A DNA stretch of 28,701 bases from Conexivisphaerales archaeon (GTDB taxonomy: Archaea > Thermoproteota > Nitrososphaeria > Conexivisphaerales > DTJL01): the NCBI GenBank assembly GCA_049509455.1, contig JBEKZX010000017.1, positions 1 through 28,701 on the forward strand, in the 5' to 3' direction. The notes beneath the pieces were generated by a model. The model saw only the letters and a program-made list of their open reading frames with translations, searched no databases and had not been told where the DNA came from. Shown in pieces: positions 1 to 28,701 of this stretch. How positions within the stretch are numbered: the first letter of the stretch is position 1; the number at the start of each line of letters is the position of its first letter. A program made the translations under genes and the position numbers.

Positions 1-197
1 CTGACCTCGGCGGCCCCGTCCAGTATCACGTAGAACCCTATTCCCAGCTCTCCCTCCTTGACGATCGTCTGGCCTGACCTGAAGGACATATCATGGCCCA
101 GCTTGACGACCCTTTCGAGCTGGTTCTTCTTCAGCTGAGAGAAAAGTGGAACGGAGTGCAAGGCGTCGGCGAATCCCGAGCGGCCCTCCTCCTTCAT
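1..197 (-). CDS. Cyclic nucleotide-binding (cNMP/CAP_ED) domain protein, 3' end cut off by the window edge
   Basis: Manual translation from ATG at 197: MKEEGRSGFADALHSVPLFSQLKKNQLERVVKLGHDMSFRSGQTIVKEGELGIGFYVILDGAAEV. The L-x-x-VPLF-x-x-L ... F-x-x-G-x-x-I-x-x-EG ... FYVI-x-x-G pattern is the cNMP-binding domain N-half. A TATA box lies 24 nt upstream. Confidence 0.85.
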   Translation of the reverse strand, partial: MKEEGRSGFADALHSVPLFSQLKKNQLERVVKLGHDMSFRSGQTIVKEGELGIGFYVILDGAAEV

Positions 198-220
198 CAG
201 GCGAAGTGTCTCATGTGGAG

Positions 221-227
221 ATTTAAA
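221..227 (-). promoter_or_regulatory. Archaeal TATA box for the cNMP-domain gene, probably a leaderless transcript
   Basis: Minus strand reads TTTAAAT, 24 nt upstream of ATG 197. Confidence 0.55.
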
Positions 228-340
228 CCCATCGTCGGTCCCGCACACGAGACTTCGGGGAGGCGGCCCGAGATGGGGTGGCGCGACATGCTCCGTCCCG
301 GGCCGACGCCTGCTTTGCGCTTGGCTACATTTCAGAACCC

Positions 341-346
341 AAAAAA
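341..346 (-). terminator. Possible oligo-U archaeal terminator after the DUF1059-like gene
   Basis: T6 run on the minus strand, 8 nt after the stop codon at 355-357. Confidence 0.35.
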
Positions 347-354
347 TGGGAAAC

Positions 355-543
355 TCAGAAGAAGCTCTTGCTGCCTTTGATGGCGCCTTGAATCTTCGTC
401 ATCATGTCCGGCGCGACTTGTTGCATATTGGGTGCATCCTTCATGTGCTGAACGACCTTCGGTATCATCTCAAATTCCGAATTGGCACTGGTCGTGAACG
501 CGCAGTTCATGCCGATGTCCTTGCAGGCGAATGTCTTGGCCAT
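355..543 (-). CDS. Small metal-binding protein, DUF1059-like (62 aa)
   Basis: MAKTFACKDIGMNCAFTTSANSEFEMIPKVVQHMKDAPNM...KIQGAIK fits the C-x6-C...H...AIK pattern. ATG 543 is preceded by a GTGA-like SD; the track starts it at GTG 552. Confidence 0.8.
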   Translation of the reverse strand: MAKTFACKDIGMNCAFTTSANSEFEMIPKVVQHMKDAPNMQQVAPDMMTKIQGAIKGSKSFF

Positions 544-821
544 GATGGTCACTCACTAGCGTCCCCGGAGCGCTATTCAGACCTGTCTAGGTCCACATTG
601 GTGCTTCTGTCGGCTCTCCAGGAGGGAGCAGGCTTAGAGAGCTTGAGCTGACTGGTGACGACAGGAACACTTTGCTCCTGGCAGGCACAACCGTCGTGTC
701 GCGGCCAGTTCTACGTCAGGATGATGATGGAGAGCCTTCGGCAGAATGGGTGATAAGGGGGGAACGGCGAGGTGATCTCTAAGAGGGAGCCTCTCCGCTC
801 TCCTGGACTCTTGCATCTGAC

Positions 822-1325
822 CTAGTAGATCATCAGGTCCAGGCTTTCGAGGAGAGTGTGCAGGTTGTTCACCGCCCTGTAGACATCTTCTTCCTTCTTG
901 GCTCCGGTGCACACCAGCTTCCCGCTGGCGAAGAGGAGGATGACGGTCTTCGGCTCCGCCATCCTGTGTATCAGGCCGGGGAACTGCTCGGGCTCGTACA
1001 TGCTGCGAGGAAGGGTAAGGGCCGCCTCCTCCAGCTTGACGCGGCCTCCCAAGCTCGCCGAAGCGACTATGTTCTGGATCTCTACTTCAGCCTCGTTCTC
1101 CACCTTGATTCCCGACTTGCGGAGCCTCTGGACCACCATCTTCACGGCCTTGCGGGATTGCTCTTCGCTCTTGGCTCCGGTGCACACCATTTTGCCGGAG
1201 TTGAAGATCAGCGTGGCGGTCTTCGGTGCCTTGAGGCGGAAGACCAGCCCAGGGAACTGTTCGGGATGGTATTCGACGTCCGGGAAGAGTCGCGTGATTT
1301 CGTTGAGGTCTATCTTCTGGTTCAC
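822..1325 (-). CDS. tbp: TATA-box-binding protein (TBP), N-terminally truncated; possible pseudogene
   Basis: Two TBP repeats (YHPEQFPGLVFRL...LIFNSGKMVCTGAKS; QNIVASASLGG...YEPEQFPGLIHRM...LLFASGKLVCTGAK). The first-repeat NVVAS strand is absent, and an in-frame TGA lies at 1359-1361. Confidence 0.9.
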   Translation of the reverse strand: MNQKIDLNEITRLFPDVEYHPEQFPGLVFRLKAPKTATLIFNSGKMVCTGAKSEEQSRKAVKMVVQRLRKSGIKVENEAEVEIQNIVASASLGGRVKLEEAALTLPRSMYEPEQFPGLIHRMAEPKTVILLFASGKLVCTGAKKEEDVYRAVNNLHTLLESLDLMIY

Positions 1326-1360
1326 GCTGGCCCAAGTCGCTGGTGTCTCCCAAAGCCGTC

Positions 1361-1525
1361 ATGGAGTCTAGGCCCACCAGCAGGTTAAAGGGCAAGCTAG
1401 GCTTAAGAAGGAGACGACGGAGAGGTAGACCAAGAATGACATTTGCACGTGCGAAGAAGTGGGAAATAATAAGGAAGCGGAGAAAGATCTCGCACCAGAA
1501 GTCGTTGGAAAAGGGTAAGAAGTAG
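1361..1525 (+). CDS. Possible small, very basic protein with an AT-hook-like RRGRPR motif (54 aa)
   Basis: MESRPTSRLKGKLGLRRRRRRGRPRMTF...; 24 of 54 residues are K/R. No recognisable family or promoter, so it may be a compositional artefact. Confidence 0.25.
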   Translation: MESRPTSRLKGKLGLRRRRRRGRPRMTFARAKKWEIIRKRRKISHQKSLEKGKK

Positions 1526-1830
1526 ACGCTGGAAAGGCTCAGGTTGAGACGCGCCTGATCTTTGTCAGTTATCAAGCCACATCCAGTGGGTCGTAAGATG
1601 CGACACCATATGACCGGTCAAAGCGGGAATCTCCCTGAGACGAATTCAGAGGGATCCAGACAGGTCCTAATCCCCCGATCCGCTGCTGCTTGCAGTTCCC
1701 AAGAGTAATGTGATACGACATCCGGCCATACAGCCGAAGATGCGGCTCCTTCTGATTAGGGAGAAAAGGTAACTGCCACGAGCTTCATACGGCCGAAATC
1801 TTGTATGGCACCACTTCGCCCCGTCGGCGG

Positions 1831-2565
1831 CTACCTCCACTTGGTCAGTATCTCCTCACGCTGGAAGGTGGCCTTGCTCACGAAGAACAGGGCCACGTCG
1901 GCGACCAAGATGGCGGCCGAAATCTCAAGAAGGGTGAAAGGGTCGATTGAAACCGCGCCGGACTCTCCCAGCACGAAGATCGCCACCAGCGGAAGGACCA
2001 CGAGGCTGCCTAGCTGCTGGGCCGCTCTCACGTCGTTGACCCGGGAGGAAACCACCACGTTGAACTCGACGCTGAGGACGCAGACCAGGGGGACGGCGAC
2101 CAGGAGTATCACGGCGGCATTCCAGTCTGGAAAGAGAAGGCCGCCGACCTGGCCGTAGGTCATCACGTCCACGAAGACCATGAAGATGATGGCCCCGGCG
2201 TACGTCGCCGCCACCGACGGAAGGAAGGCCGCCAGCCCCTTCCCCATGAGGAGCTCGGCATCGGTGGTGGGGGTCGCCAGGAGGGGCTCAAGGCTCTTCT
2301 GGACCTTCTCTCCGATGAAGCTGTAGGACGCGATGACGGAGGGGAGGAGTGCCGCCAGCATGATGAAGAGCGTCATCTCCGACCCCATCAGGACCTCCAG
2401 CTGCGGGACGGGGATCTCCTTGCCGCGCACCGCGAACAGTATGCTTCCCGGCATCAGCAGCGAAAGGATGACGGGGAGGGCCACCAATGAGTAGATGACG
2501 TACCTCTTCTTCTTGAATACGTCGAAGTCCTTCATGGCGACGGTCCACGACTTCCAGAGTCTCAA
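1831..2565 (-). CDS. ABC-2 type exporter permease
   Basis: Six hydrophobic segments plus the ABC-2 motif SFIGEKVQKSLEPLLATP; directly downstream of an ABC ATPase. TTG start. Confidence 0.9.
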   Translation of the reverse strand: MRLWKSWTVAMKDFDVFKKKRYVIYSLVALPVILSLLMPGSILFAVRGKEIPVPQLEVLMGSEMTLFIMLAALLPSVIASYSFIGEKVQKSLEPLLATPTTDAELLMGKGLAAFLPSVAATYAGAIIFMVFVDVMTYGQVGGLLFPDWNAAVILLVAVPLVCVLSVEFNVVVSSRVNDVRAAQQLGSLVVLPLVAIFVLGESGAVSIDPFTLLEISAAILVADVALFFVSKATFQREEILTKWR

Positions 2566-2574
2566 GCGGCCGTT

Positions 2575-3489
2575 TCACCCCCCTACCAGCTTCAGATAGA
2601 TGTCCTCGAGGGTCGGTCGGAGCTCGGTGACATACTGTACCCGGCCGCCGGCCCCCACCACCGCGCTCACTATCTTCGGATTGTCGACGTCACCGTCGTC
2701 CACGTCCACGATGACCTTGTTATCGAAGGCCTCAATCCTAGTGAACCCGAGGCCCCTGACCGCCGAAACCATCCCGTCGTCGACGCGGGCGAGGTGAATC
2801 ACGGTCTTCCTCCCCCACAGGGACTCCCTGAGCTTCTGGGGGGAGCCGACGGCCAGCAGGGAAGTCCTCAGGACGCCTATCCTGTCACAGACCCGCTGCG
2901 CCTCGTCCAGGTTGTGGGTGTTGAGTAAGATGGTCCTCTTCTCCTTCTTCAGCTCCAGTATGAAGTCCCTCACCGTCTTGGCCGACTCCGGGTCCAGGTT
3001 GGCGGTCGGCTCGTCGAGAAATATCACGCGGGGGTCGTGCACTAGGGCCCGGGCTATGGCGATCTTCTGCTTCATGCCCTTGGAGAAGGTCCCCACGGGG
3101 CTGTCCCTCTTCTCCCACAGGCCCAGCATCCTGAGAAGGCGCTCGACCCCCTCCATCCTCTGAGCGTCGGAGCACTCGTAGAGCCTGGCGAAGAAGTCCA
3201 GGTTCCGGTACGCGCTGAGCTCGTCGTAGAGGCCCACGTTCTCGGGGAGGAAGCCCACCATCTTGCGGATCTTGAGGTTCTCCTCTTCGCCGCCCACTTC
3301 GTAGTCTCCTACCCTGGCCGTCCCGCTCGTCTTCGAAATAAGGCAGCAGAGCATCCTCACGGTGGTCGTCTTCCCCGCGCCATTGGGCCCCAGGAACCCG
3401 AAGACCTCGCCTTCCTCCACACGAAAGGTCAGGTTCTCGACGGCGGTCGCGTCGCCGAACCTCTTCGTAAGGCCGTCAGTCTCGATCAA
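2575..3489 (-). CDS. ABC transporter ATP-binding protein (drug/peptide exporter type)
   Basis: Walker A GPNGAGKT, signature FSKGM, Walker B VIFLDEPT, H-loop NTH. Confidence 0.95.
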   Translation of the reverse strand: MIETDGLTKRFGDATAVENLTFRVEEGEVFGFLGPNGAGKTTTVRMLCCLISKTSGTARVGDYEVGGEEENLKIRKMVGFLPENVGLYDELSAYRNLDFFARLYECSDAQRMEGVERLLRMLGLWEKRDSPVGTFSKGMKQKIAIARALVHDPRVIFLDEPTANLDPESAKTVRDFILELKKEKRTILLNTHNLDEAQRVCDRIGVLRTSLLAVGSPQKLRESLWGRKTVIHLARVDDGMVSAVRGLGFTRIEAFDNKVIVDVDDGDVDNPKIVSAVVGAGGRVQYVTELRPTLEDIYLKLVGG

Positions 3490-3495
3490 CGGAGG

Positions 3496-3774
3496 TCACT
3501 TGGACCCATCTGAATCTCTTCTGTTGTCCCCGTCGAGTTCCTCCGACTTTGAGTCCTCTATCCTCTTCCTTTTGAGCTCCTCATCCGAGAGGGGCTCGCT
3601 TTTTGGCTTATGCTCCTCCGGCGGCCAAGTGACCTCGTCCGTCACGAAGTTGTTCATCATGCTTCTCTTGCCGCAGGCGGGGCACTTGGTGTATCTCCAG
3701 GGGCCGACGTGGACCAGGCTGAGGCCGACCTCGACCTCGAAGACGGCGCCGCACTTGGGGCACTTGGCTCTCAT
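3496..3774 (-). CDS. Zinc-ribbon protein with a charged C-terminal tail (92 aa)
   Basis: CPKC...CPAC pairs. ATG 3774 lies 25 nt downstream of a TATA-like box. First gene of the apparent ABC operon. Confidence 0.75.
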   Translation of the reverse strand: MRAKCPKCGAVFEVEVGLSLVHVGPWRYTKCPACGKRSMMNNFVTDEVTWPPEEHKPKSEPLSDEELKRKRIEDSKSEELDGDNRRDSDGSK

Positions 3775-3798
3775 AGGAGGCCGAGACCTCAAGGCACG

Positions 3799-3813
3799 TA
3801 TTTATCGGTTTTT
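3799..3813 (-). promoter_or_regulatory. BRE/TATA promoter of the Zn-ribbon/ABC operon
   Basis: Minus strand reads AAAAACCGATAAATA, ending 25 nt before ATG 3774. Confidence 0.5.
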
Positions 3814-3994
3814 GGTGTCGATGCCAGGAGGGGAGGAGGTATCGCCTCCAGCTCTTTCATTCACAATTACTGTCGAAGTGGCGCCCAGGAATCAACACAT
3901 GTTAACCTATCCCCTGACCCATCCCCCAAGTGGACCACCGCCGAGCAACACGCCTAGCAACGCCGAGAGTCAAGGGAAGGAGAAGCAGAAACCC

Positions 3995-4501
3995 CTAGGA
4001 GCGCTTAGAGGCCCGTGTCCTGGGGTTGTTCCAGAACCACTGCATCCTAGGGGGCTCGACGTTCTCCTGCCACAGCAGGGCGATCAGCTCCCCAATGTGG
4101 AACAGCTGCTCTGTGAACGACTGCAGCAAGCACTCCTCGGCTGAGAGGTCGAAGGTTCCGGAACGAACCGTGAAGGTCACCCGCCTTCCTAGCTCGTTCT
4201 CGTCCGCCTTCTCCAGGTAGGCCTCGGTCTTCTTTTCGACCTCATCGAGGTGCTCTCTGATCATCTTGATGTCCCTGTACTCCTCCCATTCCCGCGCCCT
4301 CCTGTAGTCAGGAACCCTGAGGATCTGGCCGCTCACGACCATGTCTTCGTTGTCAATCATGTGGAGCATGATGTCCTTCATGCTGTTGAAGCTGGCTTCA
4401 CGGTTCTTCGTGACGACCTCCCAAGGCAGGCTGGCGAGCTTTTCCAGAAATGCCCGCCTCACCGTTGAGGAGTACTGGTGGAGTTCCCTGATGGTGATCA
4501 A
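3995..4501 (-). CDS. DinB/DUF664-family four-helix-bundle protein (168 aa)
   Basis: SMKDIMLHMIDNED and TEQLFHIGELIALL match the DinB metal-site helices. Start moved from 4693 to TTG 4501, which is 25 nt downstream of a TATA-like box. Confidence 0.8.
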   Translation of the reverse strand: MITIRELHQYSSTVRRAFLEKLASLPWEVVTKNREASFNSMKDIMLHMIDNEDMVVSGQILRVPDYRRAREWEEYRDIKMIREHLDEVEKKTEAYLEKADENELGRRVTFTVRSGTFDLSAEECLLQSFTEQLFHIGELIALLWQENVEPPRMQWFWNNPRTRASKRS

Positions 4502-4525
4502 CCAAAATGAGTCTCCGACCAAGGG

Positions 4526-4536
4526 ATAAAATCGTT
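4526..4536 (-). promoter_or_regulatory. TATA-like box for the DinB gene
   Basis: Minus strand reads AAACGATTTTAT; TTTTAT ends 25 nt upstream of TTG 4501. Confidence 0.45.
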
Positions 4537-4737
4537 TGCTCTGATTCACCTCATCCCCGCACTCGTGGCAGAACCCATGTCGCGAATTCACCCACTCCAT
4601 GAGGAAAGGATTCCTGGCGCGTCTGCGCTCTCCGTCCCAAGCCCCCCACCCGATGTCACCCGGCCGAAGGCCGCTGAGACATAAGGAAGGCAAGTCTTAA
4701 GACGCCAGTCTACGCCATCGTTCAATCGGGGAGGCAT

Positions 4738-5580
4738 TTGAAGGGGAAGATCGTGCTTCTGACCGGCGGGAACTCGGGCATCGGGAAGGCCGCGGCCATG
4801 GAGCTGGCAAAGATGGGTGCGGAGCTCACCCTCGTCTGTCGCGACAGGGGGAGGGCCGAGGAGGCCAAGGGCGAGATAGTCAGCAAGAGCGGGAACAGGT
4901 CCGTCGACCTGATAATAGCCGACTTCCTCCTACAGAAGGAGGTCAGGAGGGCCGCAGCGGAGTTCCTGTCTTCACGGACGAGGCTCGACGTCCTGGTCAA
5001 CAACGCAGGGAGCCCCTTCCCCTCGTACGCGGAGACCGAGGACGGCGTGGAGAGGACCATGGCCCTGAACTATTTCGCGCCGTTCCTGTTTACGAACCTC
5101 CTCCTGGGCACGCTGATTGCGAGCGCGCCCTCCAGGGTGGTTAACGTCTCTTCCTCCGCGCACTTCCGAGCGAAGCTGGACCTGAGCGACATCAACGGGA
5201 GGAAGGACTTCGGATTGGGCGGCCTGGGGGCGTACGGCCGATCGAAGCTGGCCCTGAACCTCTTCGCATTCGAGCTGGCGGGGAGGGTGGAGCGTAGAGG
5301 GGTCACCGCCAATTGCCTCCATCCCGGCACCGTCAGGACCCACATCTGGGCCCACGCCGGAACCTTCAGCCCTCTGGTCAGGTTCGCCACCCTCTTCATG
5401 ATCGGACCGGAGGAGGGCGCGAAGACGACGGTGTTCCTGGCATCATCCCCGGAGGTAGAGGACGTCACCGGAAAGTACTTCGAGAAGTGCAAGGCCAGGA
5501 CCCCTTCGCCCGAGTCCAACGACGGGGAGATGGCCTCGAGACTGTGGGACCTGAGCATGAAGATGACGGGATTGACGTAG
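4738..5580 (+). CDS. Short-chain dehydrogenase/reductase (retinol dehydrogenase-like)
   Basis: TGGNSGIG cofactor motif, NNAG, VNVSS and catalytic YGRSK, followed by LHPGTVRT. Confidence 0.95.
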   Translation: MKGKIVLLTGGNSGIGKAAAMELAKMGAELTLVCRDRGRAEEAKGEIVSKSGNRSVDLIIADFLLQKEVRRAAAEFLSSRTRLDVLVNNAGSPFPSYAETEDGVERTMALNYFAPFLFTNLLLGTLIASAPSRVVNVSSSAHFRAKLDLSDINGRKDFGLGGLGAYGRSKLALNLFAFELAGRVERRGVTANCLHPGTVRTHIWAHAGTFSPLVRFATLFMIGPEEGAKTTVFLASSPEVEDVTGKYFEKCKARTPSPESNDGEMASRLWDLSMKMTGLT

Positions 5581-5623
5581 GCCTCTCCCCTGTAAACGAA
5601 CCTCCAGGGCTGTTTCAATTGAT

Positions 5624-5679
5624 TCCAAGTGCTTGCTACCTACCGCCGGACCCGTCCCCAGAGCAGCTACGCACTTGGA
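5624..5679. other. Inverted repeat (stem-loop) between convergent SDR and ferritin genes
   Basis: TCCAAGTGC (5624-5632) and GCACTTGGA (5671-5679) form a perfect 9-bp inverted repeat. Inner TGCT/AGCA pairing is also possible. Confidence 0.5.
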
Positions 5680-5747
5680 GCCGGAGCTTCACAGTAGCCT
5701 GACAGGGCGGGGCCGGCCCGAGCGCTATCCTGCGAGGCGAGCTCCTC

Positions 5748-6242
5748 TTACTTGGCCTTCCTCTGGGCCAGCTCTCCGTCGATGACTATGAGCCCGACGC
5801 CACCGTCGCCGGCTATCTTCAGCCTCTGCACTATCTCGTCCACAGACTTCTCCTCCTCCACCTGCTCGGCTACGAACCACTGGAGCATGTTGAACGTCGC
5901 GTTATCCTTCTCCGCCGAGGCCAGGGCCACCAGGTCATTGATCATCCCCGTCACCTTGGATTCATGCTGGAAGGCGGCTTCCACCGCCGCCCGCGGCGAT
6001 TCCCAGGAGAAGGGCGGCTCCCCCAAGGCGGAGATCCTGGCCCTCCCCGACCTGTCCAAGATGTACTCGAAGAACTTCCTTGCATGCACGAGCTCCTCCT
6101 GCGCCTGGACCTTCATCCAACTGGAGAATCCCTTGAGGTTGACGGACTCGAAATATGCCGCCATCGCAAGGTAGAGGTTGGACGAGTACAGCTCAGCGCC
6201 CACCTGCCCGTTCAGCGCGTCGACCACTTTCTTTGAAATCAA
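5748..6242 (-). CDS. ftn: Non-heme ferritin
   Basis: Ferroxidase-centre residues are present in AELYSSNLY, QAQEELVH, HE and FVAEQVEEE. The start MISKKVVDALNGQV (TTG 6242) resembles typical ferritin N-termini; TTG 6257 is an alternative. Confidence 0.95.
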   Translation of the reverse strand: MISKKVVDALNGQVGAELYSSNLYLAMAAYFESVNLKGFSSWMKVQAQEELVHARKFFEYILDRSGRARISALGEPPFSWESPRAAVEAAFQHESKVTGMINDLVALASAEKDNATFNMLQWFVAEQVEEEKSVDEIVQRLKIAGDGGVGLIVIDGELAQRKAK

Positions 6243-6434
6243 GCCATTTTTCGGCAATTCCTCCCTGTTCTTAACCGTACGGGAAGATGCACGAGCCCAC
6301 AGGGAAGGTCGTGAAGCGTCGGCCTAGCGATGCAAGGGACCTCTATAACCAAGAGGCATCCTGCGAAGGTGGATACCTCCATCAGGAGAGCCCACGTGCG
6401 AGATGCGTTGAGAAGCAGTCAAGTCACGCTATAC

Positions 6435-6441
6435 TTTTTAT
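6435..6441 (+). promoter_or_regulatory. TATA box for the adenylyl cyclase gene
   Basis: TTTTTAT, 25 nt upstream of GTG 6466. Confidence 0.5.
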
Positions 6442-6465
6442 GGGGTCGACGTGTATCGGCCTGCC

Positions 6466-8400
6466 GTGGAGCCCGAGGGCGAGCGGTCCTTGGCGGCGGT
6501 GATGTTCGTGGACATGGTGGGCTACACCGCAGTGAGTCAGAGGAGCGAAGCGCTGGCCCTGGAACTGGTGGACAAGCTCGCCCAGATCCTCAGGCCCATC
6601 GTTAACAAGCACTCGGGCAGGGAGATCAAGACCATGGGGGACGCATTCCTGATCGAGTTCCCCAGCGCATTCTCTGCCATCGAATGCGCCGCCTCGATGC
6701 AGAAGGCGATGGACGCCTACAACGGGGAGGCCGACCCTGACAGGGTCGTTCGCATCCGCATAGGCATCCACGTCGGGGATGTGATTCACAGAGGGAATGA
6801 CGTCCTGGGCGACGCAGTAAACATCGCCTCCAGGATTCAGCGGCTGGCGGAGCCGGGAGGCATCTGCGTGTCGGGCCAGGTCTACGATCAGGTGAGTGGG
6901 AAGGTCGGCTACGGCTTCATCAAGCTTCCCCCCACTCCTCTGAAGAACGTCAGCTCGCCTGTCTCCTTGTATCGGGTGGACCTGGGGGACGGTCGCGGGC
7001 CCAATCTGCCGACCCACGAGACGCTAGACAAGAAAAGGATCGCCGTCCTCCCGTTCGCAAACTACAGCCTGGACAGCAAGGACGAATACCTGGCCGACGG
7101 CATCACCGAGGAGCTCATCAGCAAGCTCAGCGAGGTGCGGGGGCTCAGGGTCATCGCCAGGACGTCCGTCGCGAGGTACAAGGGGTCCAACAAGAGCGTT
7201 TCCGAGATAGCGGCCGAGCTGAAGGCGGGGAGCATCCTCGAAGGAAGCTTCAGAAAGATTGGAGACAGGATCAGGGTATCGGTCCAGCTCATCGACGCCG
7301 AAACCGAAGAGCACCTTTGGGTCTCAACCTACGACAGGAACGTCGACGACATCTTCGCCGTACAGTCCAGCATCGCCAGCAACGTGGCTGATGCTCTAAA
7401 GGCGAGGCTGCTTACGGGGACTGGGCCCTCCGCCCCGCGCGAGGAGAACCTGGAGGCTTACTCCCTCTGTTTGAAGGCACGCCTCCTGTGGAACAAGAGG
7501 AGCCAGGACGGAGTGAAAGAGGCGCTTAGGCTCTTCCAGGAGGCGGCGAAGCTGGATCCTGAGTACGCTAGGGCCTATTCGGGCCTCGCCGACGCCTACT
7601 ACATCGCGTTCGACTGGGGGTACATGAAGAGGGAGGAAGCCTTGCCGAAGGCGAAGGAGGCCGCCATGAAGGCTCTCCAGCTGGACCCCGCGAACCCTGA
7701 AGCGCACGCTTCACTCGGCCTGATCCTCAGCAACGAGGCCGACCCAGCCCGGGCCGAGGAAGAGTTCCTCACCGCGATAAGGCTCAACCCGAACTACGCC
7801 TCCGCCCACCAGTGGTACACCGCCGTCCTCCTTGAGGAGGGAAGGCTTGACGAAGCGGAGGTCGAGGCGATGAAGGCGTACGACCTGGACCCCTTCTCCC
7901 CCCCGATCGCGTCCCAAGCCTCGAATCTGAAATTGATCCGCCATCGCTTCGGTGAGGCGGCCTCCATTCTTGACAGGTTGATTCAGATCGAACCCGCCTT
8001 CAAGGAGGCGTACCTCTACAGGTGCTTCGTGCACGCCCAGGCCGGAGACCGTGAGAAGGCCTTCGGGGACGTGGACAACTTCCGAAAATTCGGGGGCAGG
8101 GAAGAGCTCCACGACATGGCTGTTGCAGAGCTCTTCGCCTATTTTGGGGATGTTGAAAGGGCCCGCGAAGTGGCCCGGGAGCTCTTTGCGAAGCCCTGCG
8201 CCCAGGCGCTAGAGCCGCAGCATAAGGCCGAGCTCTACGCCGCTCTGGGCGAAGTCGAGGAGTTCTTCAGATGGGTGAAGGTCGCGCTGGACAGAGATTC
8301 CCGCCTGATAGCCTCCCTGCGTTATGACCCCGCCTACGAGGTCGTCAGGAAGGATCCGCGGTTCGCCGGGCTCTTCTACGGGCTTGGGCTGAAGCCGTAG
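6466..8400 (+). CDS. Class III adenylyl cyclase with TolB-like domain and TPR repeats
   Basis: Cyclase homology domain: MFVDMVGY, EIKTMGDAF, RIGIHVGDV, NDVLGDAVNIASRIQ. Then IAVLPFANYS...YLADGITEELI (TolB-like) and TPR helices (LDPEYARAYSGLA, LDPANPEAHASLG, LNPNYASAHQWY). The track starts it at GTG 6451. Confidence 0.92.
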   Translation: MEPEGERSLAAVMFVDMVGYTAVSQRSEALALELVDKLAQILRPIVNKHSGREIKTMGDAFLIEFPSAFSAIECAASMQKAMDAYNGEADPDRVVRIRIGIHVGDVIHRGNDVLGDAVNIASRIQRLAEPGGICVSGQVYDQVSGKVGYGFIKLPPTPLKNVSSPVSLYRVDLGDGRGPNLPTHETLDKKRIAVLPFANYSLDSKDEYLADGITEELISKLSEVRGLRVIARTSVARYKGSNKSVSEIAAELKAGSILEGSFRKIGDRIRVSVQLIDAETEEHLWVSTYDRNVDDIFAVQSSIASNVADALKARLLTGTGPSAPREENLEAYSLCLKARLLWNKRSQDGVKEALRLFQEAAKLDPEYARAYSGLADAYYIAFDWGYMKREEALPKAKEAAMKALQLDPANPEAHASLGLILSNEADPARAEEEFLTAIRLNPNYASAHQWYTAVLLEEGRLDEAEVEAMKAYDLDPFSPPIASQASNLKLIRHRFGEAASILDRLIQIEPAFKEAYLYRCFVHAQAGDREKAFGDVDNFRKFGGREELHDMAVAELFAYFGDVERAREVARELFAKPCAQALEPQHKAELYAALGEVEEFFRWVKVALDRDSRLIASLRYDPAYEVVRKDPRFAGLFYGLGLKP

Positions 8401-8453
8401 GACGAAAAGGGTCCATATCGTCGCCGGTGGCTCCGGCGGTCGTCTCGGTCCTT

Positions 8454-9587
8454 TCATGAGCTGCGAATCGCGAAGGTCACAGCGAAGACCACGGCCAGGC
8501 CCAGGCCCAGGAGCAGCATCACGGTGGCGAAGAGGCCTAGTGCAAGGCCCGCAGGACCCCGGGGATTCATAGCGAGGAGCACGTAGGCCCATGAAATGAT
8601 CCCGGTTAGACAGGAGGCGAAGCCGAGGAGTCCGATGGGGAACCGTGCCCTCCGTCCTCCCTCTTCGCGTTGCACCACCTCTGTCGAGTTGACCTCCGAA
8701 GTTATGGCTGGACCTTCGACAATATCCATCCCCCGGGCGAAGGCCTCCGGCTCGAGCACCGCTTCTTGGGGAGCCTCAGAGAGCGCGGCCCTCTTCTGGG
8801 CCCGCATCAGCTCGAATATCGCAAGGAGCAGGTCAATGGCCAGCACGACGGCCAGTCCCCCGTAGGAGAGGTATCCCAGGGAAGAGTTCGGCTGGACGGC
8901 GCTGAGCGAAACGAAGATGTTCCATGCGGCATGAATGGCGCACGTCACATACACGCTCCGGGTGATCAGGAAGACGGGGGCATACACCAGGCCGAAAAGC
9001 ACGAGGATGGCCACAGAGGACGGGCTCTGGAACTGCTGCGCCCCCAAGTGAAAGGCGCCGAAGAGGAGGGCCGAAACGACGGTGGCGTACACCATCCCCA
9101 GCCCCGCCAGCCTTCGGGCCATGTACCCTCTGAAGAAGACTTCTTCGCAGAAGGGGGCCACGACGACGGCGAACATGATGGTGGGCGCGATACCGGACCC
9201 CCAAAGCAAGGGGATCAGGAAAAGAGGGAGAAGGGTGAGTAAGACGAATACGTACCAAGGAAGGGACGTGGCGCCGTAGAGGCCCAGGTCCGATATGGAA
9301 TCCTCCCCCCTGAGCCTGGCGGAAAGCAGCGGCATCCCCAACAGCAAGCCAAGGTAGACCGCCAGGGCGGCCGAAACGAAATGGAATCGTGGAGAGTTCA
9401 CCAAGACCACGCCGGCCAGGGCCACGCCGAAGGCCAGGGCCAGCTCGAGGGCGTCGGCGAAGGCTGGCTTCGACGTCCCGGGAGGGGGGCGCCTGGTCGC
9501 AATCGACGCCGCCTTCTCAGCTTCCCCCGGCACGGCGGGAGAAGCTGCGATGTCCGACCTTGGAACCGTGTGGAAGCCCTCCGTCAT
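8454..9587 (-). CDS. CPBP (CAAX protease/Abi) family intramembrane glutamic endopeptidase with an extra C-terminal TM hairpin
   Basis: Motifs PFCEEVFFRG, SALLFGAFH and HAAWN. ATG 9587 follows a GAGGAGGGAG SD; upstream ATGs at 9608 and 9644 are alternatives. Confidence 0.88.
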   Translation of the reverse strand: MTEGFHTVPRSDIAASPAVPGEAEKAASIATRRPPPGTSKPAFADALELALAFGVALAGVVLVNSPRFHFVSAALAVYLGLLLGMPLLSARLRGEDSISDLGLYGATSLPWYVFVLLTLLPLFLIPLLWGSGIAPTIMFAVVVAPFCEEVFFRGYMARRLAGLGMVYATVVSALLFGAFHLGAQQFQSPSSVAILVLFGLVYAPVFLITRSVYVTCAIHAAWNIFVSLSAVQPNSSLGYLSYGGLAVVLAIDLLLAIFELMRAQKRAALSEAPQEAVLEPEAFARGMDIVEGPAITSEVNSTEVVQREEGGRRARFPIGLLGFASCLTGIISWAYVLLAMNPRGPAGLALGLFATVMLLLGLGLAVVFAVTFAIRSS

Positions 9588-9782
9588 GTCTCCCTCCTCC
9601 CTCGTCATAAGGTATTCGCGGCCGCCGGGGTCCCTCATCGCCACTATGAACCCCGCTCACCAGGCTGTCAGCCAGTTGCCTGATGTTCTGATGCATGGTG
9701 CTCAGGCGATCGGTGTGGGGGCAAAGGGGGAGGGCGAGCTGGAGAGGATCGGAGAAGAACTCCCTCGTCGAGGCTTTCTGCC

Positions 9783-11039
9783 CTAGTTGACGGTTTCGCC
9801 GGGGCGACCGTTCCAGTCCTTGACGGTCCTATGGGGGAAGACCTTCGTCCCGTTGAAGACGCAGCCTTCGCCGACGTCCACGTCGTCGCCGAGGACGGAG
9901 AGTCCGACGACCCATGTGGGCTTCTCTCTGCTGGACCTTATCCGCGTGTGCCTGCCGACGATGCTCTCTCGAACTTCGGCGCCTTCGCCGACGTCGACCC
10001 TATCCATCAGGGAGGAGTTCTCGATGGTCACACCGTCTCCGACGATGCAGAAGTTGTCGATGCAGGAGCTCCTGATGATCGTGCCGTCGCCGATCTGGCA
10101 GTGGCGGCCTATGAGGACGGGACCCTCCAGCTTGATCTTGCCCTCCTTCACCTTCCTGAGGATGACCCTCCTCCTCTTCTCGGACTCGGGCGAGTTGCCC
10201 TTTATCCAGACATCCTTCATGCCGAGCACGGGCTCGCCAAGGTAGAACGAAGTCCTTGGGCCGATCAGGACCTCCCCCATGGTGCTGAGGTACCCCCGAG
10301 GCGTCCCCACGTCAAACCATTCGCCCTTCAGCATATAGCCGTAGACGGGCTGACCGCTCTCCGTCATGAACGGGATGAAGTCCAGGCCGAAGTCGAGGCG
10401 CTTCCTGCCGCGTATCATCTCTCCGACCCGCGGATCGTCGAAAATCCTGCGCACTTCGGGAGAAAGAAGGTAGATGCCCGTGTTGGCTAGGTTCGACGGG
10501 GCCTCCTCCTTCTTGGGCTTCTCAACGAAACGCCTTATCCTTCCCTCCTTGGTGACGTCGGCCACGCCATAGCCTTCCACGTCCTGCACAGGCGTCAGGA
10601 CCACGGTCAGGGCGGCCTTCCTCTTTTCGTGGAATGACAGGAGGTCGGCGAGGTCGAGGTCGAAGAGGTTGTCTCCCTGCACTACTATGACCGGCGAGTC
10701 CACTTCAAAATACTCCATGTTGATGCGCACTGAGTCCGCGCTCCCGACGTCGTCGACGTTGGGCTGGTACTTGATGTGGACCCGTGGCGAGATGCCGTGT
10801 TCCGCCGAGAACCCCGTGCCGTCCTTGAAGTAGTCCATGAGCGAGACGTAGTTGACGTATCCCTTCACGCCCATGATGAAGTCCTTCACGCCCTGCTGCG
10901 CCAGCTCAGCTACGGCGAACTCCACCATGGGCTTGCAGAAGATTCGCACGACGGCCTTCGAGACCTCGGCCGTGAGGGGTTTGAGCCGCTTGGCCTCCCC
11001 GCCCACGGGTATTATGGCCCTGAGATCAGAAGGGTTCAA
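9783..11039 (-). CDS. Sugar-1-phosphate nucleotidyltransferase (NDP-sugar pyrophosphorylase) with a C-terminal left-handed beta-helix
   Basis: IPVGGEAKRLKPLT (variant of GGxGTRL), QGDN, FVEKP, NTGIY and WFDVGTP, then hexapeptide repeats (IGRHCQIGDG, VDVGEGAEV). Confidence 0.92.
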   Translation of the reverse strand: MNPSDLRAIIPVGGEAKRLKPLTAEVSKAVVRIFCKPMVEFAVAELAQQGVKDFIMGVKGYVNYVSLMDYFKDGTGFSAEHGISPRVHIKYQPNVDDVGSADSVRINMEYFEVDSPVIVVQGDNLFDLDLADLLSFHEKRKAALTVVLTPVQDVEGYGVADVTKEGRIRRFVEKPKKEEAPSNLANTGIYLLSPEVRRIFDDPRVGEMIRGRKRLDFGLDFIPFMTESGQPVYGYMLKGEWFDVGTPRGYLSTMGEVLIGPRTSFYLGEPVLGMKDVWIKGNSPESEKRRRVILRKVKEGKIKLEGPVLIGRHCQIGDGTIIRSSCIDNFCIVGDGVTIENSSLMDRVDVGEGAEVRESIVGRHTRIRSSREKPTWVVGLSVLGDDVDVGEGCVFNGTKVFPHRTVKDWNGRPGETVN

Positions 11040-11056
11040 TTCAACCCGACTAATCC

Positions 11057-11084
11057 ATATATACGCAGGAGGAGGCGTTTATCC
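11057..11084. promoter_or_regulatory. Back-to-back TATA-like boxes for the nucleotidyltransferase (-) and GH57 (+) genes
   Basis: ATATATA at 11057-11063 and TTTATC at 11078-11083 in the 69-nt divergent gap. A GGAGGGAGG SD precedes ATG 11109. Confidence 0.45.
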
Positions 11085-11108
11085 TTGTCTGAGGGAGGGA
11101 GGCACGAA

Positions 11109-12656
11109 ATGAAGAGCGTCCTGCTCATGTTCGAGGTTCACCAGCCGTTCAGGCTCAAGAGGGACTTCCTCTGGGCGAAGAGGGCCTTCAGGAAGCTCGA
11201 GAAGGGAGGGCTCCTGGAGCACTATTTTGACCTTCGAGCGGACAGGGAGATTTTCGAAAGGGCGAGCAGGAAGTGTTACGTTCCGGCCAACGCCGCCCTC
11301 CTCAAATCGATAGAGGCCCAAGAGGACGAGGGGAAGCCGGCCAAGGTATCCTTCAGCTTGTCCGGGACATTCCTAGACCAGTGCGAGCTCTACGGGAAGG
11401 AGGTGCTGGAGGGCTTCAAGCAGCTCGCCGGGACGGGAAGGGTGGAGTTCCTCGGCCAGACCTACTACCATTCATTGAGCTCTCTTTATCAGGACAAGAG
11501 CGAATTCAAAGAAGAGGTGGAGGAGCACAGCAGGGCGGTGAAGGAGCTCCTCGGGGCGTCCACTTCGACTTTTGAGAACACGGAACTCGTGTACAACAAC
11601 TCGATAGCGAAGGCCGTGGCCGGTCTCGGGTTCCGCTCCATCTGCACCGAGGGCGCAGACAGGGTGCTGGGGGAGCGCTCGCCCAACTACCTATACGATG
11701 CGCCGGAAGGCGGAGGCATCAAGGTCCTACTGAGGAATTACAGGCTGACCGACGACGTGGGGTTCAGGTTCTCCGACAGGAGGTGGAGCGAATGGCCGCT
11801 CACCGCCGAGAAGTATGCGTCCTGGCTGTCGACCGCGGAGGGAGAATGTGTGTGCATCTTTCCCGACTACGAGACCTTCGGCGAGCATCACTGGCCCGAG
11901 ACCGGGATACACGACTTCCTGGCGTACCTGCCAGGAGAGATCCTGAAGAGGCCGGACCTGAAGATGGAGCTTCCCTCCGAATTCGTCAGGGGGCATCGGT
12001 CGGCGGGGGTCCTGGACGTGCCGGAGCCGCAGACCCTGTCCTGGGCCGACATAGAGCGCGGCACGGGAAGCTGGATAGGGAACTCCATGCAGTGGGCTTA
12101 TTTCACGTCAGTGAGGGAGATGGAGCCCCTCGTGCGGGAGTCAGGTTCCCGAGAAGTGATCCGGACCTGGCGGCTCCTCGGCGTCAGCGATCATCTTTAC
12201 TATATGTTCACGGGAGGCGGAGGTCCCGGCACGGTCCATTCCTACTTTAGCCCCTACGGGTCGGCGGCGGAAGCTTTCGTCAGCGCCCAGGCGGCCGCCC
12301 TGGATTTCGAATGGAGGGTGAGGGAGCTGGTGGACGCGGCCAACGAGCCCTTTGACTTCCACAGGGAGGAGGGCGAAACCGGATACATCGGCGTCCGCGC
12401 CTGGAGCCTGGTCGGGTTCCGGGACTCCCTGACGAAGGCGCCGGCGGAGAGCCTCCTCTTCCATCAGAAAAGGGGAGACTTCGAAGCTTGGGCCATGGGG
12501 AGCCTGAAGGACGAACCCCTCGCCAAGGAACTGGCGGCGCTCAAGCTGAGGAGGCTACCGAGCGCGACGCTTCGGTCGGAGCTTGTCAGGATAGTGGCGA
12601 AACACCTGAAGGAAAGGAAACTATACCTCAAAGCCCTGGGGCTGGCGATCGAGTGA
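11109..12656 (+). CDS. GH57 alpha-amylase-type glycoside hydrolase with a C-terminal DUF5752-like domain (515 aa)
   Basis: GH57 conserved regions: EVHQP, GQTYYH, FENTEL (Glu nucleophile), PDYETFGEH (Asp acid/base) and SDHLYYM. The likely start is ATG 11109 because the track extension overlaps the opposite-strand gene. Confidence 0.95.
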   Translation: MKSVLLMFEVHQPFRLKRDFLWAKRAFRKLEKGGLLEHYFDLRADREIFERASRKCYVPANAALLKSIEAQEDEGKPAKVSFSLSGTFLDQCELYGKEVLEGFKQLAGTGRVEFLGQTYYHSLSSLYQDKSEFKEEVEEHSRAVKELLGASTSTFENTELVYNNSIAKAVAGLGFRSICTEGADRVLGERSPNYLYDAPEGGGIKVLLRNYRLTDDVGFRFSDRRWSEWPLTAEKYASWLSTAEGECVCIFPDYETFGEHHWPETGIHDFLAYLPGEILKRPDLKMELPSEFVRGHRSAGVLDVPEPQTLSWADIERGTGSWIGNSMQWAYFTSVREMEPLVRESGSREVIRTWRLLGVSDHLYYMFTGGGGPGTVHSYFSPYGSAAEAFVSAQAAALDFEWRVRELVDAANEPFDFHREEGETGYIGVRAWSLVGFRDSLTKAPAESLLFHQKRGDFEAWAMGSLKDEPLAKELAALKLRRLPSATLRSELVRIVAKHLKERKLYLKALGLAIE

Positions 12657-14611
12657 GCAGCGGGACAACTTTCGGACGAGACGTGCTGGGGGACTATGAG
12701 CTCTCCAAGTCCAAAGAGTGGCTGCTGACGAACGGGCTGGGAGGATATGCTTCGTCTACGGTCACGGGGGCCAACTCCCGGGGTTATCATGGCCTGCTGG
12801 TGGCCTCGATCCCGCCCGGCCTCACCCGCGTTCTGCTGCTTTCGAAGGTCGAGGACGAGGCGCGCACCTCAGAGGGCGCGTTCCCCTTGTCGACGAACCA
12901 CTATCCCGGCGCGGTTTATCCGCATGGCTTCATGTATCTCCAGGGGTTCGACCTCCTGCCGTGCCCGACCTGGAGGTATTCGTTCGGGGGCACGATCATC
13001 CGCAAGGCCGTCAGGATGCCCCAGGGAGTCAACGCGGTGGAGGTGTCATACTCCATCGAGGATGGGCCGGGGCCGGTGGAGCTGACGGTCAAGCCCATGG
13101 TCAACCACAGAGGATTCCATGACAGGACCAAAGAGGACAGCGGCCTTTCCTTCACCCAGGTGGTCTCGGGCGCCAGCGTCAGGGTGGATTCGTCCGCTGG
13201 CTCCCCCAGCCTGTTCCTGCGATGCGATAGTGGGAGCTACGAGGAAAAGGGGGAATGGTACAGAAACATGCTCTACGACGAAGAGGAGCTTCGAGGCTAC
13301 CCCTTCAGTGAGGATCATTTCAGCCCCGGCACCTTCCGGGCGCTGCTGGAGGTCGGCAGGGGCATGGCGCTCACCGCCTCCGTCGAGCCGACCGCAGCTT
13401 TCCCTGATGAGCCCCCACAGGCGCCTGGAGTCGGCGGGTACAAGCCGAGGTTCGACGTCCCCATTTCACTGCTTGCGTTGCTCACATTGGCCTCCCGTCA
13501 GTTCGTGGTGACGCCGCCGGGCTCCGAAGATCGCACCGTCGTGGCCGGGTATCACTGGTTCGGTGAGTATGGCCGCGATGCTGCCGTCTCCCTTCCAGGG
13601 CTCCTCCTGGCGACGGGAAGGGAGGGTGACGCGAGGGCCGTGATGAAGAGATTCTTCAAGAGGCAGCGCGGGGGCCTCCTTCCCGTGCTGCTGAACGGCG
13701 AGGAGTGCTCTTGGGCGTCGGTGGACACCTCTCTCTTCTTCGTGAACGCCGTGAAGAAGTACTACGACAGCACGGGCGACGCTTCCTTCTTGAAGGAGGT
13801 CTGGGGCGGGCTGGCATCGACCATGGGGTCCTACATGAAGGGAACGGACTTCGGCATCAGGATGGCCGACGACGGCCTCATAGAGGCCAACACGGAGGAG
13901 CTCCCCCTGACTTGGATGGACGCGACCGTGGGCGGAGCCCCGGCCGTCCGCCGGCTCTCCAAGTGCATCGAAATCAACGCCCTCTGGTACAACGCCCTGA
14001 GGGCCATGGAGGCACTAGCACAGGCGGCGGGTGCCAAGGGAGGATACCTCGAGCTGGCCAAGAGGGTGAAGGAGTCGTTCAACGGCGCGTTCTGGAACGC
14101 AGAGGGAGGATACCTCTACGACTCAGTGGGGGGAGGGAAGAGGGATGGCTCGATAAGGCCCAATCAAATCTTCTCCATCAGCCTGCCCTACCCGGTGCTG
14201 GAGCGGCAGAGGTGGAACAGAGTGCTCTACGTCGTCCAGGAGCACCTGTACACTCCCTTCGGCCTGAGGAGCCTCTCCCGCGCCGACCCTGGCTATAGGG
14301 GGATCTACGCCGGAGGCCCTCCCCAGAGGGATACCGCGTATCACAACGGCACCGTGTGGTCCTGGCTCGCCGGGCCCTACATTTCAGCAGCCTGCAAGGC
14401 CAGAAGCGGCCAGCGCGACCTCCTAATTAGGAGGATGCTGGACGCTTTCCTGGGACACATAAACGACGCTGGGCTGGGAAGCGTGTCGGAGATCTTCGAC
14501 GGCGACGCCCCTCACCACCCCCGCGGCTGCATAGCCCAGGCTTGGAGCGTGGCCGAGCTGCTGAGGTCCTACGAGGAAGACTTAAGGAAGGCTCGGGCCC
14601 CCGTTCAGTAG
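12653..14611 (+). CDS. Amylo-alpha-1,6-glucosidase / archaeal-type glycogen debranching enzyme (GDE_N + GDE_C)
   Basis: EWLLTNGLGGYAS, AGYHWF..YGRD, TWMDA, EINALWYNAL, RPNQI, YHNGTVW and EIFDG...GCIAQAWSVAE. The GTG 12653 start overlaps the GH57 stop (GTGA). Confidence 0.95.
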   Translation: MSSGTTFGRDVLGDYELSKSKEWLLTNGLGGYASSTVTGANSRGYHGLLVASIPPGLTRVLLLSKVEDEARTSEGAFPLSTNHYPGAVYPHGFMYLQGFDLLPCPTWRYSFGGTIIRKAVRMPQGVNAVEVSYSIEDGPGPVELTVKPMVNHRGFHDRTKEDSGLSFTQVVSGASVRVDSSAGSPSLFLRCDSGSYEEKGEWYRNMLYDEEELRGYPFSEDHFSPGTFRALLEVGRGMALTASVEPTAAFPDEPPQAPGVGGYKPRFDVPISLLALLTLASRQFVVTPPGSEDRTVVAGYHWFGEYGRDAAVSLPGLLLATGREGDARAVMKRFFKRQRGGLLPVLLNGEECSWASVDTSLFFVNAVKKYYDSTGDASFLKEVWGGLASTMGSYMKGTDFGIRMADDGLIEANTEELPLTWMDATVGGAPAVRRLSKCIEINALWYNALRAMEALAQAAGAKGGYLELAKRVKESFNGAFWNAEGGYLYDSVGGGKRDGSIRPNQIFSISLPYPVLERQRWNRVLYVVQEHLYTPFGLRSLSRADPGYRGIYAGGPPQRDTAYHNGTVWSWLAGPYISAACKARSGQRDLLIRRMLDAFLGHINDAGLGSVSEIFDGDAPHHPRGCIAQAWSVAELLRSYEEDLRKARAPVQ

Positions 14612-14615
14612 AACT

Positions 14616-15656
14616 TTGAAATCAACCATTAGGTTCGAGAAGGAGGTATCCGAAGTGAGGCTGCTAGACCCCTCGAAAGGTTTCAACGAGAGCGTCCAGA
14701 GCATTGAGCGGCGCAGGGACAGCCTACTGGAAAGGTGGTGCAGGATCAACGTCCAGAGGGCATCTAGGCCCACGGACGTGACCAAGGACTCGTCCCTGGC
14801 GGAGCTGGCGAAGTCGACGGAGAAGGGCTGCCTCTTCTGCCCGGAAAACATCGAAAGGACCACGCCGAAGTTCCCGCCCTTCCTTGTGCCTGAGGGGAGG
14901 ATCAAAGTTGGCGGCTCCACCGTCTTCCCTAACCTCTTCCCGTTCGCCCGGCTGCACGCTGTAGTGACCCTGACGGAGAAGCACTTCGTGCCCCTGGAGG
15001 AGATGGAGGCCGAGATCATCGGAGACGGGCTGCGCGCCTCATTGGAGCTGGCGAAGGTCCTGAACACAAAGGACCCCCAGTCGAAGTACGTCTCGGTCAA
15101 CTGGAACTGCCTCCCCACCGCGGCGGCCTCTCTGATGCATCCGCACTTCCAGGTGGTGGCCGACAGCAGGCCGACGAAATACGTCGCGGAGGCCGTCTCC
15201 GCAAGCGAATCATACCTGAGGAGGAACGGCAGCAGCTACTGGTCGGACCTCATCGAGTCGGAGGAGGGCGGAGAGAGGTTCGTCGCCAGAGAGGGGTGCT
15301 TTGCCTGGGTGGCCAGCTTCGCCCCGATGGGGAACAACGAAGTCGTGGGCATCGCGAACGGGACGTCCCAGCTGCTGGGGCTCCACGAAGGCGAGGTGAA
15401 CGACTTGGCGAAGGGGCTATCGAAGATCCTCAAGGCCTACAGCCGCCTAGGTCTTCAGGGGCTCAACATGGCGGTGTACTCGGAGCCGCTGGCCCAGGAG
15501 ACGAAGAGGTTCTCGCTCCACGCCCGTCTGATATCCAGGCCGAAGTTGAAGCTGCTCTACACCTCCGACGCCGGGTTCATGGAGAGGCTCCACGACGAGG
15601 TCATCGTAGAGACCATGCCCGAGGCCGTGGCGGCCGAGCTAAGGGCCCCCTACTAG
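14616..15656 (+). CDS. GalT-like HIT-superfamily hexose-1-phosphate nucleotidyltransferase
   Basis: RASRP, Zn-binding CLFC, FPNLFPF and catalytic SLMHPHFQ (HxHxQ). Confidence 0.88.
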   Translation: MKSTIRFEKEVSEVRLLDPSKGFNESVQSIERRRDSLLERWCRINVQRASRPTDVTKDSSLAELAKSTEKGCLFCPENIERTTPKFPPFLVPEGRIKVGGSTVFPNLFPFARLHAVVTLTEKHFVPLEEMEAEIIGDGLRASLELAKVLNTKDPQSKYVSVNWNCLPTAAASLMHPHFQVVADSRPTKYVAEAVSASESYLRRNGSSYWSDLIESEEGGERFVAREGCFAWVASFAPMGNNEVVGIANGTSQLLGLHEGEVNDLAKGLSKILKAYSRLGLQGLNMAVYSEPLAQETKRFSLHARLISRPKLKLLYTSDAGFMERLHDEVIVETMPEAVAAELRAPY

Positions 15657-16894
15657 CGAATGGCCTTCTTGTAGACCTTCAGCGTCTCGGAGGCGGCCCT
15701 GTCCCAAGTGAAGTACTGTTCCACCCTGCGCCTCCCGTTGGCGCCCCAGGCCTTCGCCTGATCGGGGTCGCGAAGCGCCTCGTCGATGCCCCAGGCGATG
15801 TCGGCGGGGTCGGAGCCGTTGACGTGCATCCCGCACCTTTCGGGGCCGTGCGGTACCACCTGCTCCACAAAGCCAACCACCCCCCTTGCGCCGGCGACGA
15901 CGGGCTTGGACATCGCCATGGCTTCGAGGGTGACGATCCCGAATGGCTCGTAGGTGGAGGGGAAGACGCACAAATCCGAGGCCGCATAGTGGAGTATCCT
16001 CTGCTCTTCGGGGACGAACTCCAGCCGGAGCTTCACCGACCCAGAAAGGCCGAGGCCATCGACGAGGGCCATCACTTCCCTCTCGAGCTCGCCGCTGGCG
16101 AGGACCACCAGCTTCGTCTTGGGCTGGCGCTTAACGACGTCGGGCATTGCTTGTATTAGCGAAAGGATGCCCTTGACGGGGGAGAGCCTCCCGACGAAGA
16201 GGAGCATCTTCTCGTCGGGGGCGATGCCGTAGCTGCTGCGCAGGGCCGCGACGTCTTCACGCTTGACCTTGGCTGGGTCGTATCTTGAGGGGTCCACGCC
16301 GTTCCATACGACGTCGATCTTCCCTTTCGGCCATGCGTGGCGGACAAGGTCCTCTTTCATCAAGTTGCTAACCGTGATTATGCGGTCGGCGCTCTCGGCG
16401 GCCGCCTCCTCTATTCTCGAAACGGCGTCGGAGCCCTGGCCGTTGGTCCTCCCCCACTCGGTGGAGTGGACGTGGAAGACGGCGGGTAGCTTAGCGTCGT
16501 GCTGCACCGTGATCCCCGCCAAGGCGCTGAGCCAGTCGTGGTAGCAGACCATGTCGAATCTTCTCTCCTCCTTTTCGACCAATTCGTTGAGGAACTTCGC
16601 GGCCGAAAGCGTATTGTAGACCTCGATGTCAGAGAAGAACCTCAGGCCGGAGCCCCAGCGGTTAAGGCCGTCCGACGCGATGAGGGAGAGCCCCTTGGTC
16701 ATGTCCATTATCAGGGGCCTGTGGACTTCGACGCCCTCCATGACTTCCCGAGTGGGAAGACCTCCCCTATTGAGGGTGAAGACGGACACGTCATAGCCCA
16801 GCTTGACCAGCCTGGGGGCCATGTTCTGGGCGTAGGTGCCGAGCCCTCCGACGAGCGAGGGAGGGTACTCCCATACAAAGAAGCCTATTCTCAT
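15653..16894 (-). CDS. GT4 (GT-B) glycosyltransferase, Rv3032/glycogen-synthase-like, paralogue 1 (413 aa)
   Basis: MRIGFFVWEYPPSLVGGLG, HDW, HSTEWGR, VWNGVD, FVGRLSPVKG, YEPFGIVTLEAMA and the terminal helix WDRAASETLKVY. Start reassigned to ATG 16894. Confidence 0.95.
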   Translation of the reverse strand: MRIGFFVWEYPPSLVGGLGTYAQNMAPRLVKLGYDVSVFTLNRGGLPTREVMEGVEVHRPLIMDMTKGLSLIASDGLNRWGSGLRFFSDIEVYNTLSAAKFLNELVEKEERRFDMVCYHDWLSALAGITVQHDAKLPAVFHVHSTEWGRTNGQGSDAVSRIEEAAAESADRIITVSNLMKEDLVRHAWPKGKIDVVWNGVDPSRYDPAKVKREDVAALRSSYGIAPDEKMLLFVGRLSPVKGILSLIQAMPDVVKRQPKTKLVVLASGELEREVMALVDGLGLSGSVKLRLEFVPEEQRILHYAASDLCVFPSTYEPFGIVTLEAMAMSKPVVAGARGVVGFVEQVVPHGPERCGMHVNGSDPADIAWGIDEALRDPDQAKAWGANGRRRVEQYFTWDRAASETLKVYKKAIR

Positions 16895-16914
16895 CCAATC
16901 ACCTTGAATCTCCA

Positions 16915-18153
16915 CTAACTGCCGCGGGCCCCCTGAGCCGTCGACGAAGGTTTCCAGGAGCCTGCGTCGTACTCCTTCAAAGTCCGCCCGTATATAGATG
17001 TGGTCAGAGATGCTATGTTGGACCAACTGTAGACGGAGATCCTCTTCGAAGCCTTAGTGCGGAGGGAGTCGGCGTAGGACGGCGAGGAGAGGACGGCCAC
17101 AATGCCGTCGGCGAGGGAGGCCGGGTTGGGCTGGACGAACTGGGCAGTCTCGCCGTTCTGAACTATCTCGCTCAGGCCTCCGGAGCCTATCGTGACGATT
17201 GGCGCCCCTGCGGCCATAGCCTCCAGGGCGACGATGCCGAAGGGCTCATAGAGGGAGGGGATTGCGTTCACGTCGGCGACGCGGAAGAGGCCCCTAAGCT
17301 GCTCCGAGTCGAGGAAGCCGGTCACGTAGACGCTGTCGGAGACGCCGAGCTCCTTGGCCCTGTTGATGAGGTTCTCCTTCAGGTAGCCTTCACCAACGAA
17401 GACGAATTTGGCCGGGGCGCGACGGAGGACGGACGGGACCGCCTCCATCAGGAGGCTCACGCCCTTCTCGTGCACCAGCCTCCCCACGTAGAGGACCAGC
17501 CTTTCGTCGGGCCGGGCGAACGTCGCCCTCAACGCGGCGGTATCGAGAGGCCCACGGAAGGGAGCGGGGTCTATCCCGTTCGGGACGACGTCGATCTTCT
17601 CGCGGCGCACGCCGAGCGCCTCCGTGACCTCTTTCACCATGAAGTTGCTGCAGCAGACGATCCTCCACGATTCACTGGTGAGCCAGGACTCTTCGGAGCT
17701 TATCATCCTCTGGTAGTCGTCGTAGATACCGCCTCTCCGGCCTTTCTCAGTAGAGTGTATCGTGGAGACGAGCGGGAGGCGGAACATGTGCTTGAGCCCT
17801 ATGGCGGCGTTGGCCACCAGCCAGTCGTGGGCATGTATCACCCTGATCCTGCCGTTCGAGGAGCGGATGATCTCGGCCGCGCGCTTCTGCATGTTGACGT
17901 TCATCATGGAGATCCAGGTGGCGAAGTTCGGGGTGGGATAGCTGTAGGAGTCCACGCGGTCCACCAAGACGCCGCGATCCGATTCATGGGCCGGGGCGCC
18001 GGGGAAGTCGCAGGTGACGACATGGACCTTAACGCCCAGCCGCGACAGCTCCCTAGAGAGGTTGTAAACGTGAGGGGCAATCCCCCCGACGGTCCTGGGC
18101 GGGTACTCCCACGACAACATGGTGACCTCGTATCCTGGCAAACCCTTAGGCAC
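16915..18153 (-). CDS. GT4 (GT-B) glycosyltransferase, Rv3032/glycogen-synthase-like, paralogue 2
   Basis: LSWEYPPRTVGGIA, HAHDW, HSTEKGR, VPNGID, YVGRLVHEKG and YEPFGIVALEAMA. Confidence 0.95.
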   Translation of the reverse strand: MPKGLPGYEVTMLSWEYPPRTVGGIAPHVYNLSRELSRLGVKVHVVTCDFPGAPAHESDRGVLVDRVDSYSYPTPNFATWISMMNVNMQKRAAEIIRSSNGRIRVIHAHDWLVANAAIGLKHMFRLPLVSTIHSTEKGRRGGIYDDYQRMISSEESWLTSESWRIVCCSNFMVKEVTEALGVRREKIDVVPNGIDPAPFRGPLDTAALRATFARPDERLVLYVGRLVHEKGVSLLMEAVPSVLRRAPAKFVFVGEGYLKENLINRAKELGVSDSVYVTGFLDSEQLRGLFRVADVNAIPSLYEPFGIVALEAMAAGAPIVTIGSGGLSEIVQNGETAQFVQPNPASLADGIVAVLSSPSYADSLRTKASKRISVYSWSNIASLTTSIYGRTLKEYDAGSWKPSSTAQGARGS

Positions 18154-18784
18154 CCCTCTGAAGGTCTCTGGCCTCCCGGTATGCCCTCAGCGTGTCGTCG
18201 ACCCACGAGGGCGAGGAAGGGTCCACCACCCTCACCTTCGAGGGCGGTACGTTGTGAAGCGCCTCGACCTGGGACTTTAGGGTAGCCGAGGCGGTGATCG
18301 CGACCGCCGATTCGAAGAGCCCGAGCCATTCGAGCCCCCTGACGCAGGAGCTGAGGGGAGATGACGGTTCGCGCGACCTCTGTTCCTCCAGAGAGTGAAC
18401 TGTGAACACGAATGGAAGGCCCAGCGCCTTCTTGAGGCCTACGGCGGCGGATACGAAGTGCCAGTCATGGACGTCAATGACATCTATGCCACCCGAAGGA
18501 GAGTAGAAGATGTCGGCCGCGACCCTCTGGGCCTCGGAGCAGAGCGACAGGGACCAAGTCAGCACATTGAGGTGAGGGTCTACGGGGTTGTGAGTCCAAT
18601 GGAGTTGAATCTTGGGCGATACCGCCTCGGTGGCAGGGCGGGCCTCGTGGAAGGATATGACGTGCACCGTCCCCTCCCTTCCAGACACCTCATGGGCGAG
18701 CCGCTCTACGTAGTAGGCGAGCTCTCCCATGACCCTGGGCGGGTACTCCCAAGCCAGGATGGCGGTACGAAGGTGCGAAGTCAA
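18146..18784 (-). CDS. GT4 N-terminal-domain-only protein (donor-binding domain absent), paralogue 3 (212 aa)
   Basis: LAWEYPP, DVHDWH and TVHSLEEQR are present. The GRL..EKG and EPFG...E motifs are absent. It ends in WVDDTLRAYREA, matching the terminal helix of paralogue 1 (WDRAASETLKVYKKA). Confidence 0.85.
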   Translation of the reverse strand: MTSHLRTAILAWEYPPRVMGELAYYVERLAHEVSGREGTVHVISFHEARPATEAVSPKIQLHWTHNPVDPHLNVLTWSLSLCSEAQRVAADIFYSPSGGIDVIDVHDWHFVSAAVGLKKALGLPFVFTVHSLEEQRSREPSSPLSSCVRGLEWLGLFESAVAITASATLKSQVEALHNVPPSKVRVVDPSSPSWVDDTLRAYREARDLQRGA

Positions 18785-18790
18785 TTTGCA

Positions 18791-19045
18791 TCATGTGAAA
18801 AGAGATGAAACTCGAATGATCCCGTTCCCGGTGAGGAAGTATCGGGTTACGCCCCCATGGTCTACCGCGGAGCCGAGGTACCCCGCCCTGGTGTGGTCGG
18901 CGATGATCTTCTGAACGTCGACGACGGGGATGCCTGTCAGCATGGCCATCTCCTCCACGCTTTTGCCGGTCTTCCCCATTATGGCGCCGGCGTTGTGCAT
19001 AGCTAGGAGGAGCTTCTGTTGGGGCGAAATATCGGAATCGTTCAA
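18791..19045 (-). CDS. Small winged helix-turn-helix-like protein (84 aa)
   Basis: QKLLLAM...KSVEEMAMLTGIPVVDVQKIIADHTRAGYL...RYFLTGNG follows the helix-HTH-wing order with a typical Y-x-LT-x-x-G end. First gene of the GT4 operon. Confidence 0.68.
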   Translation of the reverse strand: MNDSDISPQQKLLLAMHNAGAIMGKTGKSVEEMAMLTGIPVVDVQKIIADHTRAGYLGSAVDHGGVTRYFLTGNGIIRVSSLFT

Positions 19046-19086
19046 GTCGTCGCCGCTACGGATTGCGCTCTAATATCCATTCCCTA

Positions 19087-19112
19087 GCCAATTGGCCGGG
19101 AAGCCATGGCTT
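19087..19112. promoter_or_regulatory. Two adjacent perfect palindromes in the divergent wHTH/VKOR intergenic region (candidate operator)
   Basis: GCCAATTGGC (19087-19096) and AAGCCATGGCTT (19101-19112) share GCCA/TGGC half-sites. They lie between TATA-like boxes at about 19070-19077 (-) and 19129-19135 (+). Confidence 0.35.
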
Positions 19113-19172
19113 GGCGAGGAAAACACGGTTAAGTAGGGGAATCCCGACCGAGCCCATGAAGGGGTATAGCTG

Positions 19173-19586
19173 TTGACCATCAAGGCCCGCTCCTGGAGGC
19201 TGACGGCGCTTCTCGTAGCGGTGCCGGGCCTGCTCTCCTCGATCTACCTCAGCTATCACGCCGCCTTTCCCCAGGCCCTCCTCTACTGCCCCACGATAGG
19301 ACCCTTCGACTGCAACGAGGTGACGACAAGCCCCTACTCCATGCTCTTCGGGGTCAGCGTGGCCTACCTGGGTCTGGCCTGGTTCATCGTCGTCGTCGCG
19401 CTGGTTGCCTTGAACAGGACGGAGCTCCTCCTTCCCCTATGGGTGCTCGGGGCGGCCTTCGTGGCTTACCTCGTTGGCGCAGAGGTCTTTCTGGTCCACT
19501 CGGTCTGCGCATACTGCACCATTGCCCACGCCTCGGCGCTGCTGCTGGGGCTTCCCATATACGAGCTGCTCGACGCCGAGGTGTGA
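19173..19586 (+). CDS. Vitamin K epoxide reductase (VKOR) family membrane oxidoreductase
   Basis: Loop cysteines CPTIGPFDC, the VTTSPYSMLFGVSVAYLG segment, redox CAYC and four TM helices. Confidence 0.92.
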   Translation: MTIKARSWRLTALLVAVPGLLSSIYLSYHAAFPQALLYCPTIGPFDCNEVTTSPYSMLFGVSVAYLGLAWFIVVVALVALNRTELLLPLWVLGAAFVAYLVGAEVFLVHSVCAYCTIAHASALLLGLPIYELLDAEV

Positions 19587-20368
19587 ACCTGCCCGCAGAC
19601 GCCGGCCGGGCTCCCCTGGGTGACATTGCATATCGCAGAAGTGATGCCATCGGCGACCGCCATTATGGTCTTGCCGAGGCTGTCGCCGTTGACAATGGAC
19701 TGGACGACCTGCTCCTGGTTCAGCCCCGCCAGTAGTGAAGCACCATACTGCGCGCCGGCCACGACGTAGCTGTTGGCGATGTCCAAGAAAGGCACGTCGC
19801 CATGAGTGACCGCGCTCCAGAGGGCGCTGTAGTTGGCCGGAACGGATTCCAGCGGCTTCCCGTTGCGGTCCTCGAATTCATAGGCCTGCAGAGAGATATA
19901 CTGGCTGGAGTAGCTGTAGTTCAGGAAGGAGAAGGACGGTGTGTTGGGGAGCTCTATGTTGGAGCCAGAATACGTGTAGGAAAGAGAGGAGAAGGTGCCG
20001 AAACGCATGAGGGCGATGACGAGCGCCCACCTCTCGGCGGCGCAGTAGGGGCAGAAGTCTCCGCTCACGAAGAGGATGACTGGCTTCCCGTCGTAGCTCA
20101 AGGGCGCGCCGGAATAGGGAGCGAGAGATTGGAAGGAGGGAGTACCGTACCTGGAATTGGCCACCTGGCTGAGCTGCGCCAGGTCTGACGATGGGACCGG
20201 CGTGGTCTCCCCGGTGGAGGTCCTTCCCCCTATTGAAAGGATGTAGGCGCCCACGACCACCACGGTGGCGACTAGGACTAGGGCGGTGATGGTCAGGGTC
20301 CTATTCCGATGCCTAGCATTCCGGCGGTCCTTGGGCTTGGGCGAAGCTATATCCTCCTGCAGATACAA
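19466..20368 (-). CDS. DUF929-like membrane-anchored thioredoxin-fold protein (DsbA-like VKOR partner)
   Basis: Basic N-terminus and one TM helix, then FVSGDFCPYCAAERWALVIALMRFGTFS, a VPF cis-Pro-like loop and a C-terminal C..(P)..C pair. Confidence 0.86.
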   Translation of the reverse strand: MYLQEDIASPKPKDRRNARHRNRTLTITALVLVATVVVVGAYILSIGGRTSTGETTPVPSSDLAQLSQVANSRYGTPSFQSLAPYSGAPLSYDGKPVILFVSGDFCPYCAAERWALVIALMRFGTFSSLSYTYSGSNIELPNTPSFSFLNYSYSSQYISLQAYEFEDRNGKPLESVPANYSALWSAVTHGDVPFLDIANSYVVAGAQYGASLLAGLNQEQVVQSIVNGDSLGKTIMAVADGITSAICNVTQGSPAGVCGQVHTSASSSSYMGSPSSSAEAWAMVQYAQTEWTRKTSAPTR

Positions 20369-20511
20369 AGCGAAAGGACAGCCAGATATTAGGGTTGCCG
20401 TGTCATGCGCCGGCAGCTACCTCATGCCCCCCGAGCTCTCTGGCCTGACCGGCCTGCTCCCCCCAAAACCTCTTTAACGACGATCGGAAGATGCAGGGTG
20501 GAGTAGCAAGG

Positions 20512-21177
20512 ATGCCATACTGCAGCAGGTGTGGGAAACTCAATGATGACGATTCTAAGTTCTGCGTGTACTGCGGGACGCCCACTTCGCCTGCTTCAGC
20601 CTCCGCCGGGGGCTTCGGCGAGCGCGTGGGGGGCGACGCCCAGGATTTCGCGAGGAGCATGAAGGAGGAAGCCGAAAGGGTTGCCGAGAAGGTCCGCCGT
20701 GAAGCCGAGTGGCGGACTGGCAGGGCCCCTCCTGAGGTCAACCGGAACGAGGCCCTCCTGGGTGCGATATCGGCCGGCGCCGTCCTGATCATCTTCGCGG
20801 GCACCGTCCTGTCCTACCCCAACAGCCTGACAGCCCTGATCGACTACATTCGCAGGATGGCTGAACTGGGGGGCTTCATCAGGCCGCCCCGCCTACTGCT
20901 GGACGCTGCTTCGTTCTTCTTCGTGGCAATCGGCCTCTGGGCGCTCGGCCTTGCCGTGCTCCGCCTCGTCCTTCAGAGAAGCATGAGGAAGTCCCTCGGT
21001 GACATCGTCGGGGCCCTGTTCAGCTTCTACCTGGCTTACGTGATCGCATCCTACGCGGCGGTCCGCATCGGAGGGGTGGCCGCTTCGGCGTTCGTAGTCA
21101 TCGGTTTGGGGATGGTCATAATAGCCGATGGTTTGATCGCCGTGGCTTTGCCTTGGCCTCGTCCGTCCGCCGGCTGA
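20512..21177 (+). CDS. Zinc-ribbon domain membrane protein (221 aa)
   Basis: YCSRCGKLNDDDSKFCVYCG (zinc_ribbon_2 pattern), a charged linker and four TM helices. Confidence 0.85.
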   Translation: MPYCSRCGKLNDDDSKFCVYCGTPTSPASASAGGFGERVGGDAQDFARSMKEEAERVAEKVRREAEWRTGRAPPEVNRNEALLGAISAGAVLIIFAGTVLSYPNSLTALIDYIRRMAELGGFIRPPRLLLDAASFFFVAIGLWALGLAVLRLVLQRSMRKSLGDIVGALFSFYLAYVIASYAAVRIGGVAASAFVVIGLGMVIIADGLIAVALPWPRPSAG

Positions 21178-21340
21178 TAAGCCGACCCATCGATCGACGA
21201 GGCAAGAGCCTTGCTACGGAGGAACCCAGCCCCAGAGCCATGGTGGCCGATGCCACGTTCAGCCACAGTCCGCCGTTGCGACAGTGGAACTGAAAGTCGA
21301 AATAGAGCCCAGCCAGCCCGGCGACGGCGTAGGAGAGCAA
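21116..21340 (-). CDS. Possible small membrane protein or gene remnant
   Basis: Two short hydrophobic stretches (LSYAVAGLAGLYF; LWLNVASATMALGLG) fill an otherwise empty gap. It overlaps the convergent gene and has no recognisable family. Confidence 0.2.
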   Translation of the reverse strand: MLSYAVAGLAGLYFDFQFHCRNGGLWLNVASATMALGLGSSVARLLPRRSMGRLISRRTDEAKAKPRRSNHRLL

Positions 21341-21431
21341 GAACAGCGGATGCGCTGGAAAAGATAGTTGGACGCGATGGTCAACAGGACGTGAAATGAG
21401 CTCGCAAGGAGGTATCGACCGTCCGAATCCG

Positions 21432-22394
21432 CTACTTCGGGGGTCCTGCCTTCCCCTTGGAGGAGTGAAGGACGGCGTAGAGGACCGAGAAGGACATGAT
21501 GAACACCAGCCCGAACAAGAGCGCCACTCCTCCCACCACCAAGAGAGGGACGTTGAGCCTAGATCCTGATTTGTAGGAGATTAGGGCGATGATGATGAGG
21601 GCTACGCCCGCGACTGTCATCTCGATGCCGGGGGCGCCTACGTAGAAGAAGGGCCTCTCGACTATCACACTGTGAAGAGTCCTATCCCATCTCGCCCGGA
21701 ACGTGAGCCCCTCCGCCGTCTTCGGGACCGCGGCCGGAGGGGCGGCGACAGTCTTGAAGGTGACGATTCTAAGGCGCAGCCCCGACGCGACCGCTAGTGC
21801 CAGCTGATCGCCGCCGCCGATGGACGTGAAGAAATCGTCCCTCGACCGGGCTGCCAAGGCCTTGGAATTGAGCGCGAGGAGGTCGGCACCCCGAACGGGC
21901 ACGCCAGATTCTTCATGGACCCCGATGCATATGTCGGCCTCGTCCCGGAGTAAGGGCTCGATGAGTTCGGGGATCTGGTCAGGGTCGTTGTGTTTCTCGA
22001 CCTCCATCGTGACCACGACCTGGGGGTGGGACTTCAGGGCCTCCTCCATCAGGTCCGAAATGGCCTTTCCCTTGCCGAGGCCCTCCCCGTGGAGGATCAC
22101 GAACGCTCCTGCCTCCCGAGCCCTAGCCGCCGTCTGGTCCATCGAGCCGTCGTCGCAGACTATGACCTTGTTGACGGACTTGAGCGCCCTGGAGACCAGC
22201 TTGCCGATCTGCTTCTCGTTGTTGAGCGCCGGGACGCAGAGCACCACCTCCTTAGGCGCGGGGGCGGGGGTTTCCTCCACCGATGGCTCAACGATCTGCT
22301 TCTCTAGCTGCTGAAGCTTCTCCGGGGACGACGTCAGCTCGGACTCGGCGGGCTGAGACTCGTCCGCTAACTCACTCATCTGGCGTGCGAACAT
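21432..22394 (-). CDS. DPM1-like GT2 family protein with two C-terminal TM helices; catalytic motifs degenerate
   Basis: VPALNNE, VIVCDDGSMDQT and GLGKGKA are GT-A hallmarks, but the DADGQH position reads EVEKHN. ERPFFYVGAPG precedes two TM helices. ATG 22379 is an alternative start. Confidence 0.85.
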   Translation of the reverse strand: MFARQMSELADESQPAESELTSSPEKLQQLEKQIVEPSVEETPAPAPKEVVLCVPALNNEKQIGKLVSRALKSVNKVIVCDDGSMDQTAARAREAGAFVILHGEGLGKGKAISDLMEEALKSHPQVVVTMEVEKHNDPDQIPELIEPLLRDEADICIGVHEESGVPVRGADLLALNSKALAARSRDDFFTSIGGGDQLALAVASGLRLRIVTFKTVAAPPAAVPKTAEGLTFRARWDRTLHSVIVERPFFYVGAPGIEMTVAGVALIIIALISYKSGSRLNVPLLVVGGVALLFGLVFIMSFSVLYAVLHSSKGKAGPPK

Positions 22395-22407
22395 GATACG
22401 ACCGGCT

Positions 22408-22420
22408 GGTATATTATACC
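22408..22420. promoter_or_regulatory. Palindromic TATA element upstream of the GT2-like gene
   Basis: GGTATA-T-TATACC is a perfect inverted repeat about 29 nt upstream of ATG 22379. Confidence 0.55.
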
Positions 22421-22584
22421 TTGGCCCTTCGATAAGGTGGCGCTGGGCCGGCAGCCCTAAGCTTCCGGACGTGTGAAGGTACCGTCTCCCCAGAGGTCGG
22501 CGAGACCAGGTCCGAGAGGGCGAGGGATGTGAATTTCACTCGAGGGGTACCCAAAGCCAGCCATGGCGGTGGAGTTGGCGTATT

Positions 22585-22725
22585 TCACCCTTCCCTTCGG
22601 AGTCGGTTGACAGGGTCAGGTCGGAGCATGTCTCGACTAGAGACTGCAGGAGGGACGCGGTCCCATAGCTCCACATAGGGGTCTTGGCGCTGGGAAGGCC
22701 CTCCCCCTTCGCCCGATTCATTCAA
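22585..22725 (-). CDS. Possible 46-aa peptide
   Basis: Manual translation from TTG 22725: MNESGEGGGPSQRQDPYVELWDRVPPAVSSRDMLRPDPVNRLRREG. It starts 8 nt after the upstream stop. Below the track cutoff; no family recognised. Confidence 0.25.
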   Translation of the reverse strand: MNESGEGGGPSQRQDPYVELWDRVPPAVSSRDMLRPDPVNRLRREG

Positions 22726-22733
22726 CGCTGTCT

Positions 22734-23027
22734 CTACTTTGTGGCTGGCTTGTCAGGCTGACTCCCCGCGGGAGCTGAAGCCTGGCCCTCTGCCTTCTTC
22801 GCTTCAGCCTGAAGCTCCTTCTCTATCTCTTCGATGGGCTGAGGCGGAGGGGTCGTCGCCAACGTGTATCCGATCCAAGCGAGGATGCCGAGGACACCCG
22901 CGACCGCTAAGAAGGCGGTCACTTCCAGAACTATCATAGGGAAATACCATATCAGAACGCCGTACGCGATGATGCCGACGATGCTAAGCACGAGAATTGC
23001 GGCCCCAAGCGTCTGGTCCTTGCTCAC
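22734..23027 (-). CDS. Small two-TM membrane protein with a DPM2-like sequence pattern (97 aa)
   Basis: MSKDQTLGAAILVLSIVGIIAYGVLIWYFP...LGILAWIGYTLATTPPPQPIEEIEKEL; has its own TATA box and a GGAGTGA SD. The CDS call is solid; the DPM2 likeness is inferred. Confidence 0.85.
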   Translation of the reverse strand: MSKDQTLGAAILVLSIVGIIAYGVLIWYFPMIVLEVTAFLAVAGVLGILAWIGYTLATTPPPQPIEEIEKELQAEAKKAEGQASAPAGSQPDKPATK

Positions 23028-23070
23028 ACATCTTCACTCCGATTTGCTAAACAAGAGCCAGCCCCTTCAA

Positions 23071-23078
23071 TTATATAA
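23071..23078 (-). promoter_or_regulatory. TATA box for the 2-TM protein gene
   Basis: Consensus-like TTATATAA preceded by GAAACTGC on the minus strand, 44 nt upstream of GTG 23027. Confidence 0.65.
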
Positions 23079-23087
23079 GCAGTTTCT

Positions 23088-24011
23088 TCACAGCTTGCGC
23101 TGCCCCATGGGCCCATAGTCGACGTAGACGAGCTGGAACCCCTCGGGGAGGATCACCAGGCTGTGAGAGTCTATGAGCATCTGCCTCAGCTTCTCCTTGG
23201 AGCCGAAATGCCTCTTGTCGTAGGTGCACATTATGTGCGCCGAGAATGGGAGCTTGGCCCCTAGGGCCTTTTCGAGCTGGGCGACGCCCACCTCTTCCCC
23301 GTACCTGAGAAGGCCACCGTTGTCGATCACCACCCTGACCCCCTTGAAGCCCTTGCCCTTCGCCTCGGTGACAAGATCACGCAGCATGTCGACAGCCTTC
23401 TGAGGACTGAAGACGAAGTTCTCGAAGAAGGACTCCCGGACGCTCAGCACCGAGGTGCGCTTCGTGTCCACGTTGACAGGGAGGCCTCTGCTGGACAGGT
23501 CCCCAGTTATATTGGACCTGTCCGGAGAGCCAGCGATGAGCGCGAACATGAAGTCCTTCTCCACCGCGCCCTTGTAGAACCACTGGATGACTTGCTCCTT
23601 CATCTCGAGGCTGTCGTAGAGCACCATCACGTGCTCGCCCAGCTTCATCTTCTCCATCACGACCATCTGGACCTTGAGGGAGCGGTCGATGTCCTCCAGT
23701 TTCTGAGGGGCTTTATCCAGCGAATCCACGCCGCTCAGCGCCTCGGGGAAGGTCGCCTTCAGGTGCGCCAGGACGAGGGGGTAGAGTATAACGGCCGCGT
23801 TTGCGCCGAGGAGCGCCCCTACCGACTCGACGAAACGGTCGTGGTTATAGACTAGGTCCTCGGGGGAGAGGCCGTAAAGGGCTGATAGCTGCTTCCTGAG
23901 GGCGGGCCAGGCGAGCTCGCCCATCGCTTCGGCAAGTGAGGCGTCCACACTGGCCGCCACCTGTTCTCGAATGTTCTCTGTCCTCGGGAAGTACAGTACC
24001 TTGGTGGACAT
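23088..24011 (-). CDS. MEDS (DcmR-like sensory) domain protein with an N-terminal helical DUF3227/NitrOD5-like domain (307 aa)
   Basis: MEDS pattern: GEHVMVLY, FSPQKAVDML, GFKGVRVVID, IMCTYD and LIDSHS. The N-terminal region L..AMG....L...YGLSPEDL.....F...V..LLG resembles thaumarchaeal DUF3227. Confidence 0.82.
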   Translation of the reverse strand: MSTKVLYFPRTENIREQVAASVDASLAEAMGELAWPALRKQLSALYGLSPEDLVYNHDRFVESVGALLGANAAVILYPLVLAHLKATFPEALSGVDSLDKAPQKLEDIDRSLKVQMVVMEKMKLGEHVMVLYDSLEMKEQVIQWFYKGAVEKDFMFALIAGSPDRSNITGDLSSRGLPVNVDTKRTSVLSVRESFFENFVFSPQKAVDMLRDLVTEAKGKGFKGVRVVIDNGGLLRYGEEVGVAQLEKALGAKLPFSAHIMCTYDKRHFGSKEKLRQMLIDSHSLVILPEGFQLVYVDYGPMGQRKL

Positions 24012-24041
24012 CGCGTCTGCGTGCACTCTTGCGTCTTGAAG

Positions 24042-24049
24042 TTATATAT
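24042..24049 (-). promoter_or_regulatory. TATA box for the MEDS gene
   Basis: Minus strand reads ATATATAA, about 30 nt upstream of ATG 24011. Confidence 0.6.
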
Positions 24050-24140
24050 GTTGGCCCAGCCGCTGGCTTCTCCGTCCTATGCACCGACGTAGCCGTTGAG
24101 CTTCGCGAGCCCGGCGTGCTCCGAGGCTTGCGACATGCCA

Positions 24141-24183
24141 GGGAGGAGACGAATCTTCGGCCATCGTCCGTCTCCCGGTGACG
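24141..24183 (-). repeat. Copy 1 of a two-block repeated element downstream of a TATA-like box
   Basis: Plus strand CGACATGCCA (24141-24150), 19 nt, then GCCATCGTCCGTCT (24170-24183). Both blocks are identical in copy 2. Confidence 0.7.
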
Positions 24184-24209
24184 TCCAATCGGGCTTGATG
24201 AATTAAGAC

Positions 24210-24217
24210 CGTTCGGC
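24210..24217 (-). promoter_or_regulatory. TATA-like box upstream of repeat copy 1
   Basis: Minus strand reads CTTAATTC, ending about 27 nt before the first conserved block. Confidence 0.35.
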
Positions 24218-24220
24218 GGG

Positions 24221-25153
24221 CTACAGGCGAGGGAGCTCAGCAAGGCGGCCGTAGTAGTCGGCGATGACCCGCAGGCCTTCAGCGATGGGGACCTCTGCGA
24301 CGAAGCCCAGCTTCTCCTTGGCCTTCCTCGTGTCGGCCCTCGTCCTCATTACGTAGTTGGTCATGTCCGCCTCAACGTACTTAGGGGCGACCTTGGTCGC
24401 CGTCTCGGCGCAGACCATGTCGACCATGGCGTTGAAACTGGTTTCGGATCCCGTTCCCAAGTTGAACACCTCGAAGCCTTCCCTGCGCGCCGACGCAAGC
24501 ATGAGCCCTTCCACGATGTCCTTTACATAGGTGAGGTCACGCGTCTGCTCGCCCGTCCCGTAGAGGACGGGCTGCCTTCCCTGCTTAACGCTCCAAAGGA
24601 ACTGTGTCAGGGTGTTGGCGTACCGTCCCTTGCCCTCTTCGCGCTCTCCGTAGACGCTGAAGAACCTTAGGGCGGTGCTGCCCACCCCGTGAAGCTTCCA
24701 GTAGAGCTCTCCCAGCCTCTCGACAGCGTAGCGAGCCTCAGTGTAGTAGTCCGTCACCTTGGGGAAGACGCCCTCCGTCCAGGGGAACGGTGACCCATTG
24801 TAGATGGAGCTTGTGGAGGCGACCACCAGCTTGCATCTCGTCTTCTTGGCGAATTCGTAGACTGCTATAGCTTCCGCGACGACGTCAGCCACTAGGCGGG
24901 GGTTCTCCTTGTACATTGGGGAACTGCTGTACATGCCCAGATGGTAGACTATGTCCGCCTCCTTGACGACCGAGGCGATATCGCCCGAAGGCCCCTGGTG
25001 GAGCTTGAAGATGCCGCTCTTCGGGAGGTTTTCCGCTTTACCGGTGTAGAAGTTGTCGATGATCATGACGTCGTCGCCGTCGGCCAGCAGTCTTTCGACA
25101 AGGTGGCTACCGATGAAACCCGCGCCTCCCGTTACGACGGCCTTGAGCTTCAC
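24221..25153 (-). CDS. NAD-dependent NDP-sugar epimerase/dehydratase (extended SDR)
   Basis: TGGAGFIG, ASTSSIY, LRFFSVYG and GTGEQTRDLTYVKD. The catalytic YxxxK reads YTEAR. Confidence 0.95.
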   Translation of the reverse strand: MKLKAVVTGGAGFIGSHLVERLLADGDDVMIIDNFYTGKAENLPKSGIFKLHQGPSGDIASVVKEADIVYHLGMYSSSPMYKENPRLVADVVAEAIAVYEFAKKTRCKLVVASTSSIYNGSPFPWTEGVFPKVTDYYTEARYAVERLGELYWKLHGVGSTALRFFSVYGEREEGKGRYANTLTQFLWSVKQGRQPVLYGTGEQTRDLTYVKDIVEGLMLASARREGFEVFNLGTGSETSFNAMVDMVCAETATKVAPKYVEADMTNYVMRTRADTRKAKEKLGFVAEVPIAEGLRVIADYYGRLAELPRL

Positions 25154-25205
25154 CGAGAAAGCCCTCCCTGAGCTTCTGAGCGACCTTCATAATCGAAGGG
25201 GAGTT

Positions 25206-25254
25206 CGACATGCCAAAGGGCCGACATTGCTGACCTCAACGCCATCGTCCGTCT
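25206..25254 (-). repeat. Copy 2 of the two-block repeated element
   Basis: Plus strand CGACATGCCA (25206-25215), 25 nt, then GCCATCGTCCGTCT (25241-25254). Confidence 0.7.
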
Positions 25255-25283
25255 GCACCCATTCTCCGACGACGTCGGGCCCG

Positions 25284-25291
25284 ATATAAAG
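25284..25291 (-). promoter_or_regulatory. TATA box upstream of repeat copy 2 and the epimerase
   Basis: Minus strand reads TGAAGAC-TTTATATC, ending about 30 nt before the first conserved block. Confidence 0.65.
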
Positions 25292-25438
25292 TCTTCAGCA
25301 AGCTCGGTCACTATCGGTCGACAGCCGATGACCTACAGAATTCTGCGTTGGAGCCCGGCGGCGGCCACCGACTAGATGGTTGGGTTGACCGTCTCCCGCT
25401 TCTTTGCGGTAGCAGGCGCTGCTTGTCGGTCAGCGACC

Positions 25439-28093
25439 CTAGCGGGCTGACCCGTCGGATTGTTCCTGAGGGGCGTCCTCAGGCGAATAGAGGGGAAGGG
25501 TTACGCTCATGGTGGTGCCCTCGCCCAGCTTGCTCCTCACATCTATCCTCCCGCCATGGGCCTCCACAAGGCGCCGGCAAATCGCCAAGCCGAGCCCCAG
25601 TCCCTTCGACTTCGTCGTGAAGAACGGGGTGAAGAGAAGCGCGAGGTTCTCCTCCCCTATGCCCGCGCCCGTGTCGGAGACGTCGATGACGACCTCCTTC
25701 CCGTTGACCTTGGATGTGACCGTCAGCTTGCCGCCGCCGGGCATGGCGTCGACAGCATTGCTGATCAGGTTCTGGAAGACGCGGGTGAGTCTGGTGGTGT
25801 CTCCACTGATCTCGACGTTGTCGTCGAAATCCGTCACCGCCTCGACGCTCTTGGGGATCAAGACGGAGCCCATCGAGGACTTTATGAGAGAGCTCAGAAC
25901 GATCCTGGTCTTCTTGAGCCCCGCCTCCCTCGAGTACTCCAAGAGGTCCTCCACTATTCTGTTGGCATAGAAGACGGCGTTCTGCATGGAGTTCAGGGTT
26001 GCCTCGACTCTGTCCTTCTGCTTCCTCGGCAGGACGTTGTGAAGATAATAGAGGTTCGTGTTGATGGTCGTCAGGGGGTTACGCAGGTCGTGGCCCACTT
26101 GGGCGGAGACTTCACCTATGGTAGCGAGGCGCTGGGCCTTGAGAAGCTTCTCCTGGGCCTCCACCAGTTCACGGCTCCTTTCGTCTACCTTCTTCTCCAG
26201 CTGGCCAGCGTAATCCCTGATTTCGTTGCGGGCTCCCTCCAACTGCTTGAAGAGCCTCGCACTCTCGAGGGCGATAGCGGCCAAGCCTATGAAAAGCTCG
26301 AGCGGGGCCAGCGAAGCCTGGGTGGGCTTCCTGCCGTCCACGGGGTCGTCGATGGAGAGGATGCCCACGATGCGGCCGTCGGAGAGGGTCAGGGGCGTGT
26401 AAAGCAGGTCTTGGGGGCTCCAGTCCACCATCTGCTCAGGCAAGAGGCGACTCTCGATACCTATCTGTGCGGTCTTCTCCCTGATGAAGGGGTCGCTCCA
26501 AGGCAGGTAGTAGAATGAGCCGATCTTGAAGCGTTCGAACTCCGGTCCGAACCTGTCCCTCCAGCTGGGTCCTGAGGACGCCGTCCTCCACAGGTAGTCT
26601 CTTTCTTCATCGCTTAGGCCCGCCGTTACAAGATCCTCCTGTGACACGATGTCCATGTTTTCGTCCCTAGCCGAGATGACGACCCTCCTCCAGCCCAGAT
26701 CCCTCATCGCCTCTGCGATCTTCTGCAACCTCTCGTGGACGTCCCCGGCGCGCAGCGTCTCCGCTGAGCTCCGGAGAAGGAAGGCCAGCTGGTGGGAGCG
26801 CTTCTCAGTCTCTATCCTCTGCTCGAGGTTCCCCATGGCCGTGGCCATGTGCGAAGCCAGTATCTGGAGCAGCTTGATATCGTCGATGTCGAAGGCGTCG
26901 AGCTCCGTGCTCTCGACGGCAATCACGCCCAAGACCTTGCCCTCCAGCTCGACGGGAACGGCCAGCTCCGATTGGACGGAGGGGACGCCAACGACGTAGG
27001 CCTCGTCCTTCGAGACGTCGCGGACGAGGACCGGCTCCTTTGTGCGGGCCGCCCTGACGATGATGCCACCCTGTGAGCCGTCAAGAGGGAGCCTGCGGGC
27101 CATCATGCTCACCTGGCCACGGCTCGAGACCCTCTCGAGGAACTCTCCGCGCACGGTGGCGTAGAGGGCGTGCGCGAACCCCAGGGTCCTCTGGACGGCG
27201 TCCATGGTTATCTCATAAAGGTCCGTCAGGCTCCTCGCTGAGCTGAGCTCCGTGTCGTAAAAGTGCAGGGCCGACAGCCTTTCTTCGAAGACCCTCCTCT
27301 CTTTCTCGGCGAGCCTGCGCTGGGTTACGTCGCGGGCTACGATCTGGAGGGCAGGCGTTCCCCTAAAGGAGACCCGAATCACGGCAGCCTCGGCGTCGGC
27401 GACTCCACCGTCGAGGCGACGGAACTTGACCTCCAGGAGGTTTAGTTCCTGCACGACGTCCGTCCCCTTCTTGACGCTCTCCCTGATGGCGTCAGCGTCG
27501 GAGGGGTCGAAGAATGCTGCCCAGTCCTTACTGACGATATCGTCAGCTTTGGCTGCGCCCACCAGGGCAAGGGCGGCGGCGTTGGCGAAGACGAACTTGC
27601 CTTCGCTGTAGACCAGGATGGCATCGGGAGAGTACTCGACGAGCTGGCGGTACCTATTCTCGCTCTCTTCCAGGTTGCGCTGCACCAGCGTCAGCTCGGT
27701 GATGTCCGTGCCCACGGCCAAGATGGCTACAGGCTCGCTGGAAGCGCTCCGGACCACCCGGTTGGTCCAGTGCACCCAGATCTTCGTTCCGTCCTTCTTG
27801 ACGTTCTCGTTGATGTTGTTGGCGAACCTGACCGGATCGCGGATGACGTCGTCCACTAGCGTGGACGTGTCCTTGCCTGTCGAGTCCACCTTGGGCACGA
27901 TGGTCTCGGAAGCCTTCATACCAATGATTTCATGCCTGTCGTAGCCGAAGAAACGCTCGGCGAATTCGTTGAACGAGATGATGCGCCCGCTGACGTCCAG
28001 CTCGATGATGATGGAGTTGGCGCTTTCGACCAGCTGGCGGTACTTCTCCTCCGATTCACGGAGGGCGATGTCGGCACGGCGGCGCTCTGTCAC
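25439..28093 (-). CDS. Sensor histidine kinase PAS-PAS-GAF-GAF-like-HisKA-HATPase_c; C-terminal part of a split gene
   Basis: Two PAS/PAC domains (FNEFAERFFGY...KKDGT...DIT; ANAAA...RLDG...RDVT) and a GAF (SELAVPV...VLGVIAVES...AF). H-box GHDLRNPL, N-box QNLISNAVDAM, G1 DTGAG and G2 GLGLGL. GTG 28093 is a possible restart; the track extension to 28294 looks like a shadow frame. Confidence 0.93.
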   Translation of the reverse strand: MTERRRADIALRESEEKYRQLVESANSIIIELDVSGRIISFNEFAERFFGYDRHEIIGMKASETIVPKVDSTGKDTSTLVDDVIRDPVRFANNINENVKKDGTKIWVHWTNRVVRSASSEPVAILAVGTDITELTLVQRNLEESENRYRQLVEYSPDAILVYSEGKFVFANAAALALVGAAKADDIVSKDWAAFFDPSDADAIRESVKKGTDVVQELNLLEVKFRRLDGGVADAEAAVIRVSFRGTPALQIVARDVTQRRLAEKERRVFEERLSALHFYDTELSSARSLTDLYEITMDAVQRTLGFAHALYATVRGEFLERVSSRGQVSMMARRLPLDGSQGGIIVRAARTKEPVLVRDVSKDEAYVVGVPSVQSELAVPVELEGKVLGVIAVESTELDAFDIDDIKLLQILASHMATAMGNLEQRIETEKRSHQLAFLLRSSAETLRAGDVHERLQKIAEAMRDLGWRRVVISARDENMDIVSQEDLVTAGLSDEERDYLWRTASSGPSWRDRFGPEFERFKIGSFYYLPWSDPFIREKTAQIGIESRLLPEQMVDWSPQDLLYTPLTLSDGRIVGILSIDDPVDGRKPTQASLAPLELFIGLAAIALESARLFKQLEGARNEIRDYAGQLEKKVDERSRELVEAQEKLLKAQRLATIGEVSAQVGHDLRNPLTTINTNLYYLHNVLPRKQKDRVEATLNSMQNAVFYANRIVEDLLEYSREAGLKKTRIVLSSLIKSSMGSVLIPKSVEAVTDFDDNVEISGDTTRLTRVFQNLISNAVDAMPGGGKLTVTSKVNGKEVVIDVSDTGAGIGEENLALLFTPFFTTKSKGLGLGLAICRRLVEAHGGRIDVRSKLGEGTTMSVTLPLYSPEDAPQEQSDGSAR

Positions 28094-28101
28094 GTCTAAT
28101 A

Positions 28102-28632
28102 TCAGGCCCTCCGGTGAAGCGACGCGGCCTTCCTCTTGATCTGCACGCCCTTCGATGACACGGGGGTCCCTCCCTGCATCAGCTGAGCAAGGTCGGCAAA
28201 CCGAGTCTGGGCGAAGGCGAGCACGTCCTTGTGCCTCCTGCCAATTATCTCCTCCCCCTTCCAGCCGAAGACCTTCTCGGCGGCGGTGTTCCAAATCTTG
28301 ATAGTACCGCCGGAGCTGATTGACTTCATCGGAATGGGGGAGGAGAGCATGAACACCCTTAGGGCTTCGTTGGCGCTGAGCAGCTTTCTCTGGAAGAGCT
28401 CGGTGCGATTGCTGGAACGCCTGACTAGCATGAAGGTGAGGGCGGAAGAGATCAGGATGAAGACGATGGCCGCCGTCTCCGTCTCCAAGGCACCCTGCGA
28501 GAAGCCGGACCCCGACTGATAGAGGAGGAACACGAATGACAAAAGGAGGACGGCAGGCACAGCCGTTGAGGCGACTGCGAAGTAGATCATGGTGGGACTA
28601 TCGTCGCCCTCGTGCCTCGAGCTCACAGCCAC
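28102..28632 (-). CDS. Two TM helices plus an incomplete PAS domain; N-terminal part of the split histidine kinase
   Basis: Two hydrophobic helices, then SSPIPM...IWNTAAEKVFGWKGEEIIG (PAS) and QIKRK. It stops before the PAC is complete; the PAC end DVTERR is in the other frame. Confidence 0.82.
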   Translation of the reverse strand: MAVSSRHEGDDSPTMIYFAVASTAVPAVLLLSFVFLLYQSGSGFSQGALETETAAIVFILISSALTFMLVRRSSNRTELFQRKLLSANEALRVFMLSSPIPMKSISSGGTIKIWNTAAEKVFGWKGEEIIGRRHKDVLAFAQTRFADLAQLMQGGTPVSSKGVQIKRKAASLHRRA

Positions 28633-28653
28633 GGTCTGTACTTAGGACATGTG

Positions 28654-28661
28654 TTTATTTA
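28654..28661 (-). promoter_or_regulatory. TATA-like box for the kinase locus
   Basis: Minus strand reads TAAATAAA, 22 nt upstream of GTG 28632. Confidence 0.4.
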
Positions 28662-28701
28662 CCTTTCAGGCACCGGGCGCGCAGCGAAATCGGTTCGGTC
28701 T

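Follow-up and report, generated by a model that had tools for sequence, protein, structure and literature searches.

Which enzyme introduces the branch points into the glycogen of TACK archaea? No branching enzyme has been reported from these organisms, and a GH57 "amylase" has been proposed as the missing brancher (PMC11046441, a 2024 review). The locus described here sharpens the test of this stated open question without answering it. It is a glycogen-type cluster in which GT4 transferases take the place of the usual synthase and in which no branching enzyme is recognizable. Our preferred reading, which we consider likely, is that the block serves glycogen (branched alpha-glucan) metabolism in an uncultured peat archaeon and is a Sulfolobus-type (TACK) variant with GT4 enzymes replacing the GT5 synthase GlgA. 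The host probably belongs to a non-ammonia-oxidizing lineage of Nitrososphaeria/Thaumarchaeota, a placement based on the NCBI names of half-GT homologs, on presence in peat metagenomes, and on agreement with features of Group I.1c (PMC10640624).

An eight-gene block with two opposing operons

The window is the 28,701-nt stretch of contig JBEKZX010000017.1 (GCA_049509455.1, forward strand) that we analyzed, and the block of interest spans positions 9783 to 19045. A first-pass annotation of this DNA had described eight genes with tight junctions, and rereading every ORF and junction from the sequence confirmed this: all eight ORFs are intact at the positions it had given (Table 1). The identities of seven of the eight genes are backed by profiles and fold models; the exception is the GalT-like gene, which scores under every curated cut-off. 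The overall description also holds: the locus is of the alpha-glucan (glycogen-type) kind and includes an NDP-sugar enzyme and a winged-helix protein.

Table 1. Features of the glucan block, in window coordinates
Feature	Position	Strand	Evidence
Sugar-1-phosphate nucleotidyltransferase (NTase) with C-terminal left-handed beta-helix	9783-11039	-	PF00483 (NTP_transferase) 7.3e-43; LbH_EIF2B 6e-16
Divergent intergenic region, NTase/GH57	11040-11108	.	ATATATA at 11057-11063 (sequence)
GH57, alpha-amylase type, with DUF5752 tail	11109-12656 (alternative TTG start 11085)	+	PF03065 5.6e-82; DUF5752 4.5e-7
Archaeal GH133 debranching enzyme (GDE)	12653-14611	+	GDE_N 1.9e-71; GDE_C 2.4e-111; TIGR01561 435.8 bits
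GalT-like protein, GalT superfamily (HIT fold)	14616-15656	+	Weak GalT matches only (PRK11720 1.4e-12)
GT4a, full-length retaining GT-B	15653-16894	-	Glyco_transf_4 1e-26; Glycos_transf_1 1.3e-33
GT4b, full-length GT4	16915-18153	-	Glyco_transf_4 7e-32; Glycos_transf_1 4.7e-40
Half-GT, GT4 N-domain only	18146-18784	-	Glyco_transf_4 59.9 bits, no C-domain
Small winged-helix protein (wHTH), 84 aa	18791-19045	-	No family match; AlphaFold/Foldseek fold

The GH57, GDE, and GalT-like genes form their own operon on the strand opposite to the GT genes. Within it, the GTG start of the GDE gene (12653) overlaps the TGA stop of the GH57 gene (12654-12656) as GTGA, and 4 nt (14612-14615) separate GDE from the GalT-like gene, whose stop converges with that of GT4a in a shared CTAG (15653-15656). 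On the other strand, 6 nt lie between the winged-helix and half-GT genes, half-GT runs 8 nt into GT4b, and GT4a follows GT4b after 20 nt. The divergent intergenic region is a putative promoter.

A second assembly of the same genus (G004) keeps the block, and a member of another genus of the same family (G007) keeps it minus the GalT-like gene; because of this synteny, we do not regard the block as a chance arrangement.

Two GT4 transferases rather than a GT5 synthase

Both full-length transferases carry the two domains of a GT4 enzyme above gathering scores (94.4 and 116.3 bits for GT4a, 111.2 and 137.4 bits for GT4b). Against the GT5 model TIGR02095 (cut-off 328), the genome-wide best scores were 85 bits for GT4a and 66.8 bits for GT4b, and the same proteins scored in isolation reached 103.6 and 92.8 bits. 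The N-terminal loop of GT5 enzymes reads K-x-G-G-L with a conserved lysine. This lysine is missing from the corresponding SLVGGLG of GT4a, RTVGGIA of GT4b, and RVMGELA of the half-GT. Scores against TIGR02149, the model for GlgM and actinobacterial 'GlgA' (cut-off 302.4), were likewise too low, at 176 bits for GT4a and 137.8 bits for GT4b. Both translations contain GRLxxxKG and E-x7-E, which are ordinary motifs of retaining GT-B enzymes.

The nearest characterized relatives of both proteins are the GT4 enzyme GlgM and Pyrococcus abyssi GlgA. Among solved structures, the best matches of GT4a were GlgM (6tvp, 5e-32) and, along its entire length, P. abyssi GlgA (6e-23), and GT4b matched GlgM (9e-23). 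GT4a falls within an archaeal clade (support 99). GT4b belongs to a clade common to Clostridia, cyanobacteria, and Chloroflexota (support 96), and its bacterial homologs, some of which adjoin an NTase gene, are 40-46% identical. Judged by sequence, GT4a may be an alpha-1,4-glucan synthase or may form primers, and GT4b is a putative glycogen synthase. At most Bathyarchaeia loci, GT4a stands alone with glucan genes absent within 10 kb; therefore, GT4a is not tied to glycogen everywhere.

A half-GT and a winged-helix protein precede GT4b

The half-GT consists of the N-terminal Rossmann domain of a GT4 enzyme followed by a C-terminal helix; the donor-binding domain is absent. In its AlphaFold model (pLDDT 88, pTM 0.88), the fold agrees with that of the N-domains in MshA, GlgM, and PaGS. 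The family comprises 17 clusters of 187-214 aa with conserved motifs in the alignment, and its homologs are named Thaumarchaeota or Nitrososphaerota at NCBI. BLAST identity (37% versus 23%) favors an origin from GT4b, which the N-domain tree leaves undecided. Presumably, the half-GT is a partner of GT4b that has no catalytic activity of its own.

The winged-helix gene is the first of the wHTH-half-GT-GT4b operon. No Pfam family matched its product above noise (RPA_C, 0.037). Its AlphaFold model (pLDDT 89) shows the H1-H2-H3-wing arrangement, and Foldseek retrieved the winged helices of MarR, TubR, and Sso10a (TMq 0.74-0.80) as well as pNOB8. The gene is kept in G004, in G007, in a Bathyarchaeota MAG, and in family f12. 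The protein is a putative regulator.

Of 300 other genomes sampled from the phylum, at least 36 have a short half-GT ORF adjoining a full GT. The novelty lies in the conserved small winged-helix/half-GT/GT4b operon in those same 36 or more genomes; in many of them, a Pfam-less GalT-like gene also adjoins GH57.

Nucleotide-sugar genes

The NTase is the presumed source of NDP-glucose. It is 52-58% identical to its counterparts in related clusters and reached the threshold of no NCBIfam equivalog (Arch_glmU 167, rmlA_long 146, and glgC 119 bits).

The GalT-like protein fell well below the thresholds for GalT itself, with 33.5 bits against TIGR00209 (cut-off 102) and 47.4 bits against PRK11720 (cut-off 448). 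Among solved structures, its sequence comes closest to 1z84 (2e-5), which was deposited under the name of a GalT-like protein, and to 6k5z (4e-5), an archaeal GalT. Membership in the GalT/HIT superfamily is indicated by HPHFQ (HxHxQ) and the zinc motif CLFC (CxxC) in the translation and by a GalT-like fold, with a TM score of 0.77-0.78 to GalT clusters in the Atlas structure comparison. Pfam recognizes no domain in the homologs, most of which are annotated as hypothetical, and the gene adjoins GH57 in many families. It probably encodes a nucleotidyltransferase or phosphorylase of a Pfam-less clade that would interconvert Glc-1-P and NDP-glucose.

GH57, the debranching enzyme, and the remaining glucan genes

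The GH57 translation contains the motifs HQP, NTEL, and DYETFGEH. The domain that follows the catalytic domain in GH57 branching enzymes (BE_C, PF09210) was absent by profile search from the protein and from the whole genome, and no solved structure matched the sequence at E ≤ 0.01, although solved structures include GH57 branching enzymes (PMC11046441). The assignment to the amylase type rather than the branching type, made from motifs in the first-pass annotation, therefore stands. The C-terminal tail aligns to the first half of DUF5752, and its closest clusters in the Atlas consist of archaeal GH57+DUF5752 proteins; the form starting at TTG 11085 is itself an Atlas entry. Within the genome, GH57 is the only candidate for an active alpha-glucan transglycosidase. 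The debranching enzyme passes the archaeal GH133 model TIGR01561 (cut-off 364.15) and matches GDE_N and GDE_C with 240.5 and 372.7 bits.

We then searched the source genome (G000), a 140-contig MAG that is 95.5% complete. GH13, BE_C, GT3, GH15, and GH77 were all absent by profile, and no GT5 scored above cut-off. PF00128 and TIGR01515 gave zero matches for GlgB, and tblastn with a relative's GlgB was also empty. A GT35 phosphorylase is encoded at a distance from the block. The genome search suggested by the first-pass annotation thus found no GlgB, GH57 branching enzyme, or GT5/GT3 synthase by profile; these absences fall short of proof because the MAG is in 140 contigs.

If no brancher is present, the cluster could make an alpha-1,4 glucan that is short or lacks branches, or some other glucoside, with GH57, GDE, and the GalT-like protein mainly processing imported maltodextrin or glycogen. 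The placement of these three genes in a separate, opposite-strand operon is consistent with this, as are the occurrence of GT4a alone in many genomes and the fact that GlgM, its best solved relative, yields a disaccharide phosphate. However, a GH133 amylo-1,6-glucosidase implies branched substrates, loss of GH133 in Sulfolobus acidocaldarius raises internal glycogen, the genome has no GlgE or other GH13 enzyme that would use maltose-1-P, and GlgB lies within related clusters. We consider an unbranched product unlikely.

Branching enzymes among relatives

Across 301 genomes of the phylum, BE_C was found in none and GlgB in 17. Three genus-mates (G001-G003) and G005 carry GlgB (~865-876 bits). 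A canonical brancher could accordingly lie in the 4-5% of the genome that the assembly misses, and the pathway would then be ordinary save for its GT4 synthases; the fragmented state of the MAG also leaves room for this. Against it, the GlgB-bearing genus-mates differ in gene content, having GlgB, a single GT4, a phosphorylase, and a weak GH57-like gene but no GT4a. GlgB is likewise absent from G004 and G007, the two other assemblies with this cluster type, and throughout family f3, one of whose genomes, from the same order as ours, is closed at 1.59 Mb and has GT4a, GT4b, GH57, and a GDE-like gene. A missed GlgB therefore seems quite improbable. The genus itself offers a natural comparison between GlgB with a single GT4 and GH57+GDE+GT4a+GT4b+half-GT without GlgB.

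The first-pass annotation had also suggested that one GT4 paralog could make the branches. Such an enzyme, or the half-GT together with a GT4, would form alpha-1,6 branch points from NDP-glucose, and the coexistence of two deep GT4 paralogs, a half-GT, and a debranching enzyme with no known brancher fits that proposal. In a genome of another family of the phylum (G038), however, the half-GT-GT4b pair lies directly beside canonical GlgB, with GT4a ~5.6 kb away. GlgB occurs in 13 of the 25 genomes of that family and half-GT profile matches in all 25, with short half-GT ORFs confirmed at the loci examined. The presence of the GT module beside GlgB argues against a GT4 as the brancher, as do the ordinary retaining GT-B motifs of both proteins and their closeness to the alpha-1,4-forming GlgM and P. 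abyssi GlgA. In addition, a single GT4 suffices in the genus-mates with GlgB, and alpha-1,6 transfer of single glucose units would not by itself yield glycogen-type branches. Branching by a GT4 is thus very unlikely.

Nor does the presence of GH57 alone imply branching, because GH57 co-occurs with canonical GlgB in family f12. Related clusters hold further glycogen genes: a GH15 glucoamylase in G007, a short phosphorylase in family f3, and a ROK kinase in G038. A Pfam-less protein of 640-740 aa, which in related clusters takes the position that belongs to GlgB in G038, was considered as a new brancher and rejected as a divergent GDE_C protein (hhalign, probability 90.5%); it is absent from G000.

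Proposed pathway

Under the preferred reading of a GT4-based glycogen cluster, the NTase would supply NDP-glucose, from which GT4b, translationally coupled to the non-catalytic half-GT, and GT4a would build alpha-1,4 chains; priming and elongation may be divided between the two GT4s. GH57, of the amylase type, would act as a 4-alpha-glucanotransferase, introduce alpha-1,6 branches, or both. GH133 would trim alpha-1,6 stubs, and the distant GT35 phosphorylase would release Glc-1-P. The GalT-like protein could move a nucleotidyl group between Glc-1-P (or phosphate) and NDP-glucose, and the winged-helix protein could control the GT operon. The locus points to two conserved, putative accessory proteins of archaeal glycogen metabolism, the GT4b-coupled half-GT and the GH57-coupled, Pfam-less GalT-like protein. 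A more specific combination, which we put forward as doubtful, is that winged-helix/half-GT/GT4b is a conserved Thermoproteota unit whose non-catalytic half GT-B serves as the acceptor-binding or priming subunit of a GT4 synthase, and that GH57+DUF5752 is the TACK branching enzyme in lineages without GlgB.

Comparison with known systems

A cluster of GT4, GH133, and GH57 is already in print, with the GT4 speculated to be an uncharacterized glycogen synthase: Picrophilus torridus has GT4, GH133, and a GH57 amylase together, and Methanoculleus bourgensis has a GT4 beside GH57 (PMC11046441, section 3.4.1). By description, our locus shares GT4, GH133, and amylase-type GH57 with the former and the GT4-GH57 pairing with the latter. 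These two species differ in being Euryarchaeota that also have GlgE or GlgB, and half-GT, winged-helix, and GalT-like partners are undescribed there. A Methanoregula locus has a GT4a ortholog (47% identity) between GH57 and GDE.

In mycobacteria, the GH57 protein Rv3031 pairs with the GT4 alpha-1,4-glucosyltransferase Rv3032 (Rv3032-centered pathway cited in PMC6355812), as GH57 pairs with GT4 here. The solved structure nearest to both of our GT4s, GlgM (6tvp), is also mycobacterial. Unlike the mycobacterial system, ours has no GlgE and no methyltransferase or acyltransferase genes of methylglucose lipopolysaccharide (MGLP) type, and both GT4s score below the TIGR02149 cut-off. For the half-GT, a parallel may exist in Arabidopsis STARCH SYNTHASE 5, a starch-synthase-like protein that reportedly lacks the C-terminal GT1 subdomain. 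Both would have kept the acceptor-side N-domain, lost the donor-binding domain, and been conserved alongside full synthases, although the plant protein STARCH SYNTHASE 5 arose independently and derives from GT5. By analogy, this likeness suggests a non-catalytic role for the half-GT in priming or organizing glucan synthesis.

The closest tested system is the glg cluster of S. acidocaldarius, saci_1197-1201, which encodes glgX/GH133, gaa/GH15, glgC, amyA/GH57, and glgA/GT5, is ordered glgC-gaa-glgX versus amyA-glgA, and has no GlgB; an amyA null strain accumulates no glycogen (PMC8158581). Our locus has the components of this type: an NDP-sugar pyrophosphorylase gene beside the GH57 operon, an amylase-type GH57, GH133, a synthase, a distant glgP, and no GlgB. 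DUF5752 is also common to both, S. acidocaldarius being the one named control genome to show it. The synthase is GT5 there and GT4 here (two paralogs and a half-GT), GH15 is missing from G000, GH57 is cotranscribed with the synthase there and with GDE and the GalT-like gene here, and our GT operon is headed by a winged-helix gene. The first-pass suggestion of a non-canonical route thus holds in that no known brancher is present and the transferases are GT4 rather than GT5, but the route is not new, since the gap, the GH57 proposal, and the cluster are all in print (PMC11046441). The locus is a good new example of the published TACK branching gap rather than a new pathway.

A two-operon glucan cluster

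The first-pass annotation described eight genes at 9783-19045 of the window, and all eight ORFs were present, intact, and arranged as proposed. According to Pfam, the GH57 protein combines a catalytic domain (5.6e-82) with a C-terminus that matches the first half of DUF5752. The debranching enzyme (GDE, GH133) is of the archaeal type, with GDE_N and GDE_C domains and a TIGR01561 score that exceeds the cut-off (435.8 bits). Searches of Pfam and NCBIfam identified two full GT4 glycosyltransferases (GT4a and GT4b), a 212-aa protein consisting of a GT4 N-domain alone (half-GT), and a 346-aa GalT-like protein with only weak GalT matches. The remaining 84-aa protein matched no family in either database.

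A base-by-base check bore out the tight junctions reported earlier (GTGA, 4-nt gap, and CTAG double stop; see table). GT4b and GT4a are separated by 20 nt, the half-GT and GT4b genes overlap by 8 nt, and the 84-aa gene lies 6 nt from half-GT. Therefore, the block contains two tight operons, one on the plus strand (GH57-GDE-GalT-like) and one on the minus strand (small ORF-half-GT-GT4b-GT4a). The nucleotidyltransferase gene is divergent from GH57.

Coordinates of features in the window (unprefixed) and in retrieved loci (L) or contigs (C) of the window's own genome (G000) and relatives
Feature	Location	Strand	Basis
Sugar-1-phosphate nucleotidyltransferase, left-handed beta-helix tail	9783-11039	minus	Pfam + NCBIfam
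GH57 C-terminal tail, DUF5752 profile positions 2-108	12345-12623		
GTGA start/stop overlap	12653-12656		base-by-base check
4-nt gap	14612-14615		
CTAG, stop of both convergent genes	15653-15656		
Second GH57, 447 aa	G000:C130:12934-13755 (L002 1444-2787)		
Frame of ~104-123 aa, DUF5752 profile positions 96-207	G000:C65:8111-8422 (L022 1501-1812)		
Single-base insertions in G004 GDE and GalT-like genes	L019 ~7224, 7839, 8145, 9012		
640-740 aa family	L024 6961-8988, L023 7410-9455, L113 7121-9133, L107 3065-5248, L114 16419-18338, others		alignment A3
184-192 aa ORF at the half-GT position	L024 9227-9781, L025 8516-9094		
SKYB16 cluster	L027 5386-11296		
G038 GlgB	L120 4067-6040		NF003811, 983 bits

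Branching enzymes and synthases in the genome

We searched the whole 2.05-Mb assembly that contains the window (140 contigs, 95.5% complete; the window is contig C50) with protein profiles. No GH13, GH57 branching-enzyme helical domain (BE_C), GT3 synthase, GH15, or GH77 was detected, and no GT5 synthase scored above the cut-off. One short GT35 phosphorylase is encoded on contig C24. On the evidence available, these searches uphold the earlier statement that the genome has no recognizable branching enzyme or GT5 synthase. The GH57 of the window is the sole candidate in this genome for transglycosylation. It had no sequence match at E ≤ 0.01 among solved structures, which include GH57 branching enzymes (PMC11046441), and the Atlas clusters nearest to it consist of archaeal GH57+DUF5752 proteins.

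A second GH57 is encoded on contig C130, with MQQP in place of HQP, NTKL in place of NTEL, and DTDELG in place of DYETFGEH; the nucleophile Glu is replaced, as in inactive "amylase-like" homologs. This paralog is probably an inactive protein of that kind. Its ortholog is retained in all family genomes checked (G001-G005), including those with the GH13 branching enzyme GlgB. The DUF5752 profile appears to be split between the tail of the window GH57 and a separate frame on contig C65, the latter match being weak (19.5-21.8 bits, just below the 23-bit cut-off).

The cluster in relatives

Within the order, the whole cluster is present in the genus-mate G004. Its GDE gene carries three uncompensated single-base insertions and its GalT-like gene one, whereas the six remaining cluster genes are intact. 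The two genes with insertions are orthologs of window 12653-15656; either the degradative genes are truly decaying in G004 or the insertions are assembly errors. G007 belongs to a different genus of the family and has all cluster genes but GalT-like, with a GH15 glucoamylase gene adjoining its small ORF. Another family of the order, one of whose genomes is closed (1.59 Mb), has a set comprising a phosphorylase, GH57, a 675-aa protein without a Pfam match, GT4b, and GT4a. Profile comparison identified the 675-aa protein as a divergent GDE_C (hhalign probability 90.5%). Proteins of 640-740 aa without Pfam or NCBIfam matches are conserved in glucan clusters of several Thermoproteota families and are assigned, again by profile comparison, to a divergent GDE_C (GH133-like) family; G000 has no member.

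GlgB was absent from G000, G004, G007, and three other families of the order, and BE_C was found in no genome of the order. GlgB is present in G005 and in three genus-mates (G001-G003). The gene set of these genus-mates (L127-L129; G001:C9, G002:C88, and G003:C187) consists of one GT4, canonical GlgB, a phosphorylase, and a weak GH57-like gene, without GT4a or a strong amylase-type GH57. Because this set differs from the window-type cluster, two alternative glycogen gene sets exist within one genus.

We then surveyed a sample of 301 genomes from the phylum. Profile searches detected BE_C in none of them; GlgB scored above the cut-off in 17, mostly from one family, and these are canonical GH13 proteins (>880 bits). 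Thus, the published absence of GH13 branching enzymes from TACK archaea does not hold universally.

The survey also bears on the earlier proposal that one GT4 paralog could make the branches, which was not borne out. The closed 1.5-Mb genome G038 (family f12) has the gene order GlgB-small ORF-half-GT-GT4b-ROK kinase, convergent with GalT-like and GH57, and GT4a lies ~5.6 kb off. Across f12, GlgB occurs in 13 of 25 genomes and half-GT profile matches in all 25, with short half-GT ORFs confirmed in the loci examined. The main argument against either a GT4 paralog or half-GT as the brancher is that the same half-GT-GT4b module works side by side with a canonical branching enzyme.

Relationships of the GT4 proteins

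The top solved relative of GT4a is the mycobacterial maltose-1-phosphate synthase GlgM (5e-32), and the Pyrococcus abyssi glycogen synthase aligned over the full length (6e-23). GT4b yielded the same list of solved relatives, and neither protein reached the TIGR02149 or TIGR02095 cut-off. By sequence, both are assigned to the GT4 family near the GT4/GT5 border, outside every named equivalog. An N-domain tree placed GT4a in a single archaeal clade (support 99) and GT4b in a clade that also includes Clostridia, cyanobacteria, Chloroflexota, and Alicyclobacillus (support 96); two more GT4 groups came from other glucan clusters. The half-GTs grouped together on a long branch (support 90), and the tree does not place their origin.

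The nearest relatives of GT4a are Bathyarchaeia sequences (57-61% identity), the majority of whose genes stand alone. This identity exceeds that of same-family G007 (51%), which suggests lateral transfer of GT4a. The Bathyarchaeota MAG SKYB16 carries GT4b, half-GT, a small winged-helix gene, GH57, and GT4a in one locus. For GT4a (61% vs 51%) and GH57 (57% vs 53%), the SKYB16 proteins are nearer to those of the window than are the G007 proteins, which is not the case for GT4b (53%) or half-GT (39%). This hints at movement between classes of at least a portion of the module.

GT4b homologs with 40-46% identity also occur in bacterial loci (L059-L106) of Clostridia, cyanobacteria, Chloroflexota, and Alicyclobacillus. 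Several Bacillota loci have a nucleotidyltransferase of ~400 aa directly after the GT4b homolog, which suggests that a GT4-type glucan synthase pair is widespread in bacteria.

Half-GT, winged-helix, and GalT-like proteins

In the high-confidence half-GT model (pLDDT 88, pTM 0.88), a C-terminal helix closes a single Rossmann domain; the fold can be superposed on the N-domains of MshA, GlgM, sucrose-phosphate synthase, and PaGS. At least 36 other genomes of the 301-genome sample have short ORFs of 206-257 aa that span the whole half-GT profile with its terminal helix; among the matches listed, a full-length GT4 is usually the immediate neighbor. The family that includes the closed 1.59-Mb genome has, at the half-GT position, a conserved ORF of 184-192 aa that overlaps the GT4b start. 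Its alignment to the half-GT profile is collinear but weak (hhalign probability 19%), and it may be a degenerate half-GT. The 84-aa protein was modeled as a winged helix (pLDDT 89) matching MarR-type regulators, TubR, the pNOB8 centromere-binding protein, and Sso10a.

The GalT-like protein retains CxxC and HPHFQ. Its top solved matches by sequence are an archaeal GalT and 1z84, the plant ADP-glucose phosphorylase At5g18200, which was deposited as a GalT-like protein. Its Atlas model resembles GalT clusters (TM 0.77-0.78), and its homologs have no Pfam domain and are mostly annotated as hypothetical. The gene occurs in 53 of the 301 genomes, directly beside GH57 in several families.

Proposed pathway and comparison with known systems

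We propose that the nucleotidyltransferase would supply NDP-glucose, from which GT4a and GT4b, the latter with half-GT, would build alpha-1,4 chains. Since their genes overlap, half-GT may be a stoichiometric, non-catalytic partner of GT4b. GH57 could perform the 4-alpha-glucanotransferase step needed by the GH133 stub glucosidase and possibly branching too. The polymer would be degraded by GH133 and the distant phosphorylase, the GalT-like enzyme could connect Glc-1-P and NDP-glucose without pyrophosphate chemistry, and the winged-helix protein may regulate the GT operon. Peat metagenomes of many studies contain the stretch, and half-GT homologs carry the NCBI names Thaumarchaeota or Nitrososphaerota; both fit the features of Group I.1c (PMC10640624), to which the organism may belong.

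Similar arrangements have been described. Picrophilus torridus has a GT4, GH133, and GH57-amylase cluster, and a Methanoculleus GT4 was suggested to be an uncharacterized glycogen synthase (PMC11046441). In Sulfolobus acidocaldarius, which has no GlgB, the glg genes form two separate operons; glycogen accumulation requires amyA (GH57) and glgA, and GH133 and GH15 act in degradation (Lee et al. 2021, PMC8158581). Given this literature (PMC11046441, PMC8158581), the central inference of the first-pass annotation restates a published hypothesis; its gene block is confirmed and its interpretation partly supported. The locus belongs to a known kind of cluster. What our survey adds to the literature is that GlgB is not wholly missing from the phylum, and the locus itself brings two fresh elements, a GalT-like partner for GH57 and the conserved operon that contains half-GT.

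Follow-up and report, generated by a model that had tools for sequence, protein, structure and literature searches.

A conserved archaeal half-glycosyltransferase as the probable non-catalytic partner of a GT4 glucan synthase-like enzyme

What does a glycosyltransferase do once half of it is gone? The question is raised by a 28,701-nucleotide stretch of DNA from a Conexivisphaerales archaeon (contig JBEKZX010000017.1, positions 1 to 28,701, the whole stretch being called the window here), where a glycogen gene cluster holds two complete GT4 genes, paralogues 1 and 2, and between paralogue 2 and a small winged-helix gene a third GT4 gene of only 212 codons, here named half-GT. A 2024 review regards it as unclear what GT4 enzymes do in the glycogen metabolism of archaea (PMC11046441). 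The genes concerned are as follows.

15653-16894, minus strand: paralogue 1, the other complete GT4, which among NCBIfam models matches glgA_Coryne best, at a score below cut-off; often, not always, near the half-GT/paralogue 2 pair.
16915-18153, minus strand: paralogue 2, a complete GT4 with both Rossmann domains and the EPFG...E motif (Pfam, NCBIfam, gene calls); conserved downstream neighbour and predicted partner of half-GT.
18146-18784, minus strand: half-GT, 212 aa, a GT4 N-terminal Rossmann domain, a linker and a C-terminal crossover helix (ORF, Pfam, alignment, AF2, family conservation).
18791-19045, minus strand: winged-helix protein of 84 aa, whose gene opens a conserved unit of three and ends 6 nt before half-GT begins.

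The half-GT reading frame is intact and opens with TTG. A Pfam search of its product returns PF13439 alone (residues 24-187, 59.9 bits against a cut-off of 28.5) and no match to the donor-domain families PF00534 (Glycos_transf_1) or PF13692, and the EX7E region is absent; in paralogues 1 and 2 Pfam finds both GT4 domains. In a three-way alignment, about 185 donor-domain residues of the paralogues give way to a six-residue linker, so that the domain junction, KIDVV(W/P)NG(V/I)D in the paralogues, reads KVRVVD-PSSPS-W in half-GT. The three proteins realign at the terminal helix, where W, T and Y columns are common to all. Both the Pfam search and the alignment agree with the original prediction, which had described a protein without a donor domain that keeps its terminal helix; the alignment likewise reproduces the predicted change of the VGG loop to MGE, with WEYPP, HDW and HS-x-E still present. 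The parts of the gene are:

18737-18751, minus strand: WEYPP motif, residues 12-16, as in full-length GT4 (alignment; E13 and P16 invariant in 30 family members).
18722-18730, minus strand: degenerate GG loop, residues 19-21, MGE here and VGG in the paralogues (residue conservation comparison).
18206-18223, minus strand: linker DPSSPS, residues 188-193, in place of the second Rossmann domain (alignment).
18152-18205, minus strand: C-terminal helix, residues 194-211, which corresponds to P0197 residues 369-386, the last helix of paralogue 2 (alignment, AF2).

The protein had also been expected to fold, and the AF2 model agrees (pLDDT 85.2, pTM 0.86): its fold begins at residue 5, with no N-terminal extension, and the last helix, 194-211, is present. 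Foldseek matches the model best to MshA, GlgM and SPS, including 6LDQ (TM 0.79 by target length). The last of these is a laboratory A-domain construct of Thermosynechococcus SPS (residues 27-220 plus 406-426, PDB 6LDQ) that folds, crystallised and superimposes on the full enzyme, while the A-domain deprived of the terminal helix gave no crystals (PMC7264703). Like half-GT it joins a GT4 N-domain straight to the terminal helix; unlike half-GT, whose family is natural, it has no biological role. Half-GT falls below the curated cut-offs of both glycogen/starch synthase models, glgA (TIGR02095) and glgA_Coryne (TIGR02149), the latter giving 32.5 bits for half-GT, 176 for paralogue 1 and 138 for paralogue 2, all under its cut-off of 302.

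Some gene boundaries in the window need care. The predicted 8-nt overlap between half-GT and paralogue 2 requires a GTG start for paralogue 2 at 18153; with the ATG at 18120 that public gene calls use (401 aa, P0197) and that is probably the real start, a gap of 25 nt separates the two genes. The 457-aa frame of paralogue 1, which runs up to 17026, is probably over-extended, because its homologues begin at the Met of MRIGFFVWEYPP. On the other side of half-GT, the winged-helix gene is in the same frame, with a TGA and two codons between, and readthrough from one into the other was considered; the two genes are in different frames in another locus (L015), and we take the shared frame as coincidence.

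Half-GT is not alone. We found 17 short homologues with 39-75% identity and the same architecture and length, and the wider family comprises about 45 clusters (at 50% identity) of 199-222 aa, with a match reaching through the terminal helix, so that the architecture recurs far beyond chance. Its named members come from Bathyarchaeota, Aigarchaeota (Calditenuaceae) and Nitrososphaerota, and about 47 of the 401 sampled genomes of the phylum carry it. The profile match ends at positions 200-206 in the short proteins, and spans only positions 1-185 in full-length GT4. Within the helix, W194 is invariant in 13 closer members, and 97% of 30 diverse members have Y202; with its 212 residues and its W...Y helix half-GT is typical of the family. 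The length conservation that had been proposed as a check on homologues of about 200 aa is therefore observed.

The family also appears to be old and under constraint. A phylogenetic tree places the family with archaeal GT4 enzymes and puts each of the 30 sampled members on the same side of a single branch, with SH-aLRT support of 98, or 99 when only the N-domain columns are used. The dN/dS values of half-GT are 0.19 and 0.135, compared with 0.146 and 0.080 for paralogue 2; they show purifying selection and not the relaxed selection that would have counted against the prediction. Full-length orthologues in close relatives, named beforehand as counting against the prediction, were not what we found: G004, of the same genus, and G007, of a sister genus, both carry a short orthologue. 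The half gene was not found with this query in three further same-genus genomes (G001-G003, 59-90% complete). Their best matches are full-length GT4 proteins (36-38% identity) that lie beside a GH13 gene, outside the half-GT module, and we rejected these as full-length orthologues of half-GT since the tree places them in a separate 'solo' GT4 clade. Because these three genomes use another GT4 clade and no half was detected in them, the module seems dispensable at the genus level. Among longer relatives we found no Rosetta-stone fusion of a half with a full GT4; their N-terminal parts are NUDIX, DUF4912 or GH57/branching-enzyme. Judged from its sequences, half-GT is an old, conserved archaeal family and not a broken glycosyltransferase. 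Our literature search found no paper describing it, and the source annotations of its members read only 'glycosyltransferase' or 'hypothetical'.

To what extent could such a protein still be an enzyme? We compared residue conservation in 30 members of the half family with that in 47 full-length relatives. The second glycine of the GG loop (G21) is Gly in all 47 relatives and in none of the 30 half proteins, which have E, D, Q, N or others instead. The half proteins lack the NG motif of the domain junction, and the His of HDW declines from 96% in the full-length relatives to 63%, that of HS-x-E from 100% to 63%. The retention of these two motifs, part of the original prediction, accordingly holds for half-GT itself but not for the family as a whole. 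Five N-domain residues that are invariant in active relatives are kept by the half: E13, W108, E133, R136 and E152. Compared with an active GT4/GT-B enzyme, half-GT therefore has the N-terminal Rossmann domain and has neither the donor domain nor the GG loop. From the missing domain, the second Gly lost in 30 of 30 and the relaxed catalytic-site His residues, we infer that the family is catalytically dead, in line with its earlier description as non-catalytic.

Next to the half there is almost always a particular enzyme. In each of the 14 pairs, read in 13 loci, the half is followed immediately, on the same strand, by a complete GT4, with a spacing that ranges from an 8-nt overlap to a 26-nt gap, and the window shows the same arrangement. 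At least 44 of the 47 sampled carrier genomes have the half directly upstream of a complete GT4 of the paralogue 2 type. Conversely, three paralogue-2 homologues chosen solely for the length of the surrounding sequence all have a half gene upstream, and among the best paralogue-2 matches in the 401 genomes only 4 of 48 are not directly downstream of a half match: one in G332, long-frame GT4 copies lying divergently upstream in G216 and G183, and a G216 copy 1.7 kb downstream. Weaker GT4 matches (at most 47% identity) are mostly without a half gene. In three genomes (L024, G183 and G348) the half and paralogue 2 are duplicated as a unit. The conserved synteny that had been proposed as a check thus extends to nearly all loci, usually with a winged-helix gene of 83-87 aa preceding the half. 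Paralogue 2 itself is a putative glucan synthase, judged from gene context, GH57-GT4 fusions among relatives and source annotations.

The complex of half-GT with paralogue 2, which had also been proposed for prediction, comes out as a heterodimer scoring 0.88 (runs 0.87-0.88) against 0.10 for the best control. Of 80 solved complexes 58 reached that mark, as did 2 of 110 mismatched pairs, figures that apply here only approximately because the prediction used our own alignments. The runs share at least 87% of contacts, with a partner pLDDT of at least 87. The predicted interface is a pseudo-symmetric helix bundle, to which each chain contributes three equivalent N-domain helices; those of half-GT lie in the following elements (AF2, complex prediction, conservation).

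18503-18586, minus strand: interface element 1, residues 67-94 (loop and helix 74-93), which holds the family-specific R87.
18419-18451, minus strand: interface element 2, residues 112-122 (helix 108-121), which holds A113, L117 and K118.
18323-18361, minus strand: interface element 3, residues 142-154 (helix 143-158); I148, E152 and G155 lie in the helix.

Six positions are at least 80% conserved in the half family and less so in full-length relatives (R87, A113, L117, K118, I148 and G155), and all six lie in the three interface helices. A test that could not separate core from surface showed no greater conservation at the interface than elsewhere in either protein (p = 0.24 and 0.43). The predicted geometry is that of the Mycobacterium smegmatis GlgM homodimer (a GT4 alpha-maltose-1-phosphate synthase, PDB 6TVP), in which three N-domain helices per subunit form a six-helix bundle (PMC7137382). 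In sequence, both the half and paralogue 2 match GlgM better than any other solved structure; GlgM differs from the predicted pair in having two complete active subunits where the pair has one 212-aa dead half, and the identity over the structural alignment is 21%. The complex score may stem from likeness to solved GT4 homodimers (GlgM, MshA), in which case it would show that the half can mimic a protomer and not that it binds. Paralogue 2 could also form a homodimer through the same helices.

We consider it probable that half-GT is a non-catalytic subunit of the paralogue 2 synthase. On this reading the half, which consists of the acceptor-side N-terminal Rossmann domain of a GT4 capped by the C-terminal crossover helix, would be catalytically dead, co-transcribed and probably translationally coupled with the glucan-synthase-like paralogue 2 downstream. 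The two would most likely form a pseudo-symmetric heterodimer, with 3 + 3 N-domain helices in a six-helix bundle of GlgM-type packing, and the resulting enzyme would have one active site and one non-catalytic N-domain. The dead subunit may stabilise the synthase. Alternatively, by analogy with the plant protein SS5 and with the glycogen synthase of Pyrococcus, which has a non-catalytic glycogen site on its N-domain, it may add a further surface that holds glucan or primer and serves initiation or processivity. On the other side of the balance stand the partial conservation of its acceptor-side His residues and the same-genus genomes in which no half was detected. Three roles had been offered for half-GT: a glucan-granule scaffold, a carbohydrate sensor and a regulatory subunit of the two synthases. 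The last is the best supported, for paralogue 2 specifically, by near-constant adjacency and by a complex prediction that passes its controls, which makes contact a model-based expectation.

The closest analogue is STARCH SYNTHASE 5 (SS5) of Arabidopsis, a pseudo-starch synthase that acts in glucan initiation through protein contacts (PMC12954377, PMC10801857). As described there, SS5 is like half-GT a glucan-synthase paralogue with the N-terminal acceptor-side GT-B subdomain only, without donor subdomain or activity, and with a helix at the site of the full enzyme's C-terminal crossover helix. SS5 differs in belonging to GT5 and not GT4, in having a long coiled-coil and dimerisation region, in homodimerising and in binding MRC/PII1 and not a catalytic paralogue, and it is eukaryotic and not operon-linked. 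Half-GT has the SS5-type architecture and lacks both the GT5 lineage and the coiled-coil/dimerisation region, which makes it an analogue and not a member; the two clearly arose independently.

SS5 acting via other partners is also the nearest model for a different reading, in which the half is a free-standing protein that binds alpha-glucan or primer (as granule scaffold, primer holder or sensor) and is co-expressed with the synthase without a stable complex. The acceptor-side fold, the five retained residues and the location in a glycogen gene cluster would all suit such a binder, and SS5 is an example of such a protein that is functional without catalysis (PMC12954377, PMC10801857). Nevertheless we consider this reading unlikely: the half adjoins one particular GT4 clade, and the genes overlap or abut as those of coupled subunits typically do, the pair is co-duplicated, and family-specific conservation falls on the predicted interface helices, not on the former active-site face.

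Since the predicted interface is also the homodimer interface of GlgM-type GT4 enzymes, and since the half is devoid of any donor-side function, it might instead act like a microprotein, as a dominant-negative regulator that occupies the dimer helices of paralogue 2, breaks or caps the active homodimer and lowers glucan synthesis. An inhibitor whose gene precedes that of its target in one operon, its stop codon often overlapping the start of the next, would be produced in a fixed proportion with it, which is odd for such a function, and the presence of a half beside nearly every paralogue-2 orthologue fits an obligate partner better than a switch. This makes inhibition quite improbable.

Inactive GT-B-derived proteins needed by a catalytic glycosyltransferase, encoded nearby or working with it, are known from streptococcal GtfB/GtfA and yeast Alg14/Alg13. 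GtfB keeps both Rossmann-like domains, and Alg14 joins a bare C-half to make up a single enzyme; half-GT differs from both as a bare N-half paired with an already complete enzyme. Split GT-B enzymes of the Alg13/Alg14 kind thus exist, and the half keeps WEYPP, W108 and E133, so that a separate donor half might in principle join it into an active GT-B enzyme. We judge this highly improbable. No stand-alone Glycos_transf_1 (PF00534) ORF is found in its own genome (95.5% complete), where all matches lie in frames of at least 293 aa, so that half-GT lacks an Alg14-type partner, a stand-alone donor half with the crossover helix; the gene conserved beside it encodes a complete two-domain GT4, the terminal helix belongs to the N-half here and to the C-half in Alg13/14, and the GG loop and catalytic His residues are degenerate. 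In addition, separated SPS domains regained no activity when mixed (PMC7264703). Finally, although the gene derives from a GT4 gene minus about 185 codons, a functionless remnant of a recent in-frame deletion, a pseudogene or a truncation artefact is rejected, in agreement with the original view that this is not a random truncation, by length and helix conserved over about 45 clusters (50% identity) from several archaeal classes, by dN/dS of 0.14-0.19 and by a single clade-like origin on the tree, besides a confidently predicted fold.

The non-catalytic subunit reading has consequences beyond this window. Half-GT is a widespread, previously unannotated family that singles out one clade of GT4 as probably made up of two subunits, and its proteins should be labelled neither active glycosyltransferases nor fragments. 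It represents a natural, independently evolved counterpart of SS5 and of engineered N-domain-plus-helix constructs, and the pair offers a simple, thermostable system for studying what a glucan synthase gains from a dead acceptor domain. More tentatively, and less likely than not, many TACK archaea (Bathyarchaeia, Aigarchaeota and non-ammonia-oxidising Nitrososphaeria) might rely for their storage alpha-glucan on an obligate GT4 synthase of two subunits. The dead half would then provide the site where primer or glucan is held as chain growth is started or guided, and the winged-helix protein would be a regulator or third subunit. If true, the two-subunit GT4 synthase would be a prokaryotic counterpart of glycogenin and of the SS5 initiation factors.

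The window is archaeal, with a TBP gene at 822-1325, and forms contig 50 of a genome of 2.05 Mb (95.5% complete). The relatives of its proteins, where named, belong to Nitrososphaerota/'Thaumarchaeota', Conexivisphaerales and Bathyarchaeia. An alpha-glucan gene cluster spans 9783-19045, and on its minus strand the order of transcription is an 84-aa ORF, the 212-aa half-GT ORF, a 401/412-aa GT4 (paralogue 2) and paralogue 1.

Genes of the alpha-glucan cluster in the window
within 9783-19045: sugar-phosphate nucleotidyltransferase
10776-12656, plus strand: GH57 enzyme, GH57 domain from residue 117
12488-14611, plus strand: GDE-type debranching enzyme, GDE_N from residue 76
14616-15656, plus strand: GalT-like protein, HIT-fold, weak DUF4921
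15653-17026, minus strand: paralogue 1, mechanical ORF
16915-18153, minus strand: paralogue 2, complete GT4
18146-18784, minus strand: half-GT, 212 aa, TTG start
18791-19045, minus strand: small winged-helix gene

The mechanical ORFs 15653-17026 (-), 10776-12656 (+) and 12488-14611 (+) are probably over-extended at the 5′ end. Homologues of paralogue 1 begin at the Met of MRIGFFVWEYPP (ATG 16894), and with this start the apparent 112-nt overlap with paralogue 2 disappears. The GalT-like gene also occurs in the glucan clusters of distant genomes (loci L020:3089-4129 and L017:12154-13221). Its recurrence suggests a step of NDP-glucose/glucose-1-phosphate interconversion linked to the glucan pathway.

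The half-GT is a real feature, and its original interpretation as a folded, non-catalytic acceptor-binding protein proved largely right. Pfam finds only the N-terminal GT4 domain on it (PF13439, residues 24-187); paralogues 1 and 2 have both PF13439 and Glycos_transf_1. A three-way alignment bears out the proposed layout of N-terminal domain, short linker and terminal helix: the half tracks both paralogues to K-V-R-V-V-D, passes into the linker PSSPS and realigns at the last helix, where W, T and Y columns are common to all three. The same alignment contains the reported change of VGG to MGE, with WEYPP, HDW and HS-x-E retained. The claimed 8-nt overlap with the next gene holds if paralogue 2 starts at a GTG and is lost with public gene calls, where P0197 (401 aa) starts from an ATG 33 nt further in.

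In an AlphaFold2 model built from the family alignment, the half is a Rossmann-like domain that ends in a helix at 194-211 (pLDDT 85.2, pTM 0.86). Against the PDB, Foldseek matches it best to the N-domains of MshA, GlgM, sucrose-phosphate synthase (SPS) and Pyrococcus glycogen synthase. Foldseek also matches 6LDQ, an engineered SPS N-domain joined to the terminal helix. That construct crystallised and superimposed on full SPS, and a helix-less construct did not crystallise (PMC7264703), supporting the earlier view that the terminal helix belongs to the N-domain fold.

We set 30 half proteins against 47 full-length relatives in a column-wise comparison. Both groups retain W12, E13, P15, P16, G20, W77, W108, S131, E133, R136, E152, K183 and Y202. 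The second Gly of the GG loop is Gly in 100% of the full-length proteins (n=47) and never in the half proteins (n=30). The His of HDW falls from 96% to 63% in the half family and the His of HS-x-E from 100% to 63%; the T and G after the latter, S166 and the NG motif at the domain junction are relaxed as well. As judged from sequence and model, the half is predicted to fold and to be catalytically dead.

The half-GT belongs to a family and is no one-off. A search by word index returned 17 proteins of 187-214 aa (39-75% identity), all with identical Pfam content; when 13 of them are aligned, W194 and Y202 in the last helix do not vary. Some 1.84 billion representatives were searched exhaustively with a profile, which gave about 45 clusters (50% identity), 199-222 aa long, that match the profile through positions 200-206; in full-length GT4 proteins the match is confined to positions 1-185. 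Members with names come from Bathyarchaeota, Calditenuaceae (Aigarchaeota) and Nitrososphaerota, and several clusters of about 200 aa, for the most part from Bathyarchaeota, are present in the ESM Atlas. In an even sampling of the phylum, about 47 of 401 genomes have a short open frame (206-257 codons) matching through the helix, and the carriers cluster in a small number of families (family f20, for instance, with 24 of its 27 genomes). A maximum-likelihood tree of the 30 half and 47 full-length proteins places all half proteins on one side of a branch (SH-aLRT 98; 99 in an N-domain-only tree of 182 columns), so that a single ancient loss of the donor domain suffices to explain the family. 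A literature search found no paper describing it.

The ESM Atlas also contains GT4-N-domain-only clusters of about 200-218 aa in Methanobacteriota and some bacteria (Bacteroidota, Actinomycetota and Tectimicrobiota), with feature scores of 0.91-0.97. Half-GT4 proteins may thus be wider in distribution than the archaeal family.

The half gene is found with a near-constant partner. In all 14 pairs read (13 loci; 38-100% identity to the window half) the next gene downstream, in the same orientation, encodes a complete GT4 of 392-418 aa. The spacing varies between an 8-nt overlap and a gap of 26 nt; in six pairs the two genes overlap or touch. Paralogue-2 homologues chosen solely for lying on long contigs had a half gene upstream in three of three cases. 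Among the 401 genomes, 4 of 48 best paralogue-2 matches are not directly downstream of a half match: the match in genome G332, long-frame copies divergently upstream in G216 and G183, and a G216 copy 1.7 kb downstream. Most GT4 matches at or below 47% identity lack a half gene, a cut that was taken post hoc from the ranked list and is descriptive only. Both genes of the pair are also duplicated together in one metagenomic contig and two sampled genomes.

Duplicated half/GT4 pairs
metagenomic contig L024: 4363-6185 and 8076-9908
genome G183, contig C3: 97317-99148 and 102974-104832
genome G348: contig C8 255570-257397 and contig C9 504005-505817

In three genomes of the same genus (59-90% complete), the half query detected no half-GT/paralogue-2 module, and a single 'solo' GT4 of another clade is present instead. 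In both loci read (L004, G002:C88; L005, G003:C187) it lies divergent beside a gene of the GH13 alpha-amylase family. These genomes may use a different glucan route, perhaps GlgM/GlgE-like, that alternates within one genus.

Complex prediction with family alignments for both chains scored half plus paralogue 2 at 0.88 (three runs, 0.87-0.88; best control 0.10), a mark that 58 of 80 solved complexes attained, as did 2 of 110 mismatched pairs; with our own alignments these counts are only approximate. The runs share at least 87% of contacts, with partner pLDDT of at least 87. The predicted interface comprises three N-domain helices per chain about a pseudo-twofold axis: residues 67-94, 112-122 and 142-154 of the half and the equivalent 59-86, 104-114 and 135-146 of paralogue 2 (P0197 numbering). 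The GlgM homodimer, whose N-domain helices form a six-helix bundle (PMC7137382), has the same geometry. Since GlgM is also the nearest solved relative of both proteins, the score may reflect likeness to GlgM; as a modelling result it would indicate that the half can replace a protomer, not that it binds. Six positions (R87, A113, L117, K118, I148 and G155) are at least 80% conserved in the half family and less so in full-length relatives. All fall in the three interface helices, about a quarter of the protein, which points the same way as the predicted contact. As a set, interface residues are no more conserved than the rest, which is neutral.

Most likely, the half serves the paralogue-2 enzyme as a non-catalytic subunit and is made in step with it; we hold this reading to be probable. 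The resulting heterodimer would have a single active site and a spare acceptor-side domain, which might stabilise the enzyme or hold the glucan or primer. That the half is a free glucan-binding protein is a distinctly weaker candidate, and that it caps a putative paralogue-2 homodimer as a dominant negative is weaker again. One part of a split enzyme is very improbable: no stand-alone donor domain able to complement the half was found in its own genome (95.5% complete). A dead remnant is scarcely credible, the half having dN/dS of 0.19 (window against a same-genus genome) and 0.135 (second pair) beside 0.146 and 0.080 for the neighbouring catalytic GT4, values that are rough because dS is near 1 or above.

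We infer that paralogue 2 makes alpha-1,4-glucan from the gene cluster, GH57/branching-enzyme-GT4 fusions in relatives and source annotations; paralogues 1 and 2 score under curated glycogen-synthase cut-offs. Full-length relatives with N-terminal fusions (proteins P0055, P0094, P0098, P0060 and P0099) carry NUDIX, DUF4912, or GH57 plus a branching-enzyme C-terminal domain, and those with GH57 link this group of GT4 enzymes to alpha-glucan synthesis.

In 12 of the 14 pairs, a gene of 83-87 aa stands 5-20 nt ahead of the half. Its product is modelled as a minimal winged helix (pLDDT 86.5), with AspA, TubR and similar small DNA-binding proteins and the MarR core as its best matches; it matches no Pfam family. 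LHN, GY and YLTGRGIIRVCSLFT-like motifs are conserved and dN/dS is 0.15-0.17. The protein may act as a regulator or as a third subunit. Ahead of the second pair copy in L024, a 187-aa ORF takes the place of this gene.

Small winged-helix genes in other loci read
L013: 5387-5638
L015: 8735-8989
L017: 8734-8988
L019: 5740-5991
L020: 5455-5715
L023: 4117-4368
L024: 4079-4342
L025: 4130-4381

The closest known counterpart of the half-GT family is plant SS5, an inactive pseudo-starch synthase with the N-terminal subdomain only, which acts in granule initiation and whose helix occupies the place of the SS4 C-terminal helix (PMC12954377; PMC10801857). Unlike SS5, which is GT5, the archaeal family is of GT4 lineage, lacks a coiled-coil and is fixed in an operon beside a catalytic paralogue. 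Dead-partner or split arrangements also occur in GtfB/GtfA and Alg14/Alg13, with different domain content. According to a 2024 review, what GT4 enzymes do in archaeal glycogen metabolism has yet to be clarified (PMC11046441). Here, one odd ORF extends to a conserved module of two or three genes found across TACK archaea.
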